Part shown: piece by piece, positions 1 to 64,000 of the stretch
How positions within the stretch are numbered: the stretch's first letter is position 1
How the letters are laid out: every line of letters starts with the position of its first letter
Assembly: GCA_010093995.1 (NCBI GenBank)
Contig: ML992516.1
Coordinates: 1 to 64,000, forward strand
DNA: 64,000 nt
Reading direction: 5' to 3'
From: Elsinoe ampelina
Taxonomy: Eukaryota
The notes under the pieces: model-generated
What the model saw: the letters and a program-made list of their open reading frames with translations, nothing else
Told to the model about the DNA's origin: nothing
The model's database searches: none
Translations under genes and position numbers: made by a program

Positions 1-916
1 AGACTATAAATCTAAACGTCTAATTAGCTAGAGTACTTATATAAGCCCTATAGGTTATAGATTATATATAATATCTTAGCGTATAGGTAGTAATCTAAAC
101 TAGTATTATAACTTTTTATATTCTTAGGTTAATATACCCCTGTAGGTAACAGACTATAAATCTAAACGTCTAATTAGCTAGAGTACTTATATAAGCCCTA
201 CGAGTTATAAATTATATATAATGTCTTAGCATATAGGTAGTAATCTAAACTAGTATTATAACTTTAAACTACTACTAAATAATAGCTATATTTCGTAAAA
301 CACTCTCGTAGACACTATAAATTAAACTAATAACCTTCTACTCGTATATAACGATAGAGTTATAATAAAGTCCTCTACGACTTAACTAAATAGTACTACG
401 TATAAGGTATAGCTAACTAGGCTTATAACTATTAGCTTAGAAAAATAGGCCTAAAATGACCTACTTTACTAAAAGGGATACCCCCTCTAATTAGGTAGGA
501 ATTAATAGTTATATTCTTAGGTTAATATACCCCTATAGGTAATAGACTATAAATCTAAATGTCTAATTAGCTAGAGCACTTATATAAGCCCTATAGGTTA
601 TAGATTATATATAATATCTTAGCGCGTAGGTAGTAATCTAAACTAGTATTGTAACTTTAAACTGCTACTAAATAATAGCTATGTTTTATAAAACACTCTT
701 ATAGACACTATAAATTAAACTAATGACCTTCTACTTATATATAATAATAGGGTTATAATAAAGTCCTCTACGACTTAACTAAATAGTACTACGCATGAGG
801 CATAGCTAACCGGGCTTATAACTGTTAACTTGTGTAGGGGAGGAAAAAGAATTAATTACTGCCTAAACTACTAAAATGAGGTGGATTATAACTATATAAA
901 TACTTAACCTGGTGTA
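1..916. repeat. AT-rich, RIP-mutated repeat or transposon relic with internal direct duplications (continues off the left edge)
   Basis: Very TpA-rich and CpA/TpG-poor. 1-115 recurs at 151-265 and 544-658; 116-438 recurs at 509-831. The mismatches inspected are C/T and G/A transitions. No ORFs. Confidence 0.85.
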
Positions 917-1311
917 CTAAAAGATAGCTAAATCAAAAGAACTCCTTAATAGCAACAGATTAAGACAATAACCATCCAATTTGATCATGAATTGGTGGAG
1001 TAGTAGATAAGTGTTCAGTTCCACCAGGGGATGAACTGAATCAGGGTCCTTCTTGGCGCTCCAGCTTATACCTCGGTTGACAGGTTGGCTTTCGGCTAGA
1101 TGATGCACATGCTGGTCAACCCATCTGCCATGCCAGCCAGACTGGATACCGCCTGTCTTTGAGTGATGTTGATCTACTTATAATTTTTGTCCTTGCCAGC
1201 CTCGACCGTCCCCTTCGACACACGACCTTTCAACTTCTCCCTGGCTTCTTGTCTCAATCCATTTCCTGCCCTCCATTCGGCGTCGGCCCGGCACAGAAGC
1301 AGGTAATCACA

Positions 1312-2426
1312 ATGGGTATCGTCTCGAAAGAAGCTCCAATTCCACCCTGGGGTCTGGCGATTGCTGGCGCGAGCGGGGCAGTCCTAGCAAATGCCCTTGT
1401 GTACCCTCTCGACATGTTCGTGTGCCACGAGACTCGCACGGAACGCATAGCTAACCTACGTCACAGTGTCAAGACCCGCCTACAAGTACAAGTGAAGCGG
1501 AAGCCAGATGATAAGACACCACTCACCACCAACGATGTACATTACGAAGGCACGCTGCACGCGATTCAGTGCATTCTAAAGGATGAGGGGCTCTCAGGGC
1601 TGTACTCTGGCATGGCGGGGTCATTGATCGGTGTCGCGAGCACAAACTTTGCGTACTTCTACTGGTATTCGGTGGTCAGGACGCTATACACAACTAGGGT
1701 ATCGACTGCTAAACCAGGGACGGCTGCAGAACTTTCATTAGGAGCCGTGGCAGGAGCACTAGCACAACTTTTCACAATTCCAATCGCGGTGGTGACGACA
1801 CGGCAACAGACACAGCCCAAGGGTGACAAGAAGGGAATGCTTGAGACCGCACGAGAGGTGATCAACAGTGAGGATGGCTGGACTGGGTTATGGAGAGGCA
1901 TGAAGGCTAGTCTGGTCCTTGTGGTCAATCCTTCGATCACATACGGCGCATACCAGAGGCTTCGAGATGTCCTCTACCCAGGAAAGCTCAACTTGCGTCC
2001 TCATGAGGCATTCCGTGAGTAATTTTCCAGGAACAGCCAAGACCAATCGCTAATAAATTATCAGTTCTCGGCGCCATGTCCAAGGCTCTCGCTACCATCG
2101 CTACCCAACCATTGATCGTTGCAAAGGTTGGTCTGCAATCGCGCCCACCACCAGCCCGGCAAGGCAAGCCTTTCAAATCATTCGTCGAAGTCATGAAGTA
2201 CATCATCGACAACGAAGGCCCCGCGGCACTTTTTAAGGGAATTGGTCCTCAAATTCTCAAGGGTCTCCTTGTGCAAGGCTTTCTTATGATGACCAAGGAG
2301 CGGGTCGAATTGATGTTCATTCTATTGTTCAGATACTTCCGTCAATTGCGGGCCGACAAACTCCAGAAGTTGGCAGATGTCGCGGCGGCACAAGCGAAGA
2401 AGGCTGCCCCAGTGCTCATGAAGTAG
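1312..2426 (+). CDS. ANT1: Peroxisomal adenine nucleotide transporter (mitochondrial carrier family, Ant1/PMP34-like)
   Basis: Carrier signature motifs PLDIVKTRLQ, PIAVVTTRQQ and PLIVAKVGLQ after splicing out introns 1416-1466 and 2015-2064 (GT..CTAAY..AG). Confidence 0.85.
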
Positions 2427-3245
2427 GAGGACAAGAATATTCAGTATCAGTAGACGGAGGGATTTGTCGATATATCTACGACCCAGGCATGTCATTGTAT
2501 GGAGTTTTTGGAGTCACAATGTTCTTCAATGTATACAAGTTTGCGCATATGACAGCAACGCTCAATCAATCAGGGCACCCAAAGATCTTGAAGCCACTGT
2601 AGGGATTGAATGTGCCGATTGAGACCAAGAGACAGCGGAAAGAGAGATCCAAGCCCCTGCGATGTTGAGGAGGAGTGGATTAGTGGACTTGAGGAGTGCA
2701 AAGGCCATTTGTGGTATATATTGCAATCTTTACTTGACCTACTGTCAGGAGATGCAATTTACAGAACAGAGAGGACCATGCTGTGGTCTTGAAGCTGTCA
2801 TGTCAAAAGAAGCAGACAGCGGTCGGCAAATCGTGCCAGATTGATTGGCTGTCTTTGGTTGATCCGCCGCACCGTCACTGACCCTCCACTCACACCCTCC
2901 AACGGAAGTACAACCCGAAGCTCTCTCGGAGCGGTGACTTGCAATCAAGTGCTTTTCTGCATTCAACACACTTTAAAAATAATCGGAAATGAAGCTGTAA
3001 CTTTCCTCTTCATACCCTTGTCGACTCGGCCCTCAACTCTTGCGCAGCATCAAGGCGACGACACAAGCAACTCACACACGGGTTTACTAGCTCCGGCCAT
3101 ATCGTCATCGCTCTTCAACCCGGATTGGCAGTGTTGAGGGCGGCTTCTGAACACACGCGGCTTGACCTTTACCACTTTCTTTGACGCAAAACTGCCAGGG
3201 ACGATCTCGTCACCTTCGCCAATAGAACATTCGATACCTCTTCAA

Positions 3246-4982
3246 ATGACGTCCACACCAAAAGATCCGTCCAGTGCGACGACACCTACCCTGTCTGCGA
3301 ACCCTTCTGAGACAAACTCCCTCGCAAGCTCGAGAGCAGGCACCCCTCAGCCAGGATCTGCCTTGGGACAGACGAGTCATGGGAACAACGATGATTCGAG
3401 CAAACTCAAGACCTTCTTGAGCATTTTGAAGAAGTATGGAATACAAAGTTGCTTGGAGCATGGACGGGTCTGACCCCACTAGGTTTATCGGAGTCGCAGA
3501 CATTGCAGCAGTGCGATTCTCTCTGCCCGCGCAACTTTTGGAGCCTATCCCGAATTTGGGTATGCAGAGTCGAGAAGACGACATAGAAGGGAGTCTGACG
3601 AGTGGACAGAATACTGGCACTATCTCGATCGACCAGATGCCTTTATCAGGTATGCAGCCAAAAGCATGAGCTAGGAACTGGGGCTTACTATTACACTCAG
3701 CATCGGCGATTCCGAAGACGAGCTAGGACGCATGCTCCAATGCCTTCGATTCTGGTTTACAAAGGACATTGTAAGAGCACGAAGGGATTGCACCACAGGT
3801 GGGAATTAACTGGACTAGAAATACGTCAAGGGCAAGCCCTGCAAGCCTTACAACTCGACACTTGGCGAATTTTTCAGGGTAAGATGCTTTCAACAGCATT
3901 CCGATGTTGTCTAATCATTCCAGTGCCAATGGGAGGTTGAAGATACAAATCATGCCCTGATGGGAAAGGAGACAAAGCCAGATCTGGTAGCAGGAGGAGG
4001 TACAACAGAAGGCAAGCCAGTGAAAGTATCATATCTCACCGAGCAGACGTCGCATCACCCACCTGTATCAGCATATTACGTCGACTGTCCTGAGAAGGGC
4101 ATTTCAGCAGTTGGCTATGACCAGCTGAGCGCCAAATTTACCGGAACTAGTATCAAGGTTGTTCCTGGTGTTCACAATAAGGGGATTTTTGTCACACTGC
4201 ACAGATGGAATGATGAGCAATACCAGCTTACCCATCCTGCCGCTTTTCTGAGCGGTCTTCTCAGAGGTATGTCAAACGTACTTAGGTGACTGACCAGACT
4301 AATATGTCCAGGGTCGCTCTATGTGAGCGTCGCAGATACCTGCTTCGTCTCTTGCAAGAAGACCGGCATGAAAGTAATTCTTCACTATGTGGAGGAAGGC
4401 TGGTTGGGTAAGGTGCAGAACAAGGTGCAAGGCGTCATCTATAAATGCGATGTGGACAAGGACAACACGGTCAGAATCAAGGACGTCCCAGACAAGGATG
4501 TCATTGGACGATTGGACGGCTCCTGGCAGGACAAGGTCTGGTTCTCAAAGGGTAGCACAGCATTCGACAAAGTCCCAGTAAGCATAACCAATTATTCGGG
4601 TCTGTGCAACCTAATATGTTTCCAGGAGTCTGACAAGATCATGCTGGTGGATGTCAACCCGCTGTATCCCGTGCAAAAGATTGTTCCACCACCCGAGCAG
4701 CAATTACCGAATGAATCTAGAAAGTTCTGGTCTGGTGTTACACAAGCAATCTTGGACAAGGAATACGGCAAAGCAACCACTGCCAAGCAAGAATTAGAGG
4801 AACGGCAACGACAGAAAGCAGCAGAACGAAAGTCACGGAACACCGAATGGAAACCAAGATTCTTCACAGAAGCGATGGGACCCAGTGGACGACCTGAATT
4901 GACGGAAGACGGAAGGAAAGCTGTAGATAAGCTGCACCAAGGGGAGTGGGCTCTGGAACCAAGCGCTGAGACCGGAGCATAG
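3246..4982 (+). CDS. Oxysterol-binding protein family lipid transfer protein (multi-exon)
   Basis: OSBP fingerprint EQTSHHPP, plus KPYNSTLGEFF and FSLPAQLLEP and a C-terminal KQELEERQR. ORF fragments are joined by several ~50-bp introns. Confidence 0.9.
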
Positions 4983-5458
4983 TGTGCTTTACAAATGCGG
5001 AGACATATGGTCGTTTGATCAGGTATATGGCGTCCAACGGATCATGAGTTTGAACGAGCATGCAAAGTTCCACTGTTTGGAACCATCAGGGGCGTTTTTC
5101 AACGACATACAGGAGATGAGAGGACGGGTACCTGCAGACCTGATGTAACTTTTGGGTATTCTACATAGATGATTGGTCGAGATTACATATCAATTCCCGT
5201 TACACACGTGCAGGACCTGCAGCAAACGCGATCTTGTGTACTTTAGGCATGTGGTGGAACTTGGTTGGTTCTTGGCGGTGTCGGATAGCTTCACGAGCTG
5301 TTTGATGCAACAAACGCGTCCTTCACATGGACTCATGTCAAATCATGCTCATGACAAATTCCATTGATACCCCATTGATGTACTTATAGCGGTCTTTTCG
5401 GCATCTTTCCTCATCTACATGAGCTGCATTTGTGCTGATTACTGATTCTTTGCCTACC

Positions 5459-8400
5459 ATGTTCTCGGAGAACGAAACTGCCACCCTTTCGAAGGACCTG
5501 GCTGCCTTTCGATATGTGTCCACCACAGCAACGAATAATCTGCAGGGCATTCTCGCGAGTCACGAAAAATTGATTGCAGATTACAAATCGCTTCTGTCCG
5601 ACTATGAAGAGACCAAGGATGCCCGGGATCGTTATAAGAGACAAGCCAAGGGAACCGTATGTCAAATTTCATGAGAGGTTGCTTGCAAGAACTGACATCA
5701 CCTAGGAGGGCACCCCGTTTGTCGTCGTCCTCATTGATGGCGACAACTACCCATTTGACGACGCCTTCGTGGGCAAAGCAGCTGACGGCGGGACCAATGC
5801 TGCTGAGTTTCTTCATGCCTTCTTCAAGGACCACATTAGGAAGCTGGGGCTTGCTCCAGAGACTAAATTGGTCGTCCGATATGTAGTCAATCTTGCAGAG
5901 GCGTCAAGAATGGCTCATCACTTGGGATTGACAGGTAGTCATTCAAGGTCATTGGCAACGTTCACCGCGGCCTTTGCTTCGGCGAAGCCATTGTGCGATG
6001 TCGTTGATTCTGGTGACAGACCTTCTACCACGGAAGCCAAGATCAAGGGTAGGGGCTAGATCATGCGATCATCAGAGGCAACGGAGCTGACATTCGCCTA
6101 CAGAGAACTTCGAGCTCTATGTCAACACCAATGCATGCAAGCACATCTTCTTCGCTGGTTGCAACAGTCAGAGGAACCTAGATCTCCTCAAACCCTACGA
6201 GAAGAGGCTCGAAAAGATCACCCTGATCAGGAATTCCCAGTCATGGCCTCAGTTTTCAAGCCTGGGCTTGAGGACAGAGGAACTTACCTTCGTCTTCCGA
6301 GATGGTCGCGCCCCAACACCAGAACGATCGAGTACCAACTCCTCCTCGAATCTGAAGGTCGGCAAATATGTGCCACCAAGCCAGCGTAGAGAGAGCGACG
6401 ACAGCTTTCAGCCAGATGCCAAACGACGTCCAACAACTTCCACATTGCAGCATCAATTGCTTCGACCTGCATCAAAATCTCGTCTTACCTACTCACATCA
6501 GGATCTTTTGAAGTACAGGAATGAGCCTTCTGTGCCTCCCCCAACAGACTTGCTCCATCTTGAGCTGGAAAGAGATGACCAGAGGACACCTCGTCCGCAA
6601 CGTCGTCAACCAATACCTCCTCATGACGACTCTGCGGAGCCACCCATTTGTCGCAACTACGACTCGATCCCATCTGCACCCGTGGATAATTCCGAGGCTG
6701 ACCACTCTGATCGCACCCATGAAAGGCACAGCCGTCGAGATGTGTACAACGCCGATGTCGATATTCATAACGCCACTTCTAATGCCTATTCCGGTCTCAA
6801 TGGTGACACCACTGACGGATACTCACACCCCGAAGCCTGGGTGGATTCGAGGCAGTCATTCGATGCACAATCTCCCGAAACGTCAAAACCCCAGTGGAAA
6901 CACAAACAAAAGTCCAATGAGCAACAGCAGCCATTCTGCACCCACTGGGTCAGAGGAGTTTGCAAGTACGGCGAGACGTGCAAGAAGCGTCATGAACTTC
7001 CTGTGGATCCTCGTGGACCTGGAATACTTGAGCACTACGGCGAGCCTAGCCGAGCCGCCGTGTCGAATGACTGGAGGGCACCCGAAAAGGCCGCAGCCAA
7101 TCCCTCGCGGATCCCTGGCCCGATTCCACCACATAGAGCCCTTGGTCAACGTGGATCTACCTTGCACGGGCGAGCATACTCCGAGGATTTGGATGAATCG
7201 CAGCTGCCAAAAGAGCATGAGCCAAAGATCTACGACGTTAAAGAGGTCCTCGAAAATCTCCCAAGACGTGCAGATGCAAATTTGGATCTCATCCCTGTTA
7301 ACAACCATGGCTGGCGTCTCGACTACTACCCTGGTAAAACCCCTTCCAAGCCCGCTATTGCCAACTATAAGGAGAAGATCGCGACGTTCGAGCCTTGCAA
7401 AGACTTCTTGTTGAAAGGGAAATGTAAGGAAGGTGCTCACTGTGCGAAGGAGCACGCACCACTGACTGCAGAGCTCACTGAGGTCTTGAGATGGGATGCT
7501 CATGATTCACCATGCAAGAAGCAAGGTGACTGTCGAGATAGGGACTGCTATTCTGGTCACATTTGCTATAGTCCCAACTGCAAGAATGGCCTTAGATTCA
7601 CCGGTTGTAGATTGCCGACTAAGCTTCATCAAGTCGATCCACTGGTGGCGGACTATGTCCCAGCCGTGGTGCCTCATGAGGAGCTGTCAGAAGAGGATCG
7701 CCAGCTTGCTGGACAGCCGATCGAAGTTATCGAGGGTGATCTGCTTGGTGTTGAAGAGGATGTCAGGCCTGTCAACAAGCTCAACATGACTTCTCGATGG
7801 GCACAGAACATGCCAAATCCTCATCAATCCGGGCAAAATACACCTACCGGCCAAGTCAACAATGATTCTCCACTGATTCCTGCCGATGATTCGAGTCACG
7901 AAAGGGAGAAGACCCCGGGACCACGTCCAAATGGTGGTGCAACCTGGGATCCGTTCATGCCATCGCCTACTCAAAAGAAGATCTCTACGAACGGCATGAA
8001 CGGTCGTGCCGCTGCGAATGGTCGAAGCACACCAAAGGTCGAGAAATTCTCCTTTGAACCTCCTACCGACGAAGAATCTGTCTCGGACGACCAACAGAGT
8101 GACCATGAGTGGCAGTACTCTGTCCCTGATGACCACATCAACTACAATGATGGCTATGAGTCGGACGGGCTTTACCAGGCTCCAACACCAGAAAAGTATG
8201 AAAAGTCACAATCAAGGAAGGTGGATGGGCACGACGGCGGCCATGAATACAGCTCAACCTCGGCGCCCAGCTGGAATGCATCAGAAAGCCTCCCACAGAA
8301 GCCTGCTACGTCGGATCTCAAGTCGGACACTCCTCAAACGCAACAAGGGTGGTCTAATCCTCCTGCGGAGGAACAGTCTCGCCATCAAACCCCAGCGAGC

Positions 8401-9837
8401 GTTAAGCCCGTACCAAAGGACACAGTCGTACAGTCTGAGCCTGCAACCACGGCGAAGACCTCACCTGCTCAAGCCCCACCAGCGGATATCCAAGTGGACG
8501 ACGAGCTCGTTGCCGACGATGGACCGGAGGGGATAGACGATCAGGTCACAAACGCCACTTCGCCGGTCATCGACCAAGAAACTTCCTTTGCATCTACTGG
8601 CCCAGCTTCAGAGTCTGTTGATGAGCTCTTCGACACAGAGTCCCGTACTCCAACAAATCGCAGTCCTTTGCCTTCGGCAGCTCAACCTGTCGCCGCCGAA
8701 TCTAACAGCCCGGTCGAGCAAGCGTCGACGGACAGACAGTCCTCTCCTGTGGCAAGACCGGAGAGCAAGACGTCGACTAGGCTGAACGTCGGCGCCGTCT
8801 CCTTCGTGCCAGGCAGTACCTTTGTTCCAGGGGCGAACAGCCACAAAACCGCATCTCCTTCACCTTCGCTTTCAGCAACTGCTCCACCTCCAGCGCCCAG
8901 CGACAGCTCTCCTCAATCCTCATCTACCCCTTTCTCTCCGCTCGGCGACAGCAAGCACGCTCCCAAGCCCGCGTCTCCAATGACAGTCAAGGCAGCCAAG
9001 GTCGCACCTCCCACCGAAACCACCACCACTGACCATCCCGACCCTATTCCCACCGAATCCCACTCCAACAGCAAAAAGAAAAAGTCTCACTCCCGTAACG
9101 CCTCCTCCCTGACTGCCGTCCGCGGCGACCACGGCAAGACCGACAGCTTCGCCAGCCGCCAAACCCCACGCTCTGCCCACAAGTCCGGTGACGCACGCAA
9201 CTACGCCGAAGGTCGCGAGGAGCGTATCTCTGAGGGCCAATCAAGCCACAACAGCGGCGGCCGGAGTCAAGCTTCGTTTGGCGACGGTGAAGTAGGGAGA
9301 TTCGATAGCTGGAATACCAGTTCGCAGCATGTGAACCAGGATGCCGAGGCCAGTGGGTGGGGACAACAGGAGGCGTGGCAGGGGAGTGGGGGGCAGTATG
9401 CTGGGGACGGAGCGAACGGGTGGGGGTATGGGGTGAATAATGCATGGAACAACAACTCTTGGGGGCAGGAGCAGGAGGGGTGGCAGGGTGGTCGTGGTGC
9501 CGGTGGAGCCAATGGGAATGGACGGGGTGCCTATGGGCGGAGTCAGCGGAACGACACCTCGGGATATGGGAGAGGGAGAGGGTGGGGAGGCACTGATGAG
9601 CAGGGGTACGGGAACGACGGAGCGGGGGTGACTGGGTATGCAGACCATGGGTACGCGTCTGGGGGATATGGTAGTGGTGGAGGAGGACTGGAGGAGTTTG
9701 GGTTAGATGATGAGTATCTGGAGTCTGCGAGGAGGGAGCAAGCAGCGATGCAGAGGTCGCACGAGGATATGATGAGGGATCATGAGGAGGGCCAGAGACG
9801 GGGGCATAGAGGAGCTGTTGAGCCGCATACGTGGTAG
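5459..9837 (+). CDS. CCCH zinc-finger protein with an N-terminal NYN/PIN-like (DUF7923-type) domain, a PAM2-like motif and a G/R-rich low-complexity tail
   Basis: Introns 5657-5705 and 6049-6103 give FVVVLIDGDNY...CKHIFFAGC. CCCH fingers CTHWVRGVCKYGETCKKRH and CKDFLLKGKCKEGAHCAKEH, plus a further Cys/His cluster. Confidence 0.75.
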
Positions 9838-10785
9838 TTGAGGGAGGGAAGATGGGTGGCGGTGGTAGCTCGAGTGACCTTGTGTCGCTTTTCCTTAACA
9901 GTATACTTATCTAATTATTCACGTCAATGCCTCCCTCATGCTTCCATGATCATGGTGACTATCTATGAAAAATTCAATGGCTTGAAAGGTCTAGCAGATT
10001 ACCTCCCATCTATCTGTTCCCATGTGATGCTTATTTACCTGCTTGCGGCGCCTGAGTCAAGCGACTGCATTCAGATCTACCATATAGCAGTAGTTATCAT
10101 ACGGCTGCATCACTCATACGTGCAAGCTGCCGTTTCAGCTCCTGTATGAGTGTCTGCACTATCGCACTGGTAGGAGAAGGTGCCCCGGCGGTGTCCCCTC
10201 CTCCCCGCCATGTTTGCACCATTTGTCTTTGCACGAGAAAAGAGGGGTCTTTCCTGCCCTGCAAGGAACGAGCGCACAACCACGCCAGTGAAAAAAAGTG
10301 GGGTTTTGTTGCATCATGCGTGGCTTTTGACGCCAGCTTCTCCTCATCTCGATGCCACATCCTCTCCCGGAAACAACTGCAGAGCTTCAATTGGCTACAG
10401 CCGAGCTCTGCCACCACCTCGTGCGTAACTGTGACACTGCATAATGCCAACTGTCCTTGTAGAACCAAGGCAGAGCCACTCCCACGCTGAGAGGCCGTCC
10501 AAGGCTGTGATGTGGCTGTTGGAGGAGAGCTTCTCTGACCCGCGTGACTGAATATGACCACTTCTGACGTAGGAAATACACGGCTTCGTCCAGGCAATTT
10601 GCAAGCACTTCCGACCAGAACGGGAAGCAGTCACGAAGCAGCTGCTCCGCTCAGAGCTCAAGGTAGCTTAAAAGATCCTGCTTCGCCCACTTTCTTTCAT
10701 CTCACAACAATCACCATCAATCACCTCAAGTCAATACACATTCATCAACCAACACTCAATCAACCACCAACCAACAATCTTCAAC

Positions 10786-11139
10786 ATGTCTGACGCCGGC
10801 CGCAAGGATTGTGAGTATACCGTGCTTGAGTTTAGTACATCTTCTAACAGGATACAGTCACCGACAAGGCCTCGGAGAAGATCACTCCCCAGTCCAGCAA
10901 GTCCACCACCGACAAGATCTCCGAGTCTGTCACCAACGCCACCGACTCTGTAAGTTGCTCTCCCGCGCGGATCCATGTCAGGGCTTACACATCCCCAGGC
11001 TTCCCGCTCCCTGCAGCCCGACTCCTCCAAGTCTGGTACCCAGGAAGCACTCGACAAAAGTACGAGGACCAAGCACGACGCCCAGAACGACTCCCTCTTG
11101 GACAAAGCGAAGAACGCTGTGGGACTTGAGAAGAAATAG
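10786..11139 (+). CDS. HSP12: Small hydrophilic heat-shock protein, Hsp9/Hsp12 family (3 exons; missed by the ORF track)
   Basis: MSDAGRKDFTDKASEKITPQSSKSTTDKISESVT...DSSKSGTQEALDK after removing introns 10811-10857 and 10950-10998. Confidence 0.9.
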
Positions 11140-11859
11140 GACACTCATCCTCACTCGCACGCTTCCACTGAGCATCACTCATCAACCAACAAGACCCACT
11201 CAACCACTTCGACTTTGACCGGCAACCACAAGTAAAGGTCGACCATGATGGGTATGGGAGTTGTTGAGGAGGGGAAGGGCAAATGACGTTTCTTATGATC
11301 CTAAGTACCAGAGATACCAACAAAGTATTCGAATGACTTCGACCTGATCACAATCATATTCACTTGCCTCACCTGCCTACCCTTTGTGATAAATTGTTCG
11401 TGATCGCTTTGCCTCAACACGATTGATCTGGTAGTGCATCGACTGACATTTGTGTGTTTCATTTACCATCATACCACTTGCAACATTACGAGACCATCAA
11501 TCACAGGGCATACTGACGGAAGAAGCTCCTTGCTGCCAGTCCCCAAATGAGCACGTTGCTGTTGATAACTTAGTTGTGAATGTCCTGCATCTTCAAGCTC
11601 GAGCTCGGTTCTACTTTCGTAAAGCTTGCCCGAGATTGAGCTCTGTCTTGGCAAATCCGTCCTCCGACGCGCTCGCGTTTTTCCCCAGATGAGAGCATTG
11701 CTTCTTGAATCTTGCGCAAATCAACAAATGTCACGACGACACATGGATTACCCACTCCTTGACGCGCTGGACTGCGATCTACTGTTGGCGACCAGGGATA
11801 TTGACTTCAGTGCATAGTCTGCCAGGATCTCACATGCGCCTCTTTTGCGACACGATACC

Positions 11860-14800
11860 ATGGATGACCACAGCTCGGATGCGTTGAGACAGAGCCGAGC
11901 TCAGTACCAAGATGATGACCATAATGACCATAATGACCTAGATTTCAATGATCACAGCGGAGTCTTGTCAAGCCCACAACTACCAGCGCCGGCCCAACGA
12001 GAGAATTCGTCCAGCTCTTTACACTTCTCAGATGCAGTTGATGCGACAGACCTGCATGCCGATCGGGAAAGATCCTTGGATGAGCGGGAGATACAGAGGC
12101 AACTAGGAGATGTGGAATCAAGCTTCTTGCCAGAGTCTGGCTCCCCTGAGACGGATGAAAGGCCAGGCGCGGACGACACATACATGAATCTAGGATCGAA
12201 TGCGGACACACCTCCACAAAGTTCAAGAGGGGATGAGGAGCACCATGCACAAGAGGATGATAACGAAAGAAACGAGACTATGAGTGAAGAGGGAGACTAT
12301 GAGAGATACAGAGAGTCTCAGTCTTCTACAGATCCGGAAACGATGGACTCCCCGAGTGCAGCAGCAGCGAAACGTAACACGGCTCGCGCGAATGCGCCTT
12401 CAAGTCTTCGAAGAGAACTCTCTGCGCGTGCAGTTGCTGATTCTGTTCCGTCACGGTCGAGCAGCAAATCGTTCCCACGAGGCAATTCTCTCGTAAGGTC
12501 ACATTCGTCTGGATCGGGAAGCCAACGAAGTCAGCGATCTCTTCAGCAGCAAACACATGAGGGACATCTCGCAGCTCCAAGCATTGCGACTTCCGATGGT
12601 AGCCCGGCCTCAACTGCATCGCCTCTCAAAAGGCCCACGGCGTCTCATAGTCGCATTGCTAGCCACACCTCTACTTACTCGTCAGGGTCGACATCGACAA
12701 TCAATGCCGACTTTGCTCTCTCGACAGGTATCCCTGCAGATACATCACCTCTTTCCACGCGCACAGCTCGCGACCTCAATCGACTACCATCGTTCGGAAG
12801 CGTAGTCAGCGACATGTCTCGAGATCCAGAAGCCGGCAAGCCTACCTTCAACCGCGGCTTCAGCGCAGCTACTGGTCTTGCTCGGTCCAAGATCCGCGAA
12901 GAAGAGGAAGCTGCCTCGTCACCCATCACACCACGCGCCTCAGCCTTCTCCGGCTCAATCAAAGAACCCAGCGACACGGTCATAGCCGCCCATGTCCGCG
13001 ACATTCAAGTGCCCGAGACCGTCGCAAGAGACTTCCAATCGCGGTTCGGAAGTCGCAGTCCAGACAAACGATCCGCCAGTGTTGCCACGACTGCAACCAA
13101 TGCCACAACCACTGGACGAGGGCAGAGTACACTCACCCTTAAAGAGCAAGGAAGCAAGATCGACAAGCTGACAAAGGAGAACTTTGACCTCAAGCTCAAG
13201 ATCCACTTTCTCGACCAAGCATTGCAGAGCAGAAGCGACGAAGGAGTCAAAGCCATGATCTCCCGTTCCGTCGAGCTACAGACCGACCTCGCCAAAGAAC
13301 GCAGAGACAACGCCGCTCTCCGCCGCCAAGTCAGAGAGCTAGAGCGCAGAGTCGGCGAAGTCGAGGAGGAATTAGCCGAGGAGCGCGAGCGAGGGGAGGA
13401 GATCAAATGGCGGGGCCAGCAGGAGATGGAAGTCGAGATCAGCGAGCTTCGGGAGGAGCTTGACGAGGAGAGGATCAAAGTCACGAAACTCTCGGCCGAA
13501 AATCTGGCCAAGGAGATGGAGAGGAGGAAGATGGCGGAGTACCTTTCTGCTGTGCAGGAACGGGGGGTGCAAGGTGATGAGGAGGTGGAGATGTGGAAGG
13601 ATTTGTTGACTGAGGAGCAAGGGCGGAGAGAGGGTGTAGAGGAGGAAGTGAAGAATCTTAGGGATGAGATGGCGAGGATGAGGAGGGAGAGGGAGAGGTG
13701 GGAGAGGGAGAGGGAGGAGGGGGAGAGGAGTAAGAGTCTGGCGTCGGAAGGGGGGAAGAGTAGTTCGAGTGTGACGCTGGTGGAGCAGTTGAGGCATGAG
13801 AATGTGGAGCTGAGAAGGGATCTGAGTGCGCAGACAAGCATGCTTTCTTCGAGGAATAAGGAGAGGGAGCGGCTGCAGCAGGAGATTGAGGATTTAAAGC
13901 TGCTACAGAGAAAGGGCGGAGATGGGAGAAGCTTGACGGGTGATAGCATACTGGAGAGGTCTGCAAGTCGTGCTGCGAGGACGCCAAGTAGGGTATCTGG
14001 CATGACGGGCAGTCGAGTGAGTGACGCTGAAAGGGACGAGTATGAGAGGAGAGAAGGCCTGCTGAGGGATGAGAATGCTCAGTTGAGGCTCGAGTATCAG
14101 GATATGGAGAAGGAGGCCGAAGCTCGTCTCGACTACATCAATCAACTCGAAGAAGACGTCAAGAATCTGGAGATTGATCTGTCTGCTGCGGTCGAGGATC
14201 TTCGAGCACTGCAAAAGGAGCGTGACGAAGCACTCATGATGGTCGAGATGCGAGAGGGCGATCTCGAAAAGCTGACAGAGGATTATCGCAAGCTTGAGGA
14301 CGAGGCAATATACAACATCGAAGGTCTCGAGGCGAATGAAGCAGAACTCCGACGGCATCGCGCTCTTGTCGAGGATGATCTCAGAGTGCGAAACGAGGAT
14401 TTCGGTGCACTGCAGGGCGAGCTCAAGGTTCTGGGGACGAAGTTGCTTCAGCTCGAGACAGATCGAGAATCCAGCCTTAAGCGTATCGCTACCCTCGAAG
14501 CCGAGCTGGATGAGACCACTACCGAGCTGGAATCATTCGAGCGCAAGCTGCGAGAGTCTGACCAGAAGAATCAGCGTCTGGAAGTGCAATCCGAGTCTCT
14601 TCAGAACGAAATCACGTTCCTCCGTGAAGAACAAGAAGCAGACAAGATCAAGATCGGAGACCTCACAAACGCCCTGCACGGTGCCCAGCAAGCTGTCGCG
14701 GACGAGAAAGAGCGCCTCACCGAGCTCGAAGCCTCCCTCGTCGAAGAACGCCGCCAACGAGAACTCATCGACGACCAGTCCAAGCAAGAAGTCCAGCAAG

Positions 14801-16434
14801 TCATCAACGAGCTCAACGCCGAGAACAGCAAGTCACGCGATGATCTGCGCAAGCTGCGTCGAAATATGTCCAGCAAAGAGAACGAAGCGCAGACTTACAA
14901 GTCTCGTCTCGAAGAGCTGGAGAGCAATCTCCGAAGAGCATTGGGCGATCTTGCTGGCACGAGAAGCACGCTGCTGCAAGATGTGGAGAAGTTACAGCAT
15001 GACCTGGGCAGGACAGCAGAGGAGCTCGATGCGGCTCGCGCTGACGTCGCTGACAAGGACAGGCTGATCAAGAGCCGCGATGTGTTGCTTGAATCGTCTG
15101 GGCTAGAGGCACGTCGACTGAGTGACCTGTTGGATAAGGAAAGGCAGGCGCGGAAGCACGATCTGCATAACTTTGAGATGGTCCAGAGAGGGAATAGTGG
15201 CCACCTGCGGGCTATCGCCAACCACGAGACTAGAAACCTGGAGCTGGAGACTGCGTTGAGTCAGGCGAAGAGGAAGCTGGGGACCGTGGAGGGCCAGTAT
15301 AAAGCACAATTGGAGGAGCGGAATGCCTTGCTACTGAGTCTTTGGAATAGGCTGAGTACGATCTGCGGGACCGAGTGGAGCCAGCAGAACGGTGGGCTTG
15401 GTGGCAATGTGACCAGTGTCGAGAGTATCGGGAAGCATCTGCCGCAGTTCCAGAGGAATATTCTGGCTGCATGCAAGGCGATCGAGGGGCTGTTCAGTGG
15501 GTTGAAGGGCAGGATTCGGATGGCAGAAAGGTCAATGGCGAAGGACGTCAACACGTTGAGTCTTTCGCTGGAGCAAAAGGTGAAGAGGCTGGACCAAGTC
15601 GAGAAGATGGCGAACGAGCTGGTCGAGGTCAACACGCAACTTCGCACAGCGATCGCCAATAGTGGACTTGGAGCAAGCACTGGTCGGAGTCCCAGCGCAG
15701 CTTCTGGGTCGTTCGGACAGAACAAGCTCAGTAAAGCGCATCAAGAAGAGATGAAGATACTGCGGACGGAGATCAAGTCTCTTCAGAAAGAGCTCAAGAT
15801 TCACCGCGCCCTCCCGAGCGACGAAGCAGCAGAAAAGATCAAAGCCGACCTCGAGATCCGCTCCAACAACAGCGGCAACCGTCGCAGCAGTGTCCTTGGC
15901 CTCCTCGGTGTCGGCGACGGCGACGGCAACAGACTCAGCCCGGCCACCATCGCAGGCAAGATCCTACGCACCAATTCCGAGAGCGCCGTCCGCACCCTCA
16001 ACCTCACGGGGAACAGACAAAGCGTCGACCTCGGCCGCCAAGCCAGCGTCGCAAGCAACACTCCCTCAACCAACAGAATGAGTCAAGACCTCCAAGCCCA
16101 AGGCCCGACGATGCCCCCTGGCTCCGGCCCCAACGACCAACGCTGGATTCACCGGCTCCGAGAGCTTGAGAAGCGGCTGAAAGCCGAACGCGAAGCCCGT
16201 CTTCTGGACCGCAAAGGCGCACGGCAACGTCTAGAGGAGCGAAGTGCCGAGAACGAGGGACTTCGACAAGAGCTGGAGAGGGAGAGGGAAAGGAACGGGA
16301 GTATTACCAGTTTGGATAGTTTCCAGAGTTTTGGACAAGGGGAGGGGGAGGAGGTAATGACGCCGAGGGCGAGTATGAGTAGGAGGGAGACGGAGAGGGA
16401 GGGGAGGGATGTGAGGGGCAGGAGGGAGGCTTAG
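11860..16434 (+). CDS. apsB: Spindle pole body / MTOC protein ApsB (Mto1 family)
   Basis: Centrosomin CM1 motif LTLKEQGSKIDKLTKENFDLKLKIHFL, long coiled coil, and C-terminal WIHRLRELEKRLKAEREARLLDRKGARQRL motif. Confidence 0.85.
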   Translation: MDDHSSDALRQSRAQYQDDDHNDHNDLDFNDHSGVLSSPQLPAPAQRENSSSSLHFSDAVDATDLHADRERSLDEREIQRQLGDVESSFLPESGSPETDERPGADDTYMNLGSNADTPPQSSRGDEEHHAQEDDNERNETMSEEGDYERYRESQSSTDPETMDSPSAAAAKRNTARANAPSSLRRELSARAVADSVPSRSSSKSFPRGNSLVRSHSSGSGSQRSQRSLQQQTHEGHLAAPSIATSDGSPASTASPLKRPTASHSRIASHTSTYSSGSTSTINADFALSTGIPADTSPLSTRTARDLNRLPSFGSVVSDMSRDPEAGKPTFNRGFSAATGLARSKIREEEEAASSPITPRASAFSGSIKEPSDTVIAAHVRDIQVPETVARDFQSRFGSRSPDKRSASVATTATNATTTGRGQSTLTLKEQGSKIDKLTKENFDLKLKIHFLDQALQSRSDEGVKAMISRSVELQTDLAKERRDNAALRRQVRELERRVGEVEEELAEERERGEEIKWRGQQEMEVEISELREELDEERIKVTKLSAENLAKEMERRKMAEYLSAVQERGVQGDEEVEMWKDLLTEEQGRREGVEEEVKNLRDEMARMRRERERWEREREEGERSKSLASEGGKSSSSVTLVEQLRHENVELRRDLSAQTSMLSSRNKERERLQQEIEDLKLLQRKGGDGRSLTGDSILERSASRAARTPSRVSGMTGSRVSDAERDEYERREGLLRDENAQLRLEYQDMEKEAEARLDYINQLEEDVKNLEIDLSAAVEDLRALQKERDEALMMVEMREGDLEKLTEDYRKLEDEAIYNIEGLEANEAELRRHRALVEDDLRVRNEDFGALQGELKVLGTKLLQLETDRESSLKRIATLEAELDETTTELESFERKLRESDQKNQRLEVQSESLQNEITFLREEQEADKIKIGDLTNALHGAQQAVADEKERLTELEASLVEERRQRELIDDQSKQEVQQVINELNAENSKSRDDLRKLRRNMSSKENEAQTYKSRLEELESNLRRALGDLAGTRSTLLQDVEKLQHDLGRTAEELDAARADVADKDRLIKSRDVLLESSGLEARRLSDLLDKERQARKHDLHNFEMVQRGNSGHLRAIANHETRNLELETALSQAKRKLGTVEGQYKAQLEERNALLLSLWNRLSTICGTEWSQQNGGLGGNVTSVESIGKHLPQFQRNILAACKAIEGLFSGLKGRIRMAERSMAKDVNTLSLSLEQKVKRLDQVEKMANELVEVNTQLRTAIANSGLGASTGRSPSAASGSFGQNKLSKAHQEEMKILRTEIKSLQKELKIHRALPSDEAAEKIKADLEIRSNNSGNRRSSVLGLLGVGDGDGNRLSPATIAGKILRTNSESAVRTLNLTGNRQSVDLGRQASVASNTPSTNRMSQDLQAQGPTMPPGSGPNDQRWIHRLRELEKRLKAEREARLLDRKGARQRLEERSAENEGLRQELERERERNGSITSLDSFQSFGQGEGEEVMTPRASMSRRETEREGRDVRGRREA

Positions 16435-16882
16435 TGGGTGATTTTGAGGGAGGGGTGGGAGGGCGTGGGAGGGTGGTGGTGAGGGTTGTGACGGGGAGGG
16501 GGCAATGTCCTATGGTCAGAGAGAGGAATATGAGAACCTATGATTATGACCTAATACCGCCATGGGATCCCGTAATGACTGAGAAATGAATCTCGTCCTT
16601 GATGTGAGTGAGGGCGTCGCACGTGATCAGGGTTAGGGTTGCGCGTGGCGCGTTTGCTGCAGACTTCAACTCCTTTGTTCGCCATGAACCCGAAAATGCA
16701 TGTGGACATGGGATCCTCGTAAGCTCGACATGACGGCAACTTTTATCGACACTACTCGCCGTCGCATTCTCGTCCAGGATTAGAGAGCCTGGCCAGGACA
16801 GTGGACGCGCGACCTTAAAGGACGAGCAAACAATCCCCCGCCAGTGCCCCGGAAACGCACGAGGCAATCGCCTATCACGACC

Positions 16883-18883
16883 ATGTACGGGAGAGGAGGT
16901 GGTCGTAGTAATGTCCCTTGCAAGTACTATGCTAGAGGGAATTGCAACAAAGGAGGTTCGGTCAACTCTCGTCACCCCGCATTCAAGCCAGCTAATAAAT
17001 GACAGACAATTGCACATTCGAGCATGTCGGACATCAGTCAAATAATCGCTTCTCTGCGCTGTCCGGACAGAACAATGCCGGAAGAGGGAGGCAGGGTGAT
17101 GGCAAGGAGGGAACGCAAACGTGAGTGGAAGACAGTGTAGAAGTGTGTCTTTATACTGATCACTCTTGTAGCTTTGGTGTGAACAAAGAAGCCATCGTCG
17201 CGGATCTTAAGAACGAGCGTCCAATATGGCCCTTCTCGGCGTACGCTCCGGGAAAAGATGCACCGAAGCAGCTTCTGGAGGGCTTTCCGGTGGAGCAGAG
17301 CCCAGAAGAGATGAGAGTGCTTTATTATCTTGCACAAGCGGCGGGGAATCCGCAACAAGCTGTCTATCCCTCCTGCTAGGTACTGAGGACGCCACTGACC
17401 TTTCCAGATCCAAAACGAACAGGAGCTGATCCAGCGAGTCAATCAGCAAATCGAGAAGATCTTGAGCAACCCCGACGAGGCAGTCAAGTACATCATCAGC
17501 GGCGGTGACGAGCATCCTAACAGGCGCGACCTCACAAAGCAGGCTGGCCAGGTAGATCCGCCCAAAGCGAACAATCCGTTCGGTAGCGGTACCACGACTT
17601 CTGCTTTCGGTAAGCCATCTGCTTTTGGAGCAGCAGCGCCCTCTCAATCAGCGTTTGGTCAACCCTCGACCTTCGGCAAAGCTGCAAGTCCATTCGGAGG
17701 TGCCAATCAGACTTCGGCATTCGGACAGCCGTCGCAGCCAAGAGGTACTTCAGCATTTGGGCAGCCTTCGCAGGTCGGGACTACCTCAGCGTTCGGGCAA
17801 CCGTCACAGATGGGCGGCAAGTCTGCGTTTGGTCAACCTTCACAGATGGGTGGTACCTCGGGTTTTGGGCAGCCAAGTACCTCTGCATTCGGACAGCCTT
17901 CTCAACCAGGGACCACGTCTGCATTTGGACAGCCTTCGCAACCTGGTGCGCCGTCAGCATTCGGACAGCCATCTCAGCCAGGAAGCAGTTCGGCTTTTGG
18001 GCAGCCTTCGCAAATGGGAGGTGCCTCTGCGTTTGGTAAACCCTCGCAGCCAGGAGTGTCTGCCTTTGGACAGCCATCCCAGCCAGGGACATCAGCTTTC
18101 GGACAAGCCTCGCAAGCAGGAGCGTCAGCTTTTGGGCAACCTTCTCAACCTACGACATCTGCATTTAATCAGCCATCAACTGTCGGTGGCGGTGGAGCGT
18201 TCGGTCAGCCATCGGGGCAAGCGCAGACGACATCTGCTTTCGGGCAGCCTTCACAACCAAGTAACCCTTTCTCCAACCAGCAGAGTACTGGGGCTTTTGG
18301 TCAATCAAATCAGCCAAATACCTCCTCCCCTTTCGCCGCTGGGTCACAACAAGGCGCGGGAAGTTCACCGTTTGCTGCGGGTGCAAATCGACCGTCGCCT
18401 TTCGCACAACAACAGCCCGCGCCGAGTGGCAATACAACGAATCCTTTCAGCCAGCCATCTCAGCCGACCTCTTCTCCCTTCGCGCAGGCAAATACGTCTG
18501 CCGTCAAATCGCCAATGACACAGCCTCAAGGAGTTCCGCAGGCAGGAGGAGCGACCGATACTGCGACGCCTCCTTTCAATACGTATGCTCAAATTCAAGG
18601 GAACCAATTGAGATCATGGCATGGCAAACCCGTCACATATGTTGACAACCAACCATACTACTCAAAGACTGGGAACCTGCGAGACGACTCAAGTCTGGAA
18701 AGGATTTGGCATCCGGAGGGAGCGCCGCAGCCGAATCCCTATACGCAAGACAAGGAAGAGTTGTATGCCAAGTATGGCAGTACTGTAGAGGCACAATACA
18801 GGACATGTGCAGAGCAGGGAAGGTTTACTGCTGGTATCCCTCTTCTCGCGCCAAAAAGGGAGTGGATCAGGTTCGATGTTTGA
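16883..18883 (+). CDS. AMO1: FG nucleoporin Amo1/Nup42-like with N-terminal CCCH finger
   Basis: Spliced N-terminus CKYYARGNCNKGDNCTFEH (introns 16956-17005, 17121-17171, 17362-17407), the motif ERPIWPFSAY...EQSPEEMR, many SAFGQPS repeats, and a C-terminal GIPLLAPKREW. Confidence 0.8.
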
Positions 18884-19142
18884 GGTGATTATGATATTAG
18901 CGAGGCGTACCGGAAGTTAATAAATAGCAATATGAAGGCAGTATAGCTATAGTCCATTGCCCTACATCAAAGAATGGTAGAGGTCCACACGCAATTTGAG
19001 CCGCAAAAGCTTGTCAACACCAGCGTCACTCTGCCCTTTCGTAATTTCTAGCCCAACACCTGTTCATCCCAACCGCACAGACACGACACAATCTGTCATG
19101 AGCCCGAAACACTAGCGGCACACGATCCGCAGCTTGTCAAAA

Positions 19143-20332
19143 ATGTCCACCGAGATGGAGTCCCCTTCCACATCTACCGACTCCATCGCCAACACCCAAT
19201 CCTCGTCCCAGACCTCGCTCCTCTCCACCTTTGCCTACCCAGTGTCATACACAGTGTCTGGGCTACTGAGAAGAATCGCGGCCGACGAGGCGCCCACGCC
19301 CCTCGCTCGTGCCCTCAGCGCCAACTTTAACGGATCCATGCATGACCCGGATATGGGCGCTTTCAATCCACCTCCAGCGCGACGACTGTCTCCGTTCCAG
19401 CCCCCGCCGCTCACCCCTCTCTCCCTGTCCGGCTTCAAAGACTCCACACCGCACAAGTCAAGATTATTGAACAAGGCTTTGGCAGAAGAGATACGGCTGC
19501 TTATACCTCCCCGCCTGCAGCTCGTAGACACCTGGAAGCTCGCCTACAGCCTCGAGCAAGACGGTACCAGTCTCGCTTCACTCTACAAACTCCTCGAACC
19601 ATTCCGCGGGAAAAGAGGTGGCTTCATCCTGACTATCCGGGACACCGAAGGCGCCGTACGTGCCCCCCTCCCCTTTGCCAATCCCAACTAACCCCTCAGA
19701 TCTTCGGCGCCTACCTCTCCGACCCCCCCCACCCATCCCCCCACTACTACGGCACAGGCGAGTGCTTCCTCTGGCGATGCTTCCGCCTCCCCTCGCTCCC
19801 GGACCTCTCCTCCCTCCCCCCACCTCCAAGCGAAGACACGACCCACCTCGGCCGCATGACGACCATCACCTCCCTCTCCCCCTCCAGCTCCAACACCTCC
19901 CTCGCCTCCCTCCCCACCACCACAAACCCAAGCACGCGCAACCCCTCCCCATCCCCCCTCCGCCATCCCGCCAACATAAACTTGATGGACGACGACGCCC
20001 CCCTGGGCTCAGGCACCTTCACCCCCGCGAGCACCGCCCCTCCCTCCTCCTCCAACGCCGGCGCAACCCACGGGCACAGAAGGAGGGACTCCCACCCTTT
20101 ACGCTTCAAGGCCTTCCCGTACACAGGCGAGAACGACTTTACGATCCTTTGCGGGCAGGACTTTTTGAGCGTGGGAGGGGGCAAAGGCAAGTATGGGTTG
20201 TGGCTGGACGATCGCATGGCGAGGGGCGCGAGCGGCGAGTGTGAGACTTTCGGGAACGAGGCGTTGTCCGACGCGAGAGGGGGCAAGTTTGGGGTGTTGG
20301 GGGTGGAGGTTTGGGTTGTTGGGGGATCGTGA
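19143..20332 (+). CDS. OXR1: Oxidation resistance protein 1 (TLDc domain)
   Basis: WKLAYSLEQDGTSLASLY, FGAYLS..YYGTGECFLW, FLSVGGG..YGLWLD, CETFGNEALS. Intron 19656-19699. Confidence 0.88.
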
Positions 20333-21094
20333 TGGTGGACTTGGGGGGAAGAGGTGGAAGGTCAGGAGGGAGTGGTGAAGTTGTAGAAATGCCGAAAGAG
20401 AAAACGGAGAGGCGCGGAGAACGACGGGACGATGCGGGGACCGTGGGCTGGCTGAGGTGCTTCCAAGCGGTGGCTCAAGAGGACAGTGTGTGGGGAAAGA
20501 GACATGAGATACGAAAGAGACGACAGTAATGAACCTTGTGGGACACGGGACCATGGAAGAAAAAAAAGAGACAGTGGTGAACAAGGCCAGGGCGTTGGGT
20601 AAGGGCGGTATATACCCGGGGTAATCTACGGCGTGTGCCTATTTTTCAAGCATATTTCTGCATCTTGTGCATGTCCCTCGGTGGTGGACTGAGGCCCATG
20701 GCGCTCTTGAGCCAGTGATGGCGGTCTAGATATATATGGTAGTGTATGCATGTCTCGTGTCATGGTCGCTGGCCGTGCAGCGTGTGAGTTCTGGTAGTAA
20801 CAGGCTCTGCTGGTAGTATCAGGATCCACTGGTAGTGTTTAGGCCCTCCTGGTGATATCATGCTTCGCCTGGTCTTGTCGTCGTCAGATCGTTCCGTCGT
20901 TTCGTGTGTTGTCCTTCCAGAGCTTTTATGAAAACAGCCAGACGCCTCGCTTCCAAGTGCAAGATTCCAAGTGCAAGATACAGCCAAAAACCTCGCTATG
21001 CGTCCAGAGTAGAAGCCATGAATCCAAATCAAGCGCCGCTGTAGGGTCCAGCCCCAGTGAAGCACGTGTCCCCCTTTGGCCTCAATCCGACCCT

Positions 21095-22979
21095 TTACAG
21101 GGCCGGATGAACCTCCCTCTCCCCCTCGCCCCCATCTTTCTCACCCTCCATTTCATCTTTCCTGCCACAGATCTCCTTCCAATCAAGTCCAAAGTCAAGA
21201 GGACTCGTCGCATTCTCTTCAGCGCCATAGAAGTCCTCAATGGACGCCACGCCATCTTCGTATCCAAGGTCAATCAAGTCCTCGTTGTACTCCGGAAAAG
21301 GTTGGAGACCGCTATGCTCTGGTGGCGAGGAAGGCGCATACATCTCTGTCAAGACGTCTTGTCCCGAGGGACTGGCGGTAAGTGTGCCTTTCTCCGGGAC
21401 CGTGCGGGTGATGGTCACTTCGAAACCCGGTGCGAGCGTGGTGGGTTCTTGGGGCATGGTAGTGTAGGTGGTGGGAGGAGGGATGGTGGAAGCGAACGTC
21501 GCGAAGGGATTTGGGACTGTGATTGCAGCGTTAGTGGTGCGAAGGGAGATGTGAAACAGGAACGGGCAGACTTACAGGGAGACGGCTTTGGGATGTTGGG
21601 TTCTTCCCAGCTTGCGACTGGGGCGGGCTTGAGGCCTATACTGGCGAGGTGTCGGGCGCGCTGCTCCTCTTCGTCGTGCCAGTAGGGGTCTCCATCAAGA
21701 TGAGCTGGGATGAGAGGCGTTGTGTTGTCCAAGTGTGGTGTTTTGGCTGCATAATCAGGCCAGACGCCTTCATCGCCAAAATGTGGACTAGGAATAGAGA
21801 AGTTAGGAGGAGAGCGGGCGAACAGGTTTGGCTCCGGAGTGAGGTGGGTCTGCTGCGCCACTCCGTAGGCCAAGAAGTGTCCTGGTTCGGGGAATCTGAC
21901 GGTCTCGTCTGGTACCCATTCGACGAGTGATGGGTGGTCTTCGGTCGGTGTAGATTCTGGGCCGCTGTAGTTGTCGTTGGCGATGTTGTGGAGGAAGGGG
22001 CCGGCGTGTTGGAAGGGCGGCTTGTCTTGCGAGATGTGGGAGGGGTAGCTGTGATAGTTGCCATGGGTTGTGTCGGGAATGTAGCCATGATCATTGTCCT
22101 GGTGGTAGGCGAGGAAAAGGTTGGTCTCTACGCTATACTCTCCGTTGTCGTAATATGGGGTCCGACTGCGCTCGCGCGAGCGGGGGGAGTGTGTCGACAA
22201 ACGTGGATGCTTGTCGCTGGCAATCGTGGAGGCAATAGAGATGGCCGAGTCTTCACGTTCAAGGCTGGCCCTGATCGTTTGCTGGTCATCATCCTCCCCC
22301 TCATCCTCAAGATCAGAGATGTCGTTGACATAGACGGTATCCTCGTCAGACTCGTCGATCGGGACAAACTTCCTACGCTTCGTGCGGCGGCCTGTGCTGG
22401 GTGGAGTGGGGAGGCCAATGCGAGGAATATCTTCGTTCAAGTCTTCATCTTCTGCTGGCGCCTTGCGCTTCTGCAATTGTTAGCATATTTCAACCAATTT
22501 CAAGATTGCGCTCACCTTCTGGGTGACTTTGCCTGTGACGTCAAGCCACGGGTTGTAAGCCCCAGGAATGCAAAGCCAAATCCATTCCTGCTCTGTGAAA
22601 CCTAGATCGGATGCGGTAAGAACAGAGTCGACCTGAATGACCGAGGCATCAGCATCGGTCCTTTGGTGAAGACGTCCCACCAGCCCAGTCCTGGGTGAAA
22701 TCACACCAAGACGTGAATTGATGACTAGCAACTGTCAGCAAAGTCTGTATAGTAAATGTTCCACCCACTCTCTTCCCCGGTCTTTGTCTTCCTGTCTTTG
22801 TGCAAGCCGGGAGCATCCCTGATCTTTGCACGTTCGATCGACCTCTTGCCGTCTATGACGGGCTGCGCCAGGATGTATCCGTGAATCTTCAAAACACACT
22901 TGCGCTGAAGCTCATCCAAGGCAGGTGACAGTCGTGATTCGATTCCCGCAAGCTCAATCTGCATAGCTGCGGCAGCCAT
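21095..22979 (-). CDS. Hypothetical 4-exon protein, acidic/low-complexity, with a basic NLS-like segment
   Basis: Four minus-strand ORFs can be joined through GT..AG introns. Intron 21575-21517 (GTAAGT..CTAAC..CAG) restores frame into the 21095 ORF. Contains KRKAP and GRRTKRRK. Confidence 0.55.
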
Positions 22980-24150
22980 CCTGCCAGAGGTGACAATGCC
23001 GAAAGATACAGATTGGTGAAAGTGGAGGTGAAGCGTGAGTGAGATGCAGGCCAAGCCATATGATATAGCTCAATGGTACAATCGTAATGAGATTGAGACG
23101 GCGTTTGTCTCAGGCAACAATCAATTGTGGTGAGGCTGTATAAGATGAGATCAGGTCAAACAAACATGTGACAAGCATGTGATCGAGTCGATTGAGGTTG
23201 CATGTGAAGAGCTTAGGACTTGTAATTGTAAAGTTGGTCTTGCACGGGCGAAGCCGTGACACCTACCTCGAAGTCTTTTAGAAATCTGTCGCAGAACGAT
23301 TCTCCTCTGAAGCGAGCTATGAGGTCGTATGATACCGGTGACTGGCTGCATCAGAGACCTTTGCCACAAGGCATGTAGGGTCCGCCAATCCCGCGGTCGG
23401 GAGCGGTGACATGGTCTTGTTCGGTGAAATTGATAGCTGCACATATCAGCAATCTTACCTGGTGACCAACACAGATGAGATAAGTTGAGGCCGAAGCAAG
23501 TGCAGCTGTAATTAGCACTCGACTGGGAGGCAATTGAGGCCGCTCGGACGTGGAGCCGGTCCAAGACATGTGGGAAATGTCCTCGGATGGCTTCGACTTT
23601 AAGCTGGATCCTAGAACGTATCCCTTGTCATGAAATTGGGTCATCTGTCGGGAGACAAGTGTGATCAGGATGGTGGAAAAGAAAAGGAAAAGAGTAGCTG
23701 GAGGTGAGGTTAAGTTGGGGCTGACATGACCTCACTCCACATCCACAACCGAGGTCATACATCAAGAGCCTCACAAAGACAAGCAGGCAGATTATTAATG
23801 TCTCGGCCGATTGCACCGCTAAACTAATTTTAAATTCAAACGTGAAATAATAAGTTATATCTTCTTCGACTGCTCCAGATTTTGAGCGGCAGAGCCATGC
23901 AGGGCATCTACCGAAACCCCAGAAAACCTCCTATGAGACATTGAATGAGCATTCCGACAAAGCACACTATTCTTTCATCAGATGTCTGACAGCCTCGACA
24001 TCAGTACTCTCTCTCTTGTTATGAGGGTAGCTCGCCCCTCCTTCGTCCTCGACTGTGTAGGCATTGACCACGAGGATGCCATTGTTCCCGGGAGTCAAGC
24101 CATTTTCGCTACCGTCCTCACTAATGTTATCAAGGTCGCGAACATGTGCC

Positions 24151-25145
24151 TCAGTGGTTGTCTTGATTACTTGACTCCTGAGTCCACTTCTCTGATTCGT
24201 GTTGCTCCCCGTTTACCATCTCATGCGTAGGTGCGGATGCCCGGTTGCCGGAAGAGTGAGGATGGACGCCGTAGAAAACGCGGAGGAACAGAGGACGGAG
24301 TGGTGGGATGGAGCCGAGGATAATGACCATCCAGACTTCCGTGACAGCCCACAACATGAAGCCTCCGAAGTCGTATGTAGGGTCGGCGCTTGAGAAGATG
24401 GAGGGCAGAGACACTATGCGACAAATGACGGCGATGGCGGGAAGGATACCGATAGCCATGAGTAAGCAGAACGCAGTCTTGACCTTTCGTGAGGCTTGTA
24501 GGTTCCATACGATGCTGATGGGCCAGAGCGCGAGGATAAAGTCGCCTGCTGCCTGAACAGCTGCAATGTGTCAGTCGCTTGTCTCTGCTGTAGTGGCCAA
24601 TGTACTAACCTCCTTGAAAGTAGCTAAATCGACTGCTAACAACCTTGAGAGGGCAAGTCCCAGGGTCCGTCAGCACCCAGATCCGACTGACAGTCGTACA
24701 TTGGAACATGCTAAGGAAGATTTGAATGAGACTGGTGCTAGCGATGAGGAAGCCGATAATCCAGAGGGTAGTTGCTCGCTTCTTTGCTTGTGGACCTTGT
24801 ACATCTAGCAGAAGCGCTATTGATGGAGAATTTTGCAAACACCGAGGGAACCAAACCAAACCAGATGGACATCCAGATATACTTGACAGCTTCGAACAGC
24901 TGTGTGAAGGACATGAGTCGTGTGTGGTTTCCGAGACCCTTTGTGACCCCGATCGAGACCACCGCAGATGCAAGCAGAGCTGTGATGAGTGCAATGACAA
25001 TCCATATGAAATCCGCCCTCCATTTCCCATTCTTCTTCGAGGCTGCATAGGCACGCAGAAGCACCAGAATGGTACTGAGGGCGACTTCTGTCCAGACGAT
25101 CCCGAGAATAGTAGGACCAAGGCCCCCAATAAGAGATTTTGCCAT
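24151..25145 (-). pseudogene. PTH11-like (CFEM-less) integral membrane receptor-family gene with an apparent 1-nt frameshift
   Basis: Multiple TM helices and PTH11-type motifs (GLGNH, AKFSI, FQC...W...GTC, DFILALWP..VWNLQ, W..TE...II.GSIP.LRP). An extra base at about 24820 shifts the frame; one intron near 24555-24610. Confidence 0.7.
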
Positions 25146-25265
25146 TGTGGGAAGGGTAAAGGGACGAAGGAAAAGAATGACAAGAAATGGTAACGCGGGA
25201 AGAAGTGAGGTTGTAGGTCATGGAAGGTTGCAGGTCATAGGCGGGAAGTGGAGATGTTTATGCTT

Positions 25266-25621
25266 ACCAGACCAGACCAGACCAGACCACGACGAGCAGG
25301 AAGAAGCGTAGTTGAAATTCGTCACATCACAACAGTATCCGACCATTCTCGGGCACACTTTCCGAATAGTACATAAAGCCCTGTCCTGGTTGTTTTAGCT
25401 TCGTATGAGACGGTTTTCCGAACGCTGAAGTTCGTCGGCAGACGCCGCGGACTGGCTGATAGACGAGAGTGATGTATACTGCACGTCTGGTAGCACCAGA
25501 CCAGACTGGTCCAGACCACGATGAGCAGGAAGAAGCGTAGTTGAGATTCGTCACATCACAACGGTATCCGAGTGAAGTTCGTCGGTAGAGATCGAGGACT
25601 GGCTGTTGGACGAGAGTGATG
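25266..25621. repeat. Imperfect local duplication upstream of the PTH11-like gene, beginning with (CCAGA)n
   Basis: CCAGACCACGAYGAGCAGGAAGAAGCGTAGTTGARATTCGTCACATCACAACRGTATCCGA occurs at about 25281 and 25511. TGAAGTTCGTCGG...GACGAGAGTGATG occurs at about 25426 and 25573. Confidence 0.8.
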
Positions 25622-27077
25622 GATGGAAGACAGGAGGAAGTTTACCTTCGTGGCCCTGCCGGTTTCCTGGTCCCAATAGAAGGTTCAATGCTTTGGCTAC
25701 GTGAGGAATCGCATCTCTAGTGTCTGCAGAAATTGTGGTATGACTGCTGATACTCCAGTACTTCGTTGGTCGCGTCCAAGACAATAGCGACCAAAGACGT
25801 TGAGAAGGTACGGAGTTTCTTCCGCAGAGTGAAGAAACGGGCAGGAATGCTGTCATGGTAACGACTTCAACGGCAAGTCCGTTAATACTGTAAGGCGAGA
25901 CATTTGAAAGGCCACATGGATCAGCCGTGTTTTCTCTCAAATAGTGCCGGACCTAGCTCCGTCGCGCTCAAATGGCCAGGAGTTGCTCGAGAGTAAACTA
26001 CCTTTGCCAACGACATCTGCCAACGCCAGCTATCGAGATGCATGGCAAGCACGAGTGCGTTCGCCGATATACAACGGATAGATATGCACATTGTAGAATT
26101 CGTGGCCGGAAGTTCTGTTGTGGCTTGAAGCCTGATGTGCGACAATGTCCATGACGAAGGAAAGGTTGCCAGCGCTGCATATTTGTTCAAGACTTGCAAA
26201 GATCGAAGCGCATTGCGCAGCTCTGCATGGAGAGCACCGGTCCAGCTCTTATCAGTGGATTGTCATGGAGTCCAGAAGATTGTCCTCGATGCAAGTTGAT
26301 GCGTGATAATTTCAGGCGGGAACAAGCAACCATGCGGCGACCTCTCCGGCGTCTGTTTCAGATATTTTTGACGACCCATGTCAGCCCAGCTTTCTCGGAT
26401 TGTATCGTTCCTCGAGGACCAGTCGGGAGGCACCATGTCCGAGGACGGCATGGGATGGTGGAGGGGCAGTGCTGGAAGGATCACAGACCACAAAGCGCTC
26501 AAAAGCTGTCGCAATGGTTGTTCGATGGGTCTTGTCTCGATGAAACAAGATGAGATGATCTCCAATAGTGGGTATATTGGATGAAGGCCGCGTCAGAGGA
26601 TAATCAAGCTTCTAGTAGACTTGTCAGGGGAAGAGAATCATGAAGATGCTGTCCTCTCTGGCGAATCATGTCCATATCAACCCCTTCATGCGGCTTAACT
26701 TACATGCGGTGATTCTCGATGAGCTTTGAATAGATTTGACACGTGTGAGGGGCCGCGAATGGTTGTTGGCTCAGGTGGATGGTCTTTTTGACCCGCGGAC
26801 GTCATTCCAAGGTCGAGCTCTCGTCGTTAGGTTGTTTGTCCAGACTTCAAACCGGCCTCCGGCTGCTTCATCTCCTGTTAATTTTTAGCTATCCGCGTTT
26901 AGAGCTCTTCTTCATGTCGTGGCATTGGCTAGCTCGCTAGTCTTTGCATTCTCTTGTCCCATCCAATAGTGTCGTTCTCGTTCAAGCTCGGATATCCTCT
27001 CAGCTTATCTGACAAACACGACAGGCTGACACCCACTCTCCAACCCTTGCCAGCATAGCCGCTTCACGCCGCCTGAC

Positions 27078-29446
27078 ATGGCCTATGCTGGAGGGCACCC
27101 TGCGGCGACATATGTGCCGGGAGGCTTCGATGAATATTATGAGCCTCCTCAGACTCCAGCTCTGGTTGCTCCTGCTCCTCAGCGGTCAGTTATAACATGC
27201 CCGCATTCCCTACCCCCATGCCCATGCCCAACCGGCAGGCACTGACGCCGTCACCCAGGATAATGCCAGAGATGTCTGACCAGATCTCCGAGGGTATAGC
27301 CCATATGGATCTGGGGAATCGGCAATCTGTCATGAGTGTAGCTTCAACGAGACCGACAAGCGTCATGGTCGTTCAACCCCTTCCGAAGCTGGTACAACCA
27401 CCGCCAAACATCCCACCTTCCGATGACGATGTCGAGCTTACACTGGAGAATGCACGACAGGCCGTTCTGTCTTCCAACGACCCCGAGATGCAATTGGCTT
27501 GGGCGCAAGATTCACTACATCAAATTGAGATCAACAACGAGGACCGGGTACGGCTACGGAACATGCAAATGCGGAGACCCCCTACTCCTCCTGCGGAAAC
27601 TCAACTCAAGATCGACGCCATGAATATCGTGAGCTTCCTGGCAGAACAACAACATCCACGAGCAGAGTTCATACGGGGCATGTGGTGGGAGCTTGGCAGA
27701 TTCGGCTGCCAGGTAGACAAGAAGGAAGCATTTAGATGCTACTCGCGCGCAGCCGACAGAAACTATGCAAGAGCAGTATACAGAATCGGCATGCTGTATG
27801 AGGCTTCGAATGATCCGATCAAAGCTTTGGGTCATTACCACAAGGGCGCTGGGTTAGGAGATGCAGCATGCTTGTACCGACTGGGTATGATGACACTGCG
27901 AGGACAACATGGACAACCGCAGGATTTTGCGAGAGGCGTGGACCTAATCAAACAGTCTGCAGCCGTGGCGGACGACAATGCCGCTCAGGGTGCTTACGTG
28001 TATGGGATGTTACTGGCTCGAGAGCTCAATCAAATCCAACTGCCTGAAGGTATACTTGCCTTTGACGAGCGAGCTGCCCGCATAGAGATTGAGAAGGCGG
28101 CGTACATGAAGTTCCCCAAGGCTCAACTGAAGATGGGCACTGCATACGAAGTGGGATCTCTCGGGTGCGAGTTTAACCCTGCCTATTCGATGCACTACTA
28201 TGCGCTAGCAGCAAGGCAAGGCGAACCAGAGGCCGAGATGGGGTTGAGCAAATGGTTCTTGGTCGGCCACGAGGGTATCTTCCCAAAGAACGAGGAGCTG
28301 GCATATGTATACGCGCAACGGGCTGCACTTTCTGGATTCGCCAATGCTGAATTCGCCATGGGCTATTTCAACGAACTCGGAATCCACATCCCAAAAAACG
28401 TCGATCTGGCTCTCGAATGGTACAAGAAGGCTGCCAGCAATGGCAACGCAGATGCCCAAGGTCGAATTGACGGCATTTCGAAGAAGCAGGTCTTGTCGCG
28501 GCAAGACCACGAGAAGGTAGCCATCAACCGCATCAAGTCGCAGTACGGCTCGAAGCGCGGCAATCGACCCGAGCGATTCTCACAAGCCAGCCGACTACCA
28601 TCAATAGGAGACGGTCAGCAGAGCCACCGTCGGACGGGAAGTGGTCAACACCCACCTCGAGCTTCGTCAGCGGTACCATATCCTATGGGTGATGGTCCTC
28701 CGGTCCTGCCGCCCTTGGGCGATCGGCCTGCCACTGTTGCTCCTTATCCAACTTCCTACGACCAGATGCCGGGCGCAAATGGCAACAGCAATTACTCAGC
28801 GCCTCCGGCCGACCGTCCATCGAGTGCTTTTAATATTGTCTCTGATCGACCTTATTCATCAATGACTGGCCCTGTCGACGGTCGTCAACGTTATCCTTCT
28901 GGACCCGGTCCTGCTCCACGCCCTGCCACATCCGTCGATGCTTACGGACGACAGCAGGGTCAGCGCATTGCATCGTCTCCTGCGGGTATGCCCGAACCTA
29001 TGCGACCACCCAAAGAAGCAGACCGTCTGGATATTGGATACTCCGCACCCGTAGATGGACGAGGCAGAAGGCCCGTCGGATCTGGGCCTAGCACACCCTC
29101 CCAAGGAGGTCATCTCAATAAGCCAATGCCTGCTCCACCAGGTGGTGCATCTCCTCATCTGAGCACGCCAAGTGGAGGTAGCTATCCCTCACGGACATCT
29201 AGCAGGCCAGACCTCAAGGCTAGCACTCCAGCGAGCAAGACACATAGTCCCGGTCCAGACTTTGGTAAGCAACAGCCTGCAAAGCCAGCAGGTCAGGCCG
29301 GTGCTACTCCGGCGAAGAAGCCAGGCAAGGGACCGAAGACATTCGAGGAGATGGGTGTGCCAGCGAAGAAGGACGACTCGGAATGTGTAAGTTGACTGGC
29401 GCTTAAATCGCAGAGTAAAATTGACAATTTTCAGGTCGTCATGTAA
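27078..29446 (+). CDS. Chitin synthase activator Chs4/Skt5-type Sel1-repeat protein with C-terminal CaaX (CVVM)
   Basis: SSNDPEMQLAWAQD, several Sel1-like repeats, and GPKTFEEMGV. Introns 27185-27258 and 29387-29434; the last exon completes ...ECVVM*. Confidence 0.85.
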
Positions 29447-29641
29447 AGACTTTGACGTATGGTCATGTTATTAGCGACTTTTGCGGCATGGAAAGGTGCT
29501 TGATCCAGCTTGGACACATAATGATTTGGATGCTTGATATACCCGAAAAAGCATAGCGTGCACTCGATGGGCCTTTCGACCTGGGTTGGCAATGGATAAT
29601 ATTACGGTGTTACCCAAAGAAGTGTCGTCCAAGCGTGCCCT

Positions 29642-31288
29642 TCATGTGGTGCTGTTCAGTGCACTTCCATTCGCAGCCCTCGCACCGTTCTCGACCTCGT
29701 TCTCACTCAAGTCGCCTTCTTCTTGGTCATCAAGGTCCGGATCAACATCATCCACATCGTCGGCCTCAATCTCTGACCCGCTGTCTGCCTGCTCACCTCC
29801 CCCATTCTTGCCTTCATCCTTCAGCTGCCCGCCTTTCCTCTTTGGAATCACCTCCAAGAACGCCTTGCCCCAGTCCTCATACTCCAACCACTTGAGCATG
29901 ATCTCCACTACGTGATTCGTAGCAAGCACCTTCCGACTCGCCATCTGCAGATAGTCGCCGATAGGTAGCCGTGCAGTCTTGATGCCTGCTTCCTTTGCCC
30001 GCTTGTAGCAGATACCCTTCTCTCGGTTCTTGTCCACTAACCCGCCAATGATGTACGTGCTATACGGCTTGAGCTCCGTAAGCGTGTCTGGCGATTCGGA
30101 TGACAGATAGACTACCTCACCCTGCTCCTGCAGGCCCGGTTTGACCTCCTCCTCTCTCTTCCGTACAAGCTGCTTCCTCTTTGCTGCCGCCGACAGTTCT
30201 TTTTCGCCGCCACCTTGTCCATTCTTCTCAGCACCCTCCCTCGTCTCGCCTTCCTGCTTGCCCTCCCCCGTCTCACCTTCCTGCTCGCCCTCTCCTTTGT
30301 CACCACTCTGCCTCTCCCTCCCCTCATTCCTGTCCTTCTTCCCATCGCCCTCCTTCTCCTCCTTCTCCTTATCCTCCTTCTCCCTATCCTCCTTCTCCCT
30401 ATCCTCCTTCTCCCCATCCTCCTTCTCCCCATCCTCCTTCTCCCCATCCTCCTTCTCCCCATCCTCCTTCTCCCCATCCTCCTTCTCCCCATCCTCCTTC
30501 TCCCCATTCCCCTTCCCCATCAACCCCTCCAACCCAAGATACCGCTCAAACGGCCCCGCCAGCCTCCCCCCCTCATCCCCCTCCCCCATCCACCCCCTCG
30601 CCCTCTCCACCACCATCCCAAACCCCTCCTCCTCGAACCTCACCCCTCTCCAACCCCTATAATGCCCCCTCAACACCCCCTCAAACCTCTCCCTCAACCT
30701 GCCCCCCCACGACGAAACGACCAAATGCGCCCTCCACCTCGCATGCTTATTATCACTATACGCCCTCGTCACCTGCGCCCCCAAACTCGTCCTCTCCCCA
30801 TCACTCATCAGGTTATCGAAACTACAATCCACGACGATGGTCACGGGGAGCTGGACCGCGCGGGGGCGGTGCGAGCCTTTGTGCAGCGACATGGGGTCGA
30901 TGCCGGACGCGAGGAGAGCGGCGCGCTGGGTGCGTTTGGTTTCTTTGCGCCGGGCGATTTCTACCTTGCGTTTGAGGCGGCGGGTCGGGGCGGCGGCGTC
31001 CCATTCTTGTTGGCGCCGGAGTTTTTTGAGTTGGTTCTTTGAGAGGCCTGGGTTGGAGACGGCGAGGGCGCGGAGGGTGGGGTCTTTGAGGTTGGGGCGG
31101 AGGGATTCAAGGGTTGCTATGTCGGAGGGGGTGGAGGGGTCGTTGGCTGTGATGGTGGATGGGGGGTTTGCCACTGGTGGAGGGTTGGAGGAGACATTTT
31201 GGGTTGTCGGGGCTTCATCGACATCCAGAATTTTGTTCGAATCATGATCTAGCTTTCTGAGCTTGGTTGGGCGTTCGTCTGAGTCCAT
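29642..31288 (-). CDS. TRM10: tRNA (guanine-9-N1)-methyltransferase
   Basis: VVDCSFDNLM...SLGAQVTRAYS, VVYLSSES...YIIGGLVDKNREKG, TARLPI...RKVLATNHVVEIM...W..AF..VIPKRK. Confidence 0.9.
   Translation of the reverse strand: MDSDERPTKLRKLDHDSNKILDVDEAPTTQNVSSNPPPVANPPSTITANDPSTPSDIATLESLRPNLKDPTLRALAVSNPGLSKNQLKKLRRQQEWDAAAPTRRLKRKVEIARRKETKRTQRAALLASGIDPMSLHKGSHRPRAVQLPVTIVVDCSFDNLMSDGERTSLGAQVTRAYSDNKHARWRAHLVVSSWGGRLRERFEGVLRGHYRGWRGVRFEEEGFGMVVERARGWMGEGDEGGRLAGPFERYLGLEGLMGKGNGEKEDGEKEDGEKEDGEKEDGEKEDGEKEDGEKEDREKEDREKEDKEKEEKEGDGKKDRNEGRERQSGDKGEGEQEGETGEGKQEGETREGAEKNGQGGGEKELSAAAKRKQLVRKREEEVKPGLQEQGEVVYLSSESPDTLTELKPYSTYIIGGLVDKNREKGICYKRAKEAGIKTARLPIGDYLQMASRKVLATNHVVEIMLKWLEYEDWGKAFLEVIPKRKGGQLKDEGKNGGGEQADSGSEIEADDVDDVDPDLDDQEEGDLSENEVENGARAANGSALNSTT
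30357..30507. repeat. 15-bp coding minisatellite, about 10 units, encoding (G/R/K)EKED repeats in Trm10
   Basis: Repeated CCATCCTCCTTCTCC unit on the plus strand. Confidence 0.9.
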
Positions 31289-31519
31289 GGTGGTGGTATG
31301 GCTGATGAATGTATGGTCCAATGCTTGGAGGTGAATTATTTCTCGTACTTCGAGTCATGTTGAGGATCGAAGCGAGTCATGTGTTCGCAACCTCACTTTG
31401 ATCTCTCCAACTGCGAGCAGCTTCACTTGGACACCATCTCAATCTTTCCGTTTTCAATCGACAGTCTCAGCACCTTCATCATTGCCTCGTAGGCTCATCG
31501 AGGGTATTCAACTGCCACA

Positions 31520-32142
31520 ATGCCCCAGGACATGCCCCCAGCCGGGGGCTACGAGCCAGTGCAGTACCGCCGCAATCTGCCCGCTCGTGGTTTCCGACCA
31601 GCATTCTACCTCGCCGCAGTGGCAGGTATCATGACATACGGCTTCTACAGATTGGGACAAGGAGTTCGGGAACACAAGTATGTCACCTCAGCTATCGACT
31701 TCCACGCCAGGACGCAGGCTTGGCATAGCGGTTCCTTAAATCGAGAAAGAGGTGATGGAGATGTTTGTCAGGGAGAGAGGCTGACAGAACAACAGCGAAC
31801 TTGGTCGAGAAAAGATGTGGTCGCGAATCCACCTCATTCCCGTACTGCAAGCGGAAGAAGATCGGGATCAAGTACGGAGGATGTTGGCGGACAAGGCGAG
31901 GGAGAAGGAGTTGTTGGGGACGGGGCACAAGATATACCACGGAGATCGGTGAGTTTCTGCCTATACCACGACTCTAGCCTCAGCGTCACGGCCGTGGGGT
32001 CGCCGCAAGGAGCAATTGCAGATGCCCTGAGAGGAGATCGATGAAGCACCGGTCGGGATAGATTCAAGGGAATATACGTGCTGACAATTTTAGATTCGTA
32101 CGACCAACATACGCCGCAACACCGAGGGAGGTTACGAAATAG
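31520..32142 (+). CDS. NADH:ubiquinone oxidoreductase subunit NDUFA13/GRIM-19 (3 exons)
   Basis: MPQDMPPAGGYEPVQYRRNLPARGF...ELGREKMWSRIHLIPVLQAEEDRDQVRR...RFVRPTY, with GT-AG introns. Confidence 0.92.
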
Positions 32143-32736
32143 AGCAATGGTGCGACAAGACTAGGAGAAGTCAGCAGCTGATAAACGAGGGCGTAGCGCT
32201 TGGAGGCGGTACGCGGCGAGTGGTTCAAGTCTCAACGAGGAAGAATGGACGAAGAGCCCAAACAATCACACTCGCGGCATGGCGGGTGTACATATATGAC
32301 CAAATGACAGATCAATCACATCCAATACCAAAAAGCGCACCGTTTCCTCACTCGGCAGCACGTTCAACAGCGCTTTGATCCAGGAACAGTCTTCACGAGC
32401 ACGACACGAACAAGCTCTTAGGGTCATCGATTCCATTTGTACCTCGCATCAAGCGAGCGTCAATCTATTTACTGTCCTTGTCCGAACATAAGTGGTATCT
32501 CCATCATGCGACAATCTCTTTTGCCCTCGACCGGCGACCAAATTGTCAACCAGATCCAATCAACGCCCGCCCTATGCCGCCAAAAGAGACGCTTCGAAAC
32601 AGATGGGTAGTATGTGCATGTCATCCTCATTTCCTTTCTCTCTTCCCTTCTCCCAGTTCTGCTTCCTCCCTCAGCCGGCACCACCTCTGCTTGCCTCTTC
32701 CCTCGACTCCACCACCCTCCTCGACCCGGGAGCACA

Positions 32737-33688
32737 CTAATCCGAGCTACCCGAGCTACTCCCATCCGTCAATCGGTCCAGCACGCTGATACTGATAACT
32801 ATCACCACCAACGCAGTCGTGACCAGAATGAGCAGCGCGAATCCGAACCAACCCAAAACCATAGCTGCCGTGCCGACGCCGCTCTTGACGCTGCCATTCC
32901 CGAAGTCTTGCGCCACTTGCGCTGCGGCCACTGATGCTGTATGTTGCCATAATACTGACACAAGCACGAAGACGGCAGCGATGAAGGCGAGAGCGAGGGC
33001 GATCTGTGCTGCAAAGCGATTGGGAAAGGGCTTGACATCCACCGTGGAGCCGTTCATGTCGCGCTCTTCTCGCCAGGTCGGGAAGGTGGCGAGGACGAGG
33101 AAGACGAGAAAGGCGAAGATGATGGCTACGATGCTGGGGATGGTCAGTGGTGCAACCTTGGGAGAGGTGGAGTAAGCTTACATGAGGTAGGGAAACACGA
33201 CATCATTCTTGAATGTGTTGGCGATGAAGATGAGGTTGAGCGGATCTTGGTCGATCGAGATCTGCTCGGCGAGGAGCGTGGCATTGTTGCTGCATAAGAA
33301 GCTGCTTCCGTCTGGAGTGATGCAGAGACCAAAGTAGCCGACGCGGACTTCGAGCATGGCATCGCCGACGATGTTGGCTATCGCGGCTGTCACACCGGGA
33401 TTGACTTGCGTTGGGTCATACTCGGGAGTGTAGGATTCGTAGAAGAAATCGATGAGGAATATATCGGGGATGAGTGGGGATGAGGATGAGCAGCCTGCGA
33501 GCAGAAGAGCTGGGTTGTATTAGCAGAGGTTCTTCAAAATTTCCAGAATTGTACGAACATAGTAGAACGATTGCAATGGCGATCAAGATCATCAATAGTT
33601 GATGAAAGCCTAGGAACGGCAGGAAACGCTGTATCCGTACTGCGAACTTGACGGAAGAAGCGCTCGAACTGCTACTCGAGGACGTCAT
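32737..33688 (-). CDS. FIG1: Fig1-type Ca2+-influx / mating membrane fusion protein (SUR7/PalI-like 4TM), 3 exons
   Basis: EVRVGYFGLC..C claudin-like motif, DPLNLI..A..FKNDVVFPYL, LWQHTASVAA and VKSGVGTAAMVLGWFGF. Confidence 0.8.
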
Positions 33689-34786
33689 GATGTGTGCTTA
33701 TCGCCCTCCTTCTTTTGATGATTATCAGCGGCACCCGAAGGGCCGATCTGGGTGTTGAAGCTCAGATCAAACGGATATGGGCCTCGTGTGCCTCGTGGTA
33801 GAAGGAATGTGTCGGTCTCGGAATGTGGTGGTCGACAACGATGGTTGGTCCGGCTTGCTTTGCAGACGTTTGGGTGGACGAACGACTGTTGCAGAATAGA
33901 TATGCTTGATGTTCAACGGTCAGAACGGGTATCTCCAAAGAGTATCGTGAACGATGGGACAGTCGATATGGATAGTGATTGTGTCTTTTGCGAGGAAGAG
34001 TGTGTGAAGGGGAGAAGGAATAGATGGCTTAGCTGAGTAAGTTTTCTGTTCAGGTCTGGCTATCCCTGCCTCCGTTCTTGTCTTTGAATTTCGCGAATGT
34101 GTCACCGTATGCAAGTCAAAATCATGAGGTTGGATGTACTCTACTTCCAGCCATTTTTTGGGAGCTCCGCTAGTGTTTACTCGTGGAATAGTCGCTGGGG
34201 TGATGCGCTTCGGCCAATGACAGCGCGTGAAAGATTGGGTCGGGTCGATCCTGCGCCACGGCGTCCTTTCCAGCCACATATTTCCTGGAGACTGACTCGA
34301 AACAGTGAAAAATCCCGCTGAACGTCGGAGGACTTCACAAATACAGACAAGGCGCCAGCATCAGATATAGCACGCTGATGTGGTTCTCTTTGCTGTCCCA
34401 ACTTTTACGCTGCCAAGGCCGGTGGCGTCCCCAAAGACAGGCGGCGGAGCGGTGTCATCAAAACTTGCTCAGAGTGATACACGTCGCCTGGCATCCTTGG
34501 ATACGATATGGCAGAGCAGTATAGTATGTATCTTCCCTGTATGCTAGTGGGCTCGAAAGATATGTGAGTCCGCGCTGGAAATATGGTGGGTTGGACAAAC
34601 GGCGATTCTACGCTAGAAGAAACCCAGTGGACTGGTTGACGTGGGCACAACGGGCAGCATGTGAGCGGCAAGGTTGCGGATTAGGTAAGGCATCGCATTC
34701 ACGCGATGCACACTTTGCACTCTTTCTTTCGCCTTCTAACACACATCACACCACCTTTATCGACATCTTGGACAATCCCCTTCGTC

Positions 34787-36763
34787 ATGTCAGGATCAGG
34801 GGTGCCTCCCGACCGAAGCTACAGGCCGATGGGCCCCGGCAACTTCTTCGCGAAACACGAGACACATGTCACCAGCGTCATCAACTTACAGGATCCTCCA
34901 CCACTTCCACGCAAGCTGACGAGGACGTACCGCATGACTCGCCCTTTCGTCCCGATGACCCCTTCAGAGCTACAGTCTGATGCCAACACTCCTGCAGACA
35001 CTACCAGAGTGGATACTGCATTGACTTCGGGGTCCTTGCGATCACACAACGTACATCAGGAGCTTCAGAGACCGAGGGGTCCATTGATTCAGACTATCAT
35101 CCGTCCTCAGCCACCCGGTTCACGCAAGGCAACTGATTCTACCCCTGTCCGTTCCAGGAAATCCGCGCGCACACCATACATATCCAGAGGTCAAAGGTAC
35201 CCTGACGTCGACGAGCCAGTGCCAGACGATGTACTCCGATCTCACGGCCTGAACCCGTTCCACTTCCGTAATCCCGAGGCAGCAGACGTCGCACAAATTC
35301 TCCTCAGAAATGGATTCGAGAGTCCAGCACCCACGCCAACTCCGCACTTCGCTCGTTTCCTACAGCAATGTCAGGATGAAGAAAATTCAACCGCAAGCCA
35401 GGATCAAGCACCCTCCCGACAGGCCATGGAAGAGCCAGACTCGATCGCAAACCACCAGGTCCTCCGCCAGCATCCGCTGCGTTCTTCTCATCCATTCAAG
35501 GACTACTATTGCATCGAGCAGGCCGACCTCTACTTCGCATACAAGTATCAAGGCATCATAATGTACTGCAACGAGATATGGGAACACGATCATCGCACCC
35601 CTGTGGGGCCGCCAGAAGAGGGATGGAAGACTCAAGGACTTGAGGAAGAGCGCGAGAAAGCCATCAAAAAGATGATTACCTCAGTCGCGGTTTACGATGA
35701 CGAGTTTCTCGACTATGCGATGCAGGGCAAAGTTGACAAGTACATCTACGGTCGCCCAGGTCAAGCCAGCTGTCTGCCAGATTCGCCACCCGACGACATT
35801 TCGGCCGAAGGTCATGTGAGACCGGAGACGTACGTGGTCCTCGTCATTGGCGACAAGGGAGCAGTACACAGTATCGGGGAGATGCGTCGCCTCGTCGAGA
35901 ACATTAAGGGATATTGCACTGACGTGGTCTTTGAGAAGGACCGGCTGGAAGGGGAGGTACAGGCACCACCTCAAGAGTTCGTTGATTACATCAAAGGAAT
36001 TGATCGTGCCATCGACATGAGGAACGAGAGAGAGCGATGTCCCCCTCTTACCGCCGCCGACGATCTCGTCGCGCAAGACATCACCCCAAGAAGATATCTA
36101 ACTCGCCAATCCGACGTCAAAGCAGCCACACAATGGGCCGACTCCATGATCCAGTACCTCGACAAGCTACAAACCGAGCTAGGCATGACGTCCACCGATC
36201 CATTCCCCCGAACCATGGCACACGTCGGGTACACCAACAACGGCATCGCTACACGGGCATCCCACTTCGCCCACACCAGCTCCTCTCCGCTGCTGGACCT
36301 CTTCGAGGCGACGAGCGTCTACCTCTTCGGCCAGAAGTATCGCATGAGGTACCACACTCTCCGCCTGGTGCACGATCGCGACCTCGCAGGGGTGCATCAA
36401 CATCTCGACCGTGTGATTCTAGCGTCGTACGTACATCTTGGCGGTCTGGATGCCGGCAGTGGTGGTAACGCTGATGTTCTCGCCCTGGAGGTGGCGCAAG
36501 GGGCGTTCGACGATGCGTTGCGGTGGTATATCGGCAATGGGTATGAGGAGCGTCTCAACACGCAATTCAAGAGAGCCGCGCGGGATTTGGCTGTGGCTGA
36601 GGTGTATCAGGTGACCCAGGATCTGGTTGCGGATTTGGTGGAGAGGGAGAATGGTAATGGGGACGGCGCACCGGTCGACCAAGCTGCTCTCGAGAGACGC
36701 CATCTCGTCACCTCGACGATTGTTGATGCGCTCATTGAGTGGGACCGTGGTCGCTACGAGTGA
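34787..36763 (+). CDS. Hypothetical protein (~658 aa) with a possible degenerate GIY-YIG-like C-terminal region
   Basis: Long intronless ORF. Disordered N-terminus and globular C-terminus containing HVGYTNN...R..H..H.SS and a later GGL motif. Confidence 0.65.
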   Translation: MSGSGVPPDRSYRPMGPGNFFAKHETHVTSVINLQDPPPLPRKLTRTYRMTRPFVPMTPSELQSDANTPADTTRVDTALTSGSLRSHNVHQELQRPRGPLIQTIIRPQPPGSRKATDSTPVRSRKSARTPYISRGQRYPDVDEPVPDDVLRSHGLNPFHFRNPEAADVAQILLRNGFESPAPTPTPHFARFLQQCQDEENSTASQDQAPSRQAMEEPDSIANHQVLRQHPLRSSHPFKDYYCIEQADLYFAYKYQGIIMYCNEIWEHDHRTPVGPPEEGWKTQGLEEEREKAIKKMITSVAVYDDEFLDYAMQGKVDKYIYGRPGQASCLPDSPPDDISAEGHVRPETYVVLVIGDKGAVHSIGEMRRLVENIKGYCTDVVFEKDRLEGEVQAPPQEFVDYIKGIDRAIDMRNERERCPPLTAADDLVAQDITPRRYLTRQSDVKAATQWADSMIQYLDKLQTELGMTSTDPFPRTMAHVGYTNNGIATRASHFAHTSSSPLLDLFEATSVYLFGQKYRMRYHTLRLVHDRDLAGVHQHLDRVILASYVHLGGLDAGSGGNADVLALEVAQGAFDDALRWYIGNGYEERLNTQFKRAARDLAVAEVYQVTQDLVADLVERENGNGDGAPVDQAALERRHLVTSTIVDALIEWDRGRYE

Positions 36764-37019
36764 AGTGGAGCAGGTGGTTGAGGGGAAACATGTACACTAG
36801 TCAGCGAATCGCTGAGATTTGCTGGGATTGCAGATCTCGAGGACGGTCACGAATGGATACAAGTCTTGATCAATTGAACTATCTGCGTTGAGAATCCCTC
36901 CATGCTCCATCCAATCCATGAAACATCGCCGTCTGGTATTTTGAGTGTTGAACCCCATTCTTTGGCCTTTTTCGACCTACTCCATGAACGCCGTCAAACA
37001 TCATTCATGCCATCATCCC

Positions 37020-38592
37020 TTATACCGGGAGGGGGAAGGTGCCAGCCCACGCGGCAATCTCCTTCTTGAGGTTGTTGATATCCTCGATCTCGCCGGATGC
37101 GACCTTGACTTTGAAGTCCTTCTGCTTGTTCGCCTCCTTGGGGAGATCACCTTGGACCTTCTTAACAATTTTGATGCTCTGGTCGATGTAGCCAGCGATC
37201 CGCTTGAAGTCTTCCTCGCCCATACCGCGGCTTGTCATGGCTGGAGCACCAATACGGATACCGCAGGGGGTGAGAGCGGACTTGTCGCCAGGAGTGGTGT
37301 TCTTGTTGCAAGCAATATTGACCTGCTCTAGGACGGCTTCGACGCGGGCGCCATCGAGTGCCAAGGGCTTGAGGTCGAGGAGGACCATGTGGTTGTCGGT
37401 ACCGCCAGTGACGAGGGTGTAGCCGCGAGCCTTGAACTCGTGCTCGAGAGCCTTGGCATTCTTGATGACCTGCTGCTGGTATTGCCTGAACTCATCGGTC
37501 TGCGCCTGCTTGAGGGCGACTGCGAGGGCAGTAATTGTGTGGTTGTGGGGACCGCCTTGGTGACCAGGGAAGACGGAGAAGTTGATTGGTCCCTCAAGAT
37601 CGTATAAGACCTGGACTTCCTTGCCAGCCCTGACCTCTGTCTTTCTTACTCCCTTCCTGAAGAAGATCATGGCACCTCGTGGACCACGCAAGCTCTTGTG
37701 GGTAGTTGTGGTGACAATATCGGCGAATTCGAAGGGAGACTTGTTGACGCGGCCAGCGACGAGACCGGAGATATGGGCCATGTCGACCATGAGGTAGCAG
37801 CCAACCTTGTCTGCGATCTGCTTCATGCGGGCGTAGTCGATCTCGCGGCAGTAGGCAGAGGTGCCGGCTACGAGAACCTTGGGGCGGTACATGAGGGCGT
37901 TCTCCTCGAGCCTGTCGTAGTCGATGATGCCTGTCTCGAGGTTGACTCGGTATGGGAAGGTTTCAAAGTAGGTGGAGACGGCGGAGATCCTGACCGGTTA
38001 GTGGGAGCCGGAGAGGGTGTTGCAGAAGGTGCTTACTTCTTGGTGGGCGTCTGGTACCCATGGGACAAGTGACCACCGTGGGGGAGATCAAGACCCATCA
38101 ATCGGTCGTGTGGCCGCATGATGGCCTGGTATACCTGCAGATTGGCGGGGCTTCCTGACAAGCACTGTACGTTGACACCCCATTTCTCCGAATCGAGGCC
38201 AAAAGTCTCGAGAGCCCGGCGTTGGCAGGTGAGCTCGATCTGGTCGATGTGCTCGTTGCCTCCATAGTATCTGGCTCCCGGGTATCCTTCCGAGTACTTG
38301 TTGCTCATGGGCGATCCGAGAGCATCGAAAACGGCCTTGGATGTGACGTTCTCGGAGGCAATGAGGAGGATAGACTCTTTCTGGCGTTGGATCTCCTTCT
38401 TCATGATCTCGGCAATCTCGGGATCAGTGTCGACCAGGGACTTGTGCATAAGCTACTAGCTGTCAGTATCTCGTCCACGAATGCGTGGAGAGCTGCTTGA
38501 CTCACGTCCCTGTGGGCAGCGGGTAGAGCATATGTGCCCTCCTTGTGTACTCCGTCGACGCCATTGACGCCGTTGACTCCGTTGGTAGCCAT
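37020..38592 (-). CDS. SHM2: Serine hydroxymethyltransferase, cytosolic type (3 exons)
   Basis: [35 protein letters not shown]-lysine motif [13 protein letters not shown], and [11 protein letters not shown]. No mitochondrial presequence. Confidence 0.95.
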
Positions 38593-38989
38593 GATGTGTC
38601 TGAGGTAATATGCTGCGCTGTGATTGCTTCAAGTGAGAGCCTGAGGAGAAAAGCTCAAGGACCACGGTCAATTTGTATCGGTGGAAGGGTTCCCGCACGA
38701 TTTTCAGATCAGCGGAACTGGATGCAGATTTGCAGCAGAAAGGGTCCACTGTTCCATCAAAATTCCCCGGCGGAAACGGAGCCGGAGCCGGAACCCCACC
38801 AGTCTGTACCAGAACAGATCGCCGCAGCAAGGGCCGTTTCGTGCGGTACCACGTGTTTCGACAACATCATACCTTCAACTTCTTGCAGGTACATGGCGCG
38901 ATCAGATTATTGGCTCTGACTACCGTCAAAGACTCTCGGAAGCTGAATGTCGTGGACTTCGCTCGGCCAATGCTATTTACCCCCATCAT

Positions 38990-39530
38990 TTTTGCTAGTT
39001 ATACCTACCTCCAAGCCGCTAAGAGCGGCACACTAGCTTAATGTAGTAAGGTATCTATCTAGCCTACTCATTCACTTATGAACCCCCTTGAGAAGCACTA
39101 CGTAAGCAGATTGGACGTTTCAATTGGTCGGAGTGCGGCTCTCTCGGCGACTGCCCGATCGAGCTAGCGGCGGTCAGGGCCGCCATTCGCCTCGCTCGGG
39201 CACAATCATTGGTCAGAATCGCTCTGCTTCGCAAGGGGGTGTGCTTCTCAACCCCCTTGTGCACGTTACTCGCTACGCTCGTACGAGCCAGAAAACAATC
39301 TCAGCTAGGTCGCTCGCCGCTAGGCAGGTGTTATACTAATAGCTTAAGGAAAGACAGGCTACTATGTAGGCGGAGCTGCTGTAGAACAATTTAAGCTTGT
39401 ACTAGCGGCTTGGGGGTAGGTAACCAGCAGTCTACAGCCCTAGACGTATCTCGGACGACTCTACCTTGCCCTCAAGACTTTACTCGCGCACACTCTTCAG
39501 CGCTGTCAAGGGCTTTCCACTGAACCTATT
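38990..39530. mobile_element. Possible short transposon relic (TA-enriched, several inverted repeats)
   Basis: Local TpA enrichment. Hairpins GCCGCT-AAG-AGCGGC and CAAGGGGGT-N10-ACCCCCTTG (39232-39259). An 11-bp inverted repeat links 39088-39098 and 39241-39251. Confidence 0.35.
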
Positions 39531-40116
39531 ACACCGGCTCATGTAGTGGGGTCTTCGATACGGTCGCTATCATCCGACTCTCTTCGCGCCACTGCTGTGG
39601 TCCGTGTGGCTCATGAAGACACCCATCTCCTGACTCCACGCCATGGTGGAGACTGCGCTGTCCAGTAGCGGCTTTGGGATGCCATACGTTAGTATATTGC
39701 GACTGTCCGGAACGCAAAAGTCTATCGAGAGGCAGGGACCTGCGAAATAGTGCACGCTACCATCGCGTGAGCAGTCTGTCGCTCACAAGAGAAGGGTGCA
39801 GATGTCCAGTCTATGTTGGAATCATGCTGGATGTCGTTTCCGGAGTTAACGCGGCGGCCTGCGGCGGATACAGCATCTAGGCTTTTGAGCAGCATGAGAA
39901 GAGTCCATGTAGCCCTACAACATGGTCTGCAAGGGTTCCTTGTTGTCATGGTCGACGGAGGGAAAATTGTCCCGTGTCTCTCGACGAGATTCAAGTATAA
40001 AAGCACCATGATACATGGTCGAGCCGTTTCCAGTCAAGCATCCTCTCCCTCTGCTCTTTTATATCATCCATTATTCATCCTAGCTCTTCCCAATCCCTCA
40101 GTTCCAGGTCTCGACA

Positions 40117-40584
40117 ATGATGTTCCCTTCAATGCGGCCATTACTTTAGGCACTCTTGCTGCTGGTCAGCTTCACCTGGGCTGCCCCAGCCGCTTTGGTA
40201 GCTCGTCAAGGAAGCTGCCTCTCTGCAGCAGCCAGGCCTTCGACAATCAACACAATCGGCCGCGTTAGCTTCCAGAGAGCGATTGACGCGGAGTCTCAAA
40301 ACACATGGTTGGTAGGCAACCTCCTGGACCTCCACATTGACGCCACCACGGTCAATACCGGAAACCACATCACAGTCAGGATCACCAACCGCGCCACAAC
40401 CTCCAATGCTATCATACTTAGCAACTATGTGGACACCAATGCACGCGTGGCGAGACAGACAGTCACCGTCCATGTCGGGGCTCAAACGAGCGGCGGCGGA
40501 GTTGTCTGCCCTGGCACTACTGAGGAGTGCGTGCGGCTTCCCCGCCTCGATGGTACCTGGTACTTCCAACAGGAGCATGCTTAG
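40117..40584 (+). pseudogene. Small secreted-type protein gene with an in-frame TAG in the signal peptide
   Basis: MMFPSMRPLL*ALLLLVSFTWAAPAALVARQ then about 125 aa with 3 Cys. TAG at 40147-40149. TATAAAAG near 39997. Confidence 0.6.
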
Positions 40585-41149
40585 GCGACACTTGAGGCGT
40601 GCCTTAGTGGAATGTTGTGGTCAACCCAGCAAGGAGCATCTTCACCCTGGATATCCAAAGATCACAATGCTGCGTCTACGCTTGAAGCAGAACACGGGAG
40701 ATCTCAAGTGAGAAAGCAGAACAGAACAAAAAAGAAGTTGCGTCAATGTTTGGGCTATTTTGTGTTTTGAATTGGTTGTTCGAGAATGTATTTTACCTTC
40801 ATGTTGGCACTTTGGGGCCTCATTACTTACTTTCATCGAGCGATACCGCTTATTATAGACTGTTGTATCAAGGCTTTGCCCACCAAACTAATTTGTACTC
40901 GTGCCAAAGATTGCAGAAGCAGGAGAATGACTTCCAATTGCACCGACGTCGTCACGTGGCCCGACGGTGTGGTTCGGCCATCGGGCGATCCCGCTACTTT
41001 CCACTGGACGCTGCGCCAATGAGAAATTTGATCGCTGCGCCCCTGGCGGACCAAGTTAAAATCAGTCAGTCGTCTGACACCGGGTTCATGTCTACAATCA
41101 AAATGCTACACGTTTATGCACGTCCATCGCGTTATTACCCTTTCGTGCC

Positions 41150-42484
41150 ATGAAGTACGGCCATGAGTATTCCGAGGCTTTGGCCAGCAATGAATTCCCG
41201 ACCGACTGGGTCTCGGCAGCCGTCTCTTACCGAGCATTAAAGAAATGCATCAAGCAAGTCCAGCGAGAACTTGAGCAATACGGGCTTGATGCTGAGACCT
41301 TGAAGACCCTTGACAGTTCCTTTGGTGTGAATAAAGGTGATGTTGGGCCAAAAACGTCGTCTTTCACGCCCGAGTTGTGGGTGGCGGTGGACGAGGAGAC
41401 GGGACAGTTCCTGCACGTAGGCTTGACCAACACCACCAAACAGTATCTTCATCACAGGAAGAGCACTCTCAGTCTAGGTCGTGAGCTGGGAGAGTTTAAG
41501 CTAGACGCTCCGACGACCTCAGAAGAACCACCAACGACAGATATCGATGTACCAGTACCATCACGAGTGACATGGAAACTGATCCCTCTGACTACCGTAA
41601 CGACCTTCTTCAACTCTCTGGATCCTGCACTGGCCGGACTCGAATCGATACATGACAAGGAAGCGGCTCGACTCAGAACCAAGATAATCGACCTGGGCAA
41701 TGTGGTATCAACAGCAACCAGCGCCCCGGCTGCAGCCAGGCATAAAGTCGTCAAAGCTTCAGACAAGGACATGAGAATCTGGCGGCAGCTCTTCGAGCTC
41801 TACCTCGAGACCCCCATTTTCTTCTCCACTCACGAGGTTGACTATGGTACACGGTCATATGCCAAAGCGAAGACACAGCTGCAGCTCTTCTCTGATCGCC
41901 TAATCAAGACCGGACTTACCAAGAAGTTTCGCAACAAGGAATCAAAGACTGCTCTCGATGCCTTCATCACCCTAAACCTTGACATTCTCCGCATCATGCA
42001 CTTCGAGGAGATGAATACCCTGGCTGTCCGCAAGATTCTCAAGAAGTTCGACAAGCGCACCAGCCTCGGCGCCAGCAAAGCATACCGCTTGAACACTGCT
42101 GGTCCCTTGGCTCGTAGCATTGCCAAAGACATGTGCGCCGAGATTCAGACGAATGTCATGGTGGTAGTTCCACAACTCGACGACTACCTCTGCCCAGTTT
42201 GCACCGAGCTTGCCTGGAAGCCTATCAAGCTGGGATGCTGCAACGCCATCTTCTGCATCCGCTGTGTTATTCAGCTGCAGAGGAGCGATGAGTTGAGGTG
42301 TCCAATGTGCAGATCCGAGAGCGTTCCAGCCGCCGACTCGTCCAGGATCGACAGGGACACCATGCTAAGATTACAGAAATACTTTCCCAAGGAAGTCAGG
42401 ATCAAGCAGGCTGCCAATGAAAGAGCAGCAGGTGTGGATCTCTATGGTGTCAATTTCTACAGGAGTACTTGCTCGGTTATGTAA
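41150..42484 (+). CDS. SPX domain + RING finger E3 ligase-like protein with C-terminal CaaX-like CSVM
   Basis: SPX motifs MKYG...W..AAVSYRALKKCIK and N.LAVRKILKKFDKRT. RING CPVC...C...FCIRC...CPMC. Confidence 0.85.
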   Translation: MKYGHEYSEALASNEFPTDWVSAAVSYRALKKCIKQVQRELEQYGLDAETLKTLDSSFGVNKGDVGPKTSSFTPELWVAVDEETGQFLHVGLTNTTKQYLHHRKSTLSLGRELGEFKLDAPTTSEEPPTTDIDVPVPSRVTWKLIPLTTVTTFFNSLDPALAGLESIHDKEAARLRTKIIDLGNVVSTATSAPAAARHKVVKASDKDMRIWRQLFELYLETPIFFSTHEVDYGTRSYAKAKTQLQLFSDRLIKTGLTKKFRNKESKTALDAFITLNLDILRIMHFEEMNTLAVRKILKKFDKRTSLGASKAYRLNTAGPLARSIAKDMCAEIQTNVMVVVPQLDDYLCPVCTELAWKPIKLGCCNAIFCIRCVIQLQRSDELRCPMCRSESVPAADSSRIDRDTMLRLQKYFPKEVRIKQAANERAAGVDLYGVNFYRSTCSVM

Positions 42485-42801
42485 ACGATAGGCGAGCGTC
42501 GAGGCCAGCGATTGGGCTTCGAACAAGCTTATTGACGATTATTATGATATTCTACAGCACTTTCGCAAGAAGGGAACAAGGAGCAGTAATGAGCGGTGGA
42601 TCTTTCAATATTTCGGCAGGGCTTGACCCTCACAGCAGACGATGACTTCGATCACCCCGCAGATCCACCTGCAGACGTCATCTCAATGCCCCATCACGAC
42701 CAGCTTATATTTGTAATTAGATTCTTTATTGATATACCCAATTGATCTCTTTTCGTCCCTGCTTCTATCCTGGGAAATCAAATATCGTCAACCTCATCAA
42801 G

Positions 42802-44163
42802 ATGCCGCCACCAGACGCTGACCTACACCCTGTCGCCACCGGACTGGCCAAGAAGATCGTCGATGAGCATCAGGCGGAACAGGATCTCAAGCTATATGCG
42901 GGCTGGTTCTGTCCTTTTGTGCAGAGGACATGGACGGTGCTTGAGGAGAAGGGCATTCCGTACCGTGAGTATTTACTCTATAATCGAGCTCGCGGCGGGT
43001 ATTTTGCCCGCACTGTTGTCTGTCGAATCACGTCTACCATCAGTCGTCATGACAATCTTGAGCACACCTGGCCTCGTCCTATCATCCTTCACTCAGTGCC
43101 TTCGCCGTTTCTCCCTACCTCCTCCACTCTTCTCGACCTACTGCGTCCCTTTCACCCACCCCTGCCTCCCTCCCTCCACTCTCCTCATCACTCTCCCCTT
43201 CACTCTCCCTTCCACCCTCCCCTTTGCCCCCAGCTCCCACCTGCCCGCTCTCTGCCACTAACACCCCAAAGAGTACATCGAAGTCAACCCCTACCACAAA
43301 CCCCAATCCCTCCTCACCCTCAACCCGCGCGGCCTCGTCCCCACCCTCGCCCACCAAAACCGGCCCCTCTACGAATCCACCGTCATCAGCGAATTCCTCG
43401 AAGAAGCCTACCCAGACCACAAACCGCACCTCCTCCCCTCCGACCCCTACGAGCGAGCCAGGACCAGGATCTGGACAGACTTTTGCACCTCCAGGATCAT
43501 TCCGGCGTATCATCGATTCTTGCAGTGCCAGGATGAGGGCCAGATCGGGGAGTTGAGAGGGGAGTTCTTGGGGCATCTGAAGGAGTTTACCAAGGAGATG
43601 GATAAGGAGAGCCCGTTCTTTGGTGGGAAGGAGGTGGGGTTGATCGATTTGGTCGTGGCGCCTTGGGCGGTGAGTGATTCCTATTTTTTTTGCTGGAGGG
43701 GTTGGAGGAGCAGGCGAGAGAGGCAGTGGGGTTGGTCAGGTACTACCAGTGCCGGTGCTAGACTCCATGATGCATGGCGATTATGCTGGTGCCGTTGTCC
43801 GCCCTGGTAGTTTCTCCATGGGCGATGGGCATGGTTCGCCTGGTCGCGTCGGCTACACCTCACCCCCTTTCCGATCGTGTGTCCCAATGCCTTCAAGAAC
43901 TCACTGACTTTTTCTAGATCCGCCTCTGGGTCTTCGATCACTTCAAAGGCGGCATCGGTATCCCTGGTCCCGGCCAAGGAGGCGATGACGAAGCCGTCTG
44001 GTCTCGCTGGCGCAAATGGGTCGAGGCCATCCAGGAACGACCGAGCGTGAAGAACACGACGAGCGAGAGAGAGTACTATCTGCCGATCTACCAGAAGTAT
44101 GCCGAAGATCGGGCGCAGTCGGAATTGGCAAAGGCGACGCGGAAGGGGAGGGGTGTGCCTTGA
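42802..44163 (+). CDS. Glutathione S-transferase (Cys-type/omega-like CPF active site), 3 exons
   Basis: LYAGWFCPFVQR, NPRGLVPTL, LYESTVISEFLEE, DLVVAPWA. Introns 42965-43271 and 43670-43917. Confidence 0.88.
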
Positions 44164-44244
44164 GTTCTGCTCTGAGATCTAGGAGGTGTCAGCTGTGTAG
44201 TCATGCGTGTAGGTATAGGAATCGAGGATACCTTTGATGTGGTA

Positions 44245-45027
44245 CTACCACCAGCTGTGCCCCTTGTCTATCTTCGCCAGTCGCTCCGCCCAGTACTGCC
44301 CCTCTTTCGCTCTCGCCGCCGCCACCTCCTTCGCCTGCTTCTTCGCGTCCTCTTGCCTACTCAACTCTGCCAGGTGTTCCGCCACCTGCTGTCTCATCAT
44401 CGCCCTCTCTTCTTGCCGCCGCCTCTTCGCCATCGTCTTCGCCCACTCCGGCTTGGACTTCCAGTCCACGTGTAATCTATGCATCTTGTCAGCCATGGTA
44501 TACAGTTACTACGCGTGCATGTAGCATCGATTAGTGCCCTGAAGCTAGCCGTACACCTCGCTGAGGTGTGTGTTGGTGTATGTTTGTGCCAACGTGATGT
44601 GCTAGCTCAAGTGCTCGAAGCTGGTGTGAGGGGAGGGGTAGATGAAGGAAATCTCGCGTCGAAAAATCGGTGGCAAGCCCTTTCGCAATGATTGCTACTC
44701 GTGTCAGGGGAATGAGTGGGAGAATTTGGCTTACACCATCCTGTTCAACAACCCTTGCTCCTCACCTGGCAAGGCCGCTGGCTGCTCAGGTGAGGGCGAA
44801 GGGGGCGTGATTTTGATCTCGGGGGCGACCGCCTCTTCCTTCTTCCAGGTGGGCGTGAGCCTCGCCAACGTCTCTGCTTCGTCCCAGATCACGTCGCCGA
44901 GGAAGGCCATGAGAGAGGACTCTTCCTCGTTGACGACCTGAGAGCTGGTCTTGACGCTGACGATCCAGCTGTCTTCTTCTTCTGCCTTCTCACTCGTCGC
45001 ACGGCTGTGGTAGTATGTGGTGCTCAT
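44245..45027 (-). CDS. Hypothetical or possibly degenerate gene (two protein-like ORFs; exon structure unresolved)
   Basis: ORFs 45027-44731 and 44496-44245 have protein-like composition and intron-like signals between them, but no clean in-frame join was found. Confidence 0.3.
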
Positions 45028-45300
45028 CTTGTCCTTGATGATTAGCTTTCCGATGAAGCGATTGAGCTGCTGCTGGTACTGCTATGTTGTTACCGTGTGT
45101 GATGTTGTATAGGGTGGCTCGCTGCTGGCTCACCTCCTGGCTCACCGCTACCCCTGACAAGCTACCCAGCGCGCAGGGAAGCCACTAGAAGCACTCTACG
45201 TCACCCCCAGCCTCTTCCACGGCAACCAGCTCGTCGCTAGGCACCCATTCTAGGTTTAGGGCGGCTGAATCAGCGGGACGCCTTACGTGATCTCGAGGGA

Positions 45301-45347
45301 CATATAAGCTGGCTTCCTCCCCCTTTCCTCCTTCTCTTTTCTTTCTC
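45301..45347 (+). promoter_or_regulatory. snRNA-type core promoter: CATATAA plus pyrimidine tract
   Basis: Same layout and spacing (46-48 nt to the +1 A) as at 48106 and 49208. Confidence 0.6.
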
Positions 45348-45540
45348 ATGACTACTAATGATTCGCTAGGCAATGCTCTGCTCTGCTGCGCTGCGCCTAG
45401 TATGGATCTATGGTTTCATGCTTGCACTCCTTGACCGGTTTGCAACCACTTTTTGGACCCAGGCTGGTGATCCCTGAGCTTGCTCACATCACTGGCCACA
45501 GTGTCGCTCGTATTGCACTTCCTCGAGCTGACGCAAACCC
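45348..45540 (+). ncRNA. U2-like variant snRNA (~193 nt): U2-type 3' domain, non-canonical 5' domain
   Basis: Sm-like ACUUUUUGG at nt ~101 (45448-45456). SLIII-like stem 45462-45497 with GAGCUUGCUC apex. SLIV-like stem 45501-45534 with UAUUGCAC loop. Promoter and 3' flank are shared with the U1 gene. Confidence 0.7.
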
Positions 45541-46369
45541 TTTTCATCATATCATGGCTCTACTGCTGTGCTTTGGAGAAGAGCCCTGTGCCTTTGTGAC
45601 TGTGAGACTGGCTGAGTATGGTGTCCTCATGTCGAAATGCTGCGTGTGTGATGTGGGCTTGTGAGGATGAGAAGCAGTGGTATCTACAGAGGCTCTTGGA
45701 GGACTGGCGGCGCGTGGTATATTCATGGTTTTCACGTAGAATCATTTATCAGGTGGGGCACGACAATTTCATGTCCTCAGATAGCACGCGAGATGATGTG
45801 GTGGTGCTGTGGGACGATAGGTGCTGAGCTGATGAGGCTCGAAACTGGTGCTGGCAGGGCTCAAGAGGCAGAGATGCCATAGATGTGATGAGCAGTCGGC
45901 GCAGCCACGGTGCTCGTATGGTCTCAAAGAGACTTTCAATGTATGGTATAGCCACTGATCCTCCTCTTCCGTGATCTTGAAGCTCTTCTGAGGCGTTGCC
46001 AATTTATGCGCTCGATCCGCCTGTTCCATCGTCGCGTGAAGCTGAAGCTGGACAGCTGGAGGAGGATCTTGCATGGCCGATTTTGACACCCACAAGCTCT
46101 GAATTGATGCGTATGATGATTCGAAAGAAGCGTAGAGGTCCATAGATCGTTAATTCGGTGATACGATGTGGATGCCATTCGTATCGCTAGCGTGTTCTCG
46201 AAATGTGTATTCTCGGCCCTTGTTTTGGTGACGCCTGACGCGGGCTGGTATGGCTTCTCCCAAAGCTTCGCAAACCTCACCACCAACACCCACGGCAAAA
46301 ATCAACCGACTACCACACCATCACCTCCCCTCGCATACCAACCTCTCCAACGACATATACAAGCTCAAG

Positions 46370-46992
46370 ATGCCATCAATGGCCTTCGAGCAAGCATTCG
46401 CGGCGTGGGAGAAGTCCTACGCAGAGCTCAGGGGGACGAGCGGTGGCGATCCCACCGACCATCCGGCGGTGAGGACGGAGACGAGGGAGGCATGGGAGAG
46501 GGGAGAGATGAGCAAGGAGGAGTTCACGGTGCTGTGCCTGGCAGAGATCCAGAGCCACACCGCATGGATCAGGGTAAGCAGTGTCCCATCACCTCTCACT
46601 TCACCTTCCCCTACACCAAGCGGCGTGTCAAGCTCAGGGCAAACATCAACATCTGCCCCTGACGCAAGCACTGCAGCTGGCAAACCACAAACACCTCCAA
46701 AAACCCCTTCACGTCGCACTACTGCTACCCCTGCACCACACCCTACTCTCTGCACCGCTGCTGTCGAGGCAAGATCCATACTAACTAGCTTCCGTAGAAG
46801 GTGATCAAGCCGTCGGTCGACGAGGAGGGGAGGTTGAAGGTGGAGGCGCTGGAGGCGACCTTGGGGAAGCAGTTGCGTGAGGAGAGGGCGATTGCGCATG
46901 GGCTTGGGTGGCGGGATGGGTATGCCACCGGGTACGAGGACGGCCTGCGCGCCGGTCAAGCGCAAGAGCGAGGGACACCTGGGGGGTCTTGA
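46370..46992 (+). CDS. Hypothetical small 2-exon protein with C-terminal GxxxGxxxG repeats
   Basis: Intron from 46574 (GTAAGC) to 46797 (CTAAC..TAG) joins two ORFs in frame. C-terminus GWRDGYATGYEDGLRAG. Confidence 0.55.
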
Positions 46993-47045
46993 TACGGGCG
47001 GCAGGAGGCAGATCTAGTGGGCGGCGGGCTGGCTGGAGGACGACT

Positions 47046-47450
47046 CTGGTAGTAATTTCGCGACCAGGAGGCGTTGAGCAAGCAGCATATCCGGTGGAGG
47101 GAACAGACATGGAAGCAGTCCTGGTAGTATCTTCGCGATAAGGAGGCGACGAGTAAGCAGTATACCTGGTGGCGATGGCACATATCGACAGGAGTCTGGT
47201 AGTACCTTTTGGAGCAGGAGTTATCAAAGTTGGCTGCGCGGTGGTGGCAAACTATGCACGAGACCTGGTAGTATCTTTGCGAGCATAACGCGATCATTGA
47301 GCCAGCCAAACTCGTTTCAGAGCAGTCCGTGAAACAGAATGGTAGTATCATTGCAAGCAGAACGCGTTCAAGATCCGATGACACTTCTGGTGTCGAAACA
47401 CAATGTCCGTGACTGGTAGTGCCCTTCTCACAGTGCGAATTGGCAACCAG
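47046..47450. repeat. Degenerate ~74-bp tandem repeat, 6 units, with a conserved (C/A)TGGTAGT core
   Basis: Cores at 47046, 47121, 47196, 47265, 47339 and 47413 (spacings 75, 75, 69, 74, 74). Confidence 0.75.
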
Positions 47451-48151
47451 AATACCGTGTGTGGCCAGTCACAGACATGCAAGACGGTGCTCAACTGATG
47501 TTTGCTGAGCGCTGAATGCTACCATGCAGTCTGAGAGAGCCTGCTGCTAGAGTGCTTGCCAAATGTTTGCTCATGATATGTTCCCGTCGCTGCTCTCACG
47601 TGTCTATTTGCTCCAGAGAGGCATACGCGCTTTGTCAATTGTTTGATCGCCTTAACAAGGGCGTGATAACGCGAGGACTGCACAGCTTCCAATGACAGCC
47701 ACACGAATAGAACTCCAGGCCCAGCGGACAATCATTGCACGGTATGAATCACTGTAAGACCTCCTGAGGCCTCAGATACACACGATGAACGCGTCGAATC
47801 GTGCTTCGAAACTCGAGGGTCGTCCACAAGTGCTCCAGTGATCTCACCACGGCCTATCCGCCTGTCGCAGTGATCTCGATGGCCCGATGCATCGTGATGC
47901 GGCTCTCCTCGGCTTGAGTCAGGGCCGGCTTCAAAGCCAATAGGGGGTCGCCAGGGGTCGCTTCCCGCGGCTATTAGCCTCCCCTCGCCGTCGCCAGCGA
48001 CGACCAGCCACCAGACACGTCACTGCCGCCCTCGGTAGGCTTCCATGGCCTTCTATTGAGGCTGCGCAGCGTCGTTGCAGTGCACCGTAGCCAAGCCTCG
48101 AGATGCATAAAAACGCGCTCCTCTTCCCTTTCTCTCCTTCTTTCTTTCTTC

Positions 48152-48303
48152 ATACTTACCTTGGAGAGTCAGTTCAGGATCATGAAGCTGGACTGGCTGC
48201 TTGGATTGGGCCTCATTGCACAGCGAGGTCTTGATTCAAGTATGAGCCATGGGAAACCATGTTTCTTCTCTATAATTTTTGATTTATCCCTCTTGGAGGG
48301 GTG
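48152..48303 (+). ncRNA. U1: U1 spliceosomal snRNA
   Basis: 5' AUACUUACCU, SL1 loop GAUCAUGAAG (U1-70K site), SL2 loop AUUGCAC (U1A site), SL3 CAUGG-GAAA-CCAUG, Sm site AUAAUUUUUG, and terminal hairpin CCCUC-UUG-GAGGG. Confidence 0.93.
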
Positions 48304-49255
48304 CTTTCATCATATCATGGCTTGATAGCTGTGCTTTGGAGAAGGTGTTCATGTCTTTGTGAAGTCATATGTGTATGGCGTCCTCATGTCAGGATAGTGT
48401 GTGTGGTACGTGACCTTGTGCCGTGCATGATGCCCTCACATCAAGACAGTATGAGTACGACGTGATCTTGTGCTGCATGCCTCCCTCGCTTTGAGTAGCA
48501 TAACAACATGACGTTGGTGCGCAAGCGACGAGGAGTAAAGTGTTGTGTGCCTCTCACTCCAAAAGCCATAACGTTGTGACGAGTCTACGCGCCCATGGAA
48601 GACATTGACAGACGCTCCCTCTCACTCCAGAGTACACGAAACCGCGACGACAAGGCCTTGCAATCACTCCACAGGGCATATATCCTTGTGATTCAAGCGT
48701 GTGTACAGCGTCCAGTGCAGGTTTTCTCACTCTTGAGGACATGAGATGGCGACGACAAAGGCTTCCTCACGCTCCACGAAGTACATGTCATCACGTCTCT
48801 TGTGTAGGTACAGACTTGGGCGCAGGCTTCCTCACACTCCAAGAGACGGACCTCGAGAATTTTGACGTGCGCTGGGTTGTTGTGTGCGGCCGTCCTCTCA
48901 CTTGGCGAAGCGATCGTAACGTGCGCCTCTCTCGGATCACAGTGCCAGTGACAAGCCTCCTTCAATCTTTACAGATGATCATGCTCATGAGCTGAGAGAC
49001 TGTTATGCAGTTCTTCACACGGCAGACGATGCCTCTAGCGCTCCATGGTATAGGCGCACGCTTCCGCGACCAGACCACTGATCCCAGGGCTCTGAGCTAT
49101 CATCGGCGATGGCCAGCCAATCTCCGACACGCCTTCCATGGCCTTCTGTGATGCCCATCGATGACGCGTGCCATTGATCCAGCAACCAGGGTTAGGGTTG
49201 CAAGGTGCATAAATACGCTGACCTGCCACCCTTCTTCCCTCTTTTCTTTCTTTCC

Positions 49256-49435
49256 ATACTGACCATTACGGGGCTAATTTAGTCTCGCATAGGTTGCCCT
49301 CGCGGGCTCCTCCCTGACCTGTGTCTGAGGCAAGGTCAAAAGGACAACCCGTAGGTTGTCCGGGTGCTAGGTCCCTACGGGAGGACCGGGCCCACTCCGA
49401 TGGGGGCGGGAATCTTTGGAACCCCTTTTGGGGTC
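49256..49435 (+). ncRNA. Candidate Sm-class structured small RNA (~180 nt) with U1-like 5' end AUACUGACC
   Basis: Promoter and 3' flank resemble those of U1. Several GC-rich hairpins (e.g. GGACAACC-CGUA-GGUUGUCC, 49342-49361). Sm-like AAUCUUUGG at 49411-49419 and terminal hairpin ACCCC-UUUU-GGGGU. Confidence 0.62.
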
Positions 49436-51826
49436 TTTCATCAGTCTCCATGGGCTTTACCTGTGGACTGGAGAAGGCTATTGCATCTTCCACAGCTTTC
49501 GAGTGATGTTGTTTGCCCTGGTTGAGTGAAACCTTGGCCGTGTGATGATTTGCCTTGACGCGTTTGCCAGTGTTTGTCACCCATATATGTCTCGTTGCCT
49601 TGTCAAAAGTGAGCGTGATGCCTGGTGAGCCCAGCCCATGCTTGCTTGCGGAGAGGTGTGGTGTGATTTCGCGCTCTGGTGAGGAAATCAAGTGACAGCA
49701 CGTTCAAGCTCATCACGCACTCCACGAAGCTCCGACGACGACGACAATCGGTTCCAAAGGATCGACAAGGCTCAGAGATTGTTCACCATGCTCTTATTCA
49801 TCTCGCAGAGCCGTCCTCAGGTTGTCATCGCCGCCGTCACAAAATTCACCTCCACTCGAAGGTCACCTCCATTTCCGCCACCGCCCGGTCACAAGCAGCA
49901 AGAGGGTATCATCACAAGGTGCGCCGGGCGGCAGCATCAAGATCTAGAGCGCTGGATACGCCTCCAGATGCAGTACACGACCAGGCGAGAAGCATACAAC
50001 ATTCTCATGATGCCGGTTGGGCCATGGACCAACTTGCTTGGGCTGGGCAGGACCAGGTATTTCGCCTCCCATTGAAGTAGATAGACACCCAATTGACTTG
50101 CTCCATGATAGACCTCGCCTCTAGTGCAGAGCTTAGCCAGCCTCAAACGCGCCCTCCTCCCATCCACACTTGCTCTCGAAACGGGGTGGCGACTTCTCCA
50201 CCATGCAGATCAGGACCGTGCGGCACATATTCGCCATCAAGGAGGACAGCGTATACACCAGCAGCTACCTAGAAGAGTACATGGGCAAAATGAAGAGCAA
50301 GGATCCGAGCAAGGCGTATGGCGACCCGGAGAGTCAAGCGGTATACATGAGCTTGGATATATCTGGTGCCATCGTGGTTGGGAACGTTCTGCACTTGGAG
50401 ATGAGCTTCTCCTGTGGCCAGAAAGCGTGCGATTTCCATCGGCATATTAAGAGACACCATTGCTCTGATCCTTTGATAAGTTGTACCAGATCGTTCTGTG
50501 CACCGCGTGTGGACGATACAGCCCTCTGGATACTTAAATCGCAGTTGTCGCGGTCATGCTTAAGAGCAGATCTGAGGAATGAGCGTCTTTGGCTATCAGC
50601 GTAGGACAGTCAGACACGTCACGAGGCGGTAGTATCGTCGGTGTGTCTGGCTCAACGGTTGCGTGTAGTCCTTGAAGGATACCCAATCGTTCGCACTGGT
50701 GGATGCAGTATCACAATTGGCGCGTATGATCTCACCATCAAGCCTGGCTCCCTTTGAGACCTGCCACACCCTATGTAGGCGAGTTGAGCATGTCTTTCGT
50801 CCGTACATATCATGCAGGCCTGACGTGACCTCGTGTACCGAAAATGACTCTCACCCATCCCTGAGAAAGCCCGGTTTGGCGTGTCTCGGTGCTGCTCTAC
50901 CCTCAGGCAAGCCTCTCAAAGCATATTCATGCGACACAATACTCCGTAGTATAGCCTGTCTGCCGCCCGCATGTTTGCAATCCAAAAGCGCACCATTGAT
51001 TGCCTTGGATGATATCGTGCCAATGATTGCCCTTGTTTCGGCACAATCGATCGCGTCTGGTGTGCGTGAGGACGACAATCCTCCCCATTGACATCAAGAC
51101 ACATTATGTATGAGTTCTATTGAGAGTGTTCTCAGGGCACTGGCACGTCTCAAGCTACACTGCAGCCCTTTTGGTGTCTCTGCCAGCTGGTTGCGGTGGG
51201 GTGCCAACACTTGGCTTGACGCCGCAAGTGAGGCGGCCAAAAATTGAAGCTTCGCTCCCTCAAATGGGTGGAGAAGCCTTTGATCCGGCACAGCATCAGC
51301 AATCTGCCTCCAGTCGACTCGAAGGATGGTGCAAAAGATGCGGCGTGATCCAGCGCATCTTTTGGCATACCACACAGAGCCAAAAACGCGATGCCGAAGG
51401 CGCTGGCGATGACTGTGCTCTTTCGAGGGCAAAAAGATGTTCTGGCCGCGGATCGAACTCCTCTGACGGACTTCTCAGGGAGTTGTACACTCGATGTCAT
51501 GGACTGTCAGACTATTGATGGTTAGCGCATGGTTCTACAATTTGACCGTCAGTCCACAGCAGCAGCCGCAGTGCTAGTATTTCACGGAGACGGACACGCA
51601 AGAAATGATTATGTACCTTTGGTCTCTGGCCCCCCAATCATCCCGGGGCCCAATGATGCCAAGTCCCACAGATCCAGTTTTGAAGTTTGAAGCTTTAGCA
51701 ACTCCCATAACAACCACATCACCACCACCATCTACCCATCACGACGACATCTCCGGCGCCCGATATCACTGCCGTTGAACGCATAAGATAATCCATCAGC
51801 TCAGATCAAGCTCGATTCGCCTCAAT

Positions 51827-52177
51827 ATGGCGCTAAGCGTGCGTCCAGCGACCGGTGGTAGCTGGGGAGCTCGAGCTTGGCTGACTGGTATGCAGAGACA
51901 CCAAAGACGCAAAGATAGGCGCAGAAGGTCGGCCGCGAAGTCGGAGAGAAGAGCAGGGGAGAAGGCGAGGAGGGAGAAGGAGGCAGAGGCGGCCGGGTTG
52001 GCGAGGAGGGAGGAGACCCAGAGGGCGGCGGACGAGTTGACGGCGGTGGTGAAGCCGAAGCTCATGGCGGAGTGGATCAAGGAGGAGTGGGTGGAGGGGC
52101 AGAGAGAGCTCAAGGGGGAGCAGATCATGGAGTGCACGGTGGGGTGCGAGGACTGCTGCAAGAAGATCGAGCAGTAG
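51827..52177 (+). CDS. Hypothetical small basic, helical protein with a C-terminal Cys cluster
   Basis: ATG, possible in-frame intron 51839-51895 (GTGCGT..CTGAC..CAG), R/K/E-rich helix, and CTVGCEDCC. Confidence 0.45.
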   Translation: MALSVRPATGGSWGARAWLTGMQRHQRRKDRRRRSAAKSERRAGEKARREKEAEAAGLARREETQRAADELTAVVKPKLMAEWIKEEWVEGQRELKGEQIMECTVGCEDCCKKIEQ

Positions 52178-55100
52178 GAGGTGTAGTGGTTCCCCTAGAC
52201 CGTCTCAAACGACCGGGCTAACCTATACTCCAGTGCGGAATCGAGAAAGTCCTGATGGCATTGCCCAGGCACCAAATAGACCGAGAAGTCAAGGACATGA
52301 CTCCGGCAAGAGCATCAAGAGTAATCCACCGTTTGCTCGCATCCAGCTCCGCCTATACAGCTCCCACATCATGCCGTTCATGCTCACGTGGCGATTGTTA
52401 TGTACACCAACGGTCTCAAAGAAAGCTCAAGAGCTCCTTTGATGGACAAGGACGACATGAAGGTCATCTTGATGGCATTAGGGAAGAAAGGAAGTCGAGA
52501 TCCCAAAGTCGAAGTCAAATTGCTAACTTGGCAGGAACGGGCGAAGGGTCCGGAACAACCGAGGCAGATTTCGGAGGATCCACCCCGAGCAAAAGGAATC
52601 CCAAGGTTTGTGGCCCATTTCTTCTCCCTTGCAAGTGATCGTTGTGCTATTTTCTTTCGTATGACTTGGGAAAAAATTCAGGACATGGCCGCGCATGTGA
52701 TGCCCTCTGGTCAACTTTCACTTCGTCCCGAGCGGGCGTGACGCCAACCAGGCTTCGCTGCTGCCGGGAAGGGCGGCTGTGCCTGCCTGTTCCCTGTCCA
52801 GATGGCAGAAATGTGGCAACCGTCGAGGATGCCATTGCTACGGCACTTTCCAGGGCATGCGTGTAGCTTGCATACCCGCCAAGGTCTGTTGCTCGGTGGT
52901 TGAGCTTTTTAAGATCCATTCTACTCGGTCGTCGACCCTTCAGTCAATCACAGGCAACGAGGCCGTGGACCCACGAGCGCACCCAGTCTCCTCTCGTCAT
53001 TGGTGTCAAGCGGCGCCCGGGACTATGCTCGCCTATCAGACTGAAGGTTGAGACTGCTCACCAGTGGTGACGCTGACGCTGACGGTGACATTTCGGGCGT
53101 GAGACTCCACGTCTGGACACCTGTTACCTGTCGGCCACGGTATCCCAAGATATATGGGAGAGCTTGACGACCCGGGCGACAGATCTTCTGATGAGATAGA
53201 TGTTATCATGATGCCCAACTCTTCAGATCGCTCTCGAATTCTTTTGCAGAGGCAGCCGTCTCTAGCGAGCGTTACGATCCAGGTCGAAAGCAAAAGGTAT
53301 CTTTGTGCTCTCAGCTCGGTCGAGGGAGTTCCTGATGGAGCATCTCGGTGTTGGACCCGATCTGTCCATTTAGTGCACTGAGCTCAATGCCTGCAAGCTA
53401 CGAGCTACGAGCTTGATGCCATTCCTCGGCTGCAAGGTCTGTCGAACTCATCTTCTTGCGTATGGCACCGAGCATCTGAATAGCGCTACAGTCACATTCC
53501 AGTGATGAACAGAGCTTCATTTGATGATATTCCAGTCGCTGTAGCGCGTGATATGATGGTCGACGTCACGGTGGTCGCAAGATGATGTCGAGGAAGAGGT
53601 GGAGAGTGATGAACGAATCCCCTGTTTGACTCTGTGCCAATAAGAACTCACACATCACCAGTTCCATCGAGAAGCGTTGCAAAGGCAATAGCTTGATGAT
53701 GGTGTGATGGTAGGAAGACTGGTGATGAGGATCGCGGTGGAAAGCTTCAACAGACGGCAAGCCCAAGCTTTTGCCCACACCCAGTCTCACGACCACCAAC
53801 ATCGACCTCCACACTCCAGCGACCGAGTATGTCCAACGACGGGACGGATTTCCAATCCACAGACACCTATCGCTTCTCCCCCTCTCCTAGACGCAAGGGA
53901 TGCTCGCTCCTTGCAGCATCGGGCGGCGCAGGCGCCGAGGCACAGCACAAAGGTAGTGACGCGCTGCACTGGAGTGATCTGCAGTTCTCTTCAGCTCGAC
54001 GCGCCCTTGACGCCCTGATCTGGCCTCATTTCGGCCCTCGACCATCTCGTGATCGCCTCAAGATGCAAGCGAATCCGCATGGATTAGATCAATCACGACC
54101 TTTCCATCGACTTCAAGCTGCCACGTCGACTCGATCTTGCGGTTGACCCGGATAGATATTGATGGACCTTGCAGGGAGATATCTACAATTGGGCGGACAC
54201 GAGAAAGATCACAAGTGCAACGATGCAGGCGAAGAGACCCAAGCGCTCCTTACACCAATCCCTCAGCTCGATGTCATCCGCATACAGATGGCAAGATATC
54301 GGAAGCTGGATAACAATCGACATCGGTCAGCGGCAAGGTACTTCGCGGACTGCATTGCCTGGACCTTGCCTCAAGATGGGTACACTTACTGATCAAACAG
54401 TCGAGGAGTTGACAACAATCACCAAAACTCACACAGAAGACAGTTTCTGCATTCTCCAACACCCCCTTACTCACGTCAACGCACCTCTACCCGCATCAAC
54501 GTCAGAGGCCAGCAAGACTCGGACCCGAGGCTTCCATCTAGGTTTCATATTGAACCTGCCCCTAGGCCGAACCAGAATCAGTCCCCCTGGTGAACCTTGA
54601 GAGAGAATGGCAACACCATGGACAGCTATGTAAAGCAGTCGCCATGAGGATGGGACGACATGACAGTAGGAGCAGGAGCTACTTGGTACGTACTTGCTCG
54701 AGCGCTGAATCATCTCAATATCACATCAAGAGGGGCGAACCGCAGTATCAAAGAGGAAGGCATCGGTTCAAGGTGTAGACACTTCAATAATTTGTGCAAG
54801 GGACAAGACAATGGACGGAGCAGGTCGTCGGTTGCAAGGGTGTGATACGGCAGTCCTACATCGTGTCAGGCACCACGGTCATATGACTGTACGAAAGCAT
54901 AGGTGTTACATGGCTACCGGAGCCGGACACAGGTTATGCCGTCTACTTCAAAAGCACTTGCGATGAGCAATCACGCTGTGTGGGGTATTGAAGGTGGAAG
55001 AGGCGGGAAATGGGCGATGGTGTGGTCCGTTGCGGGAAGGCCTTTGACAGACCAAGGGCACATGGGGATGAGGTCGAGTACTGCGGTCTCGGCTCTCAGC

Positions 55101-55300
55101 CTGGAGCCATAGTATCTACTGGTCATCGATGGAAGAAGATTGATGGACAAAGAGGACAGGTTGGTGGGACATGGAGGCGAACAAAGACGAGGACAATTCA
55201 TAACTTGCTTGTGCGACCAGAGCAGCATCTACATCTGGTGTACTAGTGATCGGTAACTATATTACATATTGGTACAAGTCATGCCTGCATAACCCGAAGA

Positions 55301-55786
55301 TCACTGTAGCCGCACAAGACCCCTGACCCGATTGAAGACCTTGCCAAACCATGATCTGCTGGGCGTTGCCTCGAGCTCCTTCTCAAGCTTGTTGTAATAG
55401 TCTGGATCGGACTTTGGCCTCATCATCTCGGACGAGAAGGGCGACTGTATCATGTTAGCAAATATGCAGTGGCAAAGTTGACAGAACGACAAACAGCTTT
55501 TGTGTAGCGATTCTCCAGTAGGGAATACAGAGCATTCACTTCCTTCAGCCCGGCGGATCTCGATTGTTGATCGGGTCCAAGCACCTTCTCGAGGAAACCT
55601 TGGATCTCTGGGTCGGGTTTGGGGGCATTGTCGATACGGCTTCTGAGTACTTTCTGGAACTGTGTCTCCGGCCTTAGTACGTCTGTTGGCCACAGCGATG
55701 CCAGGCGACCGTAATGTTTTGCCACAATCTACACGGATTAATTTGACTTCTCCTGAATTACAGCAAGCACATACTGCTCGACTCAT
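55301..55786 (-). CDS. CBP6: Cytochrome bc1 assembly factor Cbp6/UQCC2 (3 exons)
   Basis: Spliced product MSRAIVAKHYGRLASLWPTDVLRP...VNALYSLLENRY...MMRPKSDPDYYNKLEKELE. Confidence 0.8.
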   Translation of the reverse strand: MSRAVCACCNSGEVKLIRVDCGKTLRSPGIAVANRRTKAGDTVPESTQKPYRQCPQTRPRDPRFPREGAWTRSTIEIRRAEGSECSVFPTGESLHKSCLSFCQLCHCIFANMIQSPFSSEMMRPKSDPDYYNKLEKELEATPSRSWFGKVFNRVRGLVRLQ

Positions 55787-56140
55787 TGCGTGAAACTAGA
55801 TGTTGATCGAAGCATGTATCAATGCTTGAAGATGACTTTTTGATGGTTTCGGAATCTCGACATCATCGGCAGTGCCACAAAAGCAGATCTCGACCATTCC
55901 GGATTTGGCGTTAGTGAAATTTGATCTGGTGTGGCGGTGCAGCATCAGGCGGAGATCGGGAAGAGACCCCCGTTTTGTCAGCGCCTCGACCGTTTCGATC
56001 TCCGTTGGTTACCTCAGTCAGTCCACCTGCATCACCGCTCCGCCAGGCATCTCTCGGTCCATCTCATACGTCGTTGGCCTGTTCTTCACTCGCTGGACAG
56101 ACTTCTTCACTCTGATAGCGAGGTTGCCACGAGCGTAGCC

Positions 56141-57291
56141 ATGAGCTCACAGCGCTACGAGCGGGTACGTTGCATTACGCCTCCTTGCGGCGAGATTACC
56201 ACTCACGACGTCTTACTGACTCTCGCAAAGGTAGCAGAAAACGACGAAGATGACCTCGCGATATCGAGTAACGAGCTACACCACCAAGACCCAGTGCCCA
56301 ACTCACCACCTCCCTCTTTCCGCTCTCGCGCCTCTTCCCGCCGACCCTCAGCCCAACACAACGCTCCCAACTCGGAAGTGGAACGATCACTCGACGATGC
56401 CTTTGGCGGATCACACGATTCAGATGATGAAGATGAGGAATCACGACGGCTAGTCTCGAGATCGAATTCAGAAGCACATCCTGTCCGAGGCAATATACCG
56501 CGGCGGAATACGGAATTCCCAACTGTTCCTTCAGCCGCGCAGTCAAGTCGGGTGTACGGCGGAGGATCAAGCACAAGAGACGGCGTATTTGCAAATATCA
56601 GCGCAAAACCGCAAGCCGGTGAAGACTTGGAAGAGAAGCCACCGGTATGTCCGTCTGCCTGATCTCAAGCAAGATATACTAACGCTCCCAGACATACGAA
56701 CAAGCCGCAGCCGATGCCACTCCACCCTACTGGGAAACCACCGTCCTCACTCCCGGCGGCTACTCCAGCGACGACGTCTTCGTCGACGGCCTCATGGTCG
56801 GCTCCATGTTCAGCTTCGTCTGGAACGCCCTCATCTCCATGTCTTTCCAACTCATCGGCTTCCTCCTCACGTACCTACTCCACACCACACACGCAGCCAA
56901 ACACGGCTCCCGCGCCGGCCTCGGCATCACCCTCATCCAGTACGGCTTCACTTTCCGCAACGTCCCCGTCGACGGCGGGCCAAACTTTGGTGGCAGCGAC
57001 CCGGATCCAAATAATGTCGGAGGTGCAGTACCACCGGATCCGAACTCGCATGATTTCGACCCGAGCAAAGTGTCTGGCGACCCGAATGGACCAGGAGGAG
57101 GCATGACCATGGGAGGGAGTGGGAGTGATTGGATATCCTACGTGTTGATGATTGCTGGTTGGTTCTTGTTGATCAAGGCCAGCAGCGACTTTGTCCGGGC
57201 AAGGAGGCAGGAGCAGTTGATTCGGAACAGCGAGAATAGAGGTCTGCCTGTGCCAATCGTGGCAGAGGGAGAAGGCGAGAGGGCAGTATAG
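56141..57291 (+). CDS. BSD2: Metal homeostasis protein Bsd2 (Rsp5 adaptor, NDFIP-like), 3 exons
   Basis: DGVFANISAKP, PPTYEQAAADATPPYWETT (PY motifs), and SFQLIGFLLTYLLHTTHAAKHGSRAGLGITLIQYG. Confidence 0.9.
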
Positions 57292-57446
57292 ACATTTGCA
57301 GGGATGGCGTACCGGGAGGGCATGAGCGATGTTATGAAATGCGAATTACTCGATCTCGAATCGTCTATATCCCTGCGCTGTGCCTGAAATTGCACAAGTC
57401 ATTAATCATCACCAGCTCCCCCATCCAGCCCTCCTGCATCGTATAA

Positions 57447-58343
57447 TCACCTCCCCTCATCCTTCCTCCCTCCACTTGCCCCGCCGTCTTCCCCACCTCC
57501 GCCCTCCCTCCCGGCCCCCATCCTCATCACCTCCCCATCAGCATACTGCACCGCCCGATCCCAATCCTCCAGTCTATCAAAACTACTCTCCAACCAAGCC
57601 TTGATCTCATGCAACAACACCCTCGCCCCATCCCTCCCCAACACCTCCGCGACCAGATTCTCCATCGCCCCGTCCGCCCCCTTGACTTCTAGCTTGCGGA
57701 GCATGCCGACGATGTACTCCAGTACAAACTCCAGGCGGGATGTAGTTTGAAGGAACGTAAAGACTTGGAGTTCTCGACGGAGGAAGAGGCGGGCTTTGCG
57801 CTGGAGGGTCGAGGAGGAGCGGAAGAGTGCAGGGGTGAGTGCCTGGACGGGTCGGGACGGGGCGCGGTGCAGGGAGAAGAGGTGGCGGGCGTGGATGAGT
57901 TTCCGGCGGTCGAGGGAGAGGGAGGAGGTGGAGGGGATGGCGAAGGAGTGCTGTCGGCGGGGGAAGGGGTGGCGGGGGCGGGCGCGTCCGCGAGTGTTCG
58001 TGCGGGTGGAACTGGAGGGCTGGGGGGTGACGGGCTTGGGGACATGGTAGGTCTTGAAGTCGTTGGGGGAGCGCCAGTCGTACTCGACTCGTTGAATGGG
58101 AGCGTTGCATAGTGGGCAGTTGGGTCGCTGTTGGAGCCAGGAGGCTAGGCAGAGGAAGTCGAAGACCAGGTGGTTGCATGGGTATGTCACTGCTCGTTCG
58201 CTGATGGCGGACAAGCAGATGACACATGTGTCGGCACCATCGCTGTTATCTCGTGAAGGCTCCTTGCCCTTCATGGTGGGAGTCGTGGTGTAATGCTCTC
58301 GATGATCGTGGTCATGTGAGCCATGACCGGGTGGCAAGGGCAT
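57447..58343 (-). CDS. RING-finger E3 ubiquitin ligase, Topors-like
   Basis: CVIC...PCNH..FDFLCL..W....CPLC, FLRRELQVF, EFVLEYIVGMLR, and LHEIKAWLES. Confidence 0.78.
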   Translation of the reverse strand: MPLPPGHGSHDHDHREHYTTTPTMKGKEPSRDNSDGADTCVICLSAISERAVTYPCNHLVFDFLCLASWLQQRPNCPLCNAPIQRVEYDWRSPNDFKTYHVPKPVTPQPSSSTRTNTRGRARPRHPFPRRQHSFAIPSTSSLSLDRRKLIHARHLFSLHRAPSRPVQALTPALFRSSSTLQRKARLFLRRELQVFTFLQTTSRLEFVLEYIVGMLRKLEVKGADGAMENLVAEVLGRDGARVLLHEIKAWLESSFDRLEDWDRAVQYADGEVMRMGAGREGGGGEDGGASGGRKDEGR

Positions 58344-58858
58344 ATGCGGTCCGCCTTATCTCGATAGTGCACCGTCCGGCCGCCCCCGGAGTACTATGAT
58401 ATTGATTCCAGTTGTCTATGAGCCAGATCTTCGACCATGGTAACAAAGCGTAACATTGTCGTTGAGAGAGGAAGTTGATTCAGAAAGCGTGAGAAGAGGC
58501 CGATCTGAAAGAGGGCGGCGCGACGGCCCGAAAAATGCCATCTGGGTCGCGTCACCACTTCTGCTTCTTTCTGCAACTGCTCTTCACAAAAACATAATCA
58601 CTCAAACTTCAGCCTAGATCCATCTTTGGAAATTGCTGGAAGAGATCCGAGCTGTAGCAGACTATCTCTTCCCCTTACACGAGGTCTGATTCCTTCAACA
58701 CGACGGCAAGCACTTCTGCTCGGCACCTGCGGCGATATCTGCTCGCTTCGGGACTGTTCTCGACTGCTGCGCGAGTCACCAGGCACTTCACGGTACCGAG
58801 TCCTGCCAGGCAAGTATCTCGACCATGCTACAATAACCATCCTCATCCCTTCTCAACC

Positions 58859-60627
58859 ATGCCGCCACAGAGCGGCAATTTCACAACCACTGCCTTGGGC
58901 AGATGGTCCTCGATACAGAAGCAGCTACCACCAGTCGAGAATATATCAGAAGTCAATGTATTTGACTTTGACAACACACGTAGGTGCTGGAACGTTCTAC
59001 TTGTCTTCTAATTCTGACCTTCATAGTCTTCCGCACACCTTTACCAAACCCGCAAGTGTGGGATGGTAGAAGTATAGGAACCCTCTCAAGCGACGATGCT
59101 TTCATGAATGGCGGATGGTGGCACGATGACAGAATTCTATCTTCTACGGGAGGAGGTATCGAGGTCCAAGAACCCAAAGCCTGGGATGGATTTTGGGACG
59201 AGAGCATCGTCGAGGAGGTCAAGCAGTCTATGGCGTCTCCCACAGCTGTGACCGTGCTCATGACGGGAAGGGGCCAGGCAAAGTTCTCGGAGCTATTGGC
59301 ACGCATGGTGAAGTCGAAGGGTCTCGAATTCGACATGATGGTACTCAAGCCAAGCGTCGGACCGGACGGCGTTCAGTATTACTCGACGCTGGACTTCAAG
59401 AAGGAGTTCTTCCGTGTCGCCATGTTGACTTACAAACACGCCACGGAATTAACGATCTTTGAGGACCGACCAAAACAAGCGAAAGGCTTCGAGGACTATC
59501 TCGCAGTCTTGAATCAAGAATGGGCCGCAAATCCAGCCGCGGGCAGAAACCCAGTGCGTACCGAGATCGTACTTGTCGATCCCAGATTGACATATCTGGA
59601 TCCGATGGCCGAGTTTAACGTCATTGCCGATATTATCGACGCTAGCAATCTGGCCGTCAAGATGGGTCGTGCAAAGTCATCAGCAAAGTCCTGGAATTTG
59701 ATAAAGTCCCGGATCTATACCGGGTACATCGTCCCGCCTGCTGACACTGTGCGACTGTTGAAGCTGGTTCCTGAACCCAGTGCAGATGAGAAAAATGATT
59801 TCCGCACGTTGGCAGACAACATCATGATATCCTTCCGCCCGCCTCGCGACGACATCATCCGTCGAGCTGGAGGATGGAACAGCCACCGCAAGTGGCGGGT
59901 CAACGGCATCGGGAGCCACCAGGGCAGCATCTGGGCTGCTCGCTTGTCACCAGTCGACCCCAATCTCACCACTTATACCGAGAGCTTCACTCCGCTGATT
60001 GTCTTGCTCATGAAGAAGTCCGTCAAAGCCAGCGAAGCCAATCGCATCAACAATTGGGTCAACATTCCTCCGAACGACGAGCGAGCGATCGTCTTCGATT
60101 CCACCGTTCAAGACAAGGTCGTCATCAAAGTCGTCGAAGCGCCGGAGAAAGGCTTCTACGACGCCGATGGGAAGGTGATTTTAGACAGCAATTCATTCGA
60201 CCGCAACAGCCAGACAAAGCCAAGAAGCGGTTCCAAGCAAGACCGCATACCACCACGCCATCAACCAATACCCGTAGACCAATCATCCGCAGACTCGTCC
60301 GATGGTGGTGCAGATGCCTTTCCGCCTCTATCCAGAGCCGTGCAACAAGCCAACCCAGGCGGCAGACGTCGCGGCGGACACCGTCACCAGCAACAGCAAG
60401 GTGGCCAGCACCAGAACCGCGGCCAGAACAGAAACTTCTCCGGAGGCGGACAGCACGGGCAAGGACACGGTCACGGCGGACAACAGCATGGCCAAGGTGA
60501 TCGCCCCAGGAATAACAGAGGGGGTCGAGGTGGTGGACGCGGAGGGCAAGGACGTCAAGGACAATACAGGAGTCTAGACGATGCGGGTGGTGGCAACACA
60601 GGAGGCGCGGCGGGGATGATGTACTAG
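58859..60627 (+). CDS. HAD-superfamily Swiss-Army-Knife RNA-repair-like protein with RGG/Q-rich tail
   Basis: Intron 58980-59026 gives HAD motif I VFDFDNTLFRTP; also GGWWHD, VLMTGR and IFEDRPK. Confidence 0.8.
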
Positions 60628-60908
60628 TGGAACTCTCCTCGGGCATGGTTTAGAAGATGATTTGTATTTGTAGCTAGCATAATTCTAGCTCAGCGATGGC
60701 GTTCAGGCCGCTCAGCACTGGAAAAAGGAAAGCGCAGTAGACAACAGCAGAGGGCCTCCCATCCCCTTATCGAGTGTCTCGGTGACACGGCAACATTTGC
60801 AGCTTCATGATCTCTTCACCCACGCGTCACTCCCTCTTCGGCGCAATCCTCAAAGTCATCACCGGGGTGATTTCGACGGTACCATCGTAAGAGTCATACC
60901 CGACCAGA

Positions 60909-62882
60909 CTAATTCAATGACTTCAAGAAAAACCTTCGCCTTCGGCCCTCGTCGTATCCATATCTGTAGCCGTTGCTGCCAGTGCCTCGTGTCAGGTAAT
61001 CCAACATTCCCTCGCTGAGCTGTTCGCTGTGCACTTGCAGACAGACATCGGCCCAGGTGAGGGAGAATGTTCCGTCATCCTCTGTGACCCTGGGGGTTCC
61101 GAGCAACCCGGTCGTTCGACCGCTCGAGTGATCCTTGCGTAGAGCGAGGAAGGTTTTGCCCAACCCAGTGAGTGCCCGAACTAGCCAGAATGTTGCGTCG
61201 GGTGTTTCTACTCGATCGACGGTCTGGCCACTGGGGAGTTTCGTGCCCACTATGCTGTCGAGATCGTCGACGAAGGTTGTAAGAGTAGTTGAGGGTAGGC
61301 TGCAGAGTCCGTATCCTGCCTCGTGGCGAGCATTCGGTGAGCCTTTGGCCTCATCCGACGCATCGCCGAGTGCAGGAATGCAGGCAGTGTAGCGTTGATC
61401 CACGATATCTGTGAGTATGGAGTAACCGCCGAAGATATGTGTGCGCCATCGAGGTTTGAAAGGACTTGTGGTAGTTGGGTTGAAGTCGAGATCGGGGAGA
61501 TTTGTTGGCTAGTACCTGGTGAGGATGAGTGCTATGACGCTTACGGCGATGCAGCTGGCGACACTGTATTCGTTGTGGCTCAATTTCTGGAGGACGAACA
61601 AAGCGAGATTGACAGTAGAGTCGGAGATTGGTGTTTGCCCGGCGAACGCACACTCTAGACTGTTTTGCAGCGCAATGATCATCTTCAAAGCTTCACAGCC
61701 TTCGACGCCGCTGTCGAACTTGGAGGGCTCTTTGGCAAGCTGGATCAGCATCGAATTGTCGACAACCACTTGCCATCCATACTCTGCGGTTTTTCCTACT
61801 GTATGAGAGTAGATGTATTCATCTGCAAGTAATGGAGAGCTTGGCAGACGGTCAAGAGGCACCTCGCGAAGTTGGACTTGATCGTACGAAGGGGGTTGCC
61901 AGTGGTGGTCATTGTCCAGATTATACCTGCTGGAATACTGTAGAAGCACCAGATCGTCGATCCCGAGGTTCTCAGCCACCAAATTGGCGCAGTCTTTGTC
62001 GGTGAGCTTGCGCACCAGCACCACGAGCTGATTATACTTGACCAGAAATCCACGAGCTTGCTCCTGAGCACGCTTATGTCGAACTTGAAGTGCGGCATCC
62101 GCGGCAGCAAGCTCATGTAGGCGCCGCTTCTCCTCCTCGTTGGACTCTGTCAAGATCTCGATTTCGGTCTGTGATCTAGCTGCCCTGACGGTGAGATCCT
62201 CGACCTTCGCCCCAAGCAGGGCGTTCTCCTGCTCAAGGCTGGCCAGTTTTTCCATCGCTTTGTGCTTGTCGAGTGCTGCATCTCCCTTGAGCCGATCACA
62301 CTCTCGTCGCAGCTTCATGATTTGAGCATTGGCGTCATCTGACTCGCGTACAGTACTGTTCCGAAATTGGAGACTGTCGTTCTGAAGCTGGACATTCTCC
62401 CTCTTCAATCTTTCCACTTGAATGGTAACATTGCGCATGTCGCGCGCAGCATCATTTTCACGACGTACGATCTCCCTTCGCAGTCTCGCCACTTCGCCTC
62501 TGCCGAAATTTGCGGTGTTCAGATTTCTGTGGGCTTGTTCAAGATCCATAGTCACCATGACCCTTAACATTTCTTCATGATGAGCCCGCGTTTCCTGATT
62601 CACAAGTCGCTGCTGCAAATCTGCCAGCTGAATAGCCTGCTCACTCTCCCGATGCTTGGCTCTTGCCAACTCGATTCGAAGGTTGGCGTCCTTCTTCTCC
62701 AGACTCAGGCGGTCCGCAGTGAGGACTTGTAGCTCAGCTATCGCTCCTTCCAAAGTTGTTGGTCGTAGAGCCGGTGACTTCATTTCCGGAGTCGATAGAT
62801 CGGTCTGTGTCGCTGCATCGTTGACACCATGAGCGATGCTGTCGTCTCCAGCCGATGTTGCCCTATCCGTATCGTCCTCCAT
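60909..62882 (-). CDS. Hypothetical coiled-coil protein; reading frame interrupted once by TAG at 61511-61509
   Basis: ORFs 62882-61509 and 61508-60909 are in the same frame. Long coiled-coil-like N-terminal half. Confidence 0.55.
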
Positions 62883-63082
62883 GGTTGGCCGATTATGTCT
62901 CCACTCTGGTGTCGATGCGGTGTAGGCGAGGCAGAAGAAGCAGCGCAGGCAAAAAGAATTTTCCGCGACCGCATCATAAATGTCGCGTGAGTAGTAGAAG
63001 TGGGGGTGCCCCTTACCTAGTCTCATATTGTGTCCGACGTGGTGTCCTCGAGTGTGATGCCGTCCGTTTGAGCCTCTCCACG

Positions 63083-64000
63083 TCAGTATCGCTGGATCAA
63101 CCACGCCCTCCTCTTGGCCTCATCCATCTGATTCAGCTTCTCCTGCTCCGCCCTCTTCATGATGATATAATCACGAACTACATCAACCCCAATCACTTCC
63201 TTGACTGTCGCACTTCCATCAAGCGCCACCAGCGCCTCTTCGATCGAGAGTGGCAACTTCTCCGTGATACCGTACTCTTCCCCTTGCGCATCGGACATCT
63301 TGCTTGGGTTCACTGTCATTGTCAGCGGCCAATCACGCTTCCACCCCGGTTCACTCACGGTCACAGTCTTTCCCAGGAAGCTCGAGCTTCTCATCAATCC
63401 CTTTCAGCCCAGCACCGATGATCGCGGCAAGCGCAAAATAAGCATTCCCCATGCCATCCAAGCATCTCACTTCCCACCTTTCGGAAGAAGAGGAGGACGA
63501 TAGCACACGGCGAAGAGGGACCTCTCTGTTCTCAGTACCCCAAGCGACCCAGCTACCGCCCGTCCAATGGTCGTCCACGACTCGCTTGTAGCTTTCCTGA
63601 GCAGGCAAGGTGAAGGCACTGATAGCTCTGAGCTCTTTCAGGACACCTGCCCAAAAGCTGTTCTCGGGCTGCTTTGGTCCTGAAGGCACGTTCGACGCCT
63701 TATCATGATCTTCGGTCTGGGTTCCACTATCTGTTGTGGCCGGGTTCAGGGAGATGTGCGCATGTAGACCACTGCCAACGCCCTCGATAGGCATGGGATG
63801 GAATGTGGCTCTCAAACCGTATCGATGAGCTTTGAGCTGGATTGCCTGGCGGATGAGGTATAGCTGATCAACTGCCTGCAGAAGTGGAAGTGGTGATAGG
63901 GCAAACTCATACTGTCCTTGGCCCGACTCTGAATGGAAATGGTCGATACGGTATCCCAACGAAGACAACTCATTCACGATTTTGGTGATGATTGGCCATG
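63083..64000 (-). CDS. Glutamine synthetase-like / FluG-type protein, 3' part (gene starts beyond the window)
   Basis: HFHSESGQGQYE, ATFHPMP...GSGLHAHIS, WVAWGTENREVPLR, and WEVRCLDGMGNAY. A final intron leads to ...WLIQRY*. Confidence 0.85.

Follow-up and report, generated by a model that had tools for sequence, protein, structure and literature searches.

Sm-class RNAs are also found outside the spliceosome; U7 snRNA, fungal telomerase RNA with its Sm site and the herpesvirus HSURs rely on an Sm core and on snRNA-type biogenesis for functions besides splicing catalysis. To our knowledge, the Sm-class snRNA set of fungi is thought to be nearly fixed and consists of U1, U2, U4 and U5, together with the Sm site of telomerase RNA. 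Among these, U2 is characterized by the branch-site recognition sequence GUAGUA and by a 5' region that pairs with U6. In humans, extra snRNA-type genes with working signals (vU1) were once called pseudogenes, and two reports describe their RNAs as processed and Sm-bound (PMC3561869, PMC10870369).

In our study, three plus-strand units starting at 45348 (L1), 48152 (U1) and 49256 (L3) were analysed in a 64,000-nucleotide (64 kb) stretch of Elsinoe ampelina contig ML992516.1, which is referred to here as the window. We regard L1 and L3, with about even confidence, as divergent snRNA-type paralogues forming candidate non-canonical Sm particles. They resemble the human vU1 genes in being extra snRNA-type genes with gene signals. 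Whereas vU1 differ from U1 by point changes with the architecture kept, the parental body is mostly or wholly lost in L1 and L3. The sizes and layouts of U7, telomerase RNA and the HSURs also differ from those of L1 and L3, and inspection by eye has shown no histone-type or telomere-template sequence in either body.

The coordinates and motifs given for the three loci in the preliminary description were reproduced. The proximal promoters consist of a TATA-like box, a CT-rich tract and a YCA start context with CA as initiator, and lie at 45301..45347 (CATATAA, L1), 48106..48151 (CATAAAA, U1) and 49208..49255 (CATAAAT, L3). The distance from the C of the box to the start A is 47, 46 and 48 nt, respectively. 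A distal motif, CTTCCAYGGC, is not mentioned in the preliminary description. It is present as CTTCCACGGC at 45214..45223 in L1 (-134) and as CTTCCATGGC at 48040..48049 in U1 (-112) and 49133..49142 in L3 (-123), all on the plus strand. Only four matches to it occur in the window, against 0.36 expected, and three of these are at the loci. The upstream flanks of L3 and U1 further have CCAGCCA..GACACG..CTTCCATGGCCTTCT in common.

Downstream of each body a 3' box of about 40 nt was found with the pattern TTTCATCA..CATGG..CTGTG..TGGAGAAG, at 45542..45581 in L1 (TTTCATCATATCATGGCT..CTGTGCTTTGGAGAAG), 48305..48344 in U1 and 49436..49476 in L3 (TTTCATCAGTCTCCATGGGCT..CTGTGGACTGGAGAAG). The combination TTTCATCA-N2-8-CATGG occurs in the window at 45542, 48305 and 49436 only (0.03 expected; three occurrences were reached in none of 100 shuffles), while TGGAGAAG is found nine times against 3.56 expected, three of the nine being at the loci. 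The set of distal motif, CATAWAA box, CT tract and 3' box is confined to these three units in the 64 kb. Profile searches matched the three loci only, with E values of 5e-13 to 4e-11 for the proximal promoter (next best 2.3) and 8e-12 to 5e-8 for the 3' box (next best 1.2); since both profiles were derived from these very loci, what is informative is the absence of a fourth match. Moreover, two U1 genes from metagenomes, belonging to another fungus, are followed by a similar box (TGGCTTTACTGCTGGTCTTTGAAGAAGAG after TTTTCAT); both have the CT tract, and one has the CA start. The presence of the box at these genes indicates that it is a signal and no mere remnant of duplication, and makes the cassette a lineage-wide feature of snRNA genes. 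The proposal that the cassette is an snRNA promoter and 3'-end signal was thus upheld, as it flanks a bona fide U1 and a U2-derived body and a similar 3' box follows U1 genes elsewhere. Whatever the role of L1 and L3, the distal motif, the start-site context and the 3' box together constitute the signals of snRNA genes in the lineage, and can be used for listing all such genes in these genomes and for asking which 3'-end machinery reads the 3' box.

The middle locus, 48152..48303 on the plus strand, was aligned over its full length to the U1 family (RF00003, model positions 1-166 of 166, 63.8 bits, E 1.2e-14), and every U1 hallmark claimed for it was recovered in that alignment. These are the 5' end AUACUUACCU, the stem-loop I loop GAUCAUGAAG of AUCAxGAAG type, the stem-loop II loop CAUUGCAC of AUUGCAC type, the Sm site AUAAUUUUUGA and the 3' hairpin, and the predicted fold is a four-way junction. 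The score falls below the Rfam gathering score of 69.5 bits; similar values, 60.9 and 60.0 bits, were obtained for the two metagenomic U1 genes of the other fungus, so this shortfall looks lineage-wide.

The preliminary description had taken the three loci as paralogous, and this is valid for the flanks only, since the bodies do not align better than shuffled sequences. In local alignment, equal or higher scores were obtained in 270 of 300 shuffles for L1-U1, 261 of 300 for L3-U1 and 16 of 300 for L1-L3, the match in this last pair being the Sm region. All three bodies fold more stably than shuffles, with z of -3.43 for L1 and for U1 (0 of 200 shuffles as good in each case) and a modest -2.53 for L3 (2 of 200).

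The L1 body was said not to match U2, and at the same time one unit was called U2-like; the family scan has shown that each statement holds for one part of L1. Its 3' domain (45426..45542, plus strand) matches the U2 family (RF00004) at model positions 85-192 with base pairs preserved and two non-standard pairs, at 43.7 bits and E 1.4e-6 (6.2e-8 in a scan of the small region), which is below the gathering score of 46. This domain shares with U2 the Sm site, here ACUUUUUGG, which fits the A-U(4-6)-G pattern and is aligned with the U2 Sm site, as well as stem-loop III (GAGCUUGCUC loop region) and stem-loop IV with its UAUUGCAC loop (UAUUGCACUUCC in L1). The gene type and the position of the 3' end directly before the 3' box are also the same. 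The 5' domain of 78 nt (45348..45425, plus strand), on the other hand, has no U2 match, and model positions 7-84 are skipped. The 5' end, stem-loop I, the U6 helices, GUAGUA and stem-loops IIa/b of U2 are missing or unrecognisable; instead, L1 has an extra 5' end of 13 nt and a predicted long imperfect hairpin over nt 1-72. GUAGUA and the U6-pairing sequences are absent from the first 78 nt, where only UAGUAU is found (nt 51-56), inside a predicted helix. This would make it impossible for L1 to do the job of U2. A run of five T terminates RNA polymerase III, and one such run lies within the Sm site of L1, so L1 is not a polymerase III gene.

It is very unlikely that the two bodies are known spliceosomal RNAs which have diverged beyond the reach of Rfam or contain introns, with L1 as a working U2 (or U12) and L3 as U4, U5, U11 or U4atac. 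The U1 gene here lies under its gathering score and Rfam models thus fit this lineage imperfectly; in addition, titles cited in PMC2396436 refer to introns in the snRNA genes of a basidiomycete yeast, and passages of the same paper refer to U12 and U4atac candidates in rust fungi, both of which are in favour of divergent or intron-containing RNAs. Against this reading, scans of 196 and 211 bases found no U4, U5, U11, U12 or U4atac at either locus at E up to 10, the CUUUUAC-type loop of U5 is absent from L3, and L1 has neither GUAGUA nor a match to U2 positions 7-84. An 18-nt pattern of the U2 branch-site region was also absent from the whole window at up to three mismatches. A neighbouring intron is ordinary (GUAAGC...UACUAAC...UAG), and on this basis a canonical U2 is assumed to be located elsewhere in the genome.

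The L3 body is about 183 nt long (49256..49438, plus strand) and belongs to no Rfam family, its best matches being junk at E 0.08 to 4.6. Its 5' end reads AUACUGACC, and it contains several hairpins, three of them closed by one helix, as well as an Sm-like site AAUCUUUGG at 49411-49419 with a C within the uridine run, and a terminal hairpin CCCCUUUUGGGG. The Sm-like site is partly paired in the minimum-energy fold and free in the centroid fold. If L3 is the unit meant as U1-like, the resemblance is a weak one. It shares with U1 the cassette, the extended upstream homology, an AUACU-ACC 5' end in which eight of the first nine bases are identical, a predicted helix closing a three-hairpin junction, an Sm-like site and a terminal hairpin. 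Whereas in U1 the sixth nucleotide is U, in L3 it is G; L3 has extra hairpins, both the U1-70K loop and the AUUGCAC (U1A) loop are absent, and no U1 model match at E up to 10 and no sequence similarity to the neighbouring U1 were detected. From the flank homology and the first nine bases, L3 probably originated as a duplicate of the U1 gene.

There is little likelihood that L3, and possibly L1, is another polymerase II non-coding RNA, snoRNA-like or a scaffold, which uses an snRNA promoter and terminator. Such a role would agree with the non-canonical site AAUCUUUGG and with the lack of any Rfam family for L3, and in yeasts polymerase II termination pathways are common to sn- and snoRNA genes. 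However, no C/D or H/ACA box arrangement was seen by eye, a single-stranded U-rich site with a terminal hairpin near the 3' end is the layout of an snRNA, and the Sm site of L1 with its flanking stems aligns to the U2 model.

Comparison with a related species has shown L1, U1 and L3 in the same order in the contigs of one close relative, and no L1 or L3 homologue was found beyond it. Over the 334 nt of the L1 unit (45251-45584) the two sequences differ by 10 substitutions, compared with 11.2% in the flank 45621-47368 (P 3e-8). The 10 are distributed as three in the 97 nt of the promoter (45251-45347), five in the 78 nt of the 5' domain (P 0.12, not significantly low), two in the 120 nt of the U2-like half (45426-45545, P 8e-5) and none in the 39 nt of the 3' box (45546-45584). 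Hence, conservation of L1 in this one close relative is significant for the promoter, the U2-like half and the 3' box, and not for the 5' half. Six of the seven substitutions in the L1 body are at unpaired positions, which make up 40% of positions, and the seventh changes U.G to U-A and leaves the predicted fold unchanged. The distal motif of L1 in the relative has the CTTCCATGGC form of U1 and L3, by a C to T change at 45220. For L3, conservation consists of synteny and three indels, the listed differences, 40 of 355, all lying before 45621. The three indels are insertions in the relative, all in a loop or between helices, and the one of 7 nt adjoining the Sm-like site indicates loose constraint. 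U1 is multi-copy in the relative; its contigs break at the U1 5' end, and a second contig agrees with U1 over nt 12-50 and is divergent thereafter.

These observations bear directly on the possibility that L1 and L3 arose by duplication of the U2 and U1 genes and are now decaying, as pseudogene-like or only neutrally transcribed copies in which gene conversion with functional multi-copy snRNA genes keeps the promoters, the 3' boxes and the U2-like half of L1 alike while the unique parts drift. The promoter, the U2-like half and the 3' box, for which L1 has homologues in other snRNA genes, are exactly its strongly conserved segments, its unique 5' half is near the background, three insertions have accumulated in the approximately 183 nt of L3 between close relatives, and the several U1 copies of the relative mean that conversion partners exist. 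We consider this account rather improbable on balance, though it carries real weight. Both orphans have a complete and correctly spaced promoter and initiator with an Sm-type site, a terminal hairpin and a 3' box; the predicted helices were spared by all seven substitutions and all three insertions; the distal motif of L1 has shifted toward the consensus in the relative; and both bodies fold better than shuffles. Moreover, the L3 body has no detectable U1 homology to guide conversion, yet its flanks are intact.

In the reading that we favour, the cluster would represent RNA-polymerase-II snRNA-type genes of a Dikarya fungus, with a working U1 between two divergent paralogous units. All three would use the signals of the lineage, namely CTTCCAYGGC, a TATA-like box with a CA start some 47 nt further on, the CT tract and the 3' box, which would begin at the mature 3' end. 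L1 would be a U2 descendant in which the part that builds the core particle has been retained (Sm site and stem-loops III and IV, the latter with a U2B''-type AUUGCAC loop), and L3 would have retained only an Sm-like site and the terminal hairpin. Both RNAs would be transcribed, undergo 3' processing through the common box and assemble with Sm proteins, and L1 would additionally be bound by U2A'/U2B''. They may then act as non-canonical variant snRNPs, as competitors or regulators and not as catalytic parts of the spliceosome. The branch-site-like heptamer near the 5' end of each of the two RNAs also counts in favour of this reading. If real, L1 with the core-building half of U2 and L3 with no recognisable parent body would illustrate how snRNA genes can be re-used or decay with full signals kept, and would provide testable candidates for regulatory snRNPs.

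A more specific proposal, to which we give only a small chance, is that L1 and L3 form the RNA cores of Sm particles which are specific to the lineage and have acquired a new function, in which UACURAY branch-site mimics titrate the U2 snRNP or the branch-point binding protein and so tune splicing. The L1 particle would then combine a U2-type core (Sm ring and U2A'/U2B'') with a new 5' domain, and if true, such branch-site-mimic RNAs would represent an snRNA type that has not been described in fungi. The heptamers concerned, UACUAAU at nt 6-12 of L1 and UACUGAC near the 5' end of L3, were spotted post hoc, and the latter is one base off the U1 5' end. Counted over both strands of the 64 kb, TACTRAY is found 18 times, and it is present in the first 12 nt of L1 and of L3.

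The best-supported reading of the region is that two divergent snRNA-type paralogues, L1 upstream and L3 downstream, flank a U1 gene. The coordinates claimed for these three plus-strand units in the preliminary description were borne out by reading 45000-49800. In each unit, a CATAWAA box (45301 in L1, 48106 in U1 and 49208 in L3) precedes a CT-rich tract and a CA start; the A of this start, at 45348, 48152 and 49256, is 47, 46 and 48 nt downstream of the box, respectively. The body is about 155-200 nt long in all three, and directly after it comes a 3' box of the form TTTCATCA..CATGG(G)CT..CTGTG..TGGAGAAG, also on the plus strand. A distal motif, CTTCCAYGGC, is placed at -134 in L1, -112 in U1 and -123 in L3, and U1 and L3 have a further upstream sequence in common, CCAGCCA..GACACG..CTTCCATGGCCTTCT.

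This cassette of promoter and 3' box signals is not a product of chance. In 64 kb, the core TTTCATCA-N2-8-CATGG is present only three times, once at each unit, against 0.03 occurrences expected; the distal motif has four matches in the window (0.36 expected), three of which are at the units, and TGGAGAAG has nine against 3.56 expected. Profile searches of the window for the 3' box and for the proximal promoter found only L1, U1 and L3, with the next best matches at E 1.2 and 2.3, respectively; as both profiles were built from the three units themselves, the absence of a fourth hit is the sole informative outcome. The three bodies are mutually unrelated in sequence, their similarity not exceeding that of shuffles, and the same holds for pairing among the three RNAs. 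Telomere-repeat-like sequences were also noticed at 49189-49199 (GGGTTAGGGTT, -67 of L3) and at 45253-45264 (GGTTTAGGGCGG, -95 of L1), and are reminiscent of the Tbf1-type sites in snoRNA promoters of yeast. The motif (GGGTTAGGG / GGTTTAGGG) is absent upstream of U1 and shows no clear enrichment, with 15 matches in the window against 8.3 expected when one mismatch is allowed.

Scanning of the whole window with Rfam gave no hits at gathering scores, and at E up to 0.01 only U1 and a part of U2 were found; no tRNA genes were found in the window. The middle unit, described earlier as U1, is confirmed as such by a full-length match to the Rfam model (63.8 bits, gathering score 69.5, E 1.2e-14, model positions 1-166). 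It carries AUACUUACCU, the loops GAUCAUGAAG and CAUUGCAC, AUAAUUUUUGA and a 3' hairpin, and its predicted fold is a four-way junction.

L1 had been said not to match canonical U2, which holds for its first 78 nt and fails from 45426 onwards, where the match to the U2 model begins (43.7 bits with a gathering score of 46; E 1.4e-6, and 6.2e-8 when a small region was scanned) and model positions 7-84 are skipped. The U2-like part contains the Sm site ACUUUUUGG, stem-loop III and stem-loop IV with the loop UAUUGCACUUCC. The first 78 nt are predicted to form a long imperfect hairpin; GUAGUA is absent from them, only UAGUAU being present inside a helix, and an 18-nt pattern of the U2 branch-site region, with three mismatches allowed, has no match anywhere in the window. 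On the best interpretation, L1 has probably retained the half of U2 responsible for building the core particle but lost the working half. An intron-interrupted snRNA gene was considered and rejected, as no U2 5' exon sequence was seen in L1 by eye.

For L3, the earlier statement that the body lacks a match to canonical U1, U4 and U5 stands: when its 196 bases were scanned with Rfam at E up to 10, only junk was listed, with no U1, U4, U5, U11, U12 or U4atac. Its 5' end, AUACUGACC, is identical to U1 in 8 of 9 bases; an Sm-like AAUCUUUGG and a terminal hairpin are also present. The fold has a z of -2.53 and comprises several hairpins, with one helix closing three of them. On the best-supported reading, L3 would keep little apart from its gene signals, first bases resembling those of U1, the Sm-like site and the terminal hairpin. 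Here too an intron-interrupted gene was rejected, since a plausible set of 5' splice site, branch site and 3' splice site was not seen by eye; works cited in PMC2396436 indicate by their titles a precedent for introns in snRNA genes. Neither L1 nor L3 was accepted as a telomerase RNA, a 1.5-repeat CCCTAA-type template being absent by eye. Minor-spliceosome RNAs were likewise rejected for both, with no U11, U12 or U4atac hit and no AAGGA-type sequences by eye; in rust fungi, according to PMC2396436, the U12 and U4atac candidates are only doubtful.

The cassette is indeed an snRNA gene signal, as suggested earlier: it flanks both a U1 gene and a U2-derived body, and the same 3' box is found in another fungus. 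A metagenome scan with the U1 5' pattern gave two loci, which are U1 genes of a different fungus with bodies unlike the U1 of the window in most helices. Both have the CT tract and one of the two has the CA start; both are followed by TTTTCATTGAATGAYCTGGCTTTACTGCTGGTCTTTGAAGAAGAG, which by its sequence is plainly the same 3' box as that of the window. No second 3' box, other Rfam match or look-alike of L1 or L3 was found in the 4-kb stretches around these two genes, and a metagenome scan with the strict 3' box gave no matches. The relaxed 3' box matched 19 times in prokaryote genome contigs, all in bacterial records and none with TTTCAT or a U-run upstream, and these matches were set aside as chance. 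In both metagenomic U1 genes, a doubled CTTAGTAAGC word is present about 80-105 nt upstream of the start (L001 1895-1925 and L002 2125-2155, minus strand); this is possibly a distal promoter element of that lineage, unlike CTTCCATGGC of the window. The Sm site of L1 includes a T5 run, and such a run argues for transcription by Pol II and against Pol III.

In a related species known from DNA contigs of run X9, the region is present in the same order with about 89-91% identity (contigs matching 45006-47368, 47712-48124, 48163-48483 and 49015-49792). The substitution analysis covered the first 40 of 355 rows, all up to 45620, and hence L1 only. Within the L1 unit (45251-45584), 10 of 334 nt are substituted, against a background of 11.2% in 45621-47368 (P 3e-8); this background equals (236-40)/1748 provided that the 40 rows include every one before 45621. 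The proximal promoter has 3 substitutions in 97 nt, the U2-like half 2 in 120 (P 8e-5) and the 3' box none in 39; the L1-specific 5' half has 5 in 78, which is not significant (P 0.12). Six of the seven substitutions in the body fall at unpaired positions, which make up 40% of positions, and the seventh changes U.G to U-A and leaves the predicted fold the same. L3 is present at the same place with three insertions (+1 after 49295, +1 after 49401 and +7 after 49420), all three in a loop or between helices. In the main rival explanation, L1 and L3 would be copies in decay, with gene conversion maintaining the similarity of their homologous parts. Such decay agrees with the L1 5' half changing at a near-neutral rate and with the L3 indels; it accords less well with the finding that every change spares the predicted helices, and with the intact flanks of L3 despite a body unlike U1.

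The distal motif of L1 in the relative carries C>T at 45220, giving CTTCCATGGC as at U1 and L3. A second contig of the relative matches U1 nt 12-50 (48163-48201) and then diverges into a different stem-loop II with CATTGCAC retained, so that U1, as judged from these contigs, is multi-copy there, with at least two genes. The contigs from runs X4, X7 and X8 are short, of low depth and identical to the window; they cover the intron of the neighbouring gene, end at the U1 repeat and lie outside the three bodies.

If the flanking units are divergent snRNA-type paralogues, L1 and L3 would be transcribed and assembled into Sm particles and, if active at all, may serve as competitors or regulators. 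A UACURAY branch-site-like heptamer, noticed post hoc, lies in the first 12 nt of both; counting both strands, the window contains this pattern 18 times, and the L3 copy and the U1 5' end differ by a single base. In the literature searched, no paper was found that describes a U2 paralogue of fungi in which the 5' domain is replaced, an orphan fungal Sm-class RNA gene or the 3' box of these units. The nearest precedent is that of human variant U1 genes (PMC3561869 and PMC10870369), which are far less diverged than L1 and L3.

The neighbouring genes are eukaryotic, with SPX, Sel1, CCCH and HAD_SAK_1 domains, and the SPX protein has its nearest Atlas clusters in Basidiomycota and Ascomycota. Between L1 and U1 lies a small two-exon gene (46372-46992, about 130 codons) with a 230-nt intron of ordinary type, GUAAGC...UACUAAC...UAG; therefore canonical U2 must exist in the genome, and a minor spliceosome is not expected. 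Just after this gene, six copies of a CTGGTAGTA(T/A)C-type word are spaced by about 70 nt (47040-47430), and another such array at 20785-20850 has four copies spaced by about 19 nt. CTGGTAGTA has seven matches in the window against 0.18 expected, and a period-75 array was detected; the word resembles the branch-site-pairing sequence of U2, GUAGUAUCU, and it may be a protein-binding element of 3'-UTRs. Downstream of the L1 and U1 3' boxes (45613-45663 and 48370-48900), there is a degenerate repeat (family D15), about 52 nt long, whose core is CCTCAYRTC / CCTCTCACTCCA. The U1-L3 spacer is filled with about ten copies of it and has been replaced in places in the relative; the repeat may act in termination or pausing, or may be simple satellite. 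Finally, a long CTCCTTCTCCCCATC repeat of 15-nt period (families D1 and D5) extends over 30284-30533 in at least 11 copies, within overlapping long open frames on both strands.

Follow-up and report, generated by a model that had tools for sequence, protein, structure and literature searches.

The first 45 nucleotides of U2 snRNA are among the most conserved RNA sequences, and the loop of its stem-loop IV (SLIV) binds proteins of the U2B''/U2A' family. The U2 gene of Rhodotorula hasegawae is reportedly an intron-containing fungal snRNA gene. The available text of PMC2396436 indicates that fungi usually possess one or few snRNA genes. U2 genes can also be cut by the Utopia/Keno retrotransposons, for which the available text of PMC4640811 gives a junction at U2 nt 38/39 with the element upstream, reports hosts among Amoebozoa, SAR and Opisthokonta, names oomycetes, wasps and reptiles, and mentions no fungal host. 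No description of a fungal U2 gene devoid of its head was found in the literature, the supplementary fungal snRNA tables of PMC2396436, including the intron-bearing ones, being outside this scope.

The window, i.e., the whole stretch of 64 kb of DNA that was analysed, contains on the plus strand at positions 45348-45540 an snRNA-type gene for a predicted RNA of about 193 nt, which is the length of U2. This is very probably a U2-derived gene with live signals that lacks a working U2 head. All sampled words of the stretch are present in three runs of organism A, indicating that it is not an assembly artefact. The start at 45348, 45 nt past the TATA box, was placed by analogy with the neighboring U1 gene, whose start is fixed by AUACUUACCU at 48152, and the ends of the RNA also by analogy with the metagenome locus L015; the preliminary description of the locus had chosen the same start coordinate. 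The features of the gene and its surroundings are as follows.

45265-45276, plus strand: upstream promoter element CTGAATCAGCGG, read by eye
45292-45308, plus strand: CTCGAG and TATA box (CATATAAG, 45301-45308), compared by eye with U1; no difference listed in organism B
45313-45347, plus strand: CT-rich tract of 35 nt between TATA box and start; three substitutions listed in organism B
45348-45540, plus strand: predicted RNA, putatively starting at the first A past the CT tract and ending just before the 3' hairpin
45348-45419, plus strand: 5' hairpin of 72 nt in predicted folds, with no detectable homology
45398-45447, plus strand: degenerate remnant of the branch-point sequence and stems IIa/IIb, from a MAFFT alignment judged by eye
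45448-45456, plus strand: Sm-binding site ACUUUUUGG, aligned to the Sm site of RF00004
45462-45497, plus strand: stem-loop III (SLIII) with the apex GAGCUUGCUC at 45475-45484, from RF00004, fold and alignment
45501-45534, plus strand: SLIV with a UAUUGCACUUCC loop of the U2A'/U2B'' type, from RF00004, fold and alignment
45541-45582, plus strand: 3'-flank hairpin UUUUCAUCA..UUGGAGAAGA, fold of -11.0 kcal/mol, z = -2.2
45613-45663, plus strand: further flank common to U1, 75% identity to 48370-48420 over 51 nt
48152-48303, plus strand: canonical U1 snRNA gene (RF00003, 63.8 bits, E = 2.4e-15) with an intact AUACUUACCU 5' end
45079-45341, minus strand: spliced transcript with a 55-nt GTGAGC..CAG intron at 45079-45133

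At the Rfam gathering thresholds no RNA match was obtained in the 64-kb window, and at permissive thresholds (E up to 1) there were exactly two, U2 at the locus and the U1 gene. The match to the U2 model (RF00004) spans 45426-45542(+). Its 43.7 bits fall short of the gathering score of 46; the E-value is 2.7e-7 in a search of 901 bases and 1.9e-5 when the whole window is searched. The alignment is genuine only from just upstream of the Sm site to the 3' end, and 78 model positions in the 5' half are skipped, in line with the earlier expectation that the model would align with the 3' half only. With E up to 10, U2 is the sole snRNA-class match on the locus, overlapping lower matches of the same clan being masked. 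The locus has no match to the models of U12 or other Rfam snRNA families; U5, U7 and telomerase RNA were dropped, as was U12, with no model match or motif. No tRNA is present in the window, and a tRNA-linked Pol III promoter of the trypanosomatid type was likewise dropped.

A scan of metagenome contigs for three 3'-domain motifs yielded 20 loci. Rfam identifies 15 of them as canonical U2 (89-160 bits), three others (L002, L007, and L009) score just 34.4 bits with the U2 model, and two (L003 and L012) are AT-rich chance matches with no Rfam match. Eight of the 15 canonical loci (L004, L005, L011, L014, L016, L017, L019, and L020, with L016 and L017 being the same sequence) carry spliceosomal introns in the 5' domain, read by eye from splice motifs. 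These introns are short and occupy varying sites (within GGCUUAG|AUCAAG, before GUGUAGUA, or after UCUGUUC), and the intron-bearing loci score 89-127 bits vs. 140-160 bits for five complete intron-less loci. A weak match to SL1 RNA (L008:935-1036, 56 bits vs. a gathering score of 75) is located next to the canonical U2 of L008, a contig that probably derives from a nematode-like animal rather than from a fungus.

The 3' domain of the predicted RNA is that of U2. If the RNA starts at 45348, the Sm-type site occupies nt 101-109, and its TTTTTGG core is common to the aligned fungal loci. Downstream lie SLIII and SLIV, the latter with the loop UAUUGCAC at 45510-45517, so that the elements by which U2 is recognized, an Sm site followed by SLIII and SLIV with an AUUGCA loop, are all present. 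The U2-like length, Sm-site position, SLIII apex and SLIV loop reported in the preliminary description were thus all found at 45348-45540(+). In an alignment of 11 sequences (the window, L009 and nine canonical fungal U2 loci) the consensus structure of SLIII and SLIV fits the window, and double changes occur in 11 of the 23 pairs; SLIV of the window differs from that of L009 by U-A to C-G double changes that preserve the pairs. By analogy with U2, binding of the Sm ring and of the U2A'/U2B'' pair is expected for this RNA if it is made.

Judged from its sequence, the locus looks like a live snRNA gene with a Pol II snRNA-type promoter. The upstream element CTGAATCAGCGG resembles by eye the TGAsTCAGCAG motif located upstream of the TATA box in L009, L011, L016, and L020, and lies within the block 45251-45315, in which no difference is listed for organism B. 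The locus is laid out as CTCGAG, 4 nt, CATATAAG, the 35-nt CT-rich tract and then ..TTTCTC|ATGAC; the layout of the U1 gene is CTCGAG, 4 nt, CATAAAAA, a CT-rich tract of about 45 nt (48107-48151) and then ..TTCTTC|ATAC. A comparable CT tract is found in the canonical U2 loci L015, L018, and L011. A TATA box about 40-55 nt upstream, a CT tract, a start at A and a stable hairpin past the mature 3' end are all present at the locus. A retroposed or insertion-truncated U2 pseudogene was rejected, the gene having its own promoter and no adjoining mobile element or ORF. Elsewhere in the window, at about 30357-30502, BLAST of the promoter region revealed 15-nt-spaced matches to a CT-rich 11-16-mer, which suggest a CT-rich tandem repeat.

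The U1 gene, which lies 2.7 kb downstream on the same strand and forms a small snRNA cluster with the U2-like gene, provided an internal standard with which to compare promoter and flank, its start being fixed by the conserved 5' end. It scores 63.8 bits vs. a gathering score of 69.5 because its last stem-loop is shortened. The 3' flanks of the locus and of U1 are 90% identical over 40 nt, and for the first 42 nt of each (48304-48345 in U1) the hairpin UUUUCAUCA..UUGGAGAAGA is predicted; the flanks are near-identical within the genome, and the loop part of the hairpin differs between lineages. A hairpin composed of UUUUCAUYR, 15-35 nt and YUGRAGAAGA is predicted to follow the RNA directly in each of the 14 fungal U2-type loci that were folded (L002, L004-L007, L009, and L013-L020); those left out were L001, L008, and L010, which have a non-fungal look, the chance matches L003 and L012, and L011, which ends at the contig edge. 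Changes in one half of the outer stem are matched in the other, CAUCA occurring with UGGAG and CAUUG with UUGAAG. According to the available text of PMC8421224, all Pol II snRNA genes of S. pombe have such hairpins, to which the RNase III Pac1 binds, ending transcription. By this analogy, the 3'-flank hairpin is a probable processing and termination signal for an RNase III of the Pac1/Rnt1 type. Hairpins of this kind could also be used to search for Pol II snRNA genes in fungi.

The 5' part of the RNA is different. The 5' end, stem I and the U6-pairing stretch (GCCUUUUGGCUUAGAUCAAG, as in L015 and L018) are missing at the locus, as are the other canonical U2 5' motifs; searches of the 64-kb window for these motifs gave chance-level matches only, and no canonical U2 is present within the window. 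The absence of the conserved U2 5' sequence, claimed earlier for the locus, is thereby confirmed and holds across the 64 kb. The first 28 nt match canonical U2 5' ends no better than shuffled sequences (fractions of 0.16-0.84), and over the first 100 nt there is no significant similarity either to the 5' domains of canonical U2 or to that of L009. Lacking the sequences for U6 pairing and branch-point recognition, the RNA cannot act as U2. The gene is a U2 snRNA paralogue. Elsewhere in the genome there must be a canonical U2, as the organism has ordinary GT..AG introns (one of them spliced, 45079-45133) and a canonical U1.

Between the unmatched first 50 nt and the Sm site, a degenerate remnant of U2 is recognizable by eye. 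The region 45398-45447 is colinear with the part of canonical fungal U2 that holds the branch-point sequence and stems IIa/IIb, except for a 4-nt insertion and, relative to the canonical loci, a deletion of about 24 nt ahead of the Sm site; the MAFFT alignment included 10 metagenome U2-type loci (nine canonical ones and L009) and was judged by eye, with no significance test. The remnant reads CUAGUA, the 4-nt insertion and then AUCU..UUCAU.G..UGACCGGU.U.C. Where U2 has GUAGUA followed by UCUGUUCUU, the locus has CUAGUA followed by UGG and AUCUAUGGUU; five of the six bases are kept, and the invariant downstream stretch required for branch-point recognition is altered. Stems IIa/IIb are represented by a colinear resemblance seen by eye (UUCAU.G and UGACCGGU.U.C), interrupted by the deletion, and a small hairpin is predicted at 45422-45445. 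Two details of the preliminary description need correction here: UAGUA is located at 45398-45402, not at about 45409, and it is not the only part of the U2 5' domain that is left. Nor is the 5' domain new throughout, its second half being degenerate U2. The remnant includes GUAUGG at 45400-45405, and L009 contains GAG|GUAUGU about 50 nt from its putative start. GUAUG lines up with the GUAGUAUCUG stretch of U2 in both RNAs, by alignment and by eye, and is therefore probably a relic of U2's own sequence. The likeness of GGTAGTATCT, elsewhere in the window, to the U2 branch-point stretch seems coincidental.

The minimum-free-energy fold contains the AUGA/UCAU, GAUUC/GGAUC, and CUAGGC/GCCUAG pairs from which one long 5' hairpin had been proposed. 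The whole RNA folds with -64.3 kcal/mol (z = -3.43), none of 200 shuffles being as stable, and the 5' 100 nt alone with -31.3 kcal/mol (z = -2.80), a stability matched by one of 200 shuffles. Both values agree with that proposal. The hairpin apex is of low complexity (CUCUG CUCUG CUGCG CUGCG, 45376-45395). No second copy of the 5' domain exists in the window; the search returned just a 10-nt repeat, TCGCTAGGCA, at 45234 (E = 4.4). The branch-site-like UACUAAU noted previously near the start of the RNA is indeed there, at 45353-45359 inside the hairpin. Followed by 7 nt and UAG, it makes the segment 45353-45370 look like a branch site with a 3' splice site. This segment may be the tail of an intron that was fused to the promoter by a deletion, a plausible origin suggested by the introns in 8 of the 15 canonical metagenome U2 loci.

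The three low-scoring metagenome loci L002, L007, and L009 represent a second headless lineage, likewise fungal. Their RNA, at about L009:240-452, is preceded by a TATA box and CT tract and has a non-U2 5' domain of 112 nt. Like the window gene, they have a ACUUUUUGGACC Sm site, U2-type SLIII and SLIV, a 3' hairpin of the same type and a sub-threshold U2 score. Their 5' domains are unlike that of the window (461 of 500 shuffles score as high), and similarity of the metagenome loci to the window is confined to 45448-45582, no synteny beyond the RNA being seen over contigs of about 1.2-1.5 kb; an orthologue and a parallel event are both possible. The 5' domain of the L009 lineage also folds better than shuffles (z = -2.3 vs. 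-2.8 for the window). L007 and L009 have no differences over 213 RNA positions, 112 of them in the 5' domain, vs. 37 of 714 in the flanks; right beside the RNA the counts are 4 of 50 and 5 of 49. Two headless lineages without common 5' sequence make a conserved 5' function unlikely, and the genes of the window and of the second lineage may be independent decays.

The sister species organism B is represented by one DNA contig (run X5) that covers 45006-46000 with 93 substitutions and 20 gap letters in total. Counts by region refer to the differences listed, the remaining 52 substitutions and 5 indels being assumed to lie beyond 45696, and are as follows.

45006-45250 (245 nt): 23 substitutions and 4 insertions among the differences listed
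45251-45315, promoter block (65 nt): no difference among those listed
CT tract (32-35 nt): 3 substitutions among the differences listed
45348-45433, 5' domain (86 nt): 6 substitutions and 5 deletions (7 nt) among the differences listed
45434-45584, Sm site to the end of the 3' hairpin (151 nt): 1 substitution, C45487T, among the differences listed
45585-45696 (112 nt): 7 substitutions and 1 deletion among the differences listed

Over 45006-45696, 51 listed events in 691 nt correspond to about 7 per 100 nt. At this average rate about 16 events would be expected in the 216 nt of promoter block, 3' domain and 3' hairpin; a single one is listed, C45487T, which falls on an unpaired bulge of SLIII. 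These figures accord with the preliminary view that the locus is not subject to random decay. The 5' domain behaves otherwise, with 11 listed events in 86 nt, i.e., at or above the flank rate, seven of which (4 indel events and 3 substitutions) are in the low-complexity apex 45371-45393. The lower hairpin still folds in the rebuilt organism B sequence, in which the placement of deletions is ambiguous, and G45405A converts a U-G pair to U-A. A 2-nt deletion at 45351 is next to UACUAAU, and survival of the motif depends on where the deletion is placed. For the 5' hairpin, the comparison with the ortholog supports the retained stem, with one pair improved, and not a conserved sequence, which changes at about the flank rate.

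Part of the promoter-block conservation may be explained by a neighboring transcript on the minus strand. Its exon 1 (45134-45341) reaches to within 7 nt of where the U2-like RNA is predicted to start and overlaps both the upstream element and the TATA box; further on, at 44731-45081, there is a frame of 116 codons. None of the runs listed for the locus is recorded as RNA, the RNA label of run X3 being a guess. The run X3 contig of 8774 nt spans the locus and skips the 55-nt minus-strand GT..AG intron 45079-45133, so it is at least partly RNA-derived; as it also runs through intergenic DNA, and the contigs carry no end or strand information, it cannot show that the snRNA is made. Contigs of runs X8 and X4 stop at 45341 and start at 45477, and the gap between is not evidence. 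Among the other features of the window, which is fungal, are an upstream gene for an SPX-RING protein, with nearest Atlas clusters in Basidiomycota and Ascomycota, and, at 47042-47370, five copies of a 75-nt unit containing CTGGTAGTA, which on the minus strand encode a repeated RYYQ-containing peptide in a 170-codon open frame (46956-47468).

Overall, the headless RNA appears to be kept by selection rather than decaying, with a probability of roughly 0.55. We lean toward such a selected, splicing-dead particle because the signals are intact in two lineages and because the 5' domain is conserved between L007 and L009. Appreciably less probable is a dying U2 duplicate, which lost its head, is perhaps still transcribed, has no function and is held by gene conversion and by the constraint of the overlapping transcript; possibly, a deletion joined the promoter to the end of an intron like those found in many fungal U2 genes. 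The 5' domain changing at about the flank rate in organism B, the lack of 5' sequence common to the second lineage and a low-complexity insert at 45376-45395 that looks like slippage are all consistent with decay, and the intron-like segment 45353-45370, given the introns of 8 of the 15 canonical loci, with the proposed route. The 90% identity of the U1 and U2-like 3' flanks within the genome, combined with a loop that differs between lineages, is a signature of concerted evolution and suggests that snRNA loci undergo gene conversion, a process that could preserve the 3' domain and flanks even if the RNA is not under selection. Conversion by canonical U2 cannot, however, explain the lack of differences over 112 positions in the 5' domain of L007 and L009 vs. 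about 5% in their flanks. Against decay are also the expression signals, all intact in two separate lineages, and the hairpin stem, which survives the changes in organism B, one of which improves a pair; the first 28 nt have no significant similarity to canonical 5' ends, which leaves the proposed origin a conjecture.

The preliminary suggestion of a new 5' function or a decoy found no support: in organism B the domain evolves about as fast as the flanks, and it has no significant sequence in common with that of the second headless lineage. Specific pairing of the 5' domain, as a mimic of the branch site (for U2 or the branch-point binding protein) or of the 5' splice site (for U1), or as some other guide, is improbable. 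The presence of UACUAAU and GUAUGG in the window RNA and of GAG|GUAUGU in L009, and the stable folds of both RNAs, would suit it. The best duplex of the U1 5' end with the window 5' domain is, however, only -3.6 kcal/mol, with 862 of 1000 shuffles as good or better, and does not involve GUAUGG; that with the L009 domain is -7.2 kcal/mol, with 113 of 1000 shuffles as good. In addition, GUAUG is probably a U2 relic, L009 has no UACUAAY-like motif, and the 2-nt deletion in organism B adjoins UACUAAU. Even less probable is a working U2 whose head comes in trans, or from an exon beyond a long upstream intron, and is joined to UACUAAU..UAG or ..CCUAG (45396-45400) as the acceptor. Introns in the 5' domain are common in fungal U2 genes and the branch-site-like motif has an AG at the right spacing, but no U2 5' exon was found in the 64 kb, where Rfam with E up to 1 gives just the locus and U1, and such an exon 1 would probably be detectable, a 38-nt U2 head in L015 having scored 32.8 bits. 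Moreover, TATA box, CT tract and A start lie directly upstream, as in U1, and past any acceptor the invariant UCUGUUCUU and the stem IIa sequence are not preserved. A spliced-leader-like RNA, donating to mRNAs a leader of about 52 nt that runs to a hairpin-held 5' splice site and is followed by the Sm site, is scarcely credible: its leader, GUAUG inside a stem and Sm site resemble those of SL RNAs, but its putative leader changes faster than any other part of the gene, and U1 is not predicted to pair there better than with shuffled sequences. To our knowledge, SL trans-splicing is unreported in fungi.

The selected particle could be pictured as follows. A U2 paralogue retaining the upstream element, TATA box, CT tract, A start, Sm site, SLIII/SLIV and an RNase III-type hairpin would be transcribed and processed at its 3' end, and, as with U2, the Sm ring and the U2A'/U2B'' pair would assemble on the RNA. 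Of U2 itself, the first third is gone, its U6-pairing region (5' end, stem I, and helix I) replaced by about 50 nt of unrelated hairpin-forming sequence, and the branch-point and stem II region is degenerate. With neither U6 pairing nor branch-point selection, the resulting particle would be dead in splicing. Its selected role, if any, would reside in the 3' domain and the bound proteins, for example in competing for or storing U2 core proteins, and the 5' hairpin would serve mainly as a stable, fast-evolving cap-proximal structure. That headless U2 RNAs form a conserved class of fungal Sm snRNPs, with their own genes, lineage-specific structured 5' domains and a non-catalytic role, for instance in the buffering or regulation of U2 core proteins or of the assembly of the U2 snRNP, is a doubtful extension that we offer tentatively; the window gene and L002/L007/L009 would be its members. 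A headless copy with all Sm-particle signals in two lineages is a natural test of the U2 3' domain alone, and of how snRNA genes die or gain roles. For annotators, U2 half-matches just under the Rfam threshold can be real genes, and fungal U2 genes often have introns, by which the scores are lowered.

Compared with the known systems, the gene is closest to fungal U2 (RF00004), with which it shares the length, the Sm position, SLIII with GAGCUUGCUC, SLIV with UAUUGCAC, the promoter layout and the 3' hairpin; unlike fungal U2, it has no 5' end, stem I or U6-pairing stretch, reads CUAGUA with a 4-nt insertion and has degenerate stems IIa/IIb. Intron-containing fungal snRNA genes account for the intron-like UACUAAU..UAG at its 5' end; once spliced, however, such U2 genes encode a full canonical U2, whereas the locus has no exon 1. 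U2 genes cut by Utopia/Keno (PMC4640811, available text) are likewise left with a U2 3' part without the head. Insertion of such an element was rejected for this locus, which retains UAGUAU, has an snRNA promoter upstream and no element, and does not fit the nt 38/39 junction. Animal variant snRNA genes and pseudogenes, e.g., of human U1 and U2, are extra diverged copies as well; in the available text of PMC8457000 they are sequence variants within large families, whereas here the whole head is missing and the expression signals are kept.

Follow-up and report, generated by a model that had tools for sequence, protein, structure and literature searches.

Within the stretch of DNA analysed here (64 kb, hereafter the window), three genes lie on the + strand and have common control signals: a U2-like gene at 45348-45541, a canonical U1 snRNA gene at 48152-48304 and, ~1.1 kb downstream of U1, a gene for a predicted RNA of ~180 nt at 49256-49435, which is the subject of this study and is called the candidate below. 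The ends of the candidate RNA were placed from promoter spacing and from the 3' box that follows it, and the gene is present as a single copy within the window. The U1 gene starts AUACUUACC, folds into a four-way junction and matches RF00003 over the full model (positions 1-166; E 2.7e-14); its score of 63.8 bits does not reach the gathering score of 69.5, and a default Rfam scan therefore does not report it.

Control signals shared by three snRNA-type genes

Upstream of the candidate, the 15-mer CTTCCATGGCCTTCT (49133-49147, + strand, ~-123) is a candidate proximal-element-like promoter word. An exact copy of this word lies at 48040-48054, ~-112 of U1, and the window holds no third exact match (with up to three mismatches allowed, seven matches were counted, against 2.46 expected). 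The TATA-like box of the candidate, TGCATAAATACGC (49206-49218, + strand), places ATAAAT at ~-47, and that of U1, TGCATAAAAACGC, lies at 48104-48116 (~-45); the word TGCATAAAWACGC has two exact matches in the window, one at each of these two genes (ATAAA at ~-45 in U1 and ~-47 in the candidate), and the U2-like gene carries the TATA-like word ACATATAAGC at ~-45. A CT-rich tract ending in cA(+1) occupies 49230-49255 (+ strand), and the same tract precedes U1 and the U2-like gene. Directly after the candidate comes a composite 3' box, TTTCATCA...CTGTG...TGGAGAAG (49436-49476, + strand). This element was found three times in the 64 kb, both strands included, each time directly after U1, the U2-like gene (45542-45581, + strand) or the candidate. 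The signals that define Pol II snRNA-type genes in this lineage, namely a TATA-like box at ~-45, a CT-rich start and a 3' box after the last hairpin, are all found at the candidate.

The pattern of the 3' box was also used to scan metagenome contigs, which returned 53 loci. Most of these are chance matches in coding-like DNA, and six of the 53 are snRNA-type by context, as read by eye. Half of these six loci are canonical U2 genes (L045, 132 bits; L029, 102.4; L033, 99.8). As the box followed canonical U2 in metagenomes, it is a real snRNA-gene signature in related fungi. No homologue of the candidate was found among the 53 loci, the only match being between the U2-like gene and L045, and a 20-mer of the candidate had no match in the genome contig collection or in the viral contig collection.

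The same 3' box follows snRNA-type genes of another fungal lineage, at positions 645-800 of L008 (identical to L011) and 666-801 of L043. L008/L011 is U1-like by eye, with loops CUCAUGAAU and AUCUUGCACAC and an arm, AUACUUAAC, that has an A where C8 pairs with donor G+1; L043 is U4-like by eye (ACCAAUGA...GCGAUUAUGGUGCU) and starts AUACUUGAUG. Neither L008 nor L043 gave an Rfam snRNA match at E<=10.

The gene at 45348-45541 (+ strand) is a non-canonical snRNA-type gene in which a U2 3' domain follows a 5' domain of unrelated sequence, and its match to RF00004 (43.7 bits) covers the 3' half only. From the Sm site ACUUUUUGG onward it corresponds to the U2 3' domain, with the UAUUGCACU loop, and over 137 nt it has 75% identity with the canonical L045 U2; this level of identity to a true U2 3' domain identifies the gene as a recent U2 derivative and not as U12. 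The 5' domain (the first ~100 nt) is unrelated to U2 and gave no Rfam match. It starts AUGACUACUAAUGA, and its free tail of 12 nt carries the branch-site-like word UACUAAU at nt 6-12. We also considered that this gene might be the 3' exon of a split U2, and this was rejected: the window holds no match, with up to three mismatches, to the 5' half of canonical U2.

A further block, GTATGG(C/T)GTCCTCATGTC, is shared by U1 (48373-48390) and the U2-like gene (45616-45633). It lies on the + strand ~70 nt downstream of each gene, past the 3' box, is absent after the candidate, and could represent either a terminator element or the remnant of a duplication.

Ends and predicted fold of the candidate RNA

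The candidate has AUACUGACC at its predicted +1, followed by hairpins, an Sm-like site and a terminal hairpin. An earlier note on this DNA had described the start as one base different from the splice-donor recognition arm of U1, which is correct: the candidate reads ATACTGACC and U1 reads ATACTTACC, the difference being a T to G change at position 6. When the comparison is extended (AUACUGACCA in the candidate, AUACUUACCU in the U1 arm), 8 of the first 9 positions match, the G falls at the position that pairs with donor +3, and positions 10-11 differ as well. The whole 5' tail, AUACUGACCAUUA (49256-49268, + strand), includes the word UACUGAC, which fits the branch-site consensus. Two results bear on how this start is to be read. 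First, 9-mers with at most one mismatch to ATACTTACC occur 13 times in the window against 4.64 expected, a count reached in none of 100 shuffles, so the resemblance of the candidate is meaningful only through its predicted +1 position. Second, the U4-like L043 of a related fungus also starts AUACUU, and the first five bases of the candidate are therefore less diagnostic of U1 than the earlier note had assumed; as a hallmark of U1, the 5' end is weakened. In the thermodynamic ensemble, nt 1-5 of the tail are unpaired (0.98) and nt 6-9 (GACC) pair with nt 37-40 (GGUU; 49292-49295) with a probability of 0.93, so that the clearly free part of the tail is predicted to be nt 1-5 only.

The minimum free energy (MFE) of the candidate RNA is -81.9 kcal/mol. 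For 200 shuffled sequences the mean was -70.4 (sd 4.7), which puts the candidate at z -2.44, and two of them were as stable. Five of the six hairpins proposed in the earlier note were recovered in the thermodynamic ensemble with mean pair probabilities of 0.95-1.00, and the sixth, GGUCC/GGACC, was not (0.06); in its place the MFE fold shows a multi-branch junction closed by the helix UCCUCCC/GGGAGGA. On the + strand, the predicted elements are, from the 5' side, hairpin a, CGGGGCU(AAUUU)AGUCUCG (49269-49287; pair probability 0.99), hairpin b, GCCC(UCGC)GGGC (49296-49307; 0.95), and the multi-branch domain with its UCCUCCC/GGGAGGA closing helix (49308-49385; present in both the MFE and the centroid folds). 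Inside this domain lie hairpin c, UGACCU/AGGUCA (49315-49338; 0.96), hairpin d, GGACAACC/GGUUGUCC (49342-49361; 1.00), and a weak stem of three base pairs (49362-49375).

The Sm-like site, AAUCUUUGG (49411-49419, + strand), is identified by motif only and has a C that interrupts the U run; the corresponding sites are AAUUUUUGA at 48274 in U1 and ACUUUUUGG in the U2-like gene. The predicted unpaired probability of the site is 0.57 in the candidate versus 0.97 in U1. It is followed by the terminal hairpin ACCCC(UUUU)GGGGU (49421-49434, + strand; 0.97), which resembles the CCCUC(UUG)GAGGGG hairpin of U1, and in both RNAs the C-rich/G-rich terminal hairpin leads into GGGGU(G)CUUUCAUCA, the same CUUUCAUCA following both. 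The order that is typical of the U1 family, an Sm site and then a terminal stem-loop, thus appears to be present in the candidate, as judged from the Sm-like motif and the predicted hairpin. With its U1-like promoter and 3' box, its 5' tail, its Sm-like site and its terminal hairpin, the locus has the layout of an snRNA-type gene on a U1-like plan, in agreement with what the earlier note had proposed.

Relation to known RNA families and conservation in a related organism

No known RNA family fits the candidate, as the earlier note had anticipated: there was no Rfam match at gathering score and none that was snRNA-like at E<=10. At that threshold, searches with 10 kb or with 196 nt alone returned only four weak matches (CRISPR repeat, lin-4, isrB and RNase P). 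The U1 model RF00003 gave no match to the candidate at gathering score or at E<=10, a result to be read with the caveat that Rfam also misses the U1-like L008. By inspection, the U1-70K loop, the U1A loop (AUUGCAC) and U5 loop 1 are all missing from 49256-49435, again as noted earlier, and the two U1 loops are present in the neighbouring U1. A canonical U1 snRNP cannot be assembled on an RNA that has neither the U1-70K nor the U1A loop. In addition, the body of the candidate has no alignable similarity to U1, and the flanking signals alone match.

Several other identities were considered. U4 finds no support, because the K-turn word (AAUGA...GA) and the U4 layout are absent by inspection and RF00015 gave no match, and nor does U5, because there is no loop 1 (CUUUUAC) 5' of the Sm site, the sole CUUUU being in the loop of the terminal hairpin, 3' of that site, and no Rfam match. 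For U11, nt 1-20 contain no complement of the U12-type donor AUAUCCUU and there was no Rfam match. A snoRNA was rejected on the lack of C or H/ACA boxes by inspection, and a telomerase RNA on the lack of a template for TTAGGG-type repeats and on a length that is far too short. The gene does not read as a Pol III gene, since no T run follows it and T4 occurs only within the last hairpin loop. No credible set of donor, branch site and acceptor was found by eye for an intron inside the candidate.

Among the known systems close to the candidate is U1 (RF00003, including the copy 1.1 kb upstream). The candidate is like U1 in its promoter words, CT-rich start, 3' box and strand, in an arm identical at 8 of 9 positions, in having an Sm-type site followed by a C/G-rich terminal hairpin and CUUUCAUCA, and broadly in size (180 nt versus 153 nt for the neighbouring U1). 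It differs from U1 in the lack of a U1-70K loop (of the GAUCAUGAAG type) and of a U1A loop, in an unaligned body where two additional hairpins separate the arm from the junction, and in its arm, which has G at position 6 and differs at positions 10-11. As the candidate fails on the U1 loops and on the model score, we did not class it as U1 but as a putative Sm-class snRNA gene with a probable U1 origin. Its nearest analogues are human variant U1 snRNAs and U11.

Human variant U1 genes (vU1), as outlined in PMC3561869 and PMC10870369, are duplicates of U1 in which the 5' arm is altered; they are transcribed from snRNA promoters of their own, and non-canonical targets have been proposed for them. 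On that outline the candidate is comparable, being also a predicted U1 duplicate with an altered arm and its own promoter. The vU1s keep the U1 fold and most of the protein-binding loops and are recognisably U1 in sequence, whereas in the candidate only the ends of U1 survive. U11 offers another parallel: this U1 analogue of the minor spliceosome has neither a U1-70K nor a U1A loop, and its 5' end recognises another type of 5' splice site. Its partner is the U2 analogue U12, and here an odd U2-like gene lies 3.9 kb from the candidate. Unlike U11, the candidate has no complement to a AUAUCCUU-type donor; no Rfam U11 match was obtained, and Dikarya are regarded in PMC2396436 as having no minor spliceosome. 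Finally, nematode SmY RNAs and herpesvirus HSURs are short capped orphan RNAs with an Sm site flanked by hairpins and snRNA-type signals, and have no known canonical spliceosomal role. The candidate resembles them in its predicted Sm-type site flanked by hairpins and in its snRNA-type gene signals, and differs in that their lineages and sequences are unrelated to it. To our knowledge, the only orphan Sm-class RNAs described in fungi are the much longer telomerase RNAs, and a literature search over titles and the opening lines of abstracts brought up no fungal U1-like or orphan Sm-class snRNA.

A neighbouring gene for an SPX-RING protein points to Basidiomycota as the source lineage, and public sequencing runs of the source organism contain the stretch. 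Conservation was assessed in a related organism (organism B; run X6), which contains 0.15 of the sampled words of the stretch and whose contigs were aligned to the window. Organism B keeps the gene order U2-like gene, U1, candidate. The segment 49015-49600, which comprises the promoter, the gene and the 3' box, aligns in B with 43 substitutions in 586 nt, and three stretches between U1 and the candidate are unalignable in B at 80% identity. The contig depth at the candidate is like that of its neighbours in B, which suggests that the gene is single copy there. A 4-base deletion occurs in B at 49245, within the CT-rich tract. Inside the RNA, B has three insertions: a C after 49295, a G after 49401 and 7 bases after 49420. 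When placed on the fold, these fall at a helix junction just 5' of hairpin b (40|41), in a hairpin loop (146|147) and in the linker after the Sm-like site (165|166). Such unpaired or junction positions fit a conserved fold weakly, given that we estimate the chance of this outcome at about 1 in 10 and that the placement of a G insertion in a G run is ambiguous. With 3 indel events in 180 nt, the RNA is not poorer in indels than its aligned flanks, which have 8 in 406 nt. Two further runs of the RNA type, as guessed (X4 and X5), gave short contigs of depth 3-4 that look like low-depth DNA; as these contigs also cover the promoter and intergenic DNA, they are uninformative on transcription.

The U2-like gene was compared with B in the same way. 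Among the substitutions listed, it has 7 in 194 nt, compared with 26 in the next 232 nt, box included; the 40-nt 3' box itself has none, and the 192 nt beyond the box have 26. The 12-nt tail is likewise unchanged in B among the substitutions listed.

Organism B also has at least one further U1 copy, as a contig diverges after 48201 into another CAUUGCAC stem-loop.

Origin and possible function of the candidate RNA

The gene model is real and unusual, and its product is predicted. Because the candidate combines U1-like promoter words, a 3' box, U1-like ends, a stable fold and conservation in B, we read it as an independent Pol II snRNA-type gene that most likely specifies a putative lineage-restricted Sm-class snRNA and that probably arose by duplication of the neighbouring U1 gene, a reading in which our confidence is evenly balanced. 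It is probably an old U1 duplicate with a remodelled core; as the body is not alignable, descent from U1 is argued from the ends and flanks only. On this account the promoter words, the start of the RNA (nine bases, with one change), the Sm-type site with the terminal hairpin, and the 3'-end box would all have been retained from U1. The gene would have lost the U1 core, in the place of which it would now have other hairpins, none of them with a U1-70K or U1A binding loop. Transcription would start from the TATA-like box, the 3' end would be processed at the shared box, an Sm ring would assemble on AAUCUUUGG, and the RNA would act through base pairing of its exposed 5' tail, AUACUGACC(AUUA). 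Several features count against this reading: the C in the Sm-like U run, the limited predicted accessibility of that site (only 0.57 unpaired) and the predicted pairing of tail nt 6-9. Further points against it are the lack of the two protein-binding loops that a canonical U1 snRNP needs, the body that cannot be aligned to U1, the AUACUU start of L043, an indel density in the RNA no lower than in the flanks, and the adequacy of normal U1 for the donor at 27185, which is considered below.

By descent from U1, the simplest class of target would be sequence that resembles a 5' splice site and carries C or U at +3 (G|GUCAGU). The earlier note had pointed to one such donor, at 27185 in a Chs4-type gene, and a plausible intron does start there: removal of 27185-27258 (+ strand; 74 nt, with donor GUCAGU, branch site CACUGAC and acceptor CAG) would join an upstream frame beginning MAYAGG to a Sel1-repeat frame and so restore a Chs4/Skt5-like reading frame. 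When paired by hand with canonical U1, this donor has mismatches only at +3 (U1 position 6) and +7 (position 2). It thus pairs adequately with normal U1, and a special snRNA is not required for it. The word GGTCAGT occurs seven times in the window, one occurrence being the antisense of the candidate itself.

One alternative is that the locus is a decaying or neutral U1-derived pseudogene, which retains promoter and terminator words and specifies no functional RNA. Such a history would account for the loss of all the U1 protein-binding loops, for the imperfect Sm site and for the three indels relative to B, one of which adds 7 bases beside the Sm site and which together are as dense as in the flanks. 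We nevertheless consider it unlikely, for the promoter words are identical to those of U1 and the 3' box is intact, the locus is alignable in B where the neighbouring intergenic DNA is not, and the body, although unalignable to U1, is more stable when folded than 198 of 200 shuffled sequences, a result that random decay would not be expected to give.

A second alternative concerns the branch site rather than the donor. The tail word UACUGAC could pair with the GUAGUA box of U2 or bind the branch-point binding protein (BBP), and the RNA would then dock, store or titrate U2 or BBP instead of reading donors. At nt 2-8 of the candidate, UACUGAC is a perfect match to the fungal branch-site consensus, one plausible local intron (27185-27258) has the branch site CACUGAC, and the U2-like gene at 45348 carries UACUAAU in its free 12-nt tail, which is unchanged in B among the substitutions listed; words of the CURAY type in both of these orphan 12-13-nt tails would arise by chance in the order of 1e-3 by our own, post hoc estimate. 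However, against the 5' part of the L045 U2 both tails paired no better than shuffles (0.33 and 0.25 of which were as good), in a test that has little power because branch-site duplexes are weak, and the best site of the candidate tail on that U2 was not the GUAGUA box. The U1 arm is itself one base from the UACUGAC word, which could therefore be an accident of descent. We regard such a mimic as quite unlikely, and we know of no class of branch-site-mimic regulatory RNA in any eukaryote. We also asked whether the candidate pairs with its neighbours: its duplex energies with the U2-like RNA and with U1 did not stand out from those of shuffled sequences (41 of 200 and 87 of 200 as good), and a duplex test in 16-nt windows gave the same result.

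The candidate might instead be a very diverged canonical snRNA (U4, U5 or a minor-spliceosome RNA) that the covariance models cannot see in this clade, which we judge very unlikely. In its favour, Rfam fails at E<=10 on the U1-like L008 and the U4-like L043 too, and nt 15-24 (GGGGCUAAUU) appear complementary to the short U6 motifs GCCCC and GAUUAGC, as in U4 stem I. Against it, Rfam does detect the U1 and the U2 3' domain of the window, so that the lineage is not generally invisible; furthermore, the candidate has no U4-type K-turn word (AAUGA...GA) by inspection, no continuous stem-II complement at its 5' end, no U5 loop-1 word (CUUUUAC) 5' of the Sm site and no U11 or U12 recognition sequence. 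As outlined in PMC2396436, the major snRNAs occur throughout Basidiomycota, and no more than isolated U12 and U4atac candidates were seen in rust fungi, which lends some weight to a minor-spliceosome identity. A broader proposal, that the cluster encodes two new fungal Sm-class snRNAs (the candidate and 45348) whose branch-site-like tails, UACUGAC and UACUAAU, dock onto U2 or BBP and tune spliceosome assembly, is in our judgement highly improbable.

Fungi are thought to splice with a single set of five canonical snRNAs, and most variant or orphan snRNAs of the Sm class that have been described come from animals, nematodes and herpesviruses. If our preferred reading of the candidate as a U1-derived Sm-class snRNA is true, a conserved and separately promoted RNA with a changed arm and a rebuilt core would be the first fungal example known to us, and would lie beside a U2-chimeric gene. 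It would then provide a small, genetically tractable system in which to study how snRNPs originate by duplication and whether their recognition of splice sites or branch sites is retargeted. The 3' box common to these genes also gives a practical means of locating all snRNA-type genes of the Pol II kind in related fungi, where Rfam misses several.

Among the loci found with this box, the canonical U2 of the metagenome contig L045 (546-797) has a 60-nt insertion at 609-668, in the region of stem-loop IIa. This insertion reads like an mRNA-type intron (GUAGGU ... CACUAAC ... CAG), and an intron in the U2 gene of a basidiomycete yeast was reportedly described in the 1990s.
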